64,000 bases of DNA from an uncultured Gemmatimonadaceae bacterium (GTDB lineage: Bacteria > Gemmatimonadota > Gemmatimonadetes > Gemmatimonadales > Gemmatimonadaceae), in assembly GCA_963790305.1 (NCBI GenBank), contig CAWBOC010000005.1:512001-576000 (forward strand), given 5' to 3'. Under the pieces are notes generated by a model, which made no database searches, was not told the DNA's origin, and saw only the letters and a program-made list of their open reading frames with translations. Both the position numbers and the translations under genes were made by a program. Positions 1 to 64,000 of this stretch are shown piece after piece. Each line of letters opens with the position of its first letter. Position 1 is the stretch's first letter.

Positions 1-496
1 CAAGCGGATGGAATTTCGCGGCGAGGTGCGCCGCGGGTACTTCGTGAGAGGGTTGGCGGGCGCACAGTTCGCGCTTCCGGAGGCGGTGGAGCAGCTACGG
101 GCTACCGAGCCCGATGCAACCGCGCCCTTCGTCGTCATCGCGGCAAGCGATCCGGCGAACCCCTACGCGCTCGAGCTGGACGGCGACGACATCGATCCCC
201 TTTCGCGACCGCGGGGACGCGGCGCACTCCTCGTCACGCGTGAGGGGCGTGTGGGGATGTCCGTCGAAGGACGCGGGCGGCGGATTACGATCGCGCCATG
301 GTTGGTCGAGGCCGATGTCACAGCCGCTGCCACCGCGTTCCTCGCGCATCTCCGCGCGTCGCGGGCCGCGAGCCCGCGACCTCGCGACGTGGAGGTCGAA
401 ACAATTGACGGCGTGAACGCGGCGGCGATGAAGTGGACTGAGGCGTTTTTGAAGGCGGGGTTCCGACGCGAGACGAGCGGGCTGCGAGCGTTTTGA
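1..496 (+). CDS. lhr: Lhr-family ATP-dependent helicase, C-terminal part (5' truncated by window)
   Basis: GEVRRGYFVxGLxGAQFALPEAVxxLR and AASDPANPY motifs typical of the Lhr C-terminus. Confidence 0.8.
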   Translation, partial: KRMEFRGEVRRGYFVRGLAGAQFALPEAVEQLRATEPDATAPFVVIAASDPANPYALELDGDDIDPLSRPRGRGALLVTREGRVGMSVEGRGRRITIAPWLVEADVTAAATAFLAHLRASRAASPRPRDVEVETIDGVNAAAMKWTEAFLKAGFRRETSGLRAF

Positions 497-540
497 ACGG
501 CAAAGACGTCAGACGTCAGAATTCTGACGTCTCTGCCGTT
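496..540. repeat. Tandem-inverted heptamer hairpin (AGACGTC unit) between convergent genes
   Basis: aacggca-a-agacgtc-agacgtc-agaatt-ctgacgtct-c-tgccgtt. Confidence 0.75.
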
Positions 541-545
541 GCCCT

Positions 546-1094
546 CTACCGGATATCCTCCCGCCCAAGTGCCGCCCGCACCGCTTCGCGAATGGCGACG
601 ACCGCCGACGAGGATGACGCGGGGGAATCGTCGCGCACGTGGAGCTCAATGCCGTCGGCGACGTGCACGCGTCGCCACACACCGTCGAGCTCGCCATCCC
701 GGACGACCGCGATATCGGAGCCCGCGCCGAGCGCGGGCGCGAGCGCGGTGGCGACGCGTCGCTCGAGGGCGTCCCCCGTCAGCTCCACGAGCTCCGGCTT
801 GATGCGCTCGAGCGTCTGGCCCTCGCGCTGCCGAATCTTGATGTGGAGGAGCTGCAGGAGATGACGATACCCGTAGGTCGCGGCCGTGCCGGTGCCCTCG
901 GGGCGGTCGAGCAGGCCATTCGCGACGTAGAACCGAATCGCGCGTGCGCTGAGCGACGCGCGGGCGGCGGCGTTGGTCGGGCGCATTGCGGCGGCATCGA
1001 CCAGCGCAGTGGCGTGCGCGGCGAGTCCTCGCGCGTTCCACGGCGCGTGGCGCGCGTGGGTGCGGAGCAGGGCAACGGGCGATAGATCCGCCAT
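546..1094 (-). CDS. MerR-family HTH transcriptional regulator
   Basis: RAIRFYVANGLLDRPEG...YGYRHLLQLLHIK MerR-like HTH. Confidence 0.8.
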   Translation of the reverse strand: MADLSPVALLRTHARHAPWNARGLAAHATALVDAAAMRPTNAAARASLSARAIRFYVANGLLDRPEGTGTAATYGYRHLLQLLHIKIRQREGQTLERIKPELVELTGDALERRVATALAPALGAGSDIAVVRDGELDGVWRRVHVADGIELHVRDDSPASSSSAVVAIREAVRAALGREDIR

Positions 1095-1143
1095 GGTCGG
1101 AAGGTACGGCGAACGACTTCGAGGTGCCAGCCAGCGTCGGTCG

Positions 1144-2110
1144 TTACGCTCCGTCCGCGAGGAATCGCGTCACGATCCCGTTGAACTCTGCCGACTGCTC
1201 ATCGTGCGGCACCATCCCCGCGGGATCGAGAATCGTGAGCTGGAGATCCGGATTGAGCGCCATGAACCCGCGTGCGTCCTCCACGGGCGTCTCGACCGCC
1301 TGCTCTCCCCACACCAGCAGCACTCGCTGACGGAGACGCCGAACTGCTCCGCGAACATCGAGATTCAGAATGACCGGAGAGAAACGCGGCTGGCGCATGC
1401 CGCGCGCCGGGTTGATGCGCGGCGCGGTGATAGATATCCACCAGCTCGGGCGTCACGAAGTCGAGATCGACGTACGCGCGCTCGAGCCAGTAGCGGAGGC
1501 TGCGTCGCGACGCGAGGGTGTTGAAGACCGCAGCACCGACGAGGGGCGCGTCGACCACGAGTCGCGCCACATCGCCCCCGGTCGTGGCGGCGCTGTTGCG
1601 CCTTACGAGTCCTGTCGGCTCAATCAAGACGAGCGCGGGATACTGGCCCGGATCGCGGGCCCCGAGCACGGCGGCGTAGGCGGCCGTCAATGACAATGCG
1701 ATGAGTGTCGCCGGCGCTCCAATGGCTTGACGCGCGAAGTCGTCGATAAGCCGCATGTAGAGCCGCGCGCTGTATCGCACCTGCGGGCGATCCGACATTC
1801 CGAAGCCGAGCAGGTCGAGGGCGTACACGTCGTGTGTTGCCGCAAGGGCATCAATGTTCGAGCGCCACTCGTACGACCACGCTGCGGTGTGAATGCCGTG
1901 GAGCAACAACACCGCACGCTCCTGCTGCGTGCGCGCCTTGCGATGTGCGTAGAACAGCCTGCGCCCGCGCCAATCGAACCACTGGCCGTCTCCGCCGATG
2001 AGATTTTCGAGGGGGGCGACGCGGCGCGACGCGAGCGCATTCAACGTCGCGGCCGCGCCGATCGCCGCGCCACTGGCGAGCAGGGCGCGGCGCCACGACG
2101 GTCGAATCAC
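1144..2110 (-). CDS. Alpha/beta-fold hydrolase (frameshift near 1370, probably an extra base)
   Basis: LLLHG, DLLGFGMS in ORF 1199..2110; LLVWG and PHDE His motif continue in ORF 1144..1398. Confidence 0.8.
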
Positions 2111-3312
2111 GCGCCGCTCGGCTCGGAGGGTGCGCCTTTTCCTGAGGACGCCGGCTTTACCGCCACGGCCCGCTCGACGGGACGGGATGTCGCCTTTCGC
2201 GCGCGCGGTGGGGTCCGCTCCGGTGCCGAGCCAGGAAGTGTGATGCGCACCGTCGTCCCGCGTTCGGCATCGCTGTCGATCGCAATCGATCCGCCGTGCT
2301 CCTCAATGATGCGGCGCGCGAGCGCGAGCGCGATGCCGCTCCCCCCGCGCCGCACCGGAGAAAAAATGTCGAACGCGCGAGTGAGCTCGTCAGGCGGAAT
2401 CGGCGGTCCGCCATGGGTGATCGCGCAGCGCCACCGTCCGCGAGCCTGTGTCTCCGACACGAGCTTCAAATCCGAGCCCTGCGGTGCGCCGTCAGCCGCG
2501 TGGGCGAGCAGTGTCACGAACGCCTGCGACAGCTGCGTAGAATCGAGATCGCAGGTGGCGTGCTGCTTCGGCCGCTCCCGCGTCACCAGCAGCGAGCGGC
2601 TCTCGAGTACGCCGCGATGCGCCTGGAGGACATCATCCCATACGCGATCGGGATCACCCGGCTCGAGACGCGGGGCATGGACGCTCCCATATTCGAGCAG
2701 GTCGGTGACCATTCCGTTCAGTCGCTCCACCTCACGGAGGATGCGGCCAATGTTCCGCTCCAGCACTGGATCCTCTCTCGCCCGAAAGCGAAGGAGCTGA
2801 GCCGCGGACGACAGCCCAAACAGGGGGTTGCGAAGCTCGTTGGCGATGCCAGTGACAATGGTGGCCGCTGTCTCGAGCTCTTCGCGGTGCTGCACGCGGC
2901 CGAGGTGCCGTGCGTGCTCGATCGCGATCGCGGCCTCATCGGCGATCGCGGCGAGCTCCCGTTCCGCGCGCGCGAGGATCGCGCTCGAGTCTACGTCTTC
3001 CGCCAGCACCACCATCGCGCCGACGAGACCGGAAGGCGCAAGCATCGGCGCCGTGAGCTCCTGTCCTCGCAATGTGCAATGCATGAGGACGCGTCCGGCA
3101 GCCAGGGCCTCCAGTCCGTGCTCGCGAACGCGCTCTTCGAGCGCTTCGCGTTCCGCATCGTATCCGACGGCATGCGCGACGCGAAGTCGCGTGGATCCTT
3201 CGTCGGAGATGGCGAACGCGATCGCTTCGGCACGCATCGTTTGCCTGATGCGGCGCGCAAGCTCCTGCGTCAGTCGCTCGAGCTCGAGCTCGAAGACGCT
3301 CATGCAATGCAC
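2107..3312 (-). CDS. GAF + HisKA/HATPase protein with degenerate catalytic motifs (pseudo histidine kinase)
   Basis: ANELRNPL (His replaced by Asn), GSGIALAL G2 box, EEHGGSI; N-terminal GAF-like region. Confidence 0.75.
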   Translation of the reverse strand: MHCMSVFELELERLTQELARRIRQTMRAEAIAFAISDEGSTRLRVAHAVGYDAEREALEERVREHGLEALAAGRVLMHCTLRGQELTAPMLAPSGLVGAMVVLAEDVDSSAILARAERELAAIADEAAIAIEHARHLGRVQHREELETAATIVTGIANELRNPLFGLSSAAQLLRFRAREDPVLERNIGRILREVERLNGMVTDLLEYGSVHAPRLEPGDPDRVWDDVLQAHRGVLESRSLLVTRERPKQHATCDLDSTQLSQAFVTLLAHAADGAPQGSDLKLVSETQARGRWRCAITHGGPPIPPDELTRAFDIFSPVRRGGSGIALALARRIIEEHGGSIAIDSDAERGTTVRITLPGSAPERTPPRARKATSRPVERAVAVKPASSGKGAPSEPSGA

Positions 3313-3389
3313 ATCATAGAAGTGGATCGGGGGCCGTGGGCAAGGAATTCAGGACCCTGCCCCGGCCCCCGATCGAGTTCCAGCAATGA

Positions 3390-4346
3390 TCAGCGGCGGG
3401 AGCGCTTGCGTGCGCCGCCGCGACCGGGATTCTTTTTGCCGCGCGTGCGGGCGCCCCCGGCCTTCTTCGCGCTGCCAGTGCGACCGCGAGCGCCTCCACT
3501 CTTTCGAGCGCCACCGCCCTTGCGACCGCTGCTGCCGCCGCCGGCCTTGGAGCGCGCGCCACCAGCCTTCTTTTTCCCACCGCCGCCCTTGCGAGCGGCC
3601 TTCTTCGCGCTCGACTTCTTTTTCGCCGAGCCGCCACTCTTCGTCGCGGACTTGCGACCTCCGCCAGCCGCGGCGGCACCTCCGCCCCCGCTGCGCGCAC
3701 TTGTCGCGCCGCCCCCCTGCATGCCTCCCGGCGACGATGGACGAGCGCCGCCCGCCAGGCTCGAAGCGGTCATGGATCCGCCGGTGGTCGTGCCGCCGCG
3801 TGTGGCTCCGCCACCCCCTCCGCCAGCGCTACCGCCACCTCCGGGCCTCGACGCGCTGCTAGCGCCGCCTCCGGGCCTCGACGCGCTGCTAGCGCCGCCT
3901 CCGGGGGGTCCGCCAGGACGCGATGCGCCGCCGCCACCTCCCCCGGATCCCCCAGGGCGCGATGCGCCGCCGGTGCCGCCCCCCATCCCGCCGCCTGGCC
4001 GCGACCCGCCGGTGGCACCGCCCGCGCCGGTTCCCGCGCCACCGCGCGTAGCGCCACCGGCACCCCCACGGCCCGCGCCTCCGCCTCGGGGCGTCGCGAA
4101 CTCCTCCTCCTCTTCCAGCTCGTCGACGGACCCGGCGTCATCATCGTCGTCCAGGTCGTCGTCATCATCTTCGGCGCTGTCCCAGAGGTCGTCGCCGTCG
4201 TGTTTCGTCATCCCCCAGCCGCTCCCCTCTTCATCATCGTCATCGTCGTACGAGCTCCCGCCACCACCGCCGTAACCGGGCTCGTCCGAGTCATCATCGC
4301 GGTCGGAGAAGAAAAGCTCCTCGTTCGACTCATCACCGCGCCGCAT
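3390..4346 (-). CDS. Low-complexity protein: acidic N-terminus, Gly-rich linker, Lys/Arg-rich histone-like tail
   Basis: SD caggagg upstream of ATG at 4346; D/E tracts, GGGASSASRP repeats, KKAARK-type tail. Confidence 0.7.
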   Translation of the reverse strand: MRRGDESNEELFFSDRDDDSDEPGYGGGGGSSYDDDDDEEGSGWGMTKHDGDDLWDSAEDDDDDLDDDDDAGSVDELEEEEEFATPRGGGAGRGGAGGATRGGAGTGAGGATGGSRPGGGMGGGTGGASRPGGSGGGGGGASRPGGPPGGGASSASRPGGGASSASRPGGGGSAGGGGGGATRGGTTTGGSMTASSLAGGARPSSPGGMQGGGATSARSGGGGAAAAGGGRKSATKSGGSAKKKSSAKKAARKGGGGKKKAGGARSKAGGGSSGRKGGGARKSGGARGRTGSAKKAGGARTRGKKNPGRGGARKRSRR

Positions 4347-4526
4347 GTCTGCCTCCTGAGGGTATGTGGTGCGCGAACCTCGCGGGTCACGCGAACTGCG
4401 CTCATGCCAGCGTGCCGCCGCGCGGTGCACGACATGTGCCTCTCGCGACGGCGCGCACTGCTCTGCGACGCTCTCATACAACACCAGGAGAGTTCCGTCA
4501 AGGCGGGATTGTTTCTCTGCAAACCT

Positions 4527-4616
4527 GAAGACCTCAGGGGTCAGACGTCAGCGATCAGAATTCAGAAGAGGCAGTTTCTGACATCTGATCCCTGACGTCT
4601 GACCCCTGAGGTCTTC
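4527..4616. repeat. Long inverted repeat built from TCAGA/CTGA heptamer-like units
   Basis: Perfect 25-bp arms gaagacctcaggggtcagacgtcag (4527-4551) and ctgacgtctgacccctgaggtcttc (4592-4616). Confidence 0.85.
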
Positions 4617-4648
4617 GGCCGTGCAGAGTCCGCGTTAGCGACCGCGCT

Positions 4649-5765
4649 CTACCCTTCTGTTTCGTCGAGGAAGACAATGGACGCACCCCGGCCGACGACC
4701 GACTTCAGCGCGGCGAATACCCGCGGGTCCAGCAACCGGTTGACGTGCTGCTCCAGCAGCCTCAGCGTGTCGTCCTGCGTCAGTGGCTCGCGGTAGGCGC
4801 GCTTGGAGGTGAGCGCGTCGAAGGCGTCGGCTGCCGCCAGGATCTTTCCGCCGATCGAGATCTGCTCGTCCTTCAGACCGCGCGGGTAGCCTGCGCCGTC
4901 GTGGTGCTCGTGGTGATCGTGCACGAAGCGAAGCGCCTCGCCGATGTGCTTGAGCGGCGCCAGGATCTCCATGCCGATGCGCACGTGGTCCTTGATGTGC
5001 GCGAACTCATCGGGGGTGAGCTTGCCCGGCTTGTTCAGGATGTCTTCCCGAATCCCGATCTTGCCGACGTCATGGATGCGTCCCGCGAGACGCACGTTCT
5101 CCACGGTATCGGGGTCCAGACCGAGCTGGTCGGCGATCGACGCGCCGAGTGCGGCAACGCGCTGCGAGTGCCCCCGGAGGTAGATGTCTTTCGCTTCCAT
5201 CGCGTTGATGAGCGTCTCCACGATGTTGACCGTCAAGCCACGCAACGCCCCCTTTTCGCGCTCGAGCTCCGCGGTGCGCAACGCCACCTCTTCGCGGATG
5301 AGCCGCTCGACCTTCCGTTGCTCAATGGCGAGATCGCGCTTGTGTAACGCACGCTCGACTGCCTGCTGCAGATCGACGAGCTCGATCGGCTTCATCAGGT
5401 AGTCGTACGCCCCGCGCGAGAGCGCTTCCGTCGCCGTCGGTGCGTCGTTGACGGCCGTGAGCATCATGATCGCCAGGTCGGGGTCGATCTCGAGCGCCTT
5501 GGGCACGACCTCGACACCACTCATGCCGGGCATGCGCACGTCGCAGAGCATGAGCACGAAGCGGTTACGCTCGAGAATGCTCCAGCGCCGCGGCACCGCT
5601 CTCGGCGGTATGCACGTCGTAGCCTCGCGTCTTCAGGAACTTGCCGAGGGCGAGGCGAATGGTTTCCTCGTCGTCGACAACGAGCATGCGTTTGATCCAC
5701 TCGTCGCCCGACATGCCGGATGGACGCTGGACTCGTGGAATGGGTAGGGTCGAAGTCTCGCTCAT
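4649..5765 (-). CDS. Response regulator with HD-GYP c-di-GMP phosphodiesterase domain (frameshift near 5580)
   Basis: MLVVDDE in 5565..5765, DVRMPGMSG, HDVGK, HHEHHDGAGYP in 4649..5596. Confidence 0.88.
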
Positions 5766-8700
5766 GGGTGCCTGCTAGGGTTCGCCGCGATCGTCGCGCC
5801 GTCAGCGGTAGCCGAGGCGGGGAGGGAAATTCGGAACGTGGAGCCGATGCCCACGACGCTCTGGGCGGAGAGGGTACCGCCGTGCGACTGCATGATGCCG
5901 TAGCTGACGCTGAGGCCGAGCCCCGTTCCAGTCCCTTCCGGCTTGGTCGTGAAGAAGGGCTCGAAGATGCGCTTCTGTACGTCCGGAGTCATGCCGGTGC
6001 CAGTGTCCCTGACCTCGACGACGACCCTGCTTCCTTCGTTACGCGTGCTGACTCCGAGCTGCCGGATGGGCGTGCTCGCCATCGCGTGCTCGGCGTTCAC
6101 GATGAGATTCAGGAGCACTTGCTGAAGCTGGCGATCGTCGCCGCGCACTCGCGCCAACGCCGGATCGAGCGCGGTCTCGAGCGTGACGCCGGTGGATCGC
6201 ATGCCGTACGAGCGCAACCGGATGGTCTGTTCCACGAGATCGTTCATGTCGACCATCACGCTCCGCGGCCCCGTCTTGCGGGCAAAGGCGAGCAGATCAC
6301 GGATGACGGAGACCGCGCGATCGGCCTCGCGCTTCATGAGGGAGACCGATTCCCGCTGCTCACCCGAGAGATCATCCTCGAGCAGGAGCTGCGCAAAGGC
6401 GCTGATGCCGGTGAGCGGGTTGTTCACCTCGTGCGCTACTCCCGCCACCAGCTCACCGAGCGCAGCCAGCTTCTCGGACTGCCGCAACTGCTCGGCCATC
6501 CGGCGCTCCTCGGTGAGGTCGCGCACGACAATGACGTGGCCGACCCGACGGCGAGTGCCATCGCGAATCGGGCTTACGATGAGCCAGGCGGGGAAGTCGT
6601 TCCCATCTTTCCGGCGGAGCGGCCGCTCGCCAGCCCAGTGGCCGACGTCATCCATCGCGCGGGCGGCGGCGTTGCGGTCCTGCATGCTCCACAGGTGCAC
6701 CTGGAAGGTGCCGACGTGCAGTCCAACCAGATCGTCGGGCGAATACCCGAACTGCGCGGCGGCGGCACCGTTCGCGTACCGAACGATGAGATCGCGCGAC
6801 ACGATGAAGACCGGTTGCTCCATCGCCTCGAGCGCGGTCGCGAGGACGCGCCGGCGCTCCTGCTGATGCCGCTCCTCCTCGCGGAGCTGCAACGTCTCCA
6901 GGGCGAGCGCGAGTGAGTCGGCGAGCCGGCACAGCGTCTCGCGAACGTGCACGGGGAGGCTGGTATCGCGAACGAGCAGCTCACCGCGGGAACGCTCGCC
7001 TGACGAGAGCGTCACTCGGATCGTGCCGACGTCATCCCTGGCCGGCGCGACACCGCGTGTCGCTACCGTCCGACGCATACCGTCGGTCCCAATGACGTCG
7101 AGTGTCATTCCGCTAGTGGGACAGGCACCGGCGACCAGGCTCAGGACCGCATCGGCGCCTGCTTCGAGATCGCTCGCCGCGAGCGCGGCGCGTGCGACCG
7201 CGGCCGCCAGCTGTGCACGCTCCAGCTCCCGGCGCTCGGTCTCGAAGGCGCGGGCGTTGACGATCGCCGTTCCCGCCTGACGAGCGATGAGCATGACGAG
7301 GTCGACGTCATCCCAGTCGTATGCTTGCGGATCGTACGACTGCGCCTGAAGCACGCCGAGCGCCCGATCTCCGTGGAGAATCGGGGCGCTGAGGACGACC
7401 GCCACCTCACCACGGCCTTCCGTGACGTGCACCTGCCCTGACCACCCGGCACGGGAGCGCGCCGCGACGTTGGGCTGCCGGGTCAAGAATGCCTGGGTGG
7501 TATTGCCACTGCCGGGCGGAAAGCGCGGCAGCGTATCCGTCTCGATCGGCTCGGCGTCGTTGACGCAGTACTCCGGGACGAAGACGCCGCCGTCCTCATC
7601 GAAGGAGAGGAGCACGAAGCATGGCGAGTCGACGACGGATGCCACGGCAGAGTAGATCTTCGAGTACACCTCGTCGAGCGATATCGTCTCGGAGATCGCT
7701 CGCTGAACCTGGGCCACGGCCTCGAACCGCGCGGCGCGTCGCTCGAGATCCCCGACCAGCCGCGCGTTCCGAACGGCCAGCGCCACGTGCGTGCCGAAGT
7801 CGGTGAGAAGCTGGCGTTGTTCCGGCTCGAATGTCTGGGCGCGGCAGTACCGCAGCGTCAGTACCCCGCGCGCCCGCCCTTCGATCATCAGCGGCAGCAC
7901 GGCAACGGCGAGAATTCCCGTCTCCAGAAGAGCCGGGACGGTGTGGACGTCGCGCAGGGGCGTCACGTCGCAGGTGAAGACCGGGCGCCCCGAGCGCATC
8001 GCCTCTCCGAGCGGTGTGTTCCAGAACCAGTGCTGCACGGCCCCGGCGACGTCGTGGCCGATACCCTCCTGAAGCGCGACATCGATGTCATCCGACTCCG
8101 CATCAGCGAGGTAGATGCCGACGCCGTCGGCGTGCAATGCCTCGCGCGCAATGCGGGTGATGTCGGCGAACATGGCGTCGGCGGTGACATGCCGAGCCAG
8201 TGCCTGCGCATTGGACGCGAGGATTCTCGCGTGGTGCATCGTGCGGGCGGCGGCACGAAAGAGGCGCGCGTTCTCGATCGCGATGGCACCGTGGCCAGCC
8301 AGGGCGAGCAACAGCTCCTCGTCCCGGTCGTCGAAGCACCGCCCGGGGTCGCCGAGGATCACGATCGCACCGATCGCGCGGTCGGCCACGAGCAGCGGCA
8401 CTCCGATCGCCGTCTGGCGGCCGGGGGGAACGCGCTGCGCGGTCCAGGGCCACGGGGCATCGGAAGCGCCGAGGTCGGCCGTGCGGAGCGGTTTTCGCGC
8501 ACGCACACACGCACCAGCGAACGAGCCATTCAGAGGTATGACGGCATCGAGCAGCGAGTCCTCGGCGCCGTACGTCCCGCTCACCCGAAACGAATCCTCC
8601 TCTGCCATCAGGACTCGTGCGCTGACGCCGCCCACGAGCTCGGCGGCGTATTGGGCGACGAGTGCCAGCACGCGATCGAGCTCGAGTGACTGGTTGATGC

Positions 8701-9142
8701 GTTGAATGACCTCCGTCAGCGCGCGCGCATCGTCCGCACTTCGCTCGGCAGCTTCGCGATGCTGACGGGCGGACTCGTCAGGCGCGCGGGAGTCCAGGTC
8801 GAGCTCGAGGAGAATCGCGTCGTCACCTAACGGCGCGACGGACCGGAGCACGGGACCGGCCTCGTCATCGGCCAGCGGAAGCGCCGGGCCATGGTAGGGA
8901 ATACGGTCGCGCATGACGGCGCGGAGCGCCGAATCGAGCGACGGCGTCCGCAGCGCGGGCAGCCGGTCCCAGAGCGAGGTACCGAGCGCGTCGTGGGTGG
9001 GAATGCCGGTGAGCTTGGCGAGCGCGCGCGTCCATCGAACGATTTCCCACCGCGCATCGACCACGGCGAGCCCGAGACTCAGCGCATCGAGCTCATCGGA
9101 GCCGATGACGGTTGAGGCGCCGTTGCGGGCGGGAGGGACCAT
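5762..9142 (-). CDS. Multi-GAF/PAS sensor histidine kinase
   Basis: AHEVNNPL H-box, NLIVNA N-box, DTGTGM, FFTTK, GTGLGLS; several GAF and PAS regions; 4-bp overlap with the HD-GYP gene. Confidence 0.92.
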   Translation of the reverse strand: MVPPARNGASTVIGSDELDALSLGLAVVDARWEIVRWTRALAKLTGIPTHDALGTSLWDRLPALRTPSLDSALRAVMRDRIPYHGPALPLADDEAGPVLRSVAPLGDDAILLELDLDSRAPDESARQHREAAERSADDARALTEVIQRINQSLELDRVLALVAQYAAELVGGVSARVLMAEEDSFRVSGTYGAEDSLLDAVIPLNGSFAGACVRARKPLRTADLGASDAPWPWTAQRVPPGRQTAIGVPLLVADRAIGAIVILGDPGRCFDDRDEELLLALAGHGAIAIENARLFRAAARTMHHARILASNAQALARHVTADAMFADITRIAREALHADGVGIYLADAESDDIDVALQEGIGHDVAGAVQHWFWNTPLGEAMRSGRPVFTCDVTPLRDVHTVPALLETGILAVAVLPLMIEGRARGVLTLRYCRAQTFEPEQRQLLTDFGTHVALAVRNARLVGDLERRAARFEAVAQVQRAISETISLDEVYSKIYSAVASVVDSPCFVLLSFDEDGGVFVPEYCVNDAEPIETDTLPRFPPGSGNTTQAFLTRQPNVAARSRAGWSGQVHVTEGRGEVAVVLSAPILHGDRALGVLQAQSYDPQAYDWDDVDLVMLIARQAGTAIVNARAFETERRELERAQLAAAVARAALAASDLEAGADAVLSLVAGACPTSGMTLDVIGTDGMRRTVATRGVAPARDDVGTIRVTLSSGERSRGELLVRDTSLPVHVRETLCRLADSLALALETLQLREEERHQQERRRVLATALEAMEQPVFIVSRDLIVRYANGAAAAQFGYSPDDLVGLHVGTFQVHLWSMQDRNAAARAMDDVGHWAGERPLRRKDGNDFPAWLIVSPIRDGTRRRVGHVIVVRDLTEERRMAEQLRQSEKLAALGELVAGVAHEVNNPLTGISAFAQLLLEDDLSGEQRESVSLMKREADRAVSVIRDLLAFARKTGPRSVMVDMNDLVEQTIRLRSYGMRSTGVTLETALDPALARVRGDDRQLQQVLLNLIVNAEHAMASTPIRQLGVSTRNEGSRVVVEVRDTGTGMTPDVQKRIFEPFFTTKPEGTGTGLGLSVSYGIMQSHGGTLSAQSVVGIGSTFRISLPASATADGATIAANPSRHP

Positions 9143-9263
9143 GAAGGCAGACGGCGGGCTCGAAGGGGCGGTCGTGACGCGGCCGGTCGGGCGCTCCGAC
9201 CACCGGAATGAGACGAGCCAGCGGAAAACGGTGTAACGGTTTGCGTCAGCCTAAGATTCGTCT

Positions 9264-9276
9264 AATCAACAGCTTG
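9264..9276 (+). promoter_or_regulatory. Possible IHF-binding site upstream of the sensor kinase
   Basis: AATCAAcagcTTG matches WATCAANNNNTTR in an AT-richer intergenic gap. Confidence 0.35.
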
Positions 9277-9313
9277 AGGTGAAGGTGATGAGGGAGAACG
9301 TGTGACCATTGGG

Positions 9314-10159
9314 TCACCCTCCGACGAACTCCACCTTCACCTCGTGGGGGATGATTCCGGCCTTGTGCCCTTCATTGAGAAGGAGTCGGACGGCGGCGCG
9401 ACCCCGCTCGCCATAATCGAGAGTCCACTCGTTGACGTACATGCCGACGAACGTGTCGGCTCGGCGTGGATCGAGGCCGCGTGCATATTGCATCGCGTGG
9501 TCGAGCGCGTTGCTGCGATGCTCCAGTCCATATGCGATACTGGCGTGTAAGTGGCGCGATATGGTCTCGATAAGTTCGGGTCCAAGGTCCTTCCGGATGA
9601 CGTTGCCTCCCAGTGGGAGAGGCAGCCCGGTCTCCTGGAACCACCACTCCCCCATGTCCGCCAGCAGGTGGAGCCCCCGGTCCTGGAAGGTCAGCTGCCC
9701 CTCGTGGATCAGCAGGCCGGCATCGACCTCGCCCCGCTCGACCACATCCTCGATCTCGTCGAAAGGCGTGGGCACCGGCGCGAAGTCGGGCTGCCAGAGC
9801 TTGAGGGCGAGGTATGCCGTCGTCAGCGTGCCGGGGATGGCGATGCGCGCGCCCGCCAGCGCGTCGCGGGAACGCGGCTCGCGAGCGACAAGTCGAGGCC
9901 CGTAGCCGTCGCCCATCGAGGAGCCGTGTGGGAGCAGCGCATAACGATCGGCCAGATAGGCGTAGGCATGGATGGACACCGCGGTGACCTCGAGCTCACC
10001 GCGCAACGCGCGACGGTTGAGTGTCTCGATGTCCTGAAGCTCGTGCTCGTAGGCGATGCCGTCGGTATCGATCTTCCCGGCTGCGAGCGCGTAGAACATG
10101 AACGCGTCGTCGGAGTCGGGAGAGTGGGCGACGCGAATCACACGGCGCGCGGCGCTCAT
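9314..10159 (-). CDS. mqnD: 1,4-dihydroxy-6-naphthoate synthase (futalosine menaquinone pathway)
   Basis: HSPDSDDAFMFYAL, DIETLN, GDGYGP, LIHEGQ, LPLPLG, MYVN motifs. Confidence 0.85.
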   Translation of the reverse strand: MSAARRVIRVAHSPDSDDAFMFYALAAGKIDTDGIAYEHELQDIETLNRRALRGELEVTAVSIHAYAYLADRYALLPHGSSMGDGYGPRLVAREPRSRDALAGARIAIPGTLTTAYLALKLWQPDFAPVPTPFDEIEDVVERGEVDAGLLIHEGQLTFQDRGLHLLADMGEWWFQETGLPLPLGGNVIRKDLGPELIETISRHLHASIAYGLEHRSNALDHAMQYARGLDPRRADTFVGMYVNEWTLDYGERGRAAVRLLLNEGHKAGIIPHEVKVEFVGG

Positions 10160-10935
10160 CGTGGAACCTCCACGCGCGCCACATCGAGGGCGGCGTCGAT
10201 GTCGGCACGGTGGCGCGTGTACTCGTCGCGATTCCGCCGTCGCTCGGCGGGCTCTGCCGCGATCAGGCGACGTTCGAACGTGGAGGCAGCCGATTCGTTT
10301 CCGGCCAGGCGCGCCGCCCGAATGGCCAGCACGAGTCCGAGCAGATGGTTCGGCTCGGTGCGGAGAATGGTGTCGGCCTGCGACCGCGCAAAGTCAGCGA
10401 GGCCGGCGACTTCCGCGATGCGCCCCATGTCGTAGCGCGCGTCGAGGTCGAGTGGCTGGAGCATTTGGAACGCGGGGATGGCCATCTGCGCAAAGAATTG
10501 AACGCTGTCGGTGCGGCCACGCTCGTGCAGCGCCATGATGCGATCGAACAGGCGGTCAGCGCGTTCACGTGGAGTGAGCTGCGAGATATCGGGAGCGCGC
10601 GCCATGGGCTGGTCGGGAGCGACCCCACCCAACGGCGTTTGAGGGAGCGCGCTGGGCTGACTAAAGCGCTGTGCGGCGACGAGCGCGATGAGGGCAACGA
10701 GCGCGATCGACGCGACAATCCAGGGGATGGCGTTGGTCGCGCGATCGGGTGTCGGTCCTTCGCTCGCGGCGCCGACCGGAGCGCCGCAGTGATGGCAGAA
10801 GCGCGCGCCTGGGGTGAGCGACGACCCGCAGCTTCTACAGGTCGCGCCCTCGAGCGGCGCGCCGCAGTTGGCGCAAAAGCGCCCCTCGGCGGCAGCCCCG
10901 CACGAGGGGCAGATGGTGGTTGTGGGAGCGGCCAT
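10156..10935 (-). CDS. Double zinc-ribbon membrane protein
   Basis: Four CxxC pairs (CPSC, CANC, CRSC, CHHC), one TM helix, helical C-terminal domain. Confidence 0.75.
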   Translation of the reverse strand: MAAPTTTICPSCGAAAEGRFCANCGAPLEGATCRSCGSSLTPGARFCHHCGAPVGAASEGPTPDRATNAIPWIVASIALVALIALVAAQRFSQPSALPQTPLGGVAPDQPMARAPDISQLTPRERADRLFDRIMALHERGRTDSVQFFAQMAIPAFQMLQPLDLDARYDMGRIAEVAGLADFARSQADTILRTEPNHLLGLVLAIRAARLAGNESAASTFERRLIAAEPAERRRNRDEYTRHRADIDAALDVARVEVPR

Positions 10936-10959
10936 GCGGGGAATGTAGTGAAACGAGGT

Positions 10960-11066
10960 CGCTGGAGAAGCGCCGGAAAAGGCGCTGCACGCTTGGACGA
11001 ATTGCGGCTCGCGCGTTAGGATTCCCCCAGCGCTATTCCAGCGCTGATCCAGCGCCTTTCCAGCGC
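10960..11066. repeat. 11-nt-period tandem-inverted repeat (CCAGCGC core) in a divergent promoter region
   Basis: ccagcgc at 11027, 11038, 11049, 11060; degenerate inverted copies at about 10960-10988. Confidence 0.7.
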
Positions 11067-11075
11067 CCCTTCTCG

Positions 11076-11348
11076 ATGACCGATCCCCAGCTCCGGCTCT
11101 TTCCGGGTGTTGGCTCCAAACGGATGGGCGAGCTACGACGTGGATCCACGTCGTGGGACGTGTTTCTCGAGTGTGAGAGCGACCGCGCGAATAGTCCTAC
11201 GCGCGGTCGCATTCATTTCGTGGCTGGTGGCTGCACGCGCACGAGCGCGTGGATCTTCCTGGAGTGGACCACGCGGGACGTGGAGGAACGCTTCTACGAG
11301 TTTGCCGCTGGGGAGCTCTGGGGGCTCGTCGAGGGGATTGGGGACTGA
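11076..11348 (+). CDS. Hypothetical protein
   Basis: ORF MTDPQLRLFPG...; plausible globular composition; start uncertain. Confidence 0.55.
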   Translation: MTDPQLRLFPGVGSKRMGELRRGSTSWDVFLECESDRANSPTRGRIHFVAGGCTRTSAWIFLEWTTRDVEERFYEFAAGELWGLVEGIGD

Positions 11349-11351
11349 CGA

Positions 11352-11404
11352 ACGCGGAACCTGCGGAATGCGGAACGAGCGAATCCGCATTCCGCATTCC
11401 GTAT
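11352..11404. repeat. Tandem-inverted heptamer repeat (GCGGAAT)
   Basis: tgcggaatgcggaac ... ccgcattccgcattccgta between convergent genes. Confidence 0.75.
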
Positions 11405-11407
11405 GCG

Positions 11408-11851
11408 TCAGCTCGTGTGTCTCCCGCCCGGATCGCTGATCTTCTCGATCGTGCGCTCGGCCTTTTTGTCGTCGCGCGCTTCGCGAACAATGTCGGCCTG
11501 GGCAACGATGCCGACGAGCGCGCCGCGCTCGTCCACGACGGGGATGCGCCGGACCTGCTCCTTGCCCATGAGGTCCATGACCGAATCGACGTCGTCCTCC
11601 TCACGCGCCGTGCGCACGCTGGAGGTCATTGCTTCGCTCACGGGACAGCTCGATGAATCGTGCCCTTCGGCAACATGCCGGATGGCAATGTCGCGGTCGG
11701 TGACAATGCCGACGAGGCGGTCCGACCCGTCGCGGTCGACGACCGGGAGGACGCCGACATCCTCTTCCTTCATGAGCCGCGCCGCCTCACGCACCGATGT
11801 TTCCGGCGTGACGGACTTCGGCTTCCTGGTCATGATATCTTTGGCCTTCAT
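11408..11851 (-). CDS. CBS-domain pair protein
   Basis: KAKDIMT, VGVLPVVD, LVGIVTDRDI, VRRIPVVD. Confidence 0.92.
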   Translation of the reverse strand: MKAKDIMTRKPKSVTPETSVREAARLMKEEDVGVLPVVDRDGSDRLVGIVTDRDIAIRHVAEGHDSSSCPVSEAMTSSVRTAREEDDVDSVMDLMGKEQVRRIPVVDERGALVGIVAQADIVREARDDKKAERTIEKISDPGGRHTS

Positions 11852-11887
11852 GGTACTCGACTCCTAGCTCGGGACAGGGTTGGCAGT

Positions 11888-11903
11888 CGCAATCCGCTTG
11901 CCA
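11888..11903 (-). promoter_or_regulatory. Putative sigma54 (-24/-12) promoter for the CBS gene
   Basis: Minus strand TGGCAAGCGGATTGCG, GG-N10-GC spacing, about 40 nt upstream of the ATG. Confidence 0.6.
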
Positions 11904-11986
11904 GCGCGTGAGGGAAGACGACGGCTCCTCCCGCTTGACCTGGAACCACTTCCCTCCTCCCGCAGCCACCAAGTACGATACGCCCC

Positions 11987-13351
11987 GTGCCACGACAGAC
12001 GCGCTCCACGCTCCCTGACGTTCGTGGCGCGACCGCCAACGACATTCTGGCGCTCGCGCGCCAGCACCACGTTCGCTTCCTGCGACTACAGTTCACCGAC
12101 ATCCTCGGCATCAACAAGAACGTCGAGGTGCCGTCGTCGCAGTTCGAGAAGGCGCTTGCCGGCGACATCATGTTCGACGGGTCCTCGATCGAGGGGTTCG
12201 TACGGATCGAAGAGTCGGACATGCTCCTCGCACCCGATCTCAACACGTTTCGGGTGTTTCCGTGGGGAGATGCCGAGAGCCGCGTCGCTCGCGTCATCTG
12301 CGACATCAACCTGCCGGATGGGAGTGCCTTTCCGGGCGACCCGCGCGGGGCGCTCAAGCGACAGATCGCACGCGCCGCGCAGATGGGATTCGTCATGAAT
12401 GCCGGTATGGAAGCGGAGTTCTTCCTCTTCAAGCCCGGCACCGCGGGAGAAGCCACGACCACCACGCATGATGTGGGCAGCTACTTCGACCTTGCACCCG
12501 CCGATCTCGGCGAAGACGCCAGGCGCGCGATCGTCGACGTGCTCGAGCAGATGGGATTCGAGGTCGAGGCGGCGCACCACGAGGTCGCGCACGGGCAGCA
12601 CGAAATCGACTTCCGTTACGCGGACGCGATGACGACGGCCGACAACATCGCGACTTTCCGCTTCGTCGTGAAGCACGTGGCGCAGCGATTCGGGCTTTTC
12701 GCGTCGTTCATGCCGAAGCCGATCTTCGGACAGAACGGCAGCGGCATGCACACGCATCAGTCGCTCTTCCGCGACGATGAGAACGCGTTCTGGGATCAGA
12801 AGGCGGAGTGGGAGCTGTCGCGGACGGCGCTGCATTACATTGGCGGCCTCTTGAAGCACGCGCGCGGATTCTGCGCGATCACGAACCCGCTGGTGAACTC
12901 CTACAAGCGGCTGGTGCCGGGCTACGAAGCGCCGGTGAACGTCGCCTGGTCGATGCGAAATCGCTCACCGCTGATCCGAATTCCGGAGCGGCGAGGGCAA
13001 GGCACCCGCGTCGAGCTCCGTATGCCAGACCCCGCCGCGAACCCGTATCTTGCCCTGGCGGTAATGCTCGCTGCCGGACTCGAAGGGATCGAGACCCAGG
13101 CCGATTGGCGCGAGCCGGTGAACGTCAACATCTGGGAGATGTCGCATCGCGAGAAGCGGCGGCTCCGGATCGACGATCTTCCACACGATCTCAACGAGGC
13201 GTGTGATGAGCTCGACAAAGACCGGGCGATTCGTGACGCGCTCGGCGATCACATTACCGAGCACTTTCTCGCCGCGAAGCGCGAGGAGTGGCGCGACTAC
13301 ATCACGCAGGTGTCTCCGTGGGAGCTCGAGAGCTACCTCGCGAAGTACTGA
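11987..13351 (+). CDS. glnA: Glutamine synthetase type I
   Basis: FDGSSIEGFVRIEESDM, HHEVA, FMPKP, NGSGMH, NSYKRLVPGYEAP, ELRMPDP. Confidence 0.96.
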   Translation: MPRQTRSTLPDVRGATANDILALARQHHVRFLRLQFTDILGINKNVEVPSSQFEKALAGDIMFDGSSIEGFVRIEESDMLLAPDLNTFRVFPWGDAESRVARVICDINLPDGSAFPGDPRGALKRQIARAAQMGFVMNAGMEAEFFLFKPGTAGEATTTTHDVGSYFDLAPADLGEDARRAIVDVLEQMGFEVEAAHHEVAHGQHEIDFRYADAMTTADNIATFRFVVKHVAQRFGLFASFMPKPIFGQNGSGMHTHQSLFRDDENAFWDQKAEWELSRTALHYIGGLLKHARGFCAITNPLVNSYKRLVPGYEAPVNVAWSMRNRSPLIRIPERRGQGTRVELRMPDPAANPYLALAVMLAAGLEGIETQADWREPVNVNIWEMSHREKRRLRIDDLPHDLNEACDELDKDRAIRDALGDHITEHFLAAKREEWRDYITQVSPWELESYLAKY

Positions 13352-13375
13352 GGTGATCGAAGAGGGGTGCGCGGT

Positions 13376-14614
13376 GTGAGTCTTACCTCCAAGGTGCTGG
13401 TTGGTGTGTTGGTCCTGCTGGTTGGGGGACTCGTCGTCGTGCGCCGAGCGCTCGACCGCGACACCGCATCCGGCGCGACCGCATCGATGGCGCATGCGGG
13501 TCATGGCGCGCAGCATGGCTCGCCGCAGGCGGGCGTGGACTGGACGCGCGTCACCGATCGGGACCTCGACATCGCCGAGCTGTTCGTCACCGCGCGGCGA
13601 CAAGGAGTCGCGGAGGCCCTGCGTAGCCTCGAGTCACTCGCCGCCGCCGACACGGCCTTGTCCAGCATGGGTCACGTCATCGCCCACGCGCTTGGGCGCT
13701 TTGCCGTCGCGCAGCGCGACGGCGATCCTGCCGTGTATGCCGGCTGCCGAGAAGTCTTTCAAGCGGGCTGCAACCACGGCGTCATGGAGGGGTATTTCGC
13801 GTCCCCACGCGCGGCGAATGCGGACGCTGTCAGGCCGCAGGCGCTCGACTCGCTGTGCGCGAAGATTTCGCGGCCGGGGGCGGCACGGCTCGTGTCGCTC
13901 GAATGCGCCCACGGTACGGGACACGGGCTCGTGGCGCGCTATGACGGCGACGTTCGTCAGGCACTTGGGACGTGCGATCATCTGATGCAGCGCGACGCGC
14001 GCGAAGAGTGCCACGACGGCGTTTTCATGGAGAACGCCGTCCGCGGAACGACCTCGGTGGACATGCGCGTCGGTGATGCGGCGGTGCGGACCGCGGGTCG
14101 CCGCCAGCAGCCGCTCGTGCGTCGTGACGATCTCCTGTTTCCGTGCGACGACGTGGATGAAAGGTACCGTGCGTCGTGCTGGAAGTATCAGCCCATCATC
14201 ATCGTGGACGCCGTCCGCGGCGATGAGGCGCGCACGCTGGACGCCTGCACACGCGCGCCGGGCGCGTATCACCCCCAATGCTACTTCGGCGTTGGAAAGC
14301 AGGGCACCGGGTGGTGGGAAGATCAGCGTCGCGTCGCGCAACTCTGCGAGCGGGTACCGTCCGCGCACCGCGGGTCGTGTACCGCCGGGGCAGTGGAATC
14401 GTACCTCGACGAGATGTGGACCGTCGACCGCGCGATGGCGTTCTGCGGTGTCGTGGCCGCCGAAGCGAAGAGCGGCTGCTACCAGGCCATCGGATCGCGC
14501 CTCGCCATCATGCGTACCGACTATCCCACCATCGAAAGCGAGTGCCGGCGCGCAGAGCGCGGCTTCGCGGCTGCCTGCACGAAGGGCGTGGCGCTGGTGT
14601 GGCTCCGGAGCTAA
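13376..14614 (+). CDS. Exported/membrane-anchored Cys/His-repeat protein of unknown function
   Basis: N-terminal TM helix; CNHGVME, CAHGTGHG, CHDGVFMEN and regularly spaced Cys. Confidence 0.7.
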   Translation: MSLTSKVLVGVLVLLVGGLVVVRRALDRDTASGATASMAHAGHGAQHGSPQAGVDWTRVTDRDLDIAELFVTARRQGVAEALRSLESLAAADTALSSMGHVIAHALGRFAVAQRDGDPAVYAGCREVFQAGCNHGVMEGYFASPRAANADAVRPQALDSLCAKISRPGAARLVSLECAHGTGHGLVARYDGDVRQALGTCDHLMQRDAREECHDGVFMENAVRGTTSVDMRVGDAAVRTAGRRQQPLVRRDDLLFPCDDVDERYRASCWKYQPIIIVDAVRGDEARTLDACTRAPGAYHPQCYFGVGKQGTGWWEDQRRVAQLCERVPSAHRGSCTAGAVESYLDEMWTVDRAMAFCGVVAAEAKSGCYQAIGSRLAIMRTDYPTIESECRRAERGFAAACTKGVALVWLRS

Positions 14615-15798
14615 AGATCGACTGACAAAATCGCCCTGAGCCCCAGCGCAGCCATCGCTAACGCGACGAAGATGCCGGCCGCCGTGAGCCATGCGGGGTG
14701 CCGGTAGTCTCCGACGATGCGCACCCGGTACGCCGCGATCAACATCGCCCCGAGCGAGAGGGGGAGAATGAGCCCGTTGATCGCGCCGACCAGCACGAGC
14801 ACGGTCACGGGCCGGCCAATGACCAGGAAGATCGCCGCCGAGATGGCGATGAACGCAATGATGGCGCGGCCCGGGGCGCGATCGATGCGCGGGCTCACCG
14901 ACCGGAGGAACGACACCGAGGTGTACGCCGAGCCGACCACGGAGGTGATCGCCGCCGCCCACATCACGACGCCGAAGATCCGCTGGCCGAGGTCACCGGC
15001 GGCCTGCTGGAACGCGGAGGCGGCCGGGTTGGCGGCATCGAGGGTCGCCCCATGGGCGACGACGCCGAGCGTCGCCAGAAACAGGAGGATCCGCATCAGT
15101 GACGCCACGCCGATGCCTAACGAAGCGGAGCGGGTGACCACACCGAGGGATTCGCGGCCGTGGACGCCGGCGTCGATGAGCCGATGCGCGCCGGCAAAGG
15201 TGATGTAGCCGCCCACGGTGCCACCGACGATCGTCACGATCGAGAGCGGATCGACCTCCAGCGGCGCGAACGTGCGAATGACCGCCTCGCCAAGCGGCGG
15301 TCGCGCGCTGATCACCACGTAGATGGTGAGCGCGATCATGACGAATCCCAGGATCTGCGCGAAGCGATCCATCACGCGTCCTGCCTCACGCGCCATGAAG
15401 AGTCCGATCGCGACGGCCGCGCTCACCGCCGCGCCCGTCTTCACATCGATGCCCGCGAGCGCGTTCAGGCCCAGCCCGGTCCCGGCAATGTTGCCGATGT
15501 TGAAAGCCAGCCCGCCTAACGCCACCAGCGCGGCGAGCAGGTGTCCGAGACCCGGGGCGACGGCGTTCGCGACGTCCTGCGCCCGGCGCCTGGCGACCGC
15601 CAGCACCCGCCAGATATTGAGCTGGGCGCCGAGGTCGAACAGGATCGAGATGAGAATCGCGAAGCCGAAGCTGGCGCCGAGCTGCGCCGTGAACACCGCC
15701 GTCTGCGTGAGGAAGCCGGGTCCGATGGCTGAGGTGGCCATCAGGAACGCGGCTCCGACGGTGGCGGTCGTGATCGCGCCGCGACGAGGATCGGTCAT
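14611..15798 (-). CDS. NRAMP-like (YcsG-type) membrane transporter
   Basis: GAAFLMATSAIGPGFLTQT, GGTVGGYITFAGAHR; about 11 TM helices. Confidence 0.88.
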   Translation of the reverse strand: MTDPRRGAITTATVGAAFLMATSAIGPGFLTQTAVFTAQLGASFGFAILISILFDLGAQLNIWRVLAVARRRAQDVANAVAPGLGHLLAALVALGGLAFNIGNIAGTGLGLNALAGIDVKTGAAVSAAVAIGLFMAREAGRVMDRFAQILGFVMIALTIYVVISARPPLGEAVIRTFAPLEVDPLSIVTIVGGTVGGYITFAGAHRLIDAGVHGRESLGVVTRSASLGIGVASLMRILLFLATLGVVAHGATLDAANPAASAFQQAAGDLGQRIFGVVMWAAAITSVVGSAYTSVSFLRSVSPRIDRAPGRAIIAFIAISAAIFLVIGRPVTVLVLVGAINGLILPLSLGAMLIAAYRVRIVGDYRHPAWLTAAGIFVALAMAALGLRAILSVDL

Positions 15799-15813
15799 GG
15801 CGCCTTATACGAC

Positions 15814-15845
15814 ACGAAGGGCCTTCCGATCGGAAGGCCCTTCGT
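15814..15845. terminator. Perfect 32-bp palindrome, probable terminator of the lipoprotein gene
   Basis: acgaagggccttccga|tcggaaggcccttcgt directly after stop at 15849. Confidence 0.6.
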
Positions 15846-15848
15846 CAG

Positions 15849-17336
15849 TTACGGCTTGGTCTTTTGGTTCTTTGCGCCAGGTGGCCGTATCTCCGGTTTG
15901 CCTTGCGATTTCTCGTCCGGCTTGCCGGTGGCTTTGTCCTCGGCCTTCGCTTCGGACTTCTCTTCCTTCGCTTCCGCCTTCACCTCGGCCTTCTCTTCCT
16001 GCTTGGCTTCTGGCTTCGAGGCCGGCTCTTCCTGCTTCTGTACCGGGTCGGGCTCGGGCTTCGACACCGGAGTCTCGGGCTGGCGCGGCGGCTCGACCGT
16101 CACGGCCGGCTTTTCAGCCTTGTGCTCGATCTTCTCCGCCTCTTGCTCGGCCTTCTGCTCGTGGCGGATCTGCTTCTCTTCCTGCTTGTCCTCTTGGCGG
16201 ATCTGCTTCTCTTCCTGCTTCTGCTCCTGGCGGACCTGCTTCTCCTCCTGGCGCTCCTGCTTGACCTCGACCTTCTCCGCCTGCTTGTCCGGCTGCTGCG
16301 GCTGCCCGTTGGTCGGGGTGTCGACGCGTGGTCCGCGACGCGGGTCGTTGGTCTTCTCGTTCTCGATCCCGCGTCCCTTCACGTTCGGATCATCGGTATG
16401 GCCATAGGCGTTGCCGTTGCCGCGCTTCTCCTTCTCCTTCTGCTTCTCCTTCACGTCCTTGACGTCGTTGTTCGTGTCGGTGCGCGGAGGGTCACGGTCG
16501 ATGACCATGGGCGCGTGCTCCGGCGGCGTCGGCTCGCTCACGCGATCGATCGGTGCGCGAACGGGCGTCGTCTCTGGGAGACGGCGACGAGCGCGCTGCC
16601 CATTGCCGACGACGATCGAGTCGGGACGCGTCGGCGCCGATCTAACGATGGTCCCGCCCGATGGCGCGTTGACGGGGCACCAGGCGCGGTCGGCGACTTC
16701 CTCCGGAACCTCGTAGACCGTGCGGTTCGCGCAGTAGATGCGGACGGTGCGATACGGATCGCTCGCATACGTCGCGGCGAGCGCGTAGGCGTCTTCCGCC
16801 CACGACTCGTCGATGACCGAGGGAAGGAAGGCGCGCGAGATGGCCCGCATCGTCACGTACGGGTTCGTGCCTCGATAGGCGGCGGGGCCGAGTACGCGGC
16901 GCATGTAGCTCGGGTGGAACGCTTCGTCGGGCAGCCGAAGCGGCTCATCCGAGGCGATCGCATACACCCAGCGCGCCGGCACCGCGGTTCCCGAGGGACG
17001 CCCGTAGTACATCGTCGACTGAACCTTCCACGACACCGGGACCCAGTTCAGGCCCGCCAGCATCCAGGTGCGCTGGTGCGCGTACGACGGCGCGAGCAGT
17101 GCGACGCCGCGGTCGGGCACGATTTCGAACAGCGCCACGTACGATGGGCGGTTCGTTTGCACGACCAGCTGTCCGCGGATGGGCCGCGCGAGCGTGATCT
17201 CGAGTGGCGCGATACGCGGTGGCGGTGGCGGCGGTGGCGGCGCGGGACGACGGACGACGTACACGTTGCCCGAAGAGCACGCGGCGAGCACGATGGACGC
17301 AACGAGCGTTGCGACGCGGCGAAGTGGAGTACGCAT
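15849..17336 (-). CDS. Lipoprotein with folded N-terminal domain and charged repetitive C-terminal tail
   Basis: Lipobox LAAC, poly-Pro linker, KQEEKQ(I/V)RQE repeats. Confidence 0.7.
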   Translation of the reverse strand: MRTPLRRVATLVASIVLAACSSGNVYVVRRPAPPPPPPPPRIAPLEITLARPIRGQLVVQTNRPSYVALFEIVPDRGVALLAPSYAHQRTWMLAGLNWVPVSWKVQSTMYYGRPSGTAVPARWVYAIASDEPLRLPDEAFHPSYMRRVLGPAAYRGTNPYVTMRAISRAFLPSVIDESWAEDAYALAATYASDPYRTVRIYCANRTVYEVPEEVADRAWCPVNAPSGGTIVRSAPTRPDSIVVGNGQRARRRLPETTPVRAPIDRVSEPTPPEHAPMVIDRDPPRTDTNNDVKDVKEKQKEKEKRGNGNAYGHTDDPNVKGRGIENEKTNDPRRGPRVDTPTNGQPQQPDKQAEKVEVKQERQEEKQVRQEQKQEEKQIRQEDKQEEKQIRHEQKAEQEAEKIEHKAEKPAVTVEPPRQPETPVSKPEPDPVQKQEEPASKPEAKQEEKAEVKAEAKEEKSEAKAEDKATGKPDEKSQGKPEIRPPGAKNQKTKP

Positions 17337-17564
17337 GTGCGGGTCCTTGCCGGAAACGGCAGAGACGTCGGGAAATCAGAATTCGATGTCGGAATTCAGA
17401 GGGCACGATGACCTGCCTGTGCCCCTTGGTTGACGCGTGCAGGGTCGCTGTGGAAACGGGGATGGCGTTTGTTCGGGGCGGAACTTTTTACAGGCCTGCC
17501 CATCGCTCGGAACCGAGACTTGGTCTACATTGGTCGCCCCCTGCAACCATTTAGCGAGGATCCC

Positions 17565-18029
17565 ATGGCCAATCCGCCCAAGGGCTACCACACCGTCACG
17601 CCGGGCATCACGGTCAGCGACGGGGCGAAGGCGATCGAGTTCTACAAGGAGGCATTCGGAGCCGAGGAGGTGGAACGCATGGAAGGCCCCAATGGCTCGA
17701 TCATGCACGCGGAGATCCGCATCGGGGATTCGACCATCATGCTCGGGGGCGAGAATCCGATGTGGGGGATGAAGTCGCCACTCACCCTGGGCGGCGTCCA
17801 CGGCTCGCTTCACATCTACGTTGACGACGCCGACGCGGCCTTCGCCCGGGCGCTCGACGCCGGGTGCGAAGTCGCTCAGCCGCTGGAAGATGCCTTCTGG
17901 GGCGATCGCTATGGCAAAGTCACCGACCCCTTTGGTCACCAGTGGGGCCTGGCGACGCGCGTGAAGGAGTTGAGCAGGGAGGAGATGCGGAAGGCCGGGG
18001 AGGCGTGGATGCAGACGATGGCGGGGTGA
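17565..18029 (+). CDS. VOC/glyoxalase (PhnB-like) protein
   Basis: AIEFYKEAFGA, IMHAEIRIGDS, FWGDRYGKVTDPFGHQW; SD gagga. Confidence 0.93.
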   Translation: MANPPKGYHTVTPGITVSDGAKAIEFYKEAFGAEEVERMEGPNGSIMHAEIRIGDSTIMLGGENPMWGMKSPLTLGGVHGSLHIYVDDADAAFARALDAGCEVAQPLEDAFWGDRYGKVTDPFGHQWGLATRVKELSREEMRKAGEAWMQTMAG

Positions 18030-18157
18030 CTCCGGGGTGCGACAGTTGTGGTAGGCGACCATCGACTGTCGCACCAATCCATCGGAAGGCTAAAATCGCC
18101 GCGGGCTAAATTTGACGCAGATCGTTGTGGGCCAATCAGTTAGCACCACTCTACATA

Positions 18158-18172
18158 TGGCCCGTCGGTTGC
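18158..18172 (+). promoter_or_regulatory. Putative sigma54 promoter of the pyrrolyl cassette
   Basis: TGGCCCGTCGGTTGC, GG-N10-GC spacing. Confidence 0.5.
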
Positions 18173-18185
18173 GCTTGCCCCGCTC

Positions 18186-18234
18186 CGGTGCGAGCTCCCT
18201 CTGTGCTCGAAGGGAGCTCGCACCGTTTCTCTTT
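18186..18234 (+). terminator. Terminator-like hairpin within the 5' leader of the cassette
   Basis: 15-bp stem cggtgcgagctccct/agggagctcgcaccg followed by tttctcttt. Confidence 0.6.
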
Positions 18235-18275
18235 CCCCGTGGGGCGGTAACCCCCAACACCCGCACGCTATAGAT

Positions 18276-18953
18276 ATGTTCGAGATCGTTCGTCAGGATT
18301 TGCGCCGTTGTGTTCGCGTCAACCAGATGGGCACCTCTCATGGCCTGGCGGATTACCTCCGCGAGCTGTTCAACCCGGGAACGCAGGCGATCATCATCCA
18401 TCGCTTCGGCGTGTGGTCAGATCGAATCCGCTTTGTTCCGCTGCGTTATTTCCTCCGCACGGTGCACTTTCTGGTGCAGGCTTTCTTCCCCTGGCGCGCT
18501 GGTATCTACATCCCGATCAGGGCTGACATCGGGCCGGGGATAGCAATCCATACGTGGGGTGGGGGTGTCTTTTTGCCGGCCTGCAAGATCGGTCGGAATT
18601 TGACCATCATCGGAGGCGGCGTGCTGTTCGATTACGCCACGCTGGAGATTGGCGACAATGTGACGATCGGTGCCGGAACGAAGGGCACAGGCCGCCGGCG
18701 CATCGGTAACCGGGTCACGACGGGGCCCAACTCGGTCGTGATCGAGGACGTTCCCGATGACAGCCTCGTCTTCGGGAACCCGGGTCGCGTCATTGCAAAG
18801 CCGCGCCCGAGGCGGATGGGCGCGAGAGCTGGCGCCTCGAATGCGGCACAGCCCGCGCACGTCGCCAGCGAACCCAGCGCGATCAACGCGCCGGAGCCCG
18901 ACTCGGCTGCGACCGCCCCGTCCGTCAGCGCTCCGCGGCTCGCGGCGCTCTAG
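18276..18953 (+). CDS. Serine-acetyltransferase-like hexapeptide (LbH) acyltransferase
   Basis: IHRFG helix region, ADIGPG, IGDNVTIGAG, IGNRVTTGPNSVV, VPDDSLVFGNPGR. Confidence 0.8.
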   Translation: MFEIVRQDLRRCVRVNQMGTSHGLADYLRELFNPGTQAIIIHRFGVWSDRIRFVPLRYFLRTVHFLVQAFFPWRAGIYIPIRADIGPGIAIHTWGGGVFLPACKIGRNLTIIGGGVLFDYATLEIGDNVTIGAGTKGTGRRRIGNRVTTGPNSVVIEDVPDDSLVFGNPGRVIAKPRPRRMGARAGASNAAQPAHVASEPSAINAPEPDSAATAPSVSAPRLAAL

Positions 18954-18987
18954 TCTCCTCCTTCCCTAACGAGACGCACGGCGCGCC

Positions 18988-20151
18988 GTGGATTTCGCGC
19001 TGACCGCGGAGCAGGTCGAGCTCCGCGACAACGTTCTCGACTTCGCCCGCCGTGGTCTGAGTGCCGAGGCGGATGGAAGCGCCGCCGCGTCCATCGGCGG
19101 CTTCCGACGCGACCTGTGGGAACGCTGTGGGGAGTTCGGCATCCTCGGCTTGCCAGTCCCTAACGAGTACGGTGGCAGCGGGCACGACATGGTCACCACG
19201 ACCATCGCGATGGAGGCCCTCGGCGAGGGATGCCCCGATCACGGGCTGCTCTTCTCAATGCACGCGCACATGTGGGCAGTGGTGACGCCGATCATCGCGT
19301 TCGGTACACCGGAGCAGCGTGAACGCTATCTGCCGCGACTGGTGGACGGCTCATGGGTGGCGGCACATGGCATCAGCGAGCCCGGGTCCGGCTCCGACGC
19401 GTACTCGATGCGGGCGCGCGCGATCAAGGAGGGCGATCAGTACGTGCTGAACGGAACGAAGACGTTCGTGACGAACGCGCCGGTGGGTGACCTGTTCGTC
19501 GTCTTCGCCACCGTGAAGCCTGAACGCGGAATGTGGGGCGTGACCGCGTTTCTCATCGAGAAGGGAACGCCGGGACTTTCCGTCTCCCGTCCCTTCAAGA
19601 AGCTGGGTCTCACGACGTCGCCGATGGGCGAGGTCGTGCTCGACGATTGTCGCATCCCGGTTGCCAACCGGCTCGGGAAGGAAGGACAGGGTGCGACGAT
19701 CTTCAACCACTCGATGGGATGGGAGCGGAGCTGTATCCTTGCCAGTCAGGTGGGTCGAATGCAGCAGCAGCTCGACGCATGCGTTCGCTACGCCCAGGAG
19801 CGCGAACAGTTCGGGAAGCCGATTGGAAGCTTCCAGCTCGTCGCCGCCAAGATCGCCGACATGAAGGTGCGACTCGAGACGTCGCGCCTGCTCCTGTATC
19901 GCGCCGCGTGGCAGCTCTCGAGAGCCGCCGAGGGCAGTGCGATGGAAGCGGCGATGGCGAAGCTGTACATCAGCGAGTCAGCCGTGGCGTCGGCGCTCGA
20001 CGCCGTGCAACTGCACGGCGGCTATGGCTACATGCAGGACTTCCACGTCGAGCAGCAGTTGCGCGATTCCATTGGCGGCACCCTGTACTCCGGTACGTCG
20101 GAGATCCAGCGAATGCTCATCGCGCGCCACCTCGGACTCAGCCCCGCCTGA
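18988..20151 (+). CDS. Acyl-CoA dehydrogenase family, likely L-prolyl-PCP dehydrogenase (PltE/RedW-like)
   Basis: SEPGSGSD, LNGTKTFVTN, REQFGKPIGSFQ, HGGYGY, YSGTSEIQR; adjacent to A domain and carrier protein. Confidence 0.82.
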   Translation: MDFALTAEQVELRDNVLDFARRGLSAEADGSAAASIGGFRRDLWERCGEFGILGLPVPNEYGGSGHDMVTTTIAMEALGEGCPDHGLLFSMHAHMWAVVTPIIAFGTPEQRERYLPRLVDGSWVAAHGISEPGSGSDAYSMRARAIKEGDQYVLNGTKTFVTNAPVGDLFVVFATVKPERGMWGVTAFLIEKGTPGLSVSRPFKKLGLTTSPMGEVVLDDCRIPVANRLGKEGQGATIFNHSMGWERSCILASQVGRMQQQLDACVRYAQEREQFGKPIGSFQLVAAKIADMKVRLETSRLLLYRAAWQLSRAAEGSAMEAAMAKLYISESAVASALDAVQLHGGYGYMQDFHVEQQLRDSIGGTLYSGTSEIQRMLIARHLGLSPA

Positions 20152-20152
20152 C

Positions 20153-21748
20153 ATGAATTATCTCCTCTGGCATGCGCCGGCTCAGAGCGCGCGCGTATTT
20201 CCCAATCGACCGGCGGTGCAGGACACCGCCACGACCTTCACGCATCGCGAGCTGCACGAGCTCAGCAATGGCGTGGCTACCCTGCTCACGTCCTGCGGCC
20301 TAACGCGCGGTGAGCGCGTGGGAATGTGGATGCCGAAGCAGGCGCGCTCCGTCGCCGTCATGCTGGGCGCCTCGAAGTGCGGCGGCATCTACGTCCCTGT
20401 GGATCCGCAGGCCCCCGTCGAGCGGGCCGCGTACATCCTCGGCAACGCCGACATCAGCGTGCTGGTCACATCGCGCCGACTCCTGGCGTCGCTGTCGCAG
20501 CACATCGGAGCCTTTGCGTCCTTGCGCGCGATCGTCGTGGTCGATGAGAAGGACGCCGAGCTCTCGGGAAGGCCGGTGCCGACCTTCGGGTGGGGTGCCG
20601 TATCCCCGACGACGGAGCCGCCCGTGGTAGCGAACGCGGTGGACAGCGATCCCGCGTACATGCTCTACACGTCGGGCTCCACGGGAACACCCAAGGGCGT
20701 GGTGATCAGCCACCTCAACGCGCTCACCTTCATCGAGTGGACGATCGCGACGTTCGGTATTCGGCCCGAGGATCGACTGTCGGGCCACGCCCCGCTGCAC
20801 TTCGATCTTTCCGTGTTCGACATTTACGCCGCGCTCGGGACGGGTGCCTGCGTCGTGATGGTCCCCGACCGCATCGCACCCTTTCCAGCCGAGTTCGCGA
20901 AATGGATCGAGGACCAGAGGATCACGGTCTCGTACATGGTGCCCTCGGCGTTCATCCGGCTGCTGAAGCATGGTGAGCTCGAGCGGTTCAGCTATGCCTC
21001 GCTGCGCACGATCCTGTTCGCCGGCGAGGTGTTTCCGGTGAAGCACCTGCGCGAAGTGATGCCGCACTTCCCGAACGCGGACTGGTTCAATCTCTACGGG
21101 CCCACGGAGACGAACGTCTGCACGTGGACGCCTGTCCCCAAGCCGCTCGTTCAGGAGCATGAGCTCTCGATCGGCCAGTCGTGCGAGAACTTCGACTGCT
21201 TCGCGCTCACGAGCGATGGTCGCAAGGCGCGACCCGGAGAGGAAGGGGAGCTCGTCGTGCGCGGGCCTGGCGTCATGCTCGGCTACTGGAAGCTGCCCGA
21301 GCGCACGGCAAAGAATCTGACGCCAAATCCTCTGCACAAGGACTTCACCGATCTCATCTACCGCACCGGCGACCTGGTGCGCGTGCTCGAGGACGGCATC
21401 TCCTTCCAGTACATCGCTCGGCTCGACCATATGGTGAAGACACGCGGCTACCGCGTCGAGCTCGAGGAGATCGAGCACGTCCTGCACGCGAACACGCGCA
21501 TCCGCAACGCTGCGGTCGTGGCCATCCCCAATGACGAGGTCGGCGCGCGGCTTCGCGCGGCGGTCGTCGTCGAAGACGGGGACGGGCTGTCACAGCAGGA
21601 GCTTGCGACCCACTGTGCGACGAGGCTTCCGAGCTACGCGATTCCCGAGCTGTTCGTGATGATGCATGAGCTGCCCACGACGTCCACCGGGAAAGTGGAT
21701 CGTCGCAGTCTCGCCGAATCACTCGGACAATACACGGCGGCGGGGTGA
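20153..21748 (+). CDS. Stand-alone adenylation enzyme, predicted L-proline--PCP ligase (PltF/RedM-like)
   Basis: YTSGSTGTPKG, FDLSVFD, NLYGPTETNVC, YRTGD, PTTSTGKVDR; hand-extracted specificity code DLFYLALVCK. Confidence 0.82.
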   Translation: MNYLLWHAPAQSARVFPNRPAVQDTATTFTHRELHELSNGVATLLTSCGLTRGERVGMWMPKQARSVAVMLGASKCGGIYVPVDPQAPVERAAYILGNADISVLVTSRRLLASLSQHIGAFASLRAIVVVDEKDAELSGRPVPTFGWGAVSPTTEPPVVANAVDSDPAYMLYTSGSTGTPKGVVISHLNALTFIEWTIATFGIRPEDRLSGHAPLHFDLSVFDIYAALGTGACVVMVPDRIAPFPAEFAKWIEDQRITVSYMVPSAFIRLLKHGELERFSYASLRTILFAGEVFPVKHLREVMPHFPNADWFNLYGPTETNVCTWTPVPKPLVQEHELSIGQSCENFDCFALTSDGRKARPGEEGELVVRGPGVMLGYWKLPERTAKNLTPNPLHKDFTDLIYRTGDLVRVLEDGISFQYIARLDHMVKTRGYRVELEEIEHVLHANTRIRNAAVVAIPNDEVGARLRAAVVVEDGDGLSQQELATHCATRLPSYAIPELFVMMHELPTTSTGKVDRRSLAESLGQYTAAG

Positions 21749-21826
21749 CGGCATTGCGCAGTGCTCGACGGCCGGTGCAGCTTCAGCGCGGTGTCCTAAC
21801 GTGTTCTCCCATCGAATCGTACCAAC

Positions 21827-22078
21827 ATGCTACGGAATGACCTGACGAAGTTCATCCAGGAGAACCTCCTCCAGAAAGATCCGACCCCGGTCGGGCCGGA
21901 GGATTCCCTCATCGATAGCGGGATCATCAATTCGATGGGCCTGATCCGGCTCGTGAGCTTCATCGAGACTCGGACTGGCGTCCGCATTCCGGATGCGATG
22001 ATCACTCCGGACAACTTCGAGACGGTCACGGCGATCGAGCGGACGATCGACGAGGTGCGGCACCAGCGCGGGGTCTGA
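21827..22078 (+). CDS. Peptidyl/acyl carrier protein (PltL-like)
   Basis: 83 aa, SGIINSMGLIRLV phosphopantetheine Ser motif, ITPDNFETV. Confidence 0.88.
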   Translation: MLRNDLTKFIQENLLQKDPTPVGPEDSLIDSGIINSMGLIRLVSFIETRTGVRIPDAMITPDNFETVTAIERTIDEVRHQRGV

Positions 22079-22202
22079 CGGCGGGCAGCACGTTCGGCAG
22101 TACGTGATGTCAGGGGATGGAAGCTGTTGCCGGCGCGGGGATTGGTCGTCACCCATGAGATCCTACCGCCTCCTCGAAGTCCCCCCGCCTCGAGAGCCTG
22201 CC

Positions 22203-22925
22203 ATGTCCGAACGAATTGCCCCGCCATGTCCCCACGACGTGGGGCCTGGCATACCAGTCTGCCTTCGCTGTCGTAAGGAGAACCGCGTAACGACGCGAGA
22301 GCGTCGTCGGCGCGCACTTTTTGCCACGGCCGCCCTTGCCCTTGGAATCGCCACCATTGGAGCCGCGGGCGCCGCCGGCATGCTCGACAGCGAGCTGCGT
22401 GCGGCCGGTTTCACAAGACCTGAAGCAGCGGTGCCCTCTACGCCCTCGGTATCCGAGCCGCAGAGCGCCCCCGCGACTGCACCAGATTCTGCACCCGTTG
22501 TGTCCATCGCGTCCGAAGACACCGTGGTGAGCGTAGCGAGCGTGACCACCCCACCCGCACCAGAGCTCGCTCCCACCATTGGTGAAGGCCGGACGGCGTT
22601 ACGCGATGGGATCGTCGCGCAGCGAAGCGGTGATGAGATCACGGTCCACTTCGATACTCCGCTGTCGCGCACGCGGCGGCCGGAGAAGTTCGAAGGGGTC
22701 CTGCGCGCGACGCTCCCGCAGATCTTTGGAGCCTCGGTCGATTCCGCGCTCGCCACCATGCCCACGGGCACGCTGGTGCCTCCGCACGGTCTGACGACGG
22801 ACCTGCCGACGCAGGGACTCTACGTCCCCATACCCGGCGGATCGACGCTCCGCGTCTGGCCCGAGACGCGTTCCGGGGAGGACGGCCCGCTGGTGGTGCG
22901 CTACCGCGTGCTCGTGGTTTCCTAG
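22203..22925 (+). CDS. Hypothetical membrane-anchored protein with N-terminal Cys/His cluster
   Basis: CPH...CLRC, TM helix, Pro/Ser linker, C-terminal domain. Confidence 0.6.
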   Translation: MSERIAPPCPHDVGPGIPVCLRCRKENRVTTRERRRRALFATAALALGIATIGAAGAAGMLDSELRAAGFTRPEAAVPSTPSVSEPQSAPATAPDSAPVVSIASEDTVVSVASVTTPPAPELAPTIGEGRTALRDGIVAQRSGDEITVHFDTPLSRTRRPEKFEGVLRATLPQIFGASVDSALATMPTGTLVPPHGLTTDLPTQGLYVPIPGGSTLRVWPETRSGEDGPLVVRYRVLVVS

Positions 22926-22940
22926 CCCGGCCTGCCGCCG

Positions 22941-24350
22941 TTAGGCGGCGTTGCGCCTCGGCACTCGCAGGGTACGTGTTTCTCCATCCATGCCCTGCCG
23001 TATGACCAGCCGCGCATTCTGACAGATCGGGAAGTCATCGAACACCGGCTGTAGCGCGACCAGGAGCGCATCCGCGCTCGGTCCGTAGTGATAGAGTGCT
23101 GTCTCGGTAGGACCATTCCACGCGCCGCGCAGCTCACCGTTCACCGAATCGGCCGCCAGGGCGAGACGCTCCATCAGCGCGTCAATGTCCGTCTCCGCAT
23201 AGATCTCGTCGGGGAGGCTCGTGCCATCGAGGTAAACTGCCAGCCCTTCCTGCACGCCAAAGGGCTGTTCGACGTCCACGCCATCCTGCTGGAAGAGGAA
23301 TTGCGACCCCACGGGCGCGCCAGCGTCCTCGAGGATTCGCTTGGCGACATCGAGCGACTCGTCGAGATTCGCCAGCGACAACTCGACATCGACATACCCG
23401 ATCTCGGCGGCCGAGGTGAGCTGGGAGCCGCCGCCGGTGACCCATCCGAGCATGCGGATGCTGAGCGCGTCCTGCACTGGATCTTCGTAGCGCGCTCCAC
23501 GATCCATGGGCTCTATGTGCTCGGGGATGCGCGCAATGACGACATGCGGGAAGCGGTCACGGTCGACCACATCCTCGCGCACTGCTCCGAGGCGCAGCGG
23601 CGCGGGAGCGGCGCTGATCTCGCCGCGCATCCACTCCGGATGTCGCTGGATGGCATCGAGGATCGGCTCGCCCTGGATCTCGAAGTTCTCGCCGAGCATG
23701 GTTCGCAGCATCGGCTCGAACAGCCCGACGCCCAACTGCTCCCGGAATTCCGCGAGGGTGCGCTCGTCCTTGGCATAGCGCGCGAAGAGCTCGTCCGCAT
23801 CGGTCAGCCGCAGCGGAGCATGGCCCGTGGCGGCGACGCGCTCACCATGAGTCCGGAGGGTCGAGCGCGTGTCGACGGTGGCATCGACACGCTCGACGAC
23901 GAGGTCCGGCGGCATGGGGAGACCGTTGTCGATCGTTCCGCGCGCCGTCACGAGCACACGCCCATCGGCGAGCCAGCTGTGGAGGACGAGGCACTGTACC
24001 GGGTCGCCCTCGGCCGCGGGCACCTCGAACCACATGGCGGCGATCGCGCCGTGGGCGCCGAGCGCGAACCGGACGAACGACTTCTTCGACACGTCGGTGA
24101 GGATGAGCGCGGCGTCCTCGAAATCGCCCAGCGTCTCGAAGCCGACTCTCGTCAGCTCGCGCTCGACTCTCTGGTAAAAGCTGACGTCACGCTCGGGGAA
24201 ATCGGACGCATCCACCCGCTCGTAGCGGGCGCGATGCTCGATCATCGTCCGAATCTGGGCCACGAGCGTTTGCGCTACCTGCTCGAAGACCTCGGCCGGA
24301 AGGGCATCGCCGACTCCATTGCCGTCGTCCTCGTATTCGTCTGCTTGCAT
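22941..24350 (-). CDS. Hypothetical two-domain acidic protein
   Basis: Long ORF with GC-rich codon usage; start MQADEYEDD chosen to avoid overlap with argJ. Confidence 0.65.
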   Translation of the reverse strand: MQADEYEDDGNGVGDALPAEVFEQVAQTLVAQIRTMIEHRARYERVDASDFPERDVSFYQRVERELTRVGFETLGDFEDAALILTDVSKKSFVRFALGAHGAIAAMWFEVPAAEGDPVQCLVLHSWLADGRVLVTARGTIDNGLPMPPDLVVERVDATVDTRSTLRTHGERVAATGHAPLRLTDADELFARYAKDERTLAEFREQLGVGLFEPMLRTMLGENFEIQGEPILDAIQRHPEWMRGEISAAPAPLRLGAVREDVVDRDRFPHVVIARIPEHIEPMDRGARYEDPVQDALSIRMLGWVTGGGSQLTSAAEIGYVDVELSLANLDESLDVAKRILEDAGAPVGSQFLFQQDGVDVEQPFGVQEGLAVYLDGTSLPDEIYAETDIDALMERLALAADSVNGELRGAWNGPTETALYHYGPSADALLVALQPVFDDFPICQNARLVIRQGMDGETRTLRVPRRNAA

Positions 24351-24438
24351 CTCCCGCTCTAGATGAAAGGGCTGGAGGAGAGACTGGTCAGACGGCGGGG
24401 AGGCAACGGGACGCCGTTCGCAGTATTCTTCCCGCACG

Positions 24439-25602
24439 ATGTTCCACGACCCGCCTCGGTTTCCGCGCGGCTTTCGAACGGCGAGCCGCAACTGCGGCCT
24501 CAAGCCGTCGGCGAAAGACCTCGCCGTGTTCGTGAGCCAAGTGGACGCTGCCGCGGCGGCGGTGTTCACGCGCAATCTCTTTCCCGGAGCGCCGGTACTG
24601 CTGGGGCGGGAGACGATTCGCGGTGGCGTACTCCGGGCAATCGTCGTGAACAGCAAGGTGAGCAACGTGGCGACGGGAGAGCGTGGTCTCGCGGCAGCAC
24701 GGCGCATGGCGACGGCGGCTGCTCAGGCGTTAGGCACGTCGCCCGATCGCGTGCTCGTCAGCTCGACCGGCGTCATCGGCGTTCCCCTGCCCATCGAGAA
24801 GATCGAGCGAGGACTCAATGGCATCGCGGACGATCTCGTCGATGATCCGCGCGTTGGCGCCGAGGGCATCATGACGACCGACTCGCATCCCAAGGCGCTC
24901 TCGCTGGGCGTCGGTGATGCCACCATCACCTGGGTGGCGAAAGGCTCCGGAATGATCGAGCCGAACATGGCGACGATGCTGTCCTACATCATGACGGACG
25001 CGGCGATCACGGCGCAGGCGCTCGACCGGCTCCTGCGCGAGGTCGTGGACGTCTCGTTCAACATGCTGTCGGTCGACACCGACACGAGCACGTCCGATAC
25101 CTGCGTCATTCTCGCCAATGGCCTGGCCGGACCGGTCGAGGGCGATGCCTTTCGCAAGGCGCTCACGACGGGATCCCTTCGCATGACGGAAATCCTCGCA
25201 CGCGACGGGGAAGGCGCAACCAAGCTGCTGCGGGCGACGGTCCGCGGCGCCGTCAATGCGGCCGAGGCGCGCCGGATCGCGAAGTCCATCGTGAACTCGC
25301 CGCTGGTGAAGACGATGGTCCACGGCGCCGATCCGAACGTTGGCCGGCTGCTCATGGCGGTCGGCAAGTGCTTCGAGTGCACGATTCGTCCAGAGGCCAC
25401 CGAGGCATGGATCAACGGCCAGAAGGTCGTGCACCAGGGCGAGCGGACGTCGTTCGAAGAATCCGCCGTGCGTGCCGCGCTCGCCACCGATACGACCGAT
25501 ATTCTTGTCTCGCTCGGGGTCGGCGACGGGGAAGCAACTGCCTTTGGGTGCGATCTTAGTGCGGGGTACATCTCTGAGAATGCGGCTTACTATTCCAGCT
25601 AA
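24439..25602 (+). CDS. argJ: Bifunctional ornithine acetyltransferase / N-acetylglutamate synthase
   Basis: SSTGVIG, IMTTD, KGSGMIEPNMATML autocleavage site, DTSTSD, RDGEGATK. Confidence 0.95.
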   Translation: MFHDPPRFPRGFRTASRNCGLKPSAKDLAVFVSQVDAAAAAVFTRNLFPGAPVLLGRETIRGGVLRAIVVNSKVSNVATGERGLAAARRMATAAAQALGTSPDRVLVSSTGVIGVPLPIEKIERGLNGIADDLVDDPRVGAEGIMTTDSHPKALSLGVGDATITWVAKGSGMIEPNMATMLSYIMTDAAITAQALDRLLREVVDVSFNMLSVDTDTSTSDTCVILANGLAGPVEGDAFRKALTTGSLRMTEILARDGEGATKLLRATVRGAVNAAEARRIAKSIVNSPLVKTMVHGADPNVGRLLMAVGKCFECTIRPEATEAWINGQKVVHQGERTSFEESAVRAALATDTTDILVSLGVGDGEATAFGCDLSAGYISENAAYYSS

Positions 25603-25617
25603 TACCCAAGACGTTGT

Positions 25618-25658
25618 TTCTGATAACTGAAACCTGACGTCTGATCCCTGACGTCTTC
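25618..25658. repeat. Degenerate CTGA(CGT) heptamer tandem repeat
   Basis: ttctgataactgaaacctgacgtctgatccctgacgtcttc; similar to the right arm at 4577-4616. Confidence 0.6.
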
Positions 25659-25670
25659 GGGTGTTGACCT

Positions 25671-26141
25671 ATGTCATCGATGCCGACTGTGCGTCGCGCT
25701 CACGTTCGTGACTCTGCTTCCATCTCAGAGCTGATCGGCCTCTACGTCGCCGACGGCACCCTCCTGCCGCGCGCCCCGGAGTTCATCGCCGAGCGGATCA
25801 TCGATTTTCTGGTGAGCGAGGAAGAAGGGCGGGTCGTCGGGTGCGTGCACCTCGACGAGTATTCACCGAGTCTCGTCGAGGTCCGGTCGCTGGCCGTCGA
25901 CCCGGATTACCAGCGGCGGGGAATCGGGATCGCGCTCGTCGAAGCGGCGGAGAAGCTGGCGCGCGTTCGCGAGTACGCCACGGTGTTCGCCGTCAGCAGC
26001 AACGAGGACTTCTTCCGCGCGCGCGGTTACGACATACGACACATCCCGGAGCTCGACCGCGAACGCAGCGAGGTGAGTCGCTACAAAGGGGTGTACGCCA
26101 AAGATCTGGGCGTGACGGCGCCAGCGACTCAATCCTTGTAG
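25671..26141 (+). CDS. GNAT acetyltransferase, probable short ArgA-type N-acetylglutamate synthase
   Basis: GTLLPR, EVRSLAVDP, QRRGIG acetyl-CoA motif; directly after argJ. Confidence 0.75.
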   Translation: MSSMPTVRRAHVRDSASISELIGLYVADGTLLPRAPEFIAERIIDFLVSEEEGRVVGCVHLDEYSPSLVEVRSLAVDPDYQRRGIGIALVEAAEKLARVREYATVFAVSSNEDFFRARGYDIRHIPELDRERSEVSRYKGVYAKDLGVTAPATQSL

Positions 26142-27349
26142 GGATCGAACTCGTTGGCGCCAGCCATCACCACCACGAGTGGCCGCAGCGTGTGCAGCAC
26201 CTCGACCGTTCCTTCCTGGGCCGCGAGGACCTCGGGAAGACGACGGTAGACGTGCGGGCTCTCGTCGAGCCCGCCACCGCGCAGGATCACTCCCTTCGCA
26301 CCGATCCACTCTTTCATCATCTCCGGCGTGACGCGGCCGGGAGAGACGATGCGCGCCTTCGGGCCCCATCCCTTCTTCTTGCCGGCGGCCTGCGAGCGGG
26401 ACATCACACGCCCCGCGCCGTGCACCGTCGAGAACAGCGCCTCGCGCTGCACCGCCGCGACATCGTCGCCCTGGCGGCCCTGCACGATGACCGCGTCGTC
26501 CCCCATCGAGCCACCGATGAATCCCTTCTGACCGGGAAACGCCGGCGTCGCGCCCTTGCGAACGACCACGAACTCTTCGCCATCGTGCGTCTCCTTCCAG
26601 GCGAAGTTGTGGTGATTGTGCACGAGCTCCATCTCGCGACCGCCGAGGATGGACACGACCTTGCGAGCGACCCACTCGCGACCGGCATATGCGTACCGGC
26701 CGGCGAGATTCATCAGGTGCCAGTAGTCGTGGCCCAGCGGCTCGTTGATGTCGAGCAGCGCCTCGCGCTCAGGAACCCGCTCGCCCCACTTCTTCCCCTG
26801 GCCTAACGCGAGGAAGCCGGAGGCGACGGTGTGCCCAAAGCCGCGGCTGCCGAAGTGCACGCCGACCCACAGCGTGCCCGTCTCATCGGCGAAGACGTCA
26901 ACGTAGTGATTGCCGCTGCCGACGGTGCCCAGCTGCGAGCGCGCCTTGTCGACGAGCGTCTTCCGCTCGCGCGCAGGCGCGGCGTCCCACGCCTCATCGT
27001 GAAAGAGCGCGTGATCGATCGGCGCGTCATCGGCGCGATTCTTCCGCCCGATGCCGAAGCTGACCGTGTTGGCGATCTCATCGGCAATTGCTCCCAGTGC
27101 GCCACGCTGCGCGACGTCGGTGTCCCCGAGGTCTGCGACGGTGAGATTGGTGCGAATGGCCGCGTTGCCGCAGGCGATGTCGAAGCCGACGCCGACCACG
27201 GACACCTTGTCGCGGTAGGCGGCAACTCCGCCGATGGGCATGACGTAGCCCACGTGGCCGTCCGCCATGAGCGCAACACGCTCGGCGGTCTGTGCCACCT
27301 TCTGGAGCTGGATGATGGTTTGTTCGTCGTGCTGGCCGAAAATCTTCAT
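26129..27349 (-). CDS. rtcB: RNA 2',3'-cyclic phosphate/5'-OH ligase RtcB
   Basis: DGHVGY, DIACG, GSGNHY, HFGSRG, HHNF, RKGATPA, HGAGR, DESP. Confidence 0.93.
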   Translation of the reverse strand: MKIFGQHDEQTIIQLQKVAQTAERVALMADGHVGYVMPIGGVAAYRDKVSVVGVGFDIACGNAAIRTNLTVADLGDTDVAQRGALGAIADEIANTVSFGIGRKNRADDAPIDHALFHDEAWDAAPARERKTLVDKARSQLGTVGSGNHYVDVFADETGTLWVGVHFGSRGFGHTVASGFLALGQGKKWGERVPEREALLDINEPLGHDYWHLMNLAGRYAYAGREWVARKVVSILGGREMELVHNHHNFAWKETHDGEEFVVVRKGATPAFPGQKGFIGGSMGDDAVIVQGRQGDDVAAVQREALFSTVHGAGRVMSRSQAAGKKKGWGPKARIVSPGRVTPEMMKEWIGAKGVILRGGGLDESPHVYRRLPEVLAAQEGTVEVLHTLRPLVVVMAGANEFDPYKD

Positions 27350-27356
27350 GGACGTC

Positions 27357-27437
27357 TGAGGTCGTCGAGGTGGTCAAGGGTGTCGAGGTGATCGAGGTGT
27401 GGTCGCCTTGATCGCCTCGACGCCCTCGACAACCTCA
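27357..27437. repeat. Tandem-inverted 9-mer repeat (GTCGAGGGT-like)
   Basis: gtcgaggtg-gtcaagggt-gtcgaggtg-atcgaggtg ... cctcgacgc-cctcgacaa-cctca. Confidence 0.75.
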
Positions 27438-27956
27438 TTTCATGAACATTCCGCCCTTTTCGTCGCCCGAATCGTTGTACACGGCGGGGACACGGACGCC
27501 CAGGAGGCGGAAATAGGTTCCGAGCTGCGCTCGGTGGTGCACCATGTGGTTCAGGCAAAGCGTGCGATAAATGAGATAGCGGGGTTGCGTGAACAGCGCG
27601 GCGCCGTTGGCGACGAGTGACCATGACTTCTGCAGGTGCGGGTCGCTTGCCTTTCCGAGAGCGGCGCGCAACCCGAGCATGTTCGTGTCGAACATGTCGA
27701 GCATCTCCCGATGCGAACGCACGACTTCCTGCTGCGGCAGCGGCTCACCCCCGGGAGCGACATCGAGAGAATCCGTCGTGAGGGCGAACTGGCCCCACGT
27801 TGGAAGCACGGCGATGAAGGTCGCGAGCTCCCCCAACGTCATTGATTTGCTGTGCGGCTTGAATCCCAGACTCTCCATTGGAACGCGCTCGAGATGCTTC
27901 CGTGTGAACGCGGCTTCGAGATCGAGCTCCGGAAGCAGAAGGTCCCGCACGGGCAT
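27435..27956 (-). CDS. DinB/YfiT-family protein
   Basis: KPHSKSMTLGELA, NHMVHHRAQLGTYFRLLG. Confidence 0.9.
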   Translation of the reverse strand: MPVRDLLLPELDLEAAFTRKHLERVPMESLGFKPHSKSMTLGELATFIAVLPTWGQFALTTDSLDVAPGGEPLPQQEVVRSHREMLDMFDTNMLGLRAALGKASDPHLQKSWSLVANGAALFTQPRYLIYRTLCLNHMVHHRAQLGTYFRLLGVRVPAVYNDSGDEKGGMFMK

Positions 27957-27991
27957 TGGTATCTCTCCTGAAACGGTCGTTCCTGCACCCA

Positions 27992-28762
27992 TCACGCGCT
28001 TGCTTTCGCGCGAGAGGTGTGCCGTCGGGCCGCCAGCGACGCGTCGGCGCGTGCGCTGGCGAGCCCCACGTACAAACCGCGGCCGCTGAGGCCTTCAGCA
28101 TCGAAGACCGTGATGAGTCCGGCAGCGGTGAACGCCGACAGATACTGCTCATGTGTGAACAGCCGTACATGGTGCCGCTCGAAGAATCGCTCGACGCCGT
28201 TCTCCGACGCGACCATGTGGTGCATGTCGAGCACGGCGACGTCGCCTTCGCGCCGGCTCACGCCAACGCGCGCGATCTTCAACCCCTCACCCTCGGCGAC
28301 ATCGACGTGCAGGTGCCCGTCGATGAAGCGGTCCGGCGTGAGCCACGGCTCCACGATGACGAGACCACCCGGCAGAACGTGCCGTGCCATCGTCGCGATG
28401 GCGCGACGCAGCTCGCTCACGCTACCCAGGTAGCCGATCGCGCTGAACAAGCACGTGACGGCATCGAAGCGCTCGCCGAGGGCGAAGTGCCGCATGTCGT
28501 ACTGAAAGAGCGGCACGTCGGGCAGCCGACGGCGTGCGACGGCGATCATCCAGGGCGACAGCTCGACACCCTCGACATCGTACCAGGTCCGCAGGTGCGA
28601 GAGATGGACTCCCGTCCCGCACGCCACGTCGAGCAGCGTGCGACGTTCGCGGCGCGGCGTGCGCGCGCAACGGTCGATCACGCCGTGGATGAGGCGTGCT
28701 TCGTTCGCGTAGTCCTTCGTCGCGTAGATCACGTCGTAGAGCTCAGCCAATCGCGTATACAT
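27992..28762 (-). CDS. Class I SAM-dependent methyltransferase (amino-sugar N-methyltransferase-like)
   Basis: YDVIYATKDYANE, LLDVACGTG, FDAVTCLFSAIGY, IVEPW. Confidence 0.88.
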   Translation of the reverse strand: MYTRLAELYDVIYATKDYANEARLIHGVIDRCARTPRRERRTLLDVACGTGVHLSHLRTWYDVEGVELSPWMIAVARRRLPDVPLFQYDMRHFALGERFDAVTCLFSAIGYLGSVSELRRAIATMARHVLPGGLVIVEPWLTPDRFIDGHLHVDVAEGEGLKIARVGVSRREGDVAVLDMHHMVASENGVERFFERHHVRLFTHEQYLSAFTAAGLITVFDAEGLSGRGLYVGLASARADASLAARRHTSRAKASA

Positions 28763-28842
28763 GGTCCTGTCCTCGTGCATGGGCGGGGAGAGGAGGTGTT
28801 TGAGCCTTTACACCGCGAGCCTCTCCCCACCGGGACATCAAG

Positions 28843-28873
28843 TGCGAATGCGGAATGCGGAATTCGGAATTCG
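28843..28873. repeat. Heptamer tandem repeat (GCGGAAT)
   Basis: tgcgaatgcggaatgcggaattcggaattcg. Confidence 0.7.
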
Positions 28874-28874
28874 A

Positions 28875-29204
28875 TTACTGATCTTCCCACGGCTTCTTGT
28901 CCGCCTTCTCTTCCCGCGCGAGGAAGCGCTCCTGACGGCGGTCCTTCGCGCGCTGCTCGGCGGTGCACTCGATCATTCCGATCACGTCCTTGCAGCGAAC
29001 GCGAATGCGGCAGCCCGAGATATCCCGGAACTCCAGCCACCGTGGACGCCAGCGTCGCGCGAGCACGCGCTGGATACGTTCCGCCTGCGGCATGCGCACG
29101 TTGTACCAGCCGTTTTCGCAGCGCACCACCCAGTAGTCGCGCGCAACCGGCTGTTCCTCGTCAGGCTTCTCCTCGTTTTTGAGATACTCTGCAATGCGGT
29201 TCAT
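28875..29204 (-). CDS. Small hypothetical protein
   Basis: MNRIAEYLK..., SD ggag upstream, charged C-terminal helix. Confidence 0.6.
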   Translation of the reverse strand: MNRIAEYLKNEEKPDEEQPVARDYWVVRCENGWYNVRMPQAERIQRVLARRWRPRWLEFRDISGCRIRVRCKDVIGMIECTAEQRAKDRRQERFLAREEKADKKPWEDQ

Positions 29205-29304
29205 CGTCTCACTCCGACAGCGTAGCACGGCGGAAGGCAGAATCGCCCTCGGCGCTGGGAGTCGCGTTCGCCATCACCTCGGGCGCCACGCCCCCGCCGG
29301 CCAC

Positions 29305-29348
29305 AAAAGAAATCGCCCCACCTGCTGTGCTTGCGCAGGTGGGGCGAT
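29305..29348 (-). terminator. Intrinsic terminator inside the leader region
   Basis: 14-bp stem atcgccccacctgc/gcaggtggggcgat followed on the minus strand by TTCTTTT. Confidence 0.75.
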
Positions 29349-29708
29349 GCTGCCGACCCCTATCGGAGTGTCGGATGCTCCGCTGTTAGGCCGAGCTCCT
29401 CCCGTCTCCGCATCCTGCGCCTATCGTTCGCGCCATCCAGGCGTCGCTTCGCCGAACGTCTTCCCTCGTGGAAGGAATTCGCGCGAGCGCGCACGGCCGT
29501 CCCGCTGGCTGATGCTTGCCAGCCAGGCGGTACGTACCGAGTTGGAAGGTCGAGTGCGCGGTCATTGGTATCAGATACGAGTTGCTATGCCTTCTGTTCG
29601 TTGGACCCCGGAAACGAGAATCGCGTCACGATGGTCGTGGTCCGAGCTCCACGCGATGTGGGGCGGAGAACAGCGACGACATCGGGACGCGACTCCCAGG
29701 GAGGCGTC

Positions 29709-29736
29709 AGTATAAGGGCGCTGCGGAGATTGTCAA
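29709..29736 (-). promoter_or_regulatory. Near-consensus sigma70 promoter
   Basis: Minus strand TTGACA (29736-29731), 16-nt spacer, TATACT (29714-29709). Confidence 0.7.
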
Positions 29737-29753
29737 GAGGGGGCGTTAGGTTT

Positions 29754-30416
29754 TCACGAGAATATGCCGCCGATGATCTCGAGTATCGCCTCGAACACGC
29801 TGCCGGCGGCGTCGGCGACACCTCCTGCCACGCCGCTGCTTGCTACAGCCTCGGCGGCTCCCGATAGCGCATACCCGGCCGCGCGTGCGCCGAGGAAGAG
29901 CACGTCGGGCATGTACAACAGAGAGTCGACTACGAGAAGGCCCGGGACATCGGCAGTCGTGGCGAGACCAGCTCTGCCGCGCCGAGTGACATCTCTCTCG
30001 AGGCTGAGCTTCCAGATCGCGGCGATCTCAGCGTGATCGAACCATACTCCGCGACATGACTTGCACACGTCGAGCCGGATGTTCTGATACGTCTGCGGCT
30101 CGAGCGTCTGCTGACACGCCGGACAATCGATGGTGTTGCGAGACCCGCAGCTCGCACATTCGTGCGCGTTCCGGTCGATGGGCGTGTGACAGGAATGACA
30201 GAGCGCTCGCGCATCGGGTGGGAACGGCGAGACATGATTCCAGAATGCCTGCGGCGGATGCCGACGCAGTCGCTGGATCTCGCCGAGCTCGAACCAGACG
30301 CCGCCGCACCGTCGGCAGTAGTCGAGCTCCAGCTCCTCCGCGAGACCGACCCGCGTCTTCTCGAGGTGCGATCCCAAACAGACCGGGCAGGGATAGCGCG
30401 GCTCGATCTTAGGCAT
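29754..30416 (-). CDS. Protein with two TFIIB-type zinc fingers and a central zinc ribbon
   Basis: CPVC..LDYCRRCGGVWF, CHSC..CASC, CPAC..LDVCKSCRGVWFD. Confidence 0.85.
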   Translation of the reverse strand: MPKIEPRYPCPVCLGSHLEKTRVGLAEELELDYCRRCGGVWFELGEIQRLRRHPPQAFWNHVSPFPPDARALCHSCHTPIDRNAHECASCGSRNTIDCPACQQTLEPQTYQNIRLDVCKSCRGVWFDHAEIAAIWKLSLERDVTRRGRAGLATTADVPGLLVVDSLLYMPDVLFLGARAAGYALSGAAEAVASSGVAGGVADAAGSVFEAILEIIGGIFS

Positions 30417-30858
30417 CGAGAATTCCCTTCGCGTGCGGTTTGTCCGCAAGGTTCTTGACATCGTGAAAAACATAGACGACGACACCGGAGTCGGTCACTT
30501 CGACATCAGCAAGCTGTCGAACCATGAGTGACTCGAGGAGCTCGTTGGCTTTCTCAGGCGTGATCGCGAACTCGGTGACCAGCTCAACGGCGGTGAGCCG
30601 GCCCTGCCGTTGGGCGGCGAGGCGCAGAATTTCCGATTCGTAGGTCTGCTGGCGCAGCACTTCTCGTCGTTCCGCCAGGCGAGCACCACCTCTCAAACGC
30701 TTGGTGAGCAACGCGATCCCACCGAGCGCCGGCAGCGCGACGGTAATGAGCAGCGCGGCGATGGTCGCCGGCGCGCTGGTCTCCGCGCCGGAACGCAGGA
30801 AGCCCAGGAGCATGAAGCCAGCGAGCGCGAGCAGAGCGAAACCGACGACCTTTGTCAC
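30409..30858 (-). CDS. Membrane protein with winged-helix-like C-terminus
   Basis: Two TM helices then ILRLA..GRLTAVE..GVVVYVF. Confidence 0.7.
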   Translation of the reverse strand: MTKVVGFALLALAGFMLLGFLRSGAETSAPATIAALLITVALPALGGIALLTKRLRGGARLAERREVLRQQTYESEILRLAAQRQGRLTAVELVTEFAITPEKANELLESLMVRQLADVEVTDSGVVVYVFHDVKNLADKPHAKGILDA

Positions 30859-31020
30859 CGTCGAAAATCCTTCGCAGAGGTCTACGCAATACTACGTGCG
30901 TGGTGCGTCGCGCGCTTCATTCGCGATCACTGACGATCGAGTCGACGTGGCACCGCCAATGCGGTATAGTAGCACTCGGACAAATTTCCCTCTCAGCCCT
31001 TGCCTCGGAAGGAGGCTCGT

Positions 31021-31683
31021 ATGGCTATTGCCCGGTGGGTTGCTTCCGCCCTCGCCGTCGCCGCAATGATACCCGCGACTGGTCTGACGCAGCCGAACGT
31101 GAACTTCAAGGATTCGTGGTTCTGGGGGGTGAAGGGGGGAGTGATCTCGTTTTCCACCGCGACGGTCGATGGCCGCGTCGAGCCTGTCGTCGGTGGGGAA
31201 TGGCTGCTGACGCGCACACAGGGCGGGCTGTACGTGTCGTACGATCAATCGATGTTCGACGCGAGCTCCGCGTTCGAGGACACAACGGGGCAGTCGCGCA
31301 CGGTGACCATACGTGACCTGCGGCGACTGACCGTAGCGGCGATGGCGTTTCCGTTATTCCTCGACGCGGGTTTCGCGTCGATCCGGCCCTACGCGGGTGC
31401 CGGGTTCGCGCTCAACTTCATTCGGTCCGCCGCGCTCGTCGGCGCGCCGCCGACCGACACCATTCTCCGGAAAGACGTGAACAATCGCCTCGAGGAGGAG
31501 CGCGACCGAGCCGCCCCGGTGTTGATACTCGGGCTTCAGTTCCAGGTGGGACGATTGGCGGTCTTTGCGCAGGGCACGGCGATGCCGGCGGAAGCGGAAT
31601 TCTTCCTCAACGGCCGCCCGACGGTGTTCGCCGAGGCGGGGTTACGCTTCAACGCGGGCAGCTCGAAATCGAGGAGAGACTAG
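31021..31683 (+). CDS. Outer-membrane beta-barrel protein
   Basis: Signal peptide, alternating beta strands, RPYAGAG, terminal AGLRF; SD ggagg. Confidence 0.7.
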   Translation: MAIARWVASALAVAAMIPATGLTQPNVNFKDSWFWGVKGGVISFSTATVDGRVEPVVGGEWLLTRTQGGLYVSYDQSMFDASSAFEDTTGQSRTVTIRDLRRLTVAAMAFPLFLDAGFASIRPYAGAGFALNFIRSAALVGAPPTDTILRKDVNNRLEEERDRAAPVLILGLQFQVGRLAVFAQGTAMPAEAEFFLNGRPTVFAEAGLRFNAGSSKSRRD

Positions 31684-31690
31684 AACGGCA

Positions 31691-31783
31691 GAGGTCGTCG
31701 AGGGTGTCAATGTGATCGAGGGTGTCGAGGTAAAAAGCCGTTACCTCGACACCCTCGACGACATCGACATCCTTGACTACCTC
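31691..31783. repeat. Tandem-inverted 9-mer repeat (GTCGAGGGT-like) between convergent genes
   Basis: gtcgagggt-gtcaatgtg-atcgagggt-gtcgaggta ... tacctcgac-accctcgac-gacatcgac-atccttgac; same unit as 27357. Confidence 0.8.
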
Positions 31784-31787
31784 CGCT

Positions 31788-34020
31788 TCATACCGGGAAC
31801 AGCATCTCCCGATACTTCGGCAGCGGCCACAGCTCGTCGGCCACCACCAGCTCGAGCTTGTCGCACGCCGCACGCACTCCAGCCATCGCCTCCGCGCCCG
31901 TCGACGTCAGCATCTTCGCGCACTTGTCGAGATCGTCGTGCATGTGCTCCGCCTTCTCGATGACCGCGGCCAGCTTCTCCCGCTCGGCGCGCAGATCCTC
32001 GATCAGCGCTCCGACCTCGTTCGCGCGCATCGATCTGCGGAATGGCCCTGATGCCTGCCGCCTTCGCCTGCGCCGCGCTGGTCGCCAGCTGACCCGCGTA
32101 GGTGAACGCCGCCGGCAGCACCATCGTATCGACCATCTGCTGCAGCGTGTACAGCTCGATCAGCATGTCCTTGATGTACCGCTCCATGCGGACATGGTAG
32201 CGTGACTCGAGCTCCTCCTTCGTCAACACACCAAGCTTGCTCAGCAGCGACCGTGACTGCTTCGTCACCAGCTGCGCCAATGCCTCGGGCGTCCGGCGGT
32301 AGTTAGGCAGCCCACGCTTCTCCGCTTCCGTCACCCACTCCTCGGCGTAGTTGTTCCCTTCGAAGCGGACGGGGGTCGACTCCTTGAACGACTCCTTCAC
32401 GACCTTGAGCACGGCGTCATCCACCGACTTCGTCTTCTTGAGCTCCGCCTTCAGCGCCTCGGTGATCTCGGCCAGGCCATCGGCGACCGCGGCGTTCAGG
32501 AGCGTCACCGGGAACGCGATCGACTGCGACGATCCCACCGCGCGGAACTCGAACTTGTTCCCCGTGAACGCGAACGGTGACGTGCGGTTGCGATCGGTGT
32601 TGTCCTTCTCGATGTCGGGCAGCTTCGCCACGCCCAGCTTGATGAGCTGCTGCTCGGCGCCGCGGGCCGATTCCTTTCCGGCGATGATGCCATCGATCAG
32701 CTTCGTCAGCATGTCGCCCATGAACACCGAGATGATCGCCGGCGGCGCTTCGTTCGCGCCGAGACGGTGTTCGTTGCCCGAGGTCGCGATGCCCGCGCGC
32801 AGCAGGCCCGAGTGCTTGTGCACGCCGCGCAGTACCGCCGCCAGGAATACGAGGAAGCGGATGTTCTGATGCGGCGTCTTGCCGGGCTTGAGCAGGTTGA
32901 GGCCGTCGAGCTCGTTGTCGGCCGTGATCGCCATCGACCAGTTGCAGTGCTTGCCCGAGCCGTTGATGCCGGCGAACGGCTTCTCGTGCAGCAACGCCTG
33001 GAGCCCGTGCCGCAGGGCGACGCGACGCATCGTCGCCATCACCATCTGGTTGTGGTCGACGCCGAGGTCGGTCTCCTCGAAGTGGGGCGCCATCTCGAAC
33101 TGCGACGGCGCGACCTCGTTATGCCGCGTCACGATCGGCACGCCGAGCTTGTAGAGCTCCTGCTCGATCTCGGCAATGCACGCCTGGATGCGCTCGGGAA
33201 TGCCGCCGAAATAGTGGTCCTCGAGCTGCTGGCCGCGTGGAGGTGGAGCGCCGACGAGCGTGCGGCCGGCCATGACGAGGTCGGGACGCATCGCGAAGTA
33301 ATTCCGGTCGATCAGGAAGTACTCCTGCTCCGGTCCCAGCGTCGTGAACACGCGCTGCACGCCCTTGTCGCCTAACAGCTCGAGCAGCTCGATCGCGCGC
33401 TGCGACAGCATGTCCGAGCTCCGCAGCATCGGGGTCATCTCGTCGAGCGCCTCGCCGTTGTAGCCGATGAACACCGACGGAATGCACAGCGTGCGGACGC
33501 CGCCCACCTCGTGGATGAACACCGGGCTGGCGGGGTTCCATGCCGTGTAGCCGCGCGCTTCCCAGGTCGCGCGCAGACCGCCCGACGGGAAGCTCGACGC
33601 ATCCGGCTCGCTCTGGATCAGCTGCGACGCCGAGAACGACTCCATCGGATGCTGGTTCTCGTCGAACGACAGGAAAGCATCGTGCTTCTCGGCGGTGAGT
33701 CCGGTCTGGGGCTGAAACCAGTGCGTGAAATGGGTCACCCCCCTGGAAATCGCCCATTCCTTGATGACCTGCGCCACGACGGGCGCAATCTCGAGGTCGA
33801 GCTTTTTCCCGAGTCGCACGGAGGCGACCAGCTTCTGGTAGACGTGCGCCGGCAGCTTGTCGCGCATCTGACGCGCGCCAAAGGTATTGCAGCCGAAGTA
33901 GGAGGAAGTCGGCAGATGGGCTCCGTTGGTGTGCGCGGACCCGTTAGGCGTGGCAGTGGGACGTGCGGTACGCCCCGCGATCTCCTGAAGGATAGCGCGG
34001 CGTGGACTGGCGACGGGCAT
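31788..34020 (-). CDS. Glutamine synthetase type III (frameshift near 32030)
   Basis: HWFQPQTG, EPDASSFPSGGLR, HNEVAP, EKPFAGINGSGKH, DRNRTSPFAFTGNKFEFR; C-terminal WPLPKYREMLF in second frame. Confidence 0.93.
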
Positions 34021-34056
34021 GGGGGTGGGGCTCCGAGTCGGGGAACTGGGTGAAGG

Positions 34057-34085
34057 CTGCGAACTGCGTACTGCGTACTGCGTAG
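34057..34085. repeat. Heptamer tandem repeat (CTGCGTA) in the GSIII 5' region
   Basis: gctgcgaactgcgtactgcgtactgcgta. Confidence 0.7.
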
Positions 34086-34381
34086 TCTGCAGATCTGGCA
34101 AATTTATGCCCTCGTTTCGCGAAATCCAGGCCACGTTTTGGACGCTTTGACCCCGTGTTCGTGCAGAAAACGCACGATCACGCGGGCAGTGAGGCGTCCC
34201 GCCGATGCGCGGGCGCTACACTCCATGAGAACGCTTAAATGAAACAACGGCAGTCCTTTAGATCGCGTGACTACGCCTGACGGCGGCGCGTCTGAACACT
34301 GTGGTCGCCGTCCCCCCCGGAGCGGCCAGATCGGCGCGTCCGGGTTTGCCTATCCGCTGAATCCAAAAGGACTTCCAGACA

Positions 34382-34705
34382 ATGAATCGCCTGTTTGCCT
34401 CCGCCCTACTCGCCCTCGGGCTGGTCGCCATGCTCAACAACGCCAGCGCCGCCCAGCAGCACGTAGCCGCGCTGGGGAAAAAGTTCTCCACGGAAGAGGT
34501 CAGGATCGCCTCCGAGGACATGGTGATCTTCATCAACCAGGACAAGGTGGTTCATCAGGTCTTCTCGGTCACCGACGGACTTCGCTTCAACCTGAAGCGC
34601 CTTCCGCCGGGAGCTGCCAGCGGCGTTCGCTTCAAGAAGCGCGGTGTCGCCGAAGTTCGGTGCGCGATCCATCGCGACATGCGCATGAAGGTCGTCGTCG
34701 AGTAG
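34382..34705 (+). CDS. Small exported cupredoxin-like protein
   Basis: Signal peptide; HQV...CAIHRDM type-1 copper ligand pattern. Confidence 0.75.
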   Translation: MNRLFASALLALGLVAMLNNASAAQQHVAALGKKFSTEEVRIASEDMVIFINQDKVVHQVFSVTDGLRFNLKRLPPGAASGVRFKKRGVAEVRCAIHRDMRMKVVVE

Positions 34706-34712
34706 CCCGCGA

Positions 34713-36491
34713 ATGGCCAATGTCGACGCCCCGTTCTCCACGCGGGCGGCCGACCGTCTTCGGGACCTGACGCTCGTCGGCAAACTCTCGCTCACCATGG
34801 CCGCGCTCCTGCTCACGCTCGCAGGAGTGATCGCGGTGACCATGGTGAGCACGAGCTCCAGCATCGCGCGACACACGGGAGAGCTGGTGGACGCGCGCCG
34901 AGTGAAGGAAATGGCCATCCTCTCACTCGCGCTCCTGCGCTCGCAGGACGACATGTCGAAGTCCATGCTGCTCGATCCCGACCGCATGGATTCGCTCGGC
35001 GTCGCCAAGGTCGAAGCGTATGACGAGTCGACGGTGCTGCTCAAGCGCATGGACTCGCTTTCCACCTCGGCGGAGCTCAGGCGCCTGACGCTGAAGCTTC
35101 GCGCCGTCGACGAAGAGCGCCTTCGCGCGCTCGACACGCGCATCCTCGAGCTCACCGGCGCCGGCGAATCAAAGGCGGCGACGCAGCTGTACTTCTCCGA
35201 GTACGAGCCCGTGCGCGCGGAGTATGAGCGCCTCGTCGAGGAGCTCGGCGTCGTGGCGGAGGCGCATGCGGAAAACGCCGCGCGTCGCGTCGCGTCAGCG
35301 AACCGTCGCGCGCTCATCTACATCTCGATCGCGCTCGCGGCGGGCATCGCGCTCGTTTCCTTCGGACTGTTCGGTGTCGCGCGCAAAGTTGGCAGCAAGC
35401 TGCGCGAGGCGGTCGAGCTCGTGGATACGGTGGCGCGTGGCAACCTCACCCGCGCGGTGCACGTCGATGCGCTCGACGAGACAGGTCGTATGGCGACGTC
35501 GGTGAACGCCATGGTTCGTGATCTTCGCCGGATGATCGGCGAGATCAAGACGACGAGCACACGACTGGTCTCGAGCAGCAGCGAGATCTCGACGGCCGCC
35601 AATGAATGCTCCAGCGCCGTCGTGACGCTTGGCGAAGCGATCGACCAGATCAGCTCGGGTGCACAGGATCAGGCCACCGTCACCAATGAAACGGTCGCCG
35701 TGGTCAAGAAGATGTCGTCGTCCATCGAGGAGGTCGTGCGTCAGGCCGCCGACATGGCGAAGGAGGGGAACCACACGGTGGACATTGCACGCCGCGGCGG
35801 GGACACAGTGCGCGCCGCGATTCAGGGAATGGATTCGACGCGTCATACCGTGCTCGATGCCGCCGCTCGCGTGAAAGAGCTGGCGGAGAACTCCGCTCGC
35901 ATCGGCGACATCAACAAAACCGTGTCGGCGATTGCCGATCAGTGCAATCTCCTCGCGCTCAACGCATCGATCGAGGCTGCGCGCGCCGGCGACCATGGCG
36001 CCGCGTTCCGCATCGTCGCTGACGAGATCCGCGACCTGGCGAACGAGTCGATGGCATCGTCCCAGCGCATCGGTCAGCTGCTCGCCGCGGTGCAGACGGG
36101 AATGGCGGACGTGATGGAGGCGATGCAGCTTGGTACGACGACGGCCGACGAAGGCGCCCACCAGGCCAAGACGGCCGAGGAGAGCCTCGAGGAGATCATG
36201 CAAACGCTCGAGGGGACGAATGGGCAGCTCCAGCGGATCGCCGAACGCGCTCACCTCGTGACGGGTGACGTCGCGAAGGTCGCGTCGTTGGTCGAGTCCG
36301 TGGCGGCCGTGGCCCAGCAGAGTGCCGCGTCGGCCGAGGAGATGTCGGCCCAGAGCGTACAGGTCGCCGAGGCGATCGCGCGGATCGCGAAGATCTCGTC
36401 CAATGGGCAGGATGCGCTAATGTCGGACGAGGAGACGCTTCCGATCATGGCCAGAAAGCTCGACCGTCTCATTGCCGGCTTCGAGGTTTAA
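34713..36491 (+). CDS. Methyl-accepting chemotaxis protein
   Basis: Two TM helices, periplasmic helical domain, HAMP, NLLALNASIEAARAG hairpin tip. Confidence 0.92.
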   Translation: MANVDAPFSTRAADRLRDLTLVGKLSLTMAALLLTLAGVIAVTMVSTSSSIARHTGELVDARRVKEMAILSLALLRSQDDMSKSMLLDPDRMDSLGVAKVEAYDESTVLLKRMDSLSTSAELRRLTLKLRAVDEERLRALDTRILELTGAGESKAATQLYFSEYEPVRAEYERLVEELGVVAEAHAENAARRVASANRRALIYISIALAAGIALVSFGLFGVARKVGSKLREAVELVDTVARGNLTRAVHVDALDETGRMATSVNAMVRDLRRMIGEIKTTSTRLVSSSSEISTAANECSSAVVTLGEAIDQISSGAQDQATVTNETVAVVKKMSSSIEEVVRQAADMAKEGNHTVDIARRGGDTVRAAIQGMDSTRHTVLDAAARVKELAENSARIGDINKTVSAIADQCNLLALNASIEAARAGDHGAAFRIVADEIRDLANESMASSQRIGQLLAAVQTGMADVMEAMQLGTTTADEGAHQAKTAEESLEEIMQTLEGTNGQLQRIAERAHLVTGDVAKVASLVESVAAVAQQSAASAEEMSAQSVQVAEAIARIAKISSNGQDALMSDEETLPIMARKLDRLIAGFEV

Positions 36492-36499
36492 AGAACCAG

Positions 36500-36562
36500 A
36501 GGCGCTAAAGGCGCTAAAGGCGCTAAAGGCGCTAAAGGCGCTGAAGGCGCTAGAGGCGCTGG
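36500..36562. repeat. 9-mer tandem repeat (AGGCGCTAA) x7
   Basis: Four perfect and three degenerate copies in the MCP-peptidase gap. Confidence 0.9.
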
Positions 36563-36625
36563 CGCTGCCTCTTCCGATTGCAGCATTCTCGGCTCACCTT
36601 CGACGCTCGTCCCCCGGAGATCCCC

Positions 36626-38767
36626 ATGCGACTTCGCACTCTTTTCCTCATCGCTGCCACCGCGTTCGCGCCGCTGGCGGAAGCCCAGCGTCTCCAGTAT
36701 CCCGCGTCGAAGAAGGGAGACGTCGTTGACGACTACCACGGCACCTCGATCGCGGATCCCTTCCGCTGGATGGAGAACCTCGGCAGCACCGAGACTGTCG
36801 CCTGGATCCGCGCGCAGAACGCTGTCACACACAGCTATATGGAGAAGCTTCCGTACCGCGAGACGCTACGGAAGCGCATCACCGAGCTCTGGGATTACCC
36901 GAAGGTGTCGCTGCCATACCGCGAGGGCGGCCGCGTCTTCTATAGAAAGAACAGCGGGCTCCAGAAGCAGTCGGTGCTGTACATGCGGCGCTCACTCAGT
37001 GGCCCTCCGAGAGTCGTGCTCGACCCCAACAAGCTCTGGCCCGATGGAGCGACGGCGCTCTTCGGGTACACCGCCTCTCCGGACGGGAAGCACATCATCT
37101 ACTCGGTCTCCGAAGGGGGCGCGGACTGGCAAACGCTCCGCGTCCGCGACCTAACGACGCTTCGCGATCTTCGCGACAGCGTGCGGTGGGTCCGCTTCTC
37201 GGGCGTCGAGTGGACGAACGATGGAAAGGGGTTCTTCTACTCGCGCTATCCTGAGCCTCCGAAGGGCAAGAAGCTCGAAGCCGCGCTCAGCGGGCACGCT
37301 TTGTATTACCACCGTCTGGGCACGCCGCAGTCGCAGGATCAGCTGATCTATCAGCAAAAGGACCTGCCGACCTGGCTCTCCATTGGCGATGTCTCCGAGG
37401 ATGGCCGCTACCTCGTGATCGCCGTCTACCGTGGAGCGGATCCACGGAACCGACTGTACGTGAAGACGCTGGGCGACCCGATGGAGCCGAACATCAGCGC
37501 GCCGGTGAAGCCGCTCATCGTGGATGACGACGCGGAATTCACCTACATCGGCAACGTTGGCACGACGTTCTACGTGCGCACCGACCGTGGCGCGCCGAAT
37601 CGGAAGGTGATCGCAGTCGACGTGCGAGATCCGGCGCCGGAGAAGTGGCAAACGCTCATTCCCGAATCGAAGAACGCGATCGAGAACCTGGCATTAGCGG
37701 GCGGGCAGCTGGCCGTGCAGTACCTGGTGGATGTGAAGAGCGAGGTGAGGCTGTTCGATCCCAAGGGCAACCCGGCGGGCACGATCTCGCTTCCGGGAGT
37801 CGGCTCGGTGTTCGGTCTCTCAGGCCGGTACGACACGCCGGAGCTCTTCTACTCCTACACGTCGCCGCTCTATCCGACGACGGTGTTCCGCTACGATCAT
37901 CGATCGAAACAGAGCGCGCCCTTCGAGGCGGCCGCCTCGAAGTTCGACGTCGAGGGATATGAGACGAAGCAGCTATGGGCGACGTCGAAGGACGGAACGC
38001 GCATTCCCTACTTCGTGACGGCGCGCAAAGGATTGGCGCTCGATCGCGCCAATCCAACGCTCCTGTACGGCTACGGCGGCTTTTCCATCAGCGAGACACC
38101 GTACTATCGCCCGGATGTACCGGCCTGGCTGGAGCTCGGGGGCGTCTACGTCACCGCCAACATGCGCGGCGGCGGCGAGTACGGTGAGGCGTGGCATCAG
38201 GCGGGCATGCTCGACAAGAAGCAGAACGTCTTCGACGACTTCATCGCCGTCGCCGAGGCGCTCGTCCGCGAGGGCTATACCTCGCCCGAGCATCTCGCCG
38301 TGCTCGGTGGGTCGAATGGCGGTCTCCTCGTCGGCGCCGCAATGACCCAGCGCCCCGAGCTGTTCGCGGTGGCTCTCCCCGCCGTGGGCGTGCTCGACAT
38401 GCTGCGTTACGACAAATTCACCGGCGGCGCGCTGTGGGTAAGCGAGTACGGATCACCGTCGGACACGGCCGCCTTCAAGTACCTGCGTGCCTACTCACCG
38501 CTGCATAACGTGCGAGCGGGGACGTGCTATCCCGCCACGATGGTGACGACGTCGGACCACGATGACCGCGTGGTACCGAGCCATTCGTACAAGTACACGG
38601 CGGTGCTCCAGGAAGCACAGGGATGCGACAAGCCGATCCTGCTGCGTGTGGAAACGATGACGTCGCACGGCTATCGTCCGACCGACAAGCGGATCGCGGA
38701 GCTGGCCGATCAGTGGGCGTTCGCGATCGCAAACACGGGGATGAAGGTCGTCGACGTGACGCCGTAA
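36626..38767 (+). CDS. Prolyl oligopeptidase (S9A), exported
   Basis: Signal peptide, DPFRWME, GYGGF, GGSNGG nucleophile, HDDRVVP, His in SHG. Confidence 0.95.
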   Translation: MRLRTLFLIAATAFAPLAEAQRLQYPASKKGDVVDDYHGTSIADPFRWMENLGSTETVAWIRAQNAVTHSYMEKLPYRETLRKRITELWDYPKVSLPYREGGRVFYRKNSGLQKQSVLYMRRSLSGPPRVVLDPNKLWPDGATALFGYTASPDGKHIIYSVSEGGADWQTLRVRDLTTLRDLRDSVRWVRFSGVEWTNDGKGFFYSRYPEPPKGKKLEAALSGHALYYHRLGTPQSQDQLIYQQKDLPTWLSIGDVSEDGRYLVIAVYRGADPRNRLYVKTLGDPMEPNISAPVKPLIVDDDAEFTYIGNVGTTFYVRTDRGAPNRKVIAVDVRDPAPEKWQTLIPESKNAIENLALAGGQLAVQYLVDVKSEVRLFDPKGNPAGTISLPGVGSVFGLSGRYDTPELFYSYTSPLYPTTVFRYDHRSKQSAPFEAAASKFDVEGYETKQLWATSKDGTRIPYFVTARKGLALDRANPTLLYGYGGFSISETPYYRPDVPAWLELGGVYVTANMRGGGEYGEAWHQAGMLDKKQNVFDDFIAVAEALVREGYTSPEHLAVLGGSNGGLLVGAAMTQRPELFAVALPAVGVLDMLRYDKFTGGALWVSEYGSPSDTAAFKYLRAYSPLHNVRAGTCYPATMVTTSDHDDRVVPSHSYKYTAVLQEAQGCDKPILLRVETMTSHGYRPTDKRIAELADQWAFAIANTGMKVVDVTP

Positions 38768-38768
38768 G

Positions 38769-38847
38769 GCGCGGAATGCGGAATGCGGATTGTGAACGTG
38801 AAACCGCCTAACAAATGAGGGCTCCCACCGAGGTCGGAGCCCTCATT
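38769..38847. terminator. GCGGAAT repeat followed by a probable bidirectional terminator hairpin
   Basis: gcggaatgcggaatgcggat then stem aatgagggctcc/ggagccctcatt (38814-38847). Confidence 0.65.
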
Positions 38848-38870
38848 CGTAGAGCGAATTCGCAATCCGG

Positions 38871-39326
38871 CTAGATCTCGTCGCGCAACGCTCCGGAGAC
38901 CCGGGCGGCCAGTGCGTCGAGCGAGATCGGCTTGTGGAGAAACCTCGCGACCTCGCCCTCCTTCAGCTGCATCGTGTCCGCCGAGTAGCCGGACATCAGG
39001 AGCAGCCGGACGCCAGGGTGCTCAATGGAAAGCCTCACCGCCAGCTCGCGACCGCTCATCCCTTGCAGCACGATGTCGGTGAGCACGAGATCGGTCGGCG
39101 TGCTGGCGCTGGCAATCAGCGCGAGGGCCGAATCGGCGTCGGCTGCTTCGACCACGCGGTACTCGAGCTTCTCGAGCAGGCCCCGGATGGAAGACCGAAC
39201 CTTCGGGTCGTCATCCACGAGAAGGACCGTAGGCCGGGCGGACTCGTGCGACCTGATCGGCGTTTTCGCGCGACCAGCTTTGGGTGTCTTTCGTGCGCGT
39301 GCGGGAGTTGGCTTCGATCGCGCCAC
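38871..39326 (-). CDS. Single-domain response regulator
   Basis: LLVDDD, DLVLTDIVL.GMSG, LMSG, KP. Confidence 0.88.
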   Translation of the reverse strand: MARSKPTPARARKTPKAGRAKTPIRSHESARPTVLLVDDDPKVRSSIRGLLEKLEYRVVEAADADSALALIASASTPTDLVLTDIVLQGMSGRELAVRLSIEHPGVRLLLMSGYSADTMQLKEGEVARFLHKPISLDALAARVSGALRDEI

Positions 39327-39471
39327 GGGCGTGGCCTCCGCGGTGGTGACGGTGCTTGACGTGCCTTGGTTTAGACGTGTGCGGGGGAATGGCGGTCACG
39401 TGCCACACAGCTTTTCATGAGAACGACCTCATTTCCCCGAAGCCGCCGGAAGTATTATCTTTGAGCCGTGG

Positions 39472-39544
39472 TGGGGTGTAGCTGAGCTGGCAAAGCACCG
39501 GACTGTTAATCCGGAGATCGGTGGTTCGAATCCACCCGCCCCAG
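39472..39544 (+). tRNA. tRNA-Asn (GTT)
   Basis: Acceptor TGGGGTG/CGCCCCA, anticodon arm CCGGA-CT-GTT-AA-TCCGG, T arm GGTGG-TTCGAAT-CCACC, discriminator G; CCA not encoded. Confidence 0.92.
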
Positions 39545-39554
39545 TCGTGATGCA

Positions 39555-39590
39555 AAACCGCCCCGCACGGAGCTCCGTGCGGGGCGGTTT
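39555..39590. terminator. Bidirectional terminator between tRNA-Asn and infA
   Basis: Perfect palindrome aaaccgccccgcacggag|ctccgtgcggggcggttt. Confidence 0.8.
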
Positions 39591-39601
39591 GCGTATCGTA
39601 C

Positions 39602-39820
39602 CTACTTGTGTCGGAAGGTGATGCGGCCGCGGGTCAGGTCATACGGCGACACCTCGACCTTCACCCGGTCGCCGGTGAGCACCCGGATGCGAAAGCGCCG
39701 CATCTTGCCCGCGATCGTCGCGAGCACCGAGTGACCGTTATCCAGGGCCACGCGGAACATGGCGCTCGGAAGAACGTCCGAAATCACCCCATCCATCTCT
39801 ACCATATCATGCTTCGCCAC
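39602..39820 (-). CDS. infA: Translation initiation factor IF-1
   Basis: 72 aa from GTG with SD ggagg; [34 protein letters not shown]. Confidence 0.95.
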
Positions 39821-39990
39821 GTTTCCTCCGAATGTGCGGGACAGTTGACGCCGAGGACACGCGCGAAACGCAAACAGGGACCCGCACGAGTGTGGCAGGC
39901 CCCTGTATCCATCAGGAGGTGTCCGCGCAAAAATGCGCGTTACGTCGCTGAACCAATCTAGCTCCCAAGAGCCCGAAGCGCCACGGGAAG

Positions 39991-40080
39991 GGCGAATGCG
40001 GAGTGCGGAATGCGGAATCCTTGTAGGCATTGTCACGCAACGCTTTAGGTGTCGCTTCCGCATTCCGCATTGCTCATTCG
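39991..40080. repeat. Tandem-inverted heptamer repeat (GCGGAAT)
   Basis: gcgaatgcggagtgcggaatgcggaat ... ttccgcattccgcattgctcattcg. Confidence 0.8.
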
Positions 40081-40153
40081 TACTCCCGTGACTGCGGTCA
40101 CTTTCCCTCGTCATCCGTTTGCTTCCCTCATAGTCGCGAACGGAGGACCCGCC

Positions 40154-41242
40154 TTGCCACGACGCGCTCTGATCGCGCTCGCCTGCCTCACGATGCTCGC
40201 CTGTCAGCAGAACCCGACGGGCTACGTCATCGCCGCCGCGGGTCCGTGGAAGCAAGGGTACGGGCAGATGAACCGGTTGGGCATCGAGCTGGCCGTCGGC
40301 GAGATCAACGCGAACGGCGGCATCGATGGCCACAAGCTCGAGGTCATCTACCGCGATGACGAGGGCGACGGCGAGACCGCCGCAAAGATCGCGCAGGAGT
40401 TCGTCGCCAACCTCAACATCTCGGCGGTCGTTGGGCACGTGAATTCAGGCGCGATGGTCGCCGCCGCGAGAATCTACGACGGACAGCTCGCCGCGCTCGC
40501 GACGACCGCGACATCGCCCGACCTCACCGGCGTGTCGCCCTGGGTCTTCCGCGTCATCTCCTCCGACTCCGCGAACGGCATCGATCTCGCGCGCTTTGCC
40601 GCGAGACTCGGCGCGCAGCGCGCGGCCATTCTCTACGAGAACAACGCGTACGGACGCGGGCTCACCGATGCATTCCGCCGGAGCTTTCCGGGCGAGATCA
40701 TCAGCATCGACCCGATCACCAATGCCGCCGATCAGAACTTCGAGCCCTTCGTCTCCTTCTACAAGCTGAAGTCGCCGGAGATCGTGTTCGTCGCCGGTAC
40801 GGAAGCGTCGGGAATAGCGCTTCTACGCGAGGCGAAACGACAATCGCTGAACGCGAGATTCCTCGGCGGCAATGGGTGGACAGGGATTGTCGCCGACACG
40901 GCCGCGGCTGAGGGCGCATACGTCGGCGCACCGTTCACCGATGCAGATACGCGGCAGGAAGTCCGCCGGTTCGTACAGGCGTTTGTCGTCAAGAACCAGC
41001 GACTGCCCGACGGAAACGCTGCGCTTGCATACGACGCCACCGTGGTGATCGCTCGAGCGCTGGCGAAGCAGGGCGCAAGCCGTATCCGTGTTCGCGAGTT
41101 CCTGGCGGGGCTGGGTGGACGGACCGCGCTGAGCGGTGTCACTGGACCTATCGCCTTCCACAAGAACGGCGATCCAGTTGGAAAGAGCTTCGTGATGACA
41201 CGCGTCCGCCACGGCGCGCTCGTGCCGGAGTCACGGAAGTGA
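40154..41242 (+). CDS. LivJ/LivK-type substrate-binding lipoprotein
   Basis: TTG start after ggagg, lipobox [34 protein letters not shown]. Confidence 0.85.
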
Positions 41243-42951
41243 GGTGGCGGGATCCGTTTCAGACGATCCGCGGCCTTCTGCTCGCCGGCTTCGTCGTGCT
41301 GTCGGTCATGATCGTCATCGCCGGCATGATCGGCGGGTGGTCGATGCTCTCGACCTCGCGCGTCATCCGCAACACGCTCGACGCGGTGCAGGAGGAGACG
41401 CGGCTCTCGTCGCAGTTCGCGTCGAGCATCGCGCAAGAAGTAGCGGCGGCGAGGCGATATCTCGATCGGCGCGATTCAACGGCGGGGCAGGCATTCACGC
41501 GGCTGGGCTGGGAAGCGCACCGCATTCAGCGCGCGATGAACAACCTGCCTTCGCAGACGATGGAAGAGATCGCGCTGGTCGCCGCGATCAATGCCACGCT
41601 CTCGCACATCGAGGTGCGCTACGCGCGTGCCCACCGGCTTGCCGACCTCGGCCGCCACGACATCGCGCTCCGGGAGGCCGAAGCGACAGCACCCCTCGCC
41701 GCGCGCCTGCTCGGTGATGTCGAGCGGCTCGGTCAGAGAAAAGCGCGCAAGGTGGCCGAGGCGGCCGATCGGTTGCAGCGCGCGACCATCAAGCGCGCCG
41801 TCTCACTCGCCTTCGTCATTCTCACCGCGCTCGGATTGGCGCTCATCGTCGTCGTCACCACCGTCCGGCGCGTGGCAAGACCACTCGATCGCCTGGTGAC
41901 GCACGCCCGTCGACTGAACGAAGGCGACTTCACCGCGCGCACCACAGGCGACATGCCTGGCGAATTCCGTATTCTCGCCAGCATGATGAACCAGACCACC
42001 GAGTCGCTCTCGCGAATCGTCTCGGTGGTGGCGCAGACGGCGAAGGACGTGGCCGGGTCCGCTCGCGAGCTTTCCTCGGTCACCGAGCAGATCTCCGGCA
42101 CGGCGGGTGAGACCGCCACCGCAATGAACGAAGTCTCGGCGGGCGCGGAGAAGCAGGTGAAGCAGCTCCGGTGGATCGACAGCTCGCTTCAGTCCATGCG
42201 CGATGCTGCGCACAGCGTCCTCGGCGGCGCCGAAGCGGTGAATGTCCTGGCGGAAGGCATTGCGCGGTCAGCAGGCGAGAAGCGTGTCGAGGTCGTGCGG
42301 ACGCTGGGCATTCTCACCGACGTCCGTGATACGGTGCAGACCGCCTCCGCCGAAGTGAAAGCGTTGAACGCGACGGCGGCGGACATTAATCGCTTCGTGG
42401 AAGCGGTGAGCCGCATTGCCGAGCAGACCAATCTCCTCGCGCTCAACGCCGCGATCGAAGCCGCGCGCGCCGGAAAGGCGGGCAAGGGCTTCGCGGTCGT
42501 TGCCGATGAGGTGCGCAAGCTGGCCGAGCAGACTCAGACTGCCGCCAACGACATCGTGCAGATGACGGCGGTGGTGTCGCAGCGCGTGTCGAGCACGACC
42601 GAAGCGATGAAGATCGGCGTCGCCCGAGTGGCCGAGATCGAGCTCGTATCCCGCGACATCGACGAGGCGCTCAACGCGATCGCCGACGCTGCCGAGCGCA
42701 CGCGTGTGGCCGCGCACAATGTCGCGGTCGCCGCGCAGGGGAATGCCGACGCGGTGCAGGGCGCGGCGACGAGCGTGATGTCGATCGCCAAGACGGCCGA
42801 GCATCACGCCGAGTCGGCGCAACACGTGAGCGCGTCGACCCAGGAGCAGAGCGCGGCGTGTGAGCAGATGAGCTCCGCGTCGTCGCAGCTGCTTCACACC
42901 TCCACGCAGCTCAAGAGCCTGGTGGACACTCTGAAGACGGTCACGGTGTGA
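41239..42951 (+). CDS. Methyl-accepting chemotaxis protein
   Basis: Two TM helices, [35 protein letters not shown]. Confidence 0.93.
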
Positions 42952-43904
42952 TCGTCGACTGTCACGTTCATCTCAGCGCGTTCACGCCGGGGCACGGGTA
43001 CATGTCGCGAACGCTGCTGGACAGTCTGCCATTCCGCTTCATGCGCTGGAAGTTCGGCCTCCTCGGCGAGGACGCGAACACCGAGCGTACACTCGAGGAG
43101 CTGCTCGCGCGAACGGTTGCCGAGGCGAATCCGGTGAATGCGGCGGTCGTGCTCGCCTTCGACGCGGTGCATGACGCCGCGGGCAAACGCAATGCGGCAC
43201 GCACCCACTTCGAGGTGGCGAACGACTACGTTCGCGACGTGACGCGCAAGTATCCGGGGCTCTTGTATGGCGCGTCGATCCACCCCTATCGGCGCGATGC
43301 CGTTGCGGAGCTCGAGCGCGTGGCGCGTGACGGCGCGGTGCTCATCAAGTGGCTGCCCATCACGCAGGACATCGATCCATCGGACGCGCGGTGCCTTCCG
43401 TTCTACGAGGCGCTTTCCGATCTGAAGATGCCGCTGTTGAGCCACACCGGCTGGGAGCGCACGTTGCCGACGGCGAACAACCGCGTCGCCGATCCTGCGC
43501 TGCTCCGCCCGGCGTTGGAGCGAGGTGTCACGGTGATCATGGCGCATTGCGGGACGAAGTCGTTCTACGGCGAGAGCTGCCACGTCGACTCGTTCATGCG
43601 CATGGCGCGCGAGTGGGAGCACTGCTACGGCGACACGTCGGCATTGAATCTTCCCACGCGAGCCTATGGATGGCGTCGGCTGCTCGAAGACGACGTGGTG
43701 CGCGAAAAGCTGGTGCACGGCAGCGACTGGCCCATTCTGCCGTTGCCGCCGCTTCGGCGGATCGGACTCGCGGGTGCGCTCGCGCTCCTGCGGGAGAGGA
43801 ACTGGATGCGGCGCGACGCGCTGGTGAAGCAGCGTCTTGGGCTGGAGGGCGAGTACTGGACGCGGGCGGGGAGGCTGCTGCGGATTCCTGGGGCGGCGCG
43901 CTAG
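42948..43904 (+). CDS. Amidohydrolase_2 family metallo-hydrolase
   Basis: DCHVH, SIHPYR, HTG, MAHCG, HGSDWP. Confidence 0.88.
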
Positions 43905-43915
43905 ACGGCAGTTAG

Positions 43916-44338
43916 CTATTTCATTCGCACCGACCCATCCTCGCCAATCGTCCACGCGGGATTGAACGCGACCTCCCACAGATGCCCATCGGGGTCCGCG
44001 AAATAGCCTGAATACCCGCCCCACGCGGTCTCCTCGGCCGACTTGAGGATCGCGGCGCCGGCGGCCGCCGCCTCGGCGAGTACCGCGTCGACGTCGTCAC
44101 GCGCGCGCACGTTATGCGCCAGGGCGATACCGCCGAATGTGGACTCATCATCCTCGATCTGCGCATCGGCCGCGAGATCGCGGCGCCCAAAGAGCGCGAT
44201 GATCGGTCCGCCTGTCTCATAGAACACGACGTCGTCGCTGGCAAAGCCAGGCTTCCATCCCAGACCGTGCTCGTAAAATCGGCGGGCGCGCCGGAGATCG
44301 GCGACGCCGAGGGTTACCAGGCTCATGCGTTGTTCCAT
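43916..44338 (-). CDS. VOC/glyoxalase family protein
   Basis: SLVTLGVADL, LAHNV, WGGYSGYFADPDGHLWEV. Confidence 0.92.
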   Translation of the reverse strand: MEQRMSLVTLGVADLRRARRFYEHGLGWKPGFASDDVVFYETGGPIIALFGRRDLAADAQIEDDESTFGGIALAHNVRARDDVDAVLAEAAAAGAAILKSAEETAWGGYSGYFADPDGHLWEVAFNPAWTIGEDGSVRMK

Positions 44339-44427
44339 GGCCGCCTCATCCGTTGACACGCGCTGGTCGCCAGGCTGGCGAACCCAGCGGCACGAGGGAT
44401 AAGCTAGCGGCTCCTCGCCTGCTCGCC

Positions 44428-45198
44428 ATGCGCCTGATAGTCCTGTTCGCTCTGACCGTCGCGGCCTGCGCGCCACGTCGCCCTCCGGCGCCCCCCACCG
44501 CCGCGACGACGCTCATCACGAACGCGCGCCTCATCGACGGGTCGGGGGGCGCGGCACGGTCGGGTGGCGTCCGCATTGCCGGCGACCGGATCGCTGAGGT
44601 CGGCACCCTGCGAGCGCGCCCCGGCGAGCGCGTGATCGACGCAGGCGGCCTCGCGTTGGCGCCCGGGTTCATCGACACGCACAGCCACCACGACCGCGGA
44701 TTGTTCGACATGCGCGATGCGGTGGCGGCCGTGAGCCAGGGGATCACCACGATGACGATCGTGATCGATGGGATCTCGCGGCGCTTTCGCAGGTACTGGG
44801 CTCGCGGGGCGGTCGCCCCTTATATCAACGATGACGGAACCATCGCGCCGACGGCGGCGGGAGGATCGATCCCGTTCGCTCCCGACATCACAATGCGCGC
44901 CCTCGTCGCGATGCGCGAACGGTACGGCGATGACCTGTACACGCGGTATGGATTCCTCGATGCTTTCAATCCGACGCTCAAAGCGTCGGGAGTGCGGCTG
45001 CTGCGCGGGCGCATTATTGCCGGAAAGGGCTGGTTCGATGACAACTACATCGGCATCGATCAGGGTCCGATCGTGGCGATGAGCGAAAATCACCGCTCCG
45101 GGCTTCTGTGGACTCTCATGAAGCGCAGTCCCTACATCGTTCGTGGACTCTGCCGCGCGGGCTTCACCGGCGGCTGGATCGAAGGGAGATGCAACTGA
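44428..45198 (+). pseudogene. Chimeric ORF: N-terminus of a D-aminoacylase-type amidohydrolase fused to the C-terminus of a GH144/glucoamylase-like glucanase
   Basis: LAPGFIDTHSH..SQGITT then DDGTIAPTAAGGS, YGFLDAFNPT, YIGIDQGPI, ENHRSGLLW, RAGFTGGW. Confidence 0.75.
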
Positions 45199-47505
45199 TG
45201 ACGGCACGGCTCTCGATCGCGTGCGCCGCCCTGATTTTCTCCGCGGCATCGGCGGCGGCACAGGCAGGACCATCCCGGGCGACGCGTTTCGTCGATTCCC
45301 TCGTCGCGCGGATGACGCTCGAAGAGAAGCTCGGTCAGCTCACCCAGGTGCCCGGACGCTGGGGCGACACGGGACCGCAGGTTCCCGAAGGCGGTGAGGA
45401 CGAGATTCGTCGCGGGCACGTCGGCTCGTTCCTCGGCGTCTTCGGTGCGGGGTACACGCGTCGCATGCAGGAGATTGCGCTTCAGTCGCGGCTGAAGATC
45501 CCACTCCTGTTCGCGCACGACGTCATCCACGGCTTCCGCACGATCTTTCCCGTTTCGATCGCCGAAGCAGCGTCGTGGGACCCCCAGGCGGTGGAGCGCG
45601 CCGCGCGCATCGCCGCGACGGAGGCGACCGCCGCGGGGTTGCACTGGACCTTCGCGCCAATGGTGGACATCGCCCGCGACGCGCGGTGGGGACGCATTGT
45701 CGAGGGTGCCGGAGAGGATCCGTATCTCGGATCGATCATGGCCGGTGCGCGCGTGCGGGGCTTTCAGGGCACCGATCTCAGCGCTCCGAACACGATGCTC
45801 GCGACGGCGAAGCACTTCGTCGGCTACGGCGCGGCCGAAGGCGGGCGCGACTACAACATCGCCGACATCCCAGAGGTCACCCTTCGCGACATCTACCTGC
45901 CGCCGTTTCACGCAGCGGTCGACGCGGGCGCGGCGTCGGTCATGGCATCGTTCAATGAAGTTGCCGGCGTTCCGGTGCATGCCAGCGAGCGGTTGATCGA
46001 CGGTTTGCTGCGTACGGAGTGGGGATGGAACGGCCTCCTCGTCAGCGACTGGACGGGGGTGCTCGAGCTCATTCCGCACGGCGTGGCAGCCGACTCCGCG
46101 GCGGCGGGAGCGCTCGCGCTGCGTGCGGGCGTCGACGTCGACATGGTAAGCCGCATCTACTTCAACAAGCTGACACCACTCGTCCGATCGGGACGAGTCA
46201 GCGATGCGAGACGTCGACGCCGCGGTGCGGCGCGTCCTGCGCGCGAAATACGACCTGGGTCTCTTCGCCGATCCGTTCCGCTACAGTGACACGACGCGCG
46301 AGCGCCAGACGCTACTCGCCGCCGAGCATCGCGCGGCGGCGCGTGAGCTAGCGCGGAAGGCGATCGTGCTCCTCAGGAACGAGGGCCGAGCGCTCCCACT
46401 TGCCAAGTCGTTAGGTACGATCGCGGTCATCGGGTCCCTTGCCACCGACGCACGCTCCTCGATCGGCAACTGGTCGGCCGCGGGACGTGCCGAAGAAGGC
46501 GTCACGGTGCTGGACGGCATTCGCCGCGCCGTGCCGTCGGCGCGCGTCGTCTACGCGCGTGGCGCGGACTCGGCCACCGCCGACACCAGCGGATTCGCTG
46601 AAGCCGTTCGCGTGGCGCGCGATGCGGATGTCGTCGTCCTCGTGGTCGGCGAGCATCAGGAGCAGAGCGCGGAAGCGAACAACCGCGCGTTCCTCGGCTT
46701 GCCGGGCGCGCAGGACGGGCTCGTGCGGGCGGTGCGTGCAGCGGGGAAGCCCGTCGTCGTCGTGCTGATGGGCGGGCGTCCGCTCGCGATCTCCTCGTTC
46801 GCGGACAGCGTGCCCGCGATCATGCACGCCTGGTACCTCGGCACCGAGATGGGGAATGCGGTGGCGGACGTGCTGTTCGGCGAGGCGAACCCCTCGGGCA
46901 AGCTCCCTGTGACGATCCCGCGCACGGTCGGACAGGTTCCGCTGTACTACAACCACAAGCACACCGGCCGGCCGCCGGTCGCGAACCAGAAATACACGTC
47001 GAAGTACATCGACGTGCCGTGGACGCCGCTTTACCCGTTCGGCCATGGATTGAGCTACACGACGTTCGCGTATCGCAATCTCCGGCTCAGCGCGACGACC
47101 ATGCGACCGGGCGATACGCTGATCGTCAGCGTGGACGTCACGAACACCGGCGATCGCGTGGGCGACGAGGTGGTTCAGCTGTACATCCGGGATGAAGTCG
47201 GCACGCTCACGCGCCCGGTGAAGGAGTTGCGCGGCTTCCGCCGCATCACGCTCCAGCCCGGCCAGACGCAGTCCGTGTCATTCCCCCTCGGCTCCAAGGA
47301 TCTGGCCTTCCATGACGCGGCGCTCGATCTCGTCGTCGAGCCGGGATTCTTTCGCGTGTACGTGGGGTCGAGCTCCGAGCGTGTGGAGGAGGCGCGCTTC
47401 GAGCTCGTCGATCCGCGGCGATGCGGGAAGCGCGTGCTGCGGCGCGAGGTTCCGAGGTTCACATGGCCGGTGAAGAGTCGAGTGGGGGCAGTGGCATGTC
47501 GATGA
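45198..47505 (+). CDS. bglX: GH3 beta-glucosidase (frameshift near 46203)
   Basis: MTLEEKLGQL, DVIHG, RDARWGR, KHF, VSDW nucleophile; second frame PSGKLP, PLYPFGHGLSYT, Fn3 RPVKELRGF. Confidence 0.9.
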
Positions 47506-48986
47506 GTCAATGCGGAATGCGGAATGCGGATTGGGGATGGGGGTTCATCGCCGCTCTCTGCCTCCTCTGCCCGGCGAACGCAGGCGCTCAGGCGCGGGGG
47601 GCGCAGCAGCCACGCAACGTCATTTTCATTCTCAGCGACGACCATCGGCACGACTTCATGGGCTTCGTGAAGGGCGCGCCGCCGTTCCTGCGCACGCCCA
47701 ACATCGATCGCATGGCGGCGCGCGGGTCGTACGTGCCGAACGCGTTCGTGACCACGGCACTGTGCTCGCCGAGTCGGGCGTCGATTCTCACCGGGCGGTA
47801 TGCGCATCGGCACGGGGTGGTGGACAACACGTCGCCGATTCCCAAGGGCACGATGTTCTTTCCGGAGCTGCTGCAGCGCGCCGGCTATCGCACGGCATAC
47901 ATCGGCAAGTGGCACATGGGCGAGGACGAGGAGAGCGACATGCCGCGCCCGGGCTTCGACCGCTGGGTGAGCTTCCGCGGGCAGGGCGTCTACGTCGATC
48001 CAACCCTCAACGTCGACGGCACACGACGGCAGGTGCGCGGCTACACCACCGATGTTCTCACCGACCAGGCGCTGGAGTGGCTGCGCGGCGTGCGGCGATC
48101 GGATCCCAACAAGCCGTTCTTTCTCTACCTGGCGCACAAGGCGGTGCACGCGGAGTTCATCCCCTCGCCGCGCCACGCGGGAAAGTACGCGAAGGAGCCG
48201 ATTCCGTATCCGGAAACAATGGCGAATACGGAATCCAACGCCCGTGGAAAGCCGCGCTGGGTGCGCGAGCAGCGTAACAGCTGGCACGGGGTCGACTACG
48301 CGTATCATGGCGCGCTGAAGTTCGACGAGTTCTACCGCAGTTACGCCGAGACGCTGCTGGCGGTGGATGAGAGCATTGGGCGCGTGCTCGATTTCCTCGA
48401 TCAGAACGGGCTCACCAACTCGACGATGGTCGTCTACACGAGCGACAACGGCTTCGTCCTCGGCGAGCACGGCCTGATCGACAAGCGCCATGCGTACGAG
48501 AAGTCGATGCGCGTGCCCATGGTCGCCTATGCTCCCGGGATGATCGCCGCCGGCGACACCATCACGCAGATGGTGCGGAACATCGACATCGCGCCGACGA
48601 TTCTCGCGCTCGCCGGCGTGCAGAGCACCTGGGACATGGACGGTCAGTCTGTTCTCTCGGCGCTGCGCGGCGAGGCCCCGGCCTTACGCGGCGAGCTCTT
48701 GTACGAGTACTACTGGGAGTACGCGTTCCCGCACACGCCCACCACGTTCGCGCTTCGCGGCGACCGCTACAAATACATCTTCTACCACGGCATTTGGGAT
48801 ACGAACGAGCTGTACGATCTCGTGTCCGACCCGCTGGAGCGCTTCAACCTGATCGACGCACCAATGATGCAGGACACGGTGCGCGCGATGCGGACGCGGC
48901 TGTTCGACCGACTTCAGGCAACGGATGGGATGCGCATTCCCGTTCGGCGCGGGGATTGGCAAGCAGGGGAGAGGAAACTCCCGTGA
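47496..48986 (+). CDS. Exported formylglycine-dependent sulfatase (N-acetylglucosamine-6-sulfatase-like)
   Basis: SDDH, CSPSRASILTGRY, GKWH, SDNG..GEHGLIDKR; start uncertain. Confidence 0.92.
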   Translation: MSMSQCGMRNADWGWGFIAALCLLCPANAGAQARGAQQPRNVIFILSDDHRHDFMGFVKGAPPFLRTPNIDRMAARGSYVPNAFVTTALCSPSRASILTGRYAHRHGVVDNTSPIPKGTMFFPELLQRAGYRTAYIGKWHMGEDEESDMPRPGFDRWVSFRGQGVYVDPTLNVDGTRRQVRGYTTDVLTDQALEWLRGVRRSDPNKPFFLYLAHKAVHAEFIPSPRHAGKYAKEPIPYPETMANTESNARGKPRWVREQRNSWHGVDYAYHGALKFDEFYRSYAETLLAVDESIGRVLDFLDQNGLTNSTMVVYTSDNGFVLGEHGLIDKRHAYEKSMRVPMVAYAPGMIAAGDTITQMVRNIDIAPTILALAGVQSTWDMDGQSVLSALRGEAPALRGELLYEYYWEYAFPHTPTTFALRGDRYKYIFYHGIWDTNELYDLVSDPLERFNLIDAPMMQDTVRAMRTRLFDRLQATDGMRIPVRRGDWQAGERKLP

Positions 48987-49067
48987 TTCACGGCGCTCGT
49001 TGCGCAACTCAGAGCTCGCTATTCACCGGCCGAATAGGCCGAGGAAACCTTACCGACGGAGCGAACC

Positions 49068-50685
49068 GTGGGACAGCTCGCCACGCTGGACTGGATCGTC
49101 ATCGCGCTCTACTTCGTGCTCACCTTTACCATCGCCATCTGGGTGACGGTACGCGAGCGCTCGCGGGATACCTCGACCGACTATTTCCTTGCCGGGCGCA
49201 ACATCGGGTGGTTCATCGTCGGTGCGTCGCTGTTCGCGTCGAACATTGGCTCCGAGCATCTCGTCGGGCTCGCGGGCACCGGCGCGGCCAGCGGCATGGC
49301 GGTGGGCCAGTTCGAGGTGCTCGCGTCATTGATCCTCCTCATGCTGGGCTGGGTGTTCGTGCCGTTCTACCTGCGGAGCGGCGTGTTCACGATGCCGGAG
49401 TTTCTCGAGCGGAGGTACTCGTCAGGCGCCCGATGGTATTTGGCGATCGTGTCGATCATCGCCTACGTGCTGACGAAGATCTCCGTCACGATCGCGGCCG
49501 GCGGCATCGTGTTCGAGGCGCTGATGGGCATCGATTTCTGGACGGGGGCGATGATCGTCGTCGTCGCGACGGGGATCTACACCGTGTTCGGCGGCCTTCG
49601 CGCGGTGCTGTACACGGACATGATCCAGATGTTCGTGCTCATCGGTGGTGCCGTGGCGGTCACGCTGGTGGGTCTCGACGCGTTGGGCGGCTGGAATGAG
49701 AATGATTCGCACCGCGGGCCCCGGATTTCTCGACATGTGGAAACCGGCGAGCGATCCGAACTTCCCCTGGACGGGAATTCTGTTCGGCGCACCGATCCTC
49801 GGCGTGTGGTACTGGTGTACCGATCAGTTCATCGTGCAGCGCGTTCTGTCGGCGAAGGACCAGGACGAGGCACGACGGGGAGCGATTTTCGCCGGGTATC
49901 TCAAGCTTCTTCCGCTGTTCATCTTCGTCATCCCCGGGCTCGTGGCCTACGCGCTGGCGCAGCGCGGGCTGATCACGCTCGAGCATCCCGATCAGGCACT
50001 GCCGACGCTGGTGGCTGCGCTCATGCCCGATGGATTGCGGGGCATCGTCGTTGCCGGCCTGCTCGCCGCGCTCATGAGCTCGCTGTCGGCGGTGTTCAAC
50101 TCCTGCTCGACGCTGATCACGTGGGACGTCTACAAGAAGCTTCACCCGGCCGCGTCGGAGCGGCGCCTGGTCGTCATCGGCCAGGCCTCGACCGCGATCC
50201 TCGTCGGTCTTGGTCTGCTGTGGATCCCGCTGATGAAGCTCATCTCGGGGCAGCTCTACCAGTATCTCCAGAGCGTGCAGGCGTACATCTCACCACCGAT
50301 CGCGGCGGTCTTTCTGTTAGGCGTGCTGTGGCGACGTGTGAACGCCGCCGGGGCAATGACGGCGCTCATCGGCGGGTTCATCCTCGGGGTCGGCCGCCTG
50401 CTCGCCGAGCTGAACAGGGACGGGCTCACGGGATGGATGCACACGTACGCGACGATCAACTTCCTGCACTTCGCCATCCTGCTGTTCGTGATCTGCACCG
50501 CGATACTGATCGGCGTGAGCCTGGTGACCGCGCCGCCGCCACCGGAGAAGGTCGAGGGGATCACGTTCGACACGACGCAACGCACGACGGAGGGGCCGCG
50601 GGGGCGCGGCTGGCGGCGCACCGACCTCGTTCTCAGCGTCGTTCTGGCGCTCTGCGTGGGGGCGATCTGGCTGTATTTCTCCTAG
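49068..50685 (+). CDS. Sodium:solute symporter, SGLT-like sugar transporter (frameshift near 49700)
   Basis: YFLAGR, ASNIGSEH, TMPEFLERR, WYWCTDQFIVQR, AALMSSL. Confidence 0.9.
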
Positions 50686-50777
50686 GCCGGCGGAAGGCAC
50701 TGCACGTGGCTTGACGCTTGCACTTCAGGTGCGCGCGACCCCATGGCAGACGGGGGCGCGCTCACCCGAGAAACCGG

Positions 50778-51197
50778 ATGTCCATCATGCGTGCACTTTT
50801 CGTTATGCTCGCTCTCGCCGCGTCGCTGTCCGCGCGGCCGACCGCGGCACAAGCTTCACCGCCTCGCGACACCACCGTGCGCGACAGCCTCTCGTTCAGC
50901 GTCGGCGAGCTGTACGCGGCCTTTGGGTTGACGATGTCGGAGGACGACGCCTACCGAATGACGAAGTCGCTGACGACGTTCGTAGTTCGCGACAAGGGCG
51001 TGGAGATCCAGAAAACCGATGGGCGGAAGCTGGGGGAGGACATCCTCGTGCTGCTATCGCTCGTGTCGGATTCCACGGCCGCCAAGGTCAGTGCGGTCCG
51101 TCGGGCCGGCAAGGCGTCGGTCAGCGCCGAGGACGAGAAGAAGTGGGAGGAGAAGGTCGCGGCGATGCGGAGGCTCGCGGAGGGCAAGAGTCCTTAG
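50778..51197 (+). CDS. Hypothetical exported protein
   Basis: Signal peptide ending AAQA, helical body. Confidence 0.55.
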   Translation: MSIMRALFVMLALAASLSARPTAAQASPPRDTTVRDSLSFSVGELYAAFGLTMSEDDAYRMTKSLTTFVVRDKGVEIQKTDGRKLGEDILVLLSLVSDSTAAKVSAVRRAGKASVSAEDEKKWEEKVAAMRRLAEGKSP

Positions 51198-51233
51198 AGG
51201 CACAGTGTGATACCGCGACGAGCGCAGACCGCC

Positions 51234-51323
51234 TACCACAGAGGCACAGAGGGCACAGAGGACAGCCAACTGCAACGGCCGTTGCAGTTGGCTGTCCTCT
51301 GTGCCCTCTGTGCCTCTGTGGTA
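51234..51323. repeat. Perfect 90-bp palindrome with CACAGAGG(G) tandem units
   Basis: taccacagaggcacagagggcacagaggacagccaactgcaacgg followed directly by its exact reverse complement. Confidence 0.92.
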
Positions 51324-51344
51324 AGCATTGCGACTCGTGGCGCC

Positions 51345-52067
51345 ATGATCACCGCCCTGCTCGCGCTCTCCTCGGCCTGCCACTCACTCCCTTCACGCCC
51401 CGTGGAACAGCCGGGAACGCGGGTCGTCTCCATGAACCGCCGGCTCGTTCGCGAGGTCGCGGGCCAGTACCAGCTTTTCCTCCCTCGGGATTACGGCTCG
51501 AGCACCGAACGGTGGCCGCTCATCCTCTTCCTGCATGGAGGCGGCGAGCGCGGGGATGACATCGAGAAGGTGAAGGTGCATGGGCCGATCAGGATCGCGG
51601 CGCAGCGGCCGGACTTTCCCTTCATCGTTGTTGCGCCGCAGGTTGCGATCAACATGATCTGGTCGACGACGAGGCTCGATGCACTCCTCGATGACGTGCA
51701 GGAGAACTATCGCGTCGATCCCGATCGCATCTATCTCACCGGGCTCAGCATGGGGGGCTACGGCGCCTGGCACCTGGCGATGGAGTTTCCCCATCGGTTT
51801 GCCGCGCTCGCGGCCATCAGTGGTGGTGCGACGCCCTCAGGGATGTGCGCGTTGAAGCACCTGCCCATTTGGGTGTTCCACGGCGCGAAGGATGACGTCA
51901 TCAAGCCCGATCGCTCGGAGGAGCTCGTCGAGCGCTTGAAGCAATGCAATGGGAACGTGAGATTCACCGTGTATCCCGACGCAGGACACGACGCGTGGAC
52001 GCGTACGTACGAAAACCCGGAGCTCTACGACTGGTTTCTCCAGCATCGACGCCAGCCCGCTCCATGA
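51345..52067 (+). CDS. Lipoprotein esterase/peptidase (alpha/beta hydrolase)
   Basis: Lipobox SSAC, LFLHGGGERG, GLSMGG, HGAKDD, GHDAW. Confidence 0.88.
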   Translation: MITALLALSSACHSLPSRPVEQPGTRVVSMNRRLVREVAGQYQLFLPRDYGSSTERWPLILFLHGGGERGDDIEKVKVHGPIRIAAQRPDFPFIVVAPQVAINMIWSTTRLDALLDDVQENYRVDPDRIYLTGLSMGGYGAWHLAMEFPHRFAALAAISGGATPSGMCALKHLPIWVFHGAKDDVIKPDRSEELVERLKQCNGNVRFTVYPDAGHDAWTRTYENPELYDWFLQHRRQPAP

Positions 52068-53335
52068 GCGTCTGGCGCGTGCCGTTGTTGGCGTGTGCCC
52101 TGATCGTCGTTGGATCCTGTCAAAGAGCGACGGTCGCGACCGGCGACGTCGCACCGGCGGAGACGTGGTGGCGCGGCAACACGCACACGCACACGCTCTG
52201 GTCGGACGGCGATGACTTCCCGGAAGGCGTCGCCGACTGGTACAAGCGCAACGGCTATCACTTTCTTGCCATCACCGACCACAACACGCTCGCCGCGGCC
52301 GAGCGTTGGCTCCCTATCCCACCCGCCGGACCTGCACGCGAGGCATACACGAAGTATCGCGAGCGATCCGGCTCGAGCTGGGTGGAAGAACGCCGATCGG
52401 GTGACACCCTCCTTGTGCGCCTGAAGCGGTTTCCCGAGTACCGTGCGCGCGTCGAGGAGAGCGGCCGCTTCATTCTTGTCCCCGGCGAGGAGATCACCCA
52501 GTATCTCGGGGGGAAGGGTGCGCACATGAACGCGCTCAACCTCGCCGAGCCGGTCTCGGAGCAAAAGGGCGCTTCACTCCTGGAGATGTTTCGGAAGGAC
52601 CTCGACTCGCTGCGCGCGCAGGAAGCGCGCACGCGACGGGAGATCGTCGCGGTGCTCAATCATCCGAACTTTCTCTGGAGTCAAACGGCCGAGGATCTGA
52701 TCGCGCTTCCCGACCTCCGGTTCTTCGAGGTGTACAACGGCCATCCGCTCGTCAACATCCTCGGCGATTCCTTGCGACCGGGGAATGAGCGCATCTGGGA
52801 CATCGTGCTGACCCGACGCCTGACGAGCGGCGGCGCCATGCTCTACGGCGTCGCTACCGATGACGCGCACGATTACCACCAGTTCGCCCCGCGTCAGCGC
52901 AATCCGGGACGGGGGTGGATCATGGTGCGGTCCTCGAGGCTCGCCAGCGATTCACTGATGCGGGCCCTGAAGCGTGGGGAATTCTACGCGAGCACTGGCG
53001 TGGCCCTTTCGGAACTGCGGCGTGAAGGCCAACGTCTCACGCTCGCCATCAAAGGCCAGCCCGGCGTGAGCTACACGACACAGTTCATCGGGACGCGCCG
53101 AGGCTATGACACCGCCAGCGTGGCCATGCACGACTCCGCCGGCGCGGTCCTCACACGGCGCTATGGCAACGATGTCGGCGCGGTGCTCAGCGCGGTACGC
53201 GGAACAACGGCGAGCTACACACTGCGCGGCGACGAGATCTACGTCCGGGCGAGGATCGTGTCCACGCAGCCAAAAGCGAATCCCTCCTACGACGGAGAGG
53301 TTGAGATGGCCTGGACGCAGCCGGTACAGCCATGA
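52064..53335 (+). CDS. PHP-domain metallo-hydrolase lipoprotein
   Basis: GNTHTHTLWSDG, ITDHN, NHP, EVYNG, TDDAH. Confidence 0.85.
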   Translation: MSVWRVPLLACALIVVGSCQRATVATGDVAPAETWWRGNTHTHTLWSDGDDFPEGVADWYKRNGYHFLAITDHNTLAAAERWLPIPPAGPAREAYTKYRERSGSSWVEERRSGDTLLVRLKRFPEYRARVEESGRFILVPGEEITQYLGGKGAHMNALNLAEPVSEQKGASLLEMFRKDLDSLRAQEARTRREIVAVLNHPNFLWSQTAEDLIALPDLRFFEVYNGHPLVNILGDSLRPGNERIWDIVLTRRLTSGGAMLYGVATDDAHDYHQFAPRQRNPGRGWIMVRSSRLASDSLMRALKRGEFYASTGVALSELRREGQRLTLAIKGQPGVSYTTQFIGTRRGYDTASVAMHDSAGAVLTRRYGNDVGAVLSAVRGTTASYTLRGDEIYVRARIVSTQPKANPSYDGEVEMAWTQPVQP

Positions 53336-55992
53336 AGGCCGGGCTGCTCGCGATCGCGTACACCTGTGCGGGTGTCGCAGTCGCGCAGGAAGGCGACACG
53401 ACGTTCATCATCACCGACACATCCGTGGTGCAGGGTGCGTTCAGCGCCGTCGCCGTCACACGCGACCGGATCGAGACCAACTATCCGCGCGCGCCGCGGG
53501 AAGTGATGTTCAAGTTCAGCATCAACGGTCAGGACAACGAGTTCCCGCCCGGCACGGACCACATGATCTACGTCCGTCCGCGTGCGGGAAAGATCACGAC
53601 GCCCATCTATCAGTTCGGTCGCGTCGATGCACCTCGGACGCCGAAGCCGGAAGATGCTCCTCCGAGCGAGGAAAGCACGGCACAGGTGACGTTTCGCCTC
53701 GACATGCGCCCGGTGCTCGCGAGCTTCCGTGGTCGCGGAACCTATGATCCGCCGAACGGCGCCCCCATTCGCAGGCGTGATTTCAAGGGCGTCTACATCG
53801 TCGGCAACGCCGAGCCGCTGACCTGGGACTTCTCGGTGCTCGAGCCGGGATCACAGTTCGAGCTCACCGACCCCAATCGCGACGGGATCTACACCGTCAC
53901 GCTGCCCTTCGAGACGATCTACACGAGGCCGGCCGACGACAGCGGACGCGCAGTCTGGGTGCGGAAGCGCGACATCGCGCGCTTCCCCGAGCTCGTGTCC
54001 TCGCAGCGGCTGGTCGACGCGCTGTACCGACTGTCGCTGGAGGAGCTCGTCGAGCTGCGTCGCGACGATGGCGCGCTCATGGGTGGTGCCAAGTGGGAGG
54101 GCATTTGGACGCGCGACGTGTCGTGGGGCGCCATGCTCGCCTTTGCGGCCATCGCGCCTGACGAGGTGCGACGGAGTCTCCTGGTGAAGGTCGACTCGAC
54201 CGGCCGCATCATCCAGGACACCGGAACCGGCGGCTCGTGGCCGGTGTCGACCGACCGAATGGCGTGGGCGCTCGCGGCGTGGGAGCTCTACGCCGTCACC
54301 GGCGACCGCGACTGGCTGCGACAGTGCTACGACATCATCCGCCGCTCGGCCGAAGCCGATCTCGCCGTCGCGTTCAACGGTACGACGGGACTTTTTCGGG
54401 GGGAGTCATCGTTCCTCGACTGGCGCGAGCAGAGCTATCCCGCGTGGATGGATCCGCGAGATATCTACCAATCCGAGAATCTCGGCACCAACGCCCTGCA
54501 CTACGCGGCGTATCGCGTCCTCAGCCGCATGGCGAGCGCGTTAGGCGAGTCGCCGCTCCGGTGGGATTCGGTAGCGGGCCGCGTCCGTCAGGGGATGAAC
54601 ACGCACCTGTGGCTGTCGGAGAATGGCTATTACGGGCAGTTCCGATATGGACGCGTGCACCAGTCACTTTCCCCGCGGGCGGAAGGGCTCGGTGAGGCAC
54701 TCGCGATCATCTATGGCGTCGCAGCAGACGAGCAGCGCGACGTCCTCACTCGGCGCGCGCCGGTGGTGCCTTTTGGCGTGCCGAGCTTCTGGCCATACAT
54801 CGGCGATCAGCCGGCATATCACAATGCGGGAATCTGGCCGCAGGTGGTTGGATTCTGGACCTGGGCGGCGGCTGAGGCGGGCAATGCCGCGGCAGTGGAG
54901 CACGGGCTTGGGTCGATCTACCGGGCCGCGGCGCTCTTTCTCACCAACAAGGAGAACATGGTGGCCGCGACGGGCCACTTCGAGGGCACCGAGCTCAACT
55001 CCGACCGGCTCATCGGAAGTGTCGGCGCGAACCTGGCGACGGTATTCCGTGTGCTGTTCGGGATGCGGTTCGAGTACGATCGCCTCGTGTTTCGGCCCTT
55101 CGTTCCGCGTGCGTACGATGGTGAGCGTACGCTGCGCAACCTGCGATATCGCGGCGCGACGCTGACGATCACGGTACGTGGATTCGGCAACGCGGTGGCA
55201 AGCGCGACCCTCGATGGCCGGGCCTTGCCGAATCCGGAGATTCCGGCGGGCCTAACGGGCGCACACACGATCGAGCTGACGATGAATGGCGAGGTCGGGC
55301 CGTCCACCATCAACATCGTGGAGAACCGGGCTGCGCCGGCGACACCGCTCGTCGCGCTGCGCGCGGGGCGGCTCGTGTGGCGGCCCGTCCCTCGCGCAGT
55401 GAGCTACCTGATTTACCAAAATGGACGTCGCAGCTCGGCGACGACCTCGGCGCAGGCGCGCGTGGATCAGGGGAGCGGGCTCGCCGAGTATCAGGTCATG
55501 GCGGTCGACGCGAATGGGGTCGGGTCGTTTCTCAGCGAGCCGATACGCGTGGTGCCGCCGGATGCCGTGATTCTGGCTGAGCCACCGGGAAGTAACATCG
55601 ACACGGCCCACGCGGACGCTGATGGTGATGGATCCATCGAGCTGGCGGTGGGCGCGAACACTGAGGTGCAGTTCACCATCGACGTTCCCGTCGCCGGCGT
55701 GTACGCGATCGACGCGCGCTACGCGAACGGAAGCGGGCCGATCAATACCGGGGACAAGACGGCGATCCGGTCGCTGCTCGTCGACGGGACACGCGTCGGA
55801 TCACTCGTCCTGCCGCATCGGGGCGTCGACCTGTGGACGGACTGGGGCTATAGCAGCGTGCTGACGACGTGGCTCGCTGCCGGGTCGCACACCCTGACGC
55901 TTGCGTACACGCCTGTCGACCGGAACATGAATGGTGCGGTCAACACGGCACTGCTCGATCACGTGCGCCTGACGAGACTGGCCGAGCGATAG
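53332..55992 (+). CDS. Exported (alpha/alpha)6-barrel glycoside hydrolase with accessory carbohydrate-binding modules
   Basis: WTRDVS, QDTGTGGSWP, GESSFLDWREQSYP, YHNAGIWP; C-terminal YANG/WGYS CBM-like region. Confidence 0.7.
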   Translation: MKAGLLAIAYTCAGVAVAQEGDTTFIITDTSVVQGAFSAVAVTRDRIETNYPRAPREVMFKFSINGQDNEFPPGTDHMIYVRPRAGKITTPIYQFGRVDAPRTPKPEDAPPSEESTAQVTFRLDMRPVLASFRGRGTYDPPNGAPIRRRDFKGVYIVGNAEPLTWDFSVLEPGSQFELTDPNRDGIYTVTLPFETIYTRPADDSGRAVWVRKRDIARFPELVSSQRLVDALYRLSLEELVELRRDDGALMGGAKWEGIWTRDVSWGAMLAFAAIAPDEVRRSLLVKVDSTGRIIQDTGTGGSWPVSTDRMAWALAAWELYAVTGDRDWLRQCYDIIRRSAEADLAVAFNGTTGLFRGESSFLDWREQSYPAWMDPRDIYQSENLGTNALHYAAYRVLSRMASALGESPLRWDSVAGRVRQGMNTHLWLSENGYYGQFRYGRVHQSLSPRAEGLGEALAIIYGVAADEQRDVLTRRAPVVPFGVPSFWPYIGDQPAYHNAGIWPQVVGFWTWAAAEAGNAAAVEHGLGSIYRAAALFLTNKENMVAATGHFEGTELNSDRLIGSVGANLATVFRVLFGMRFEYDRLVFRPFVPRAYDGERTLRNLRYRGATLTITVRGFGNAVASATLDGRALPNPEIPAGLTGAHTIELTMNGEVGPSTINIVENRAAPATPLVALRAGRLVWRPVPRAVSYLIYQNGRRSSATTSAQARVDQGSGLAEYQVMAVDANGVGSFLSEPIRVVPPDAVILAEPPGSNIDTAHADADGDGSIELAVGANTEVQFTIDVPVAGVYAIDARYANGSGPINTGDKTAIRSLLVDGTRVGSLVLPHRGVDLWTDWGYSSVLTTWLAAGSHTLTLAYTPVDRNMNGAVNTALLDHVRLTRLAER

Positions 55993-56010
55993 CTCGGCCA
56001 CCGCAGGGTG

Positions 56011-56421
56011 CTACGGCCGTCGCGGCGAATCGGCCGCGACCGCTGGCGCGGACACCGGCCCGCCACCTCGCAACGCAGCGACGAGGCCCATCGAGAAGAG
56101 CCCGATCTGGACGTAGCCCCGCGGCTCGCGCCAATCGTTGAGCATCTCGTACGCGAAGGCGATCACCAGACCGGCGACATTGGCCGCGGCGGCGACCCAC
56201 CGCTCCATGGATCCTGCCGGCGCGCCGCGCGCGAGCAGCGTGACGGCGCCGATGAGCATGATCGCGACGCCAGTGCCGGCGAACCAGAGCGCAGTGAGCC
56301 TGAAGACGGGCCGGTACGCGAGAAACGTGATGCCGAGGTGCAGCGCGCCCATCGCGAGAGAGAGGAACCCCGCGATGGTGAGCGCGCGGTGCCCGGTGTA
56401 CAGACCGCTCCTCGTTTGCAC
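56011..56421 (-). CDS. Small four-TM membrane protein
   Basis: Four hydrophobic segments; SD gaggagg. Confidence 0.6.
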   Translation of the reverse strand: MQTRSGLYTGHRALTIAGFLSLAMGALHLGITFLAYRPVFRLTALWFAGTGVAIMLIGAVTLLARGAPAGSMERWVAAAANVAGLVIAFAYEMLNDWREPRGYVQIGLFSMGLVAALRGGGPVSAPAVAADSPRRP

Positions 56422-56605
56422 GACCTCCTCCTCCCGTTGTTTGTGGCTGAGAACATACGCGTCTGGACGCGATCGGCCAGGAGTGAGGGTCGGGCGCCTC
56501 CTTGTGCGAGGGCTCCGCTACGCGAACATTCGAGTTCGGGACGGTGAGGGAGTCCCAAGGGGGGTGGCCATGTTTGCCACGGCGTGAATCGCCAAGGAGG
56601 TCTCA

Positions 56606-57478
56606 ATGTCGCTCGCCGGAAGGAATGCCCTGATCACTGGCAGCTCGCGGGGCATAGGTCGCGGCATCGCGCTGAAGCTCGCGGAACGCGGTGCACACGT
56701 TGGAATCACCTACTACCAGAACGAGGAGTCGGCGAAAGACGTGCTGAAGAAGGTGCGGGATATCGGCTCCGATGGGTTCGTCACGCAAGTGGACGTATGC
56801 GACACCGACGCGATCGACCGCCTCTTCCAGCGCACGAGATCGGAGTTCGGGACGCTCGACATTCTCGTCAGCAATGCGCGCAGCGAGATCCCAACGTTCT
56901 ACGAGGCTCCACTCGACCTCGCCAGTGAGAAGTGGGACACGGCGTGCAACTCGCAAGGCAAGGCATTTCTGCTCGAGGTTCAGAAGGCGTCGAAGATCAT
57001 GGGGACGGGCGGCCGAATCATTGCGGTCACCTATGCCGACGGCAGCCGCACGGGGAGCTGGCTTCCGTGGGTCGCGATGGGATCGGCGAAGGCGGCCATG
57101 GAATCGCTCGTCCGCTACTTCGGGGTCGCCCTCGCGAGGCGTGGAATCACCGTGAATGCCGTGAGTCCCGGCTTCACGGAAGACAGCGTGCTGAACTCGT
57201 TACCGGAAGCCGCGCAGGAGATGGTTCGTGAGTGGCACGGACAGGGGTGGACCCCGATGGGGCGGTTAGGCACACCCGCAGATATCGGAAACGTCGTGGC
57301 CTTGCTGTGCTCTGAGGAAGCAGGCTGGATTACCGGCCAGACCGTATACGCCGATGGCGGCGCATCATTGGTGAGTGGTGGACTGCCGCCGGCTATTCAG
57401 GGGTGGGAGGCACCGGCGCCGCGGGAAGAGCGTGCGGTGGCGACGCCGGCGGCGACCGAGGCGCAAATGGCGACATAG
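56606..57478 (+). CDS. SDR oxidoreductase, FabL-like enoyl-ACP reductase
   Basis: TGSSRGIG, VSNA, MGSAKAA, NAVSPG, WITGQ. Confidence 0.8.
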   Translation: MSLAGRNALITGSSRGIGRGIALKLAERGAHVGITYYQNEESAKDVLKKVRDIGSDGFVTQVDVCDTDAIDRLFQRTRSEFGTLDILVSNARSEIPTFYEAPLDLASEKWDTACNSQGKAFLLEVQKASKIMGTGGRIIAVTYADGSRTGSWLPWVAMGSAKAAMESLVRYFGVALARRGITVNAVSPGFTEDSVLNSLPEAAQEMVREWHGQGWTPMGRLGTPADIGNVVALLCSEEAGWITGQTVYADGGASLVSGGLPPAIQGWEAPAPREERAVATPAATEAQMAT

Positions 57479-57590
57479 CCGGATTGCGGATTGCGGATTG
57501 CTGATTGCGGATTGCACAGGGGGCAGCCCTCGCGACGCTGAAGGCTGCCCCTCGGTATATTTCGGCTTCCGCAATCAGCAATCCGCAATC
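57479..57590. repeat. Tandem-inverted heptamer repeat (GCGGATT/GCTGATT) with internal hairpin
   Basis: ggattgcggattgcggattgctgattgcggattgc ... ggggcagcc/ggctgcccc ... ccgcaatcagcaatccgcaatc. Confidence 0.85.
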
Positions 57591-57598
57591 GACTCTCC

Positions 57599-59276
57599 AT
57601 GCCTCCCCAGTTCATCTACGTCATGAAGGCCCTGCGCAAGGTGGTCCCACCTTCGCGCGTGATCCTCGACGACATTCGGCTCTCCTTTTACCCCGGCGCC
57701 AAGATCGGCGTCCTCGGCCCCAACGGCGCCGGAAAGTCATCGCTGCTCCGCATCATGGCGGGCATCGACCAGGACATTCAGGGCGAAGCGTGGGCCGCCA
57801 AGGGCACGAAGATCGGCTACCTCTCGCAGCAGCCCGAGCTCGACACATCGAAGGATGTCCGCGGCAACGTCGAAGAGGCGCTCAAGGACCAGCGCAAAGC
57901 CCTCGAGCGCTTCAACGACATCGCGATGAAGTTCGCCGAGCCGATGGACGACGACGCGATGAACAAGCTGCTCGACGAGCAGGGTCGCCTTCAGGAGTAC
58001 ATTGACGCGCACGACCTCTGGAATCTCGACAACAAGATCGAGGTCGCGATGGATGCGCTGCGCCTTCCTCCGGCCGATGCCGACGTGAAGAAGCTCAGCG
58101 GGGGAGAGAAGCGCCGCGTCGCCCTGTGCCGCGTGCTCCTCGAGGAGCCCGATCTGCTGTTGCTCGACGAGCCGACGAACCACCTCGACGCCGAGAGCGT
58201 CGCGTGGCTCGAGAAGCATCTCGAGCAGTTTCCGGGGACGGTCGTGGCGATCACGCACGACCGCTACTTCCTCGACAACGTCGCGAAGTGGATCCTCGAG
58301 CTCGACCGGGGGCGCGGAATCCCGTACGAAGGGAACTACTCCTCGTGGCTGGATCAGAAGCGCACGCGGCTCGCGCAGGAAGAGAAATCCGTCAGCGCTC
58401 GGCAGCGCACCCTCGAGCGCGAGCTGGAGTGGGTGCGTCTCGCGCCGCGGGCTCGTCAGGCGAAGTCGAAAGCGCGTATTCAGAAGTACGAGGAGCTGGC
58501 AAGTGAGACGCAGCTCGAGCGCATCGCGCAGAACGAGATCGTGATCCCGCCCGCCCCACGGTTGGGGAATGACGTGGTGATCGCGAACGATCTGCGCAAG
58601 GCGTACGGAGACAATCTTCTCTTCGAGGGGTTGTCCTTTTCATTGCCGCGCGGCGGCATCGTCGGCGTCATCGGACCGAACGGAGCGGGGAAGACGACAC
58701 TCTTTCGCATGATCGACGGCACGGAGAAGCCCGATGCCGGCTCGCTCAAGGTCGGCGAGACGGTGCAGCTCGCCTACGCGGACCAGTCGCGCACGCTCGA
58801 CGGCAAGAAAACCGTGTGGGACGAGATCTCCGGCGGCCTGGAGCAGATCATGGTCGGCAAGAAGGAGATCAATTCGCGCGCGTATCTCGCCAGCTTCAAC
58901 TTTCGAGGGGCCGATCAGCAGAAACGCGTCGGCGACCTTGCCGGTGGCGAGCGCAACCGCCTGCATTTGGCGAAGACGCTGATGGCGGGCGGCAACCTGC
59001 TGCTGCTCGACGAGCCCACCAACGATCTCGATGTGGACACGCTGCGCGCGCTCGAGGACGCGCTGGTCGATTTCGCAGGATGCGCGGTCGTCATCTCCCA
59101 CGATCGCTGGTTCCTCGACCGCATCGCGACGCAATATTCTCGCGTTCGAGGGAAATTCCGAGGTGGTGTGGTTCGAGGGAAACTACGAGGCGTACAAGGA
59201 GGATCTGCGCAGGCGGAAGGGGATCGACGCCGACCAGCCGCACCGCGTGGCGTACAGGAAGCTGGTGCGCGCGTAG
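57599..59276 (+). CDS. ettA: Energy-dependent translational throttle ABC-F protein (frameshift near 59133)
   Basis: [20 protein letters not shown], two ABC domains, [10 protein letters not shown] linker; C-terminal HILAFEG..WFEGNY in second frame. Confidence 0.93.
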
Positions 59277-59410
59277 GCGACGGGATGGGATCACTAGACC
59301 TTCGAGGGCGTATTACATCCCACTGAGCCGGCCCCGTGAGCGCGATGTGGGCGTCGAGGTCGCCCCCGCCGTGTAGCTGTTGCCAACTTGCTTCACTGGA
59401 CTAGGACTGT

Positions 59411-60109
59411 ATGCTGGACGTTCTACTCGAGTCATCCACGGCACCGCCGCGGCCGAACCCGGCCACTGTGTTCAGCGTCGTCGTCCATACGGCGCTGATT
59501 GTGTTCTTCGTCGTCGGTCGCGAAAAACTTCGGCCTGAGGCGTATAGCGGCGAGAGCGAGAATGTGCGTTATCTCATTCCCCTCGACCGTGTAAAGGCCC
59601 CGCCGCCGCTCGCGGTGCGAGTCCACTGGCATGGCGCCGGCCTTGTCGGGGAGAGCGCTGGATTCGACCTGGGGGTGACAGAGGCCGACGCCCTAGCGGG
59701 TCCGCCTGTGTCGGGACGGAAGAGGGCAGCCCACGCGGCAACCCTGCCGGAGGCTCAAGACTTCGTGTACGACACTGTCGCCACCGCGATCGACGTCGAC
59801 TCGGTCGCCCGTGTCATTGAAAGTGCGGCCCCCGCGTATCCCCCGACTCTGTTGGCCAGGAACATCGAGGGCAGAGCTCTCGTGCAGTTCGTTGTCGACA
59901 CGCTGGGACGGGTCGATACCGTGTCATTCGCGGTGATCGAGACCACGCACGCTGAGTTTGCCGAGGCTGTTCGCGCGGTCGCTCCGGCCATGCGCTTCAC
60001 GCCGGCCATCATGGCGTCGCACAAGGTAAAGCAGCTCGTGCGCCAGCCGTTCGTGTTCAGGATTCTGCCGCCGCCCCAGACCGCTGCGAAGCCGGATTCG
60101 GTGTCCTGA
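59411..60109 (+). CDS. TonB-family energy transducer
   Basis: TM helix with S..VH, PAYP, IEGRALVQFVVDTLGRV, FTPA. Confidence 0.8.
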   Translation: MLDVLLESSTAPPRPNPATVFSVVVHTALIVFFVVGREKLRPEAYSGESENVRYLIPLDRVKAPPPLAVRVHWHGAGLVGESAGFDLGVTEADALAGPPVSGRKRAAHAATLPEAQDFVYDTVATAIDVDSVARVIESAAPAYPPTLLARNIEGRALVQFVVDTLGRVDTVSFAVIETTHAEFAEAVRAVAPAMRFTPAIMASHKVKQLVRQPFVFRILPPPQTAAKPDSVS

Positions 60110-60305
60110 AACCCGCCAGCGATCCCAGGGTCGGGACGTTCAGCCTGGGCATATGTGAGTAAAGAGAGGGGAGCGTACCTGGCGCAACTGTCGGGACTCA
60201 CGCTGCCATCTCCAAGTCCGCACCATAACCCAGCGCGACAAGACGGCCCCGCGGCAAGCAGGGCTCTCCACGAGCGCTCCATCTGCTCCATCTCCGCCGA
60301 GGCGC

Positions 60306-61286
60306 CTAACGTCGTTTGCGCATCTCGCCGGTGGTCGATGCGCCGCGGCCGCGCGACGGACGGCGGCCCTCCCGCTCGCGGCGCAGGTGGTCGATGAGCG
60401 CGCGGAGCGCCGGCGTGGCTTGGCGCCGCTCTGGGTAGAACAGGTAGTAGCCGGGAAAAGGCGCACAATACTTCTCCAGCACTGGTACCAGCGTGCCGCG
60501 CGCCACGTCGTCGCGTACCATGTCCTCGTATACGATGGTCAGGCCGAGTCCCGTGCGTGCCAGACCGAGGTTGACGCGGGAGTCCGTCGACAGGACGCGC
60601 CCCGGCACGGCGACCACGATCTCGGGCCCGCCCCCGATGCGGCCGTCCGTTCCCGGCTCCGTAAACTCCCAACGGTATCCCGGCGCATCCGCGGTCCGGT
60701 GCCAATTGAGGCACTCGTGCCTGACGAGGTCGCGCGGATGGCGCGGCTTGGGATGCCGCGCGAAATAGGCTGGCGCACCCACGACGGTCATCCGGATGTC
60801 GCCAGTGACGGGCACCGCGATCATGTCCCGGTCGATCACTTCGCCAAGCTGGATGCCGGCGTCATGCCCGAGCGCCACGACGTCGACGACCGCGTCGCTC
60901 ACCACGAGGTCGAGCTTCACTTCGGTGTAGGAGGTGAGGAAGCTGGCGAAGAGTGGTCCGGCGAAAACCGGGTCCACGTCCGGCCCAACGAGCAAGCGCA
61001 GCGTCCCCCGCGGCGCATCTCCCAGCTCACCGGCCGCTGCAACAGCCGACTCCACCTCGGCGAGTGCAGGGCGAACCGCAGCATAGAGCCGCTGGCCCGC
61101 CTCCGAAAGGCTCACACTTCGCGTGGTGCGGTGCACGAGCGGAACGCCTACACGGTCCTCCAACTTGCGAAGCGCTTGGCTCACCGCCGACGCTGTCACC
61201 CCGAGTCGTTCTCCGGCCACGCGGAAATTCCGCGATTCCGCCACTGCGGCGAACACCACCATGCCGTCGAGCGCGTCCGGCGTCAT
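60306..61286 (-). CDS. LysR-family transcriptional regulator
   Basis: N-terminal HTH (FRVAGERLGVTASAVSQ..LVHRTTRSVSL), CrgA-like substrate domain. Confidence 0.93.
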   Translation of the reverse strand: MTPDALDGMVVFAAVAESRNFRVAGERLGVTASAVSQALRKLEDRVGVPLVHRTTRSVSLSEAGQRLYAAVRPALAEVESAVAAAGELGDAPRGTLRLLVGPDVDPVFAGPLFASFLTSYTEVKLDLVVSDAVVDVVALGHDAGIQLGEVIDRDMIAVPVTGDIRMTVVGAPAYFARHPKPRHPRDLVRHECLNWHRTADAPGYRWEFTEPGTDGRIGGGPEIVVAVPGRVLSTDSRVNLGLARTGLGLTIVYEDMVRDDVARGTLVPVLEKYCAPFPGYYLFYPERRQATPALRALIDHLRREREGRRPSRGRGASTTGEMRKRR

Positions 61287-61357
61287 GAAGCAATGCTTAA
61301 CAGCACATGAAGCACTGTCAAGTAGATCGCAATGCCGGAAAATGGTTGATTGGTGAC

Positions 61358-61858
61358 ATGCGACTTCACCTGATCATCGCCGCGGCGCTTGCGTCTCACG
61401 GCCTCACTGCATTGACTGGCCACGCGCAGCAACAGGAGCGACCTCCAGTGAACATCACTCGTGCGGGCTCATTGCCCTCGAACAAGGGACCGGCCGACTG
61501 GTTCACCGGCACAGTCCGCATCGACCCGCTCTTTACCGCGCCCGCGCCTGCGCGCGCCGCTGGCGCTACCGTCACCTTCGAACCGGGCGCTCGCACGGCG
61601 TGGCACACGCACCCGCTAGGGCAGACGCTCATCGTCGTCTCTGGCCTCGGCCGCGTGCAGCGCGAGGGCGGCCCGGTCGAAGAGATCCGGCCCGGCGACG
61701 TCGTGGAGATTCCGCCCGGCGTCAAACACTGGCACGGCGCATCGCCAAGGACGGCGATGGCGCACATCGCGATTCAGGAAGCGCTCGACGGGAAGGTGGT
61801 CGAGTGGCTCGAGCACGTCACCGACACCCAATACGCGGCGCCGCCGCGTGAACGCTGA
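61358..61858 (+). CDS. Cupin domain protein with signal peptide
   Basis: [30 protein letters not shown]. Confidence 0.9.
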
Positions 61859-61868
61859 GGCCAACGCC

Positions 61869-63020
61869 ATGACAACGAAAACGATCCTTTTCACGACACT
61901 GCTGCTCGGAGCTATCGTGGGTACCGCAACGGCATATCGAACCCTCGCGGACACCCAGAGGAACGAGACATCCCCGCGAAGCGCGAACGCAAACGGAGGC
62001 GATATGCAACTGACGAAAGAATGGGACAAGACATTTCAGAAAAGCGACAAGGTCGATCACCAGAAGGTGACGTTCACGAACCGCTACGGCATCACCCTGG
62101 TAGCCGACCTGTATCTCCCGAAAAATCGTGGCAGCCAGCGGATGGCAGCACTCGCCATCAGCGGTCCGTTTGGCGCCGTGAAAGAGCAATCCTCCGGCTT
62201 GTACGCACAAACGATGGCCGAGCGTGGCTACATCACGCTTGCGTTCGATCCGTCTCATACAGGAGAAAGCGGTGGAGCGCCTCGCAACCTGGCGTCTCCG
62301 GACATCAACACGGAAGACTTCAGCGCCGCCGTGGATTATCTCGGCCTGGTGCCGTCGGTCGATCGTGAGCGAATCGGCATCATCGGCATTTGCGGCTTCG
62401 CGGGCATGGGCCTGAATGCGGCTGCCGTCGATAAGCGCATCAAGGCTGTCGTCACCACAAGCATGTACGACATGTCTCGAGTGATGGCCAGAGGATATTT
62501 CGATGCCCTGACGAGGGAGCAGCGCACGCAGATGCTGGAACAGTTGAGCCAGCAGCGCTGGGCTGACGCCGAAAGGGGGTCTCCGACCCCGGGCTCGCGG
62601 ATTCTCCCCGAGAGTCTCGAGGGCATCACCAATCCGGTCATTCGAATGTACTTCGACTACTACCGCACGCCTCGCGGCTTCCACAAACGCTCGCCAAACT
62701 CGAATGGAGCCTGGACCGCAACCACGCCAATGTCGTTCATGAACCTGCCGTTGCTGACCTACATCGATGAAATCTCGCCGCGTCCCATCCTGCTCATCGC
62801 GGGTGAAAATGCGCACTCACGTTACTTCAGCGAAGACGCATACAAGGCCGCCGCGCAGCCCAAGGAGCTGGTGATCATCGACAATGCCGACCACGTCGAT
62901 CTATACGATCGCACGGACAAAATCCCCTTCGACAGGATTACCGAGTTCTTCAACAAGAACCTGATGGTTCGGGAAGCCAGAGTATCTGTGGAGGAAGGCG
63001 AGCTTGCTGCTCGTCTCTAG
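61869..63020 (+). CDS. Alpha/beta hydrolase (YcjY-like, Cys nucleophile)
   Basis: GPFGAVKEQ, FDPSHTGES, GICGFAG, HVDLYD; alternative start at 62004. Confidence 0.9.
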   Translation: MTTKTILFTTLLLGAIVGTATAYRTLADTQRNETSPRSANANGGDMQLTKEWDKTFQKSDKVDHQKVTFTNRYGITLVADLYLPKNRGSQRMAALAISGPFGAVKEQSSGLYAQTMAERGYITLAFDPSHTGESGGAPRNLASPDINTEDFSAAVDYLGLVPSVDRERIGIIGICGFAGMGLNAAAVDKRIKAVVTTSMYDMSRVMARGYFDALTREQRTQMLEQLSQQRWADAERGSPTPGSRILPESLEGITNPVIRMYFDYYRTPRGFHKRSPNSNGAWTATTPMSFMNLPLLTYIDEISPRPILLIAGENAHSRYFSEDAYKAAAQPKELVIIDNADHVDLYDRTDKIPFDRITEFFNKNLMVREARVSVEEGELAARL

Positions 63021-63410
63021 ATGGCGGTGAGAATTCTCCTGGAGGTCGAGGGCGGGGCACTCACCGTCACCCTCCCGGATACGGCAGTAGCGCGGGATTT
63101 CGCCGCGCTACTGCCGCTCGATCTTTCGCTCGACGACTACGCGGCCACGGAAAAAATCGCGCACCTGCCGAGGAAGCTCACGACGGCCGGAGCGCCCCCG
63201 GGCACGGCCGCTGCGGCTGGCGACATCGCCTACTACGCCCCGTGGGGAAACTTGGCCCTGTTCTATCGAGATTCCGGCTACGCGGATGGACTCGTCAGGC
63301 TCGGCCGCCTGGATGACCGCGATGCTGTCGATGCGCTCCGCAGGCCAGGGCCGCTTCGCGCCAGGATCGAGCTGGTGCAGGCCCCACCAGAGCGGACAGA
63401 GGATACCTAA
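63021..63410 (+). CDS. Cyclophilin-like fold protein
   Basis: ARDFAALLPL, DYAATEKI, GDIAYYAPWGNLALFY. Confidence 0.88.
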   Translation: MAVRILLEVEGGALTVTLPDTAVARDFAALLPLDLSLDDYAATEKIAHLPRKLTTAGAPPGTAAAAGDIAYYAPWGNLALFYRDSGYADGLVRLGRLDDRDAVDALRRPGPLRARIELVQAPPERTEDT

Positions 63411-63413
63411 CGC

Positions 63414-64000
63414 ATGTCAACGACCTCACAGCGACCGCGCGTCGTCTGCCACATGATGGCGTCGGTGGATGGACGCATCGTCACCGACGACTGGCCCCTC
63501 TCCGCCGCCGAGTTGCGACAGTACGAAGAGGTGCACGAGACGTATGGGGCGGACGCGTGGATCGTCGGCAGGGTGACGATGGAGCAGCATTTCGCGGCGG
63601 GGGCGCGCAGTCCGGCGGATATCGCGCAGCAGTACAGTGGTTCGCCGCGCGAAGACTTCATCGCACCTGGCGAGCACGAATCGTTCGCGATCGCGGTCGA
63701 TCCGAGCGGCCGTCTCGTGTGGGATTCGGGTGGGATCGACGGCGATCACATTGTCGCGATGCTGACCGAGCGCGTGTCGGACGACTACCTCGCCTCGCTC
63801 CGCCGGCGCGGCGTCTCATATCTCCTGGCGGGGCGAGACGAGCTGGATCTCGTGCTCGGTCTCGAGAAGATCGGTGCCCGGCTCGGGGTGCGTACGCTGA
63901 TGCTGGAGGGTGGCGGGGGGATCAATGGCTCCATCCTGCGCGCGGGCCTCGTGGATGAGTTGAGTCTTCTCGTAGCGCCGGTGGCGGACGGACGCGCAGG
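63414..64000 (+). CDS. RibD C-terminal / dihydrofolate reductase family protein (3' truncated by window)
   Basis: VVCHMMASVDGRI, GRVTM, LMLEGGGGINGS..AGLVDELS. Confidence 0.88.
   Translation, partial: MSTTSQRPRVVCHMMASVDGRIVTDDWPLSAAELRQYEEVHETYGADAWIVGRVTMEQHFAAGARSPADIAQQYSGSPREDFIAPGEHESFAIAVDPSGRLVWDSGGIDGDHIVAMLTERVSDDYLASLRRRGVSYLLAGRDELDLVLGLEKIGARLGVRTLMLEGGGGINGSILRAGLVDELSLLVAPVADGRA

Follow-up and report, generated by a model that had tools for sequence, protein, structure and literature searches.

In a soil bacterium from Gemmatimonadota, a phylum that has been little studied, four co-oriented genes encode a predicted cassette in which carrier-bound L-proline would be oxidised, most likely to pyrrole-2-carboxylate, and then passed on by an acyltransferase of the left-handed beta-helix (LbH) type. 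The cassette apparently belongs to a pathway for surface polysaccharide whose locus lies elsewhere in the genome, on contig C9, and we see about an even chance that LbH hands the pyrrolyl group from the carrier protein (PCP) to an acceptor in this pathway.

The genes were found in a window, the whole stretch of DNA that was analysed, of 64,000 nucleotides. All of them are on the plus strand and encode the LbH acyltransferase (18276-18953, 225 aa), an ACAD-like flavoenzyme (18988-20151, 387 aa), a stand-alone A domain (20153-21748, 531 aa), whose ATG follows immediately on the ACAD stop, and a free-standing PCP (21827-22078, 83 aa). This gene order had been described in an earlier note on this DNA and was borne out by the open reading frames and their domains; the start given there for the cassette, position 18158, is intergenic, and the reading frame opened by the ATG at this place ends at a stop codon and differs from that of the LbH gene. 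A start at 18276 agrees with the consensus start of the LbH family, MFExVRxDL. Between a glyoxalase-family gene upstream (17430-18029, plus strand) and the LbH gene, the plus strand carries a hairpin followed by a U-rich tract (18186..18225; -43.7 kcal/mol, z -6.2, none of 200 shuffles equally good). It was absent from the output of a consensus terminator scan; it is likely a terminator that makes the cassette a separate transcription unit. A scan of 52 window ORFs (16 + 36) found no gene for a PKS, NRPS, halogenase, FabH or glycosyltransferase, in line with what had been noted for the first four. The cassette is surrounded by housekeeping genes, with at least 320 kb to either contig end, and therefore its tie to C9 depends on other genomes.

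The A domain contains AMP-binding and AMP-binding_C Pfam domains, and the whole protein reached 353 bits with the amino acid adenylation model TIGR01733 (cutoff 317.4). Its best single-domain solved relative was PltF (324 bits), which also led in the pocket region with 167 bits vs 121 for the runner-up. A residue-by-residue alignment to PltF (6o6e_B) gave the code DLFYLALVC+K vs DLLYLALVC+K, identical in 9 of 10 positions and with the A10 Lys aligned; the ten positions were set by what we take to be the GrsA numbering. The specificity residues thus agree, with one mismatch, with those of a solved Pro-specific member of the PltF type, and the code DLFYLALVCK that had been extracted by hand was reproduced. 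From these residues the A domain is predicted to be specific for L-proline. D-alanine, which had been named as an alternative substrate, is not supported: the two DltA (D-alanine carrier ligase) models gave 278.7 bits (cutoff 476) and 268.5 bits (cutoff 559.85), and solved DltA chains reached at most 203 bits vs 324 for PltF. The model of the exosortase A-associated acyl-CoA ligase (TIGR03098) had its best match in the source genome in this A domain, at 342 bits and below its cutoff of 592.35; an exosortase (PF09721) was not found in the genome, which is 94% complete. The PCP exceeded the gathering cutoff of PP-binding (PF00550; 25.7 vs 20.8 bits). Its attachment site is Ser36 in GIINSMG, which contains the NS motif seen before; all 13 carriers in the alignment share this serine, with DS in place of NS in most of the others. 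The best solved relatives were 2my5 (a PCP), PltL and 6cxt_A, presumably Bmp1, followed by aminoacyl carriers and DltC.

The flavoenzyme contains three ACAD Pfam domains. Its top NCBIfam models were PigA (NF053553, 450.2 bits) and RedW (NF045652, 446.3 bits), both about 120 bits ahead of the next family (324), but both scores are under the equivalog cutoffs of 500 and 650, respectively. Among solved structures it matched AnaB over the full length (430 bits), 6cxt_B, which was deposited as butyryl-CoA dehydrogenase and which we take to be Bmp3 (342 bits), and PigA (318 and 315 bits); the four best distinct solved relatives are prolyl-carrier dehydrogenases, with the generic ACADs behind them (first at 302 bits). 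It is the sole gene of its kind in the source genome, the next one scoring 232 bits. Judged by these comparisons the protein is a prolyl-carrier-protein dehydrogenase with an ACAD fold, and since NCBIfam models and solved relatives of ACAD, A domain and PCP agree, the three proteins are, at the level of sequence, the prolyl-carrier set that had been recognised in the earlier note.

AnaB is a two-electron oxidase that stops at the pyrroline stage. Its place as top solved relative, well ahead of 6cxt_B and PigA, would fit an enzyme that halts after two electrons and leaves a dehydroprolyl (pyrroline-carboxyl) group on the carrier, whatever the further fate of that group, and so would the scores under the cutoffs of both pyrrole-forming models and the source genome, in which a pyrrolyl-type halogenase was absent (best tblastn match 28% identical). 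We regard such an early stop as improbable. The enzyme scores as high with the PigA and RedW models as with AnaB, and to our knowledge the number of oxidations is not predictable from sequence similarity alone. Further, in an orthologous cassette (L042; LbH 60% and ACAD 64% identical) a flavin halogenase gene is located directly 3' of the PCP gene; the best solved relatives of its product are ChlB4, the 5buk halogenase (presumably Mpy16) and PltA, with about 413 bits each, and more distant triads are also flanked by halogenases. Halogenases of the PltA/5buk type act on aromatic pyrrolyl carriers, and because one succeeds the PCP in this ortholog, pyrrole is favoured over pyrroline; an oxidation by four electrons is most likely.

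The LbH protein is SAT-like (type-1) in build: a helical N-terminal domain is predicted to be followed by coils of a left-handed beta-helix, and the tail is variable and of low complexity. Its structural model (pLDDT 77 overall) has helices in residues 1-75, followed by short strands and a coil region with pLDDT 61-88, and among the Foldseek matches listed all were SAT/CysE with TM values of about 0.5. A profile of the family found SATs as best solved structures (E 4e-19), and the window protein scored below cutoff with three family models: Pfam Hexapep (PF00132), which is present in many family members, gave 22.9 bits (cutoff 27), EpsC (NF041874) 52.5 (cutoff 150) and cysE (TIGR01172) 46.3 (cutoff 210.65), and LpxD models gave only about 19 bits. 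The family is small and almost purely from Gemmatimonadota. Its motif IHTWGG(G), with H92, T93 and W94, is near-invariant, and in a profile alignment with three SATs the His aligns to the SAT Asp, one position ahead of the SAT catalytic His; the shift of the His suspected by eye is therefore visible at the level of the alignment. In this alignment the SAT Arg-His loop is shortened and both the Arg and the His, presumably the serine-binding pair, are missing; the long N-terminal SATase_N domain is lacking as well. The scores below cutoff, the offset His and the lost loop speak against a function as serine O-acetyltransferase.

Nevertheless, SATs are the nearest families in sequence and fold, and elsewhere in the genome no canonical cysE above cutoff turned up (best 48.7 vs 210.65 bits), as would be expected if LbH were a housekeeping SAT with no functional relation to the triad; LbH thioesterases such as PaaY also exist, and such an enzyme could merely free pyrrole-2-carboxylic acid. 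That LbH is unrelated in either of these ways is very unlikely, given not only the weak cysE score and the altered residues but also its distribution. Of 41 relatives, only five have the gene at E < 1e-60, each time beside a carrier or the triad, and an LbH of a sugar-acetyltransferase type can stand in for it (see below). Moreover, 19 long relatives found with the LbH profile include fusions to GT4 (n=3), GT2 (n=3) and a flippase (n=1). These fusions to glycosyltransferases, together with the synteny in other Gemmatimonadota, support the link to polysaccharides that had been suggested before.

The synteny search proposed in the earlier note revealed that LbH is conserved with the triad: the order LbH-ACAD-A-PCP is kept in 7 of 12 LbH family loci from genomes. 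In metagenomes, 21 loci were obtained, four of which reach a contig end, and ACAD is directly downstream of LbH in 14 of the remaining 17; LbH without triad or carrier was seen in 3 of these 17 and in 3 of the 12 genome loci. Conversely, an ACAD at least 60% identical was present in 12 genomes, 11 of them assessable, and an LbH gene is directly upstream in 9 of the 11. In four of those nine (G002, G003, G039 and G052) the LbH belongs to a different, Maa/WbbJ/LacA-like subfamily, so that a sugar-O-acetyltransferase-like protein occupies the position of the SAT-like one. Two LbH subfamilies at the same place beside ACAD indicate that the role is conserved and not the gene. In the congener G005 the window-type site has retained ACAD (95%) and the A domain (89%) but lacks LbH and PCP. 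In the same genome, an operon of a polysaccharide locus ends with an LbH gene (64%) next to a PCP gene (50%), and this locus also encodes a GT4, GNATs, a GDSL protein, a deacetylase and a homologue of PPTases; since the genomes are MAGs, binning may have produced this split artificially. The usual acyl donor of both LbH subfamilies is acetyl-CoA. We propose that LbH is the transferase which unloads the carrier, to which it is coupled by genome context.

The source genome encodes exactly one NRPS-PKS, located on C9 (~940-977 kb) inside a polysaccharide-type locus with genes for glycosyltransferases, a Wzx-like flippase, two alpha/beta hydrolases and a deacetylase that passes the XrtA-system model; a HetI-like phosphopantetheinyl transferase is also encoded on C9. 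In other Gemmatimonadota the cassettes lie among genes for Wzy_C, GT4/GT2, an AsnB-type amidotransferase, deacetylase, AT3 and carbamoyltransferase. In the congeners G002 and G003 a type-2 cassette, with the second LbH subfamily, is inserted exactly between YceI and aldehyde-dehydrogenase genes, which are neighbours in the C9 locus of the source genome, and homologues of the C9 hydrolases hydr2/hydr1 (46-56% identical) adjoin a type-1 cassette in L040, L045 and L096.

The NRPS-PKS has the layout C-A-T-C-A(MOx)-T plus KS-AT-KR-DH-ACP, with one A domain interrupted by a monooxygenase. Its first domain is an elongation-type C domain and a loading module is absent; this C domain is nearest to the N-terminal C domain of McyB (378 bits), which takes its donor in trans. 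The pyrrolyl-S-PCP could thus be the starter unit of the C9 enzyme, taken up by the N-terminal C domain or, where a C domain is missing, by the PKS ketosynthase, for which the feeding of PltB by PltL is a precedent; LbH would then be an ordinary O- or N-acetyltransferase which depends on acetyl-CoA and modifies the same product or the polysaccharide. The A domain and PCP of the window are the sole free-standing amino-acid pair noticed in the genome, and cassette and PKS/NRPS lie side by side or share a contig in G041, G042, G315 and G021. All ten type-1 cassette genomes examined, which are mutually related and were found via LbH itself, have a large gene for a PKS or NRPS of the C9 kind, often adjacent, vs 15 of 301 genomes of a phylum sample; the hand-off to the NRPS-PKS is therefore equally compatible with the co-occurrence. 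With one NRPS-PKS on C9 and the cassette in or beside such a locus in relatives, the former statement that LbH takes the place of a PKS/NRPS is on uncertain ground. A starter role is possible but doubtful, because it leaves unexplained why an LbH of either subfamily is the immediate neighbour of the triad, at orphan sites too, and why LbH and PCP relocated jointly in G005. In G039 (98% complete), which has a type-2 cassette, a condensation domain and a large PKS were not found, and G315 and G041 contain A(MOx)-T but lack a C domain. Further, ACAD is missing from 12 of the 15 phylum-sample genomes with the A(MOx) module and from the relatives G001, G009 and G018, and therefore a C9-type system works without a pyrrolyl starter.

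For transfer by LbH, which we prefer, the following sequence of events is envisaged. The A domain would activate L-proline and load it onto the PCP, presumably primed by the HetI-like phosphopantetheinyl transferase of C9. The flavoenzyme would convert prolyl-S-PCP to pyrrole-2-carboxyl-S-PCP, and LbH would take its acyl group from this carrier thioester, not from acetyl-CoA. The pyrrolyl group would be attached to an intermediate of the polysaccharide-type pathway, at a hydroxyl or amino group; as acceptor, a sugar is favoured.

Free-standing Pro-specific A domains, ACAD-type dehydrogenases and small PCPs are likewise combined in PltF/PltE/PltL (pyoluteorin), PigI/PigA/PigG and RedM/RedW/RedO (prodiginines) and the Bmp system (bromopyrroles). 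PltL has an NS-type attachment motif like the PCP described here, and the PltA-like halogenase after the PCP in L042 is also reminiscent of pyoluteorin, but the window ACAD stays under the equivalog cutoffs that define PigA and RedW. The carriers of these systems feed a ketosynthase or PKS within a natural-product cluster, whereas the constant neighbour of the present cassette is LbH, and the setting in relatives is polysaccharide biosynthesis. AnaC/AnaB/AnaD, which make the anatoxin-a starter unit and include the top solved relative of the ACAD, are cyanobacterial, feed a PKS and have no LbH partner. The XrtA/PEP-CTERM set (ligase_PEP_1 (TIGR03098), ACP, PLP decarboxylase, hydrolase 1 and hydrolase 2) also places an adenylating enzyme and a small carrier beside two alpha/beta hydrolases in an EPS locus, but the counterparts found here are all below cutoff except the deacetylase, an ACAD takes the place of the decarboxylase, LbH is added and the genome has no detectable exosortase. 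CysE/EpsC are nearest to LbH in fold and sequence, with a helical N-domain and a putative beta-helix in common. LpxA/LpxD are LbH acyltransferases which transfer from a carrier-protein thioester to a sugar hydroxyl or amine, but they belong to other subfamilies than the SAT-like LbH, use fatty acyl-ACP donors and serve lipid A. In clorobiocin and coumermycin biosynthesis CloN3/N4/N5 with CloN2 and CloN7 move a pyrrolyl group onto a sugar hydroxyl. The transferases of this system are not of the LbH type, one being FabH-like and the other an alpha/beta hydrolase, and they act on a small-molecule glycoside and not on an intermediate of a polysaccharide pathway, but the system offers an earlier example of a pyrrole-2-carboxyl group that goes from a carrier to a deoxysugar ester and not into a polyketide backbone.

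Four co-oriented genes described in an earlier note were confirmed as open reading frames in the window; they encode an LbH acyltransferase (18276-18953, + strand, 225 aa), an acyl-CoA dehydrogenase-type flavoenzyme (ACAD; 18988-20151, +, 387 aa), a stand-alone adenylation (A) domain (20153-21748, +, 531 aa) and a carrier protein (PCP; 21827-22078, +, 83 aa). The start given there for the cassette, 18158, falls in intergenic DNA and not at the start of the LbH gene. A hairpin with a 15-bp stem and a U-rich tail (18186-18225, -43.7 kcal/mol, z -6.2), which is a probable terminator, separates the LbH gene from a glyoxalase-family gene (17430-18029, +); it was not picked up by a consensus terminator scan of the window, and a promoter scan returned 0 sigma-70-like sites. 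The glyoxalase-family frame was preferred as the upstream gene over a minus-strand ORF at 17376-18077, which was dropped. On the other side, the ORF at 22104-22925 was not counted as a member of the cassette because it has no family match and its conservation is confined to the genus. The neighbours of the cassette in this high-GC DNA are housekeeping genes (Nramp, glutamine synthetases, ArgJ, RtcB). The two glutamine synthetases, GSI-like and GSIII, are of different types and lie less than 20 kb apart (11987-13351, +, and 31777-34134, -), and a conserved ORF of 588 aa without family match (22941-24707, -) overlaps the start of the annotated ArgJ ORF (24439-25602, +) by ~270 nt; the start of one or the other is probably further in. 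Among the 52 ORFs of the window scanned against Pfam (16 + 36), no PKS, NRPS, halogenase or FabH-like enzyme was found, in agreement with the earlier note, and no glycosyltransferase either.

The combination of ACAD, A domain and PCP is the textbook natural product module that converts proline to pyrrole. The A domain passed the amino-acid-adenylation model (353 bits, cutoff 317), and PltF was its best single-domain solved relative with 324 bits, also in the pocket region (167 bits, next chain 121). DltA chains reached at most 203 bits and, on these model scores, identity as a D-Ala ligase was ruled out. Stachelhaus positions were taken from the alignment with PltF using GrsA numbering; the code extracted by hand before was thereby reproduced, D-L-F-Y-L-A-L-V-C compared with D-L-L-Y-L-A-L-V-C in PltF, with the A10 lysine aligned, and as read from this alignment it is a proline code. 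The ACAD matched PigA (450 bits) and RedW (446 bits) best, followed by the next family with 324 bits, and stayed under both equivalog cutoffs (500 and 650, respectively). Among solved structures, the top four matches are without exception dehydrogenases of prolyl carriers, namely AnaB (430 bits), 6cxt_B (342 bits; deposited as butyryl-CoA dehydrogenase, 6cxt being the Bmp3-Bmp1 complex) and two PigA sequences (318 and 315 bits); generic ACADs reached at most 302 bits. The window copy is the sole gene of this kind in the genome. The PCP is nearest to the carrier 2my5, to PltL and to the 6cxt_A carrier, with aminoacyl carriers and DltC ranking behind, and its motif GIINSMG retains the invariant serine. 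On the PCP, the triad almost certainly forms a prolyl thioester in oxidised form. The aromatic pyrrole is favoured by a halogenase in L042, a locus with an orthologous cassette, and AnaB, as the nearest solved relative of the ACAD, leaves some probability for a two-electron product.

The LbH protein matched serine acetyltransferase (SAT)-type models weakly (EpsC 52.5 bits, cutoff 150; cysE 46.3 bits, cutoff 211). A search for homologues gave 135 proteins at E <=0.001; most of the best 120 are at least 48% identical, followed by a sharp fall, and nearly all of these 120 come from Gemmatimonadota MAGs or metagenomes. An exhaustive profile search found 130 cluster representatives at E <=1e-30 compared with 7,818 at 1e-10. 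The motif IHTWGGG is near-invariant in the family, and in a profile alignment with three solved SATs the family histidine aligns with the Asp just before the catalytic His, while the long SAT loop carrying the Arg-His pair is shortened. In the AlphaFold model (pLDDT 77) the four-helix N-terminal part is confident and the coil part less so; the Foldseek matches listed were CysE/SAT structures throughout, with TM ~0.5, and in the protein atlas just generic Hexapep or "putative serine acetyltransferase" clusters were hit. A function as housekeeping SAT was ruled out by motif, score and distribution, despite the fact that no canonical cysE was found elsewhere: no protein of the 94%-complete genome (4.3 Mb, 13 contigs) exceeded the cysE cutoff, the best scoring 48.7 bits on contig C3. 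Distant family members (39-40% identical) also occur outside the cassette, in a Phycisphaeraceae MAG (L047:8001-9864) and at L048:5241-6491, where they adjoin a PaaK/AMP-binding_C_2-type adenylating enzyme or a divergently oriented small carrier protein.

That the LbH gene is conserved with the triad, as had been supposed, was borne out in genomes and metagenomes, all genomes compared being MAGs whose kinship inflates such co-occurrence counts. Strong matches to LbH were present in 5 genomes, including the one studied here, among 41 relatives. The whole locus is syntenic in two congeners, in which LbH is just 75% identical and the triad proteins 92-98%. Twelve LbH-family loci of the genome collection comprised seven with the order LbH-ACAD-A-PCP, one with LbH-PCP, one with a divergent PCP and three with LbH alone. 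On metagenome contigs, 21 loci with a family member of at least 44% identity were found; an ACAD gene followed directly downstream in 14, four ended with the contig and three had neither ACAD nor PCP across at least 590 nt downstream. Furthermore, four genomes (G002, G003, G039 and G052) encode a cassette with an ACAD ~60-63% identical to ours and a different LbH protein directly upstream of it, in G003 and G039 near maltose/galactoside O-acetyltransferases and WbbJ in NCBIfam (type 2, as opposed to type 1 with the SAT-like LbH). In genome G005 the window-type site (L061, G005:C125) has kept the glyoxalase, ACAD (95%) and A domain (89%) genes, and the LbH and PCP genes are absent; a diverged LbH-PCP pair (64% and 50% identity) is found at an operon end in a polysaccharide locus on a second contig (L041, G005:C99), which also holds a PPTase homologue. 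Either the cassette has been divided naturally or the pattern is an artefact of binning. Scanning of 19 long relatives of the LbH family revealed fusions to GT4 (three), GT2 (three) and a flippase (one). The constant position of LbH beside the triad, even at orphan sites, its replacement by another LbH subfamily, its joint movement with the PCP in G005 and the fusions of its relatives to GT4, GT2 and a flippase all argue for LbH as the unloading enzyme, which would transfer the oxidised prolyl unit from the carrier onto an acceptor of a glycan pathway. We consider the chances evenly balanced that LbH mediates transfer of the pyrrolyl carrier unit within a polysaccharide-type pathway.

For the genome as a whole, the description of the cassette as acting instead of a PKS or NRPS is questionable: the window is part of contig C5 (512001-576000), and the genome's only NRPS and only large PKS are encoded on contig C9, in a polysaccharide-type locus (~940,000-977,000; L019, L020). 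The NRPS has the organisation C-A-T-C-A-T, its second A domain being interrupted by a luciferase-like monooxygenase (A(MOx)); the domain order of the PKS is KS-AT-KR-DH-ACP. The first C domain is most like the N-terminal C domain of McyB, an elongation-type domain that takes its donor in trans. Among the neighbouring gene products, two alpha/beta hydrolases (hydr1 and hydr2) bear a weak resemblance to the XrtA-associated hydrolases 1 and 2, and a deacetylase passed the XrtA-system model; the others are a HetI-like PPTase, a DegT aminotransferase, a flippase and two AT3 acyltransferases. A search of the genome for an exosortase was negative.

Elsewhere in the genomes compared, the cassette is located within this system or next to it. 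It stands beside A(MOx)-T, hydrolases and PKS in G041, with a PltA/5buk-like halogenase 3' of the PCP gene; the order in G315 is PKS-hydr2-hydr1-x-LbH-ACAD-A-PCP, and hydr2-hydr1 immediately precede the cassette in G021 and G044. In G042 it is found 22 kb from an NRPS-PKS, surrounded by Wzy_C, glycosyltransferases, a priming sugar transferase and a sigma-54 two-component pair. The type-2 cassette of G002 and G003 is inserted between the genes for YceI and an aldehyde dehydrogenase, which are neighbours in our C9 locus; the aldehyde dehydrogenase gene is full length in G002 and in the genome studied here and cut to a 62-residue remnant (65% identical) beside the cassette in G003 (L055:10357-10542). 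All ten type-1 cassette genomes examined, which were found via LbH itself, have a gene of the A(MOx)/PKS system that is of PKS or NRPS size; for G043 the evidence consists solely of condensation domains, and for G044 solely of a ketosynthase within a frame of PKS size. This co-occurrence is as striking as the observations on LbH and keeps viable the classical hand-off, in which the pyrrolyl carrier primes the NRPS/PKS and LbH is an ordinary acetyltransferase, a reading we regard as rather unlikely. An obligate link of the triad to the A(MOx) NRPS was rejected: among 301 genomes of the phylum sample, the ACAD was found in 17 and the A(MOx) module in only 15, with both in 3, the ACAD only in 14 and A(MOx) only in 12. 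Also against it, G039 (98% complete, type 2) yielded neither a C domain nor a large PKS, G001, G009 and G018 have the A(MOx) module without the ACAD, and G315 has A(MOx) and no C domain. What probability the two main readings leave is shared by minor alternatives; the two-electron question applies across both.

More distant triads (ACADs 51-65% identical) are without LbH. In four of these genomes (G186, G214, G151 and G036) the PCP gene is accompanied by a gene for a protein of 850-918 aa (L060:7612-10368, L095:9852-12569, L098:9186-11738 and L099:5332-7875); these proteins are mutually homologous (32-42% identity), a C-terminal GDSL/SGNH match was found in 2/4, and often one or two halogenases and sulfation genes lie nearby. 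A close homologue was not found in our genome. Returning to transfer onto a glycan, we tentatively propose that Gemmatimonadota may put pyrrole-2-carboxyl groups, halogenated in some lineages, on exopolysaccharide or glycoconjugate directly from the PCP, with the SAT-like LbH, the Maa/WbbJ-like LbH and the ~900-aa SGNH-domain protein as interchangeable enzymes.

In the part of the open-access literature covered, no description was found of a pyrrolyl-carrier triad that is partnered by an LbH or lies in a polysaccharide locus, and nothing was retrieved on the Vibrio cholerae tetronate genes. A triad tied to LbH and set in polysaccharide loci of a soil phylum with few cultured members suggests that carrier proteins serve envelope building in a way not yet described. 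Even if the pyrrole primes the NRPS-PKS, the cassette flags an NRPS-PKS glycoconjugate pathway of Gemmatimonadota that is conserved and uncharacterised. If instead it is placed on a glycan, envelope decorations would gain a new chemical class, and aromatic or halogenated esters on soil exopolysaccharide would bear on matrix chemistry and possibly on resistance to phages or grazers. An LbH that accepts a PCP thioester would also offer a way into exosortase-type EPS loci, whose carrier, ligase and hydrolase genes have long resisted explanation. These would be the first LbH enzymes to act on an amino-acid-derived PCP thioester, and donors for LbH proteins of the SAT-like and sugar-acetyltransferase families would no longer be limited to acyl-CoA and fatty acyl-ACP.
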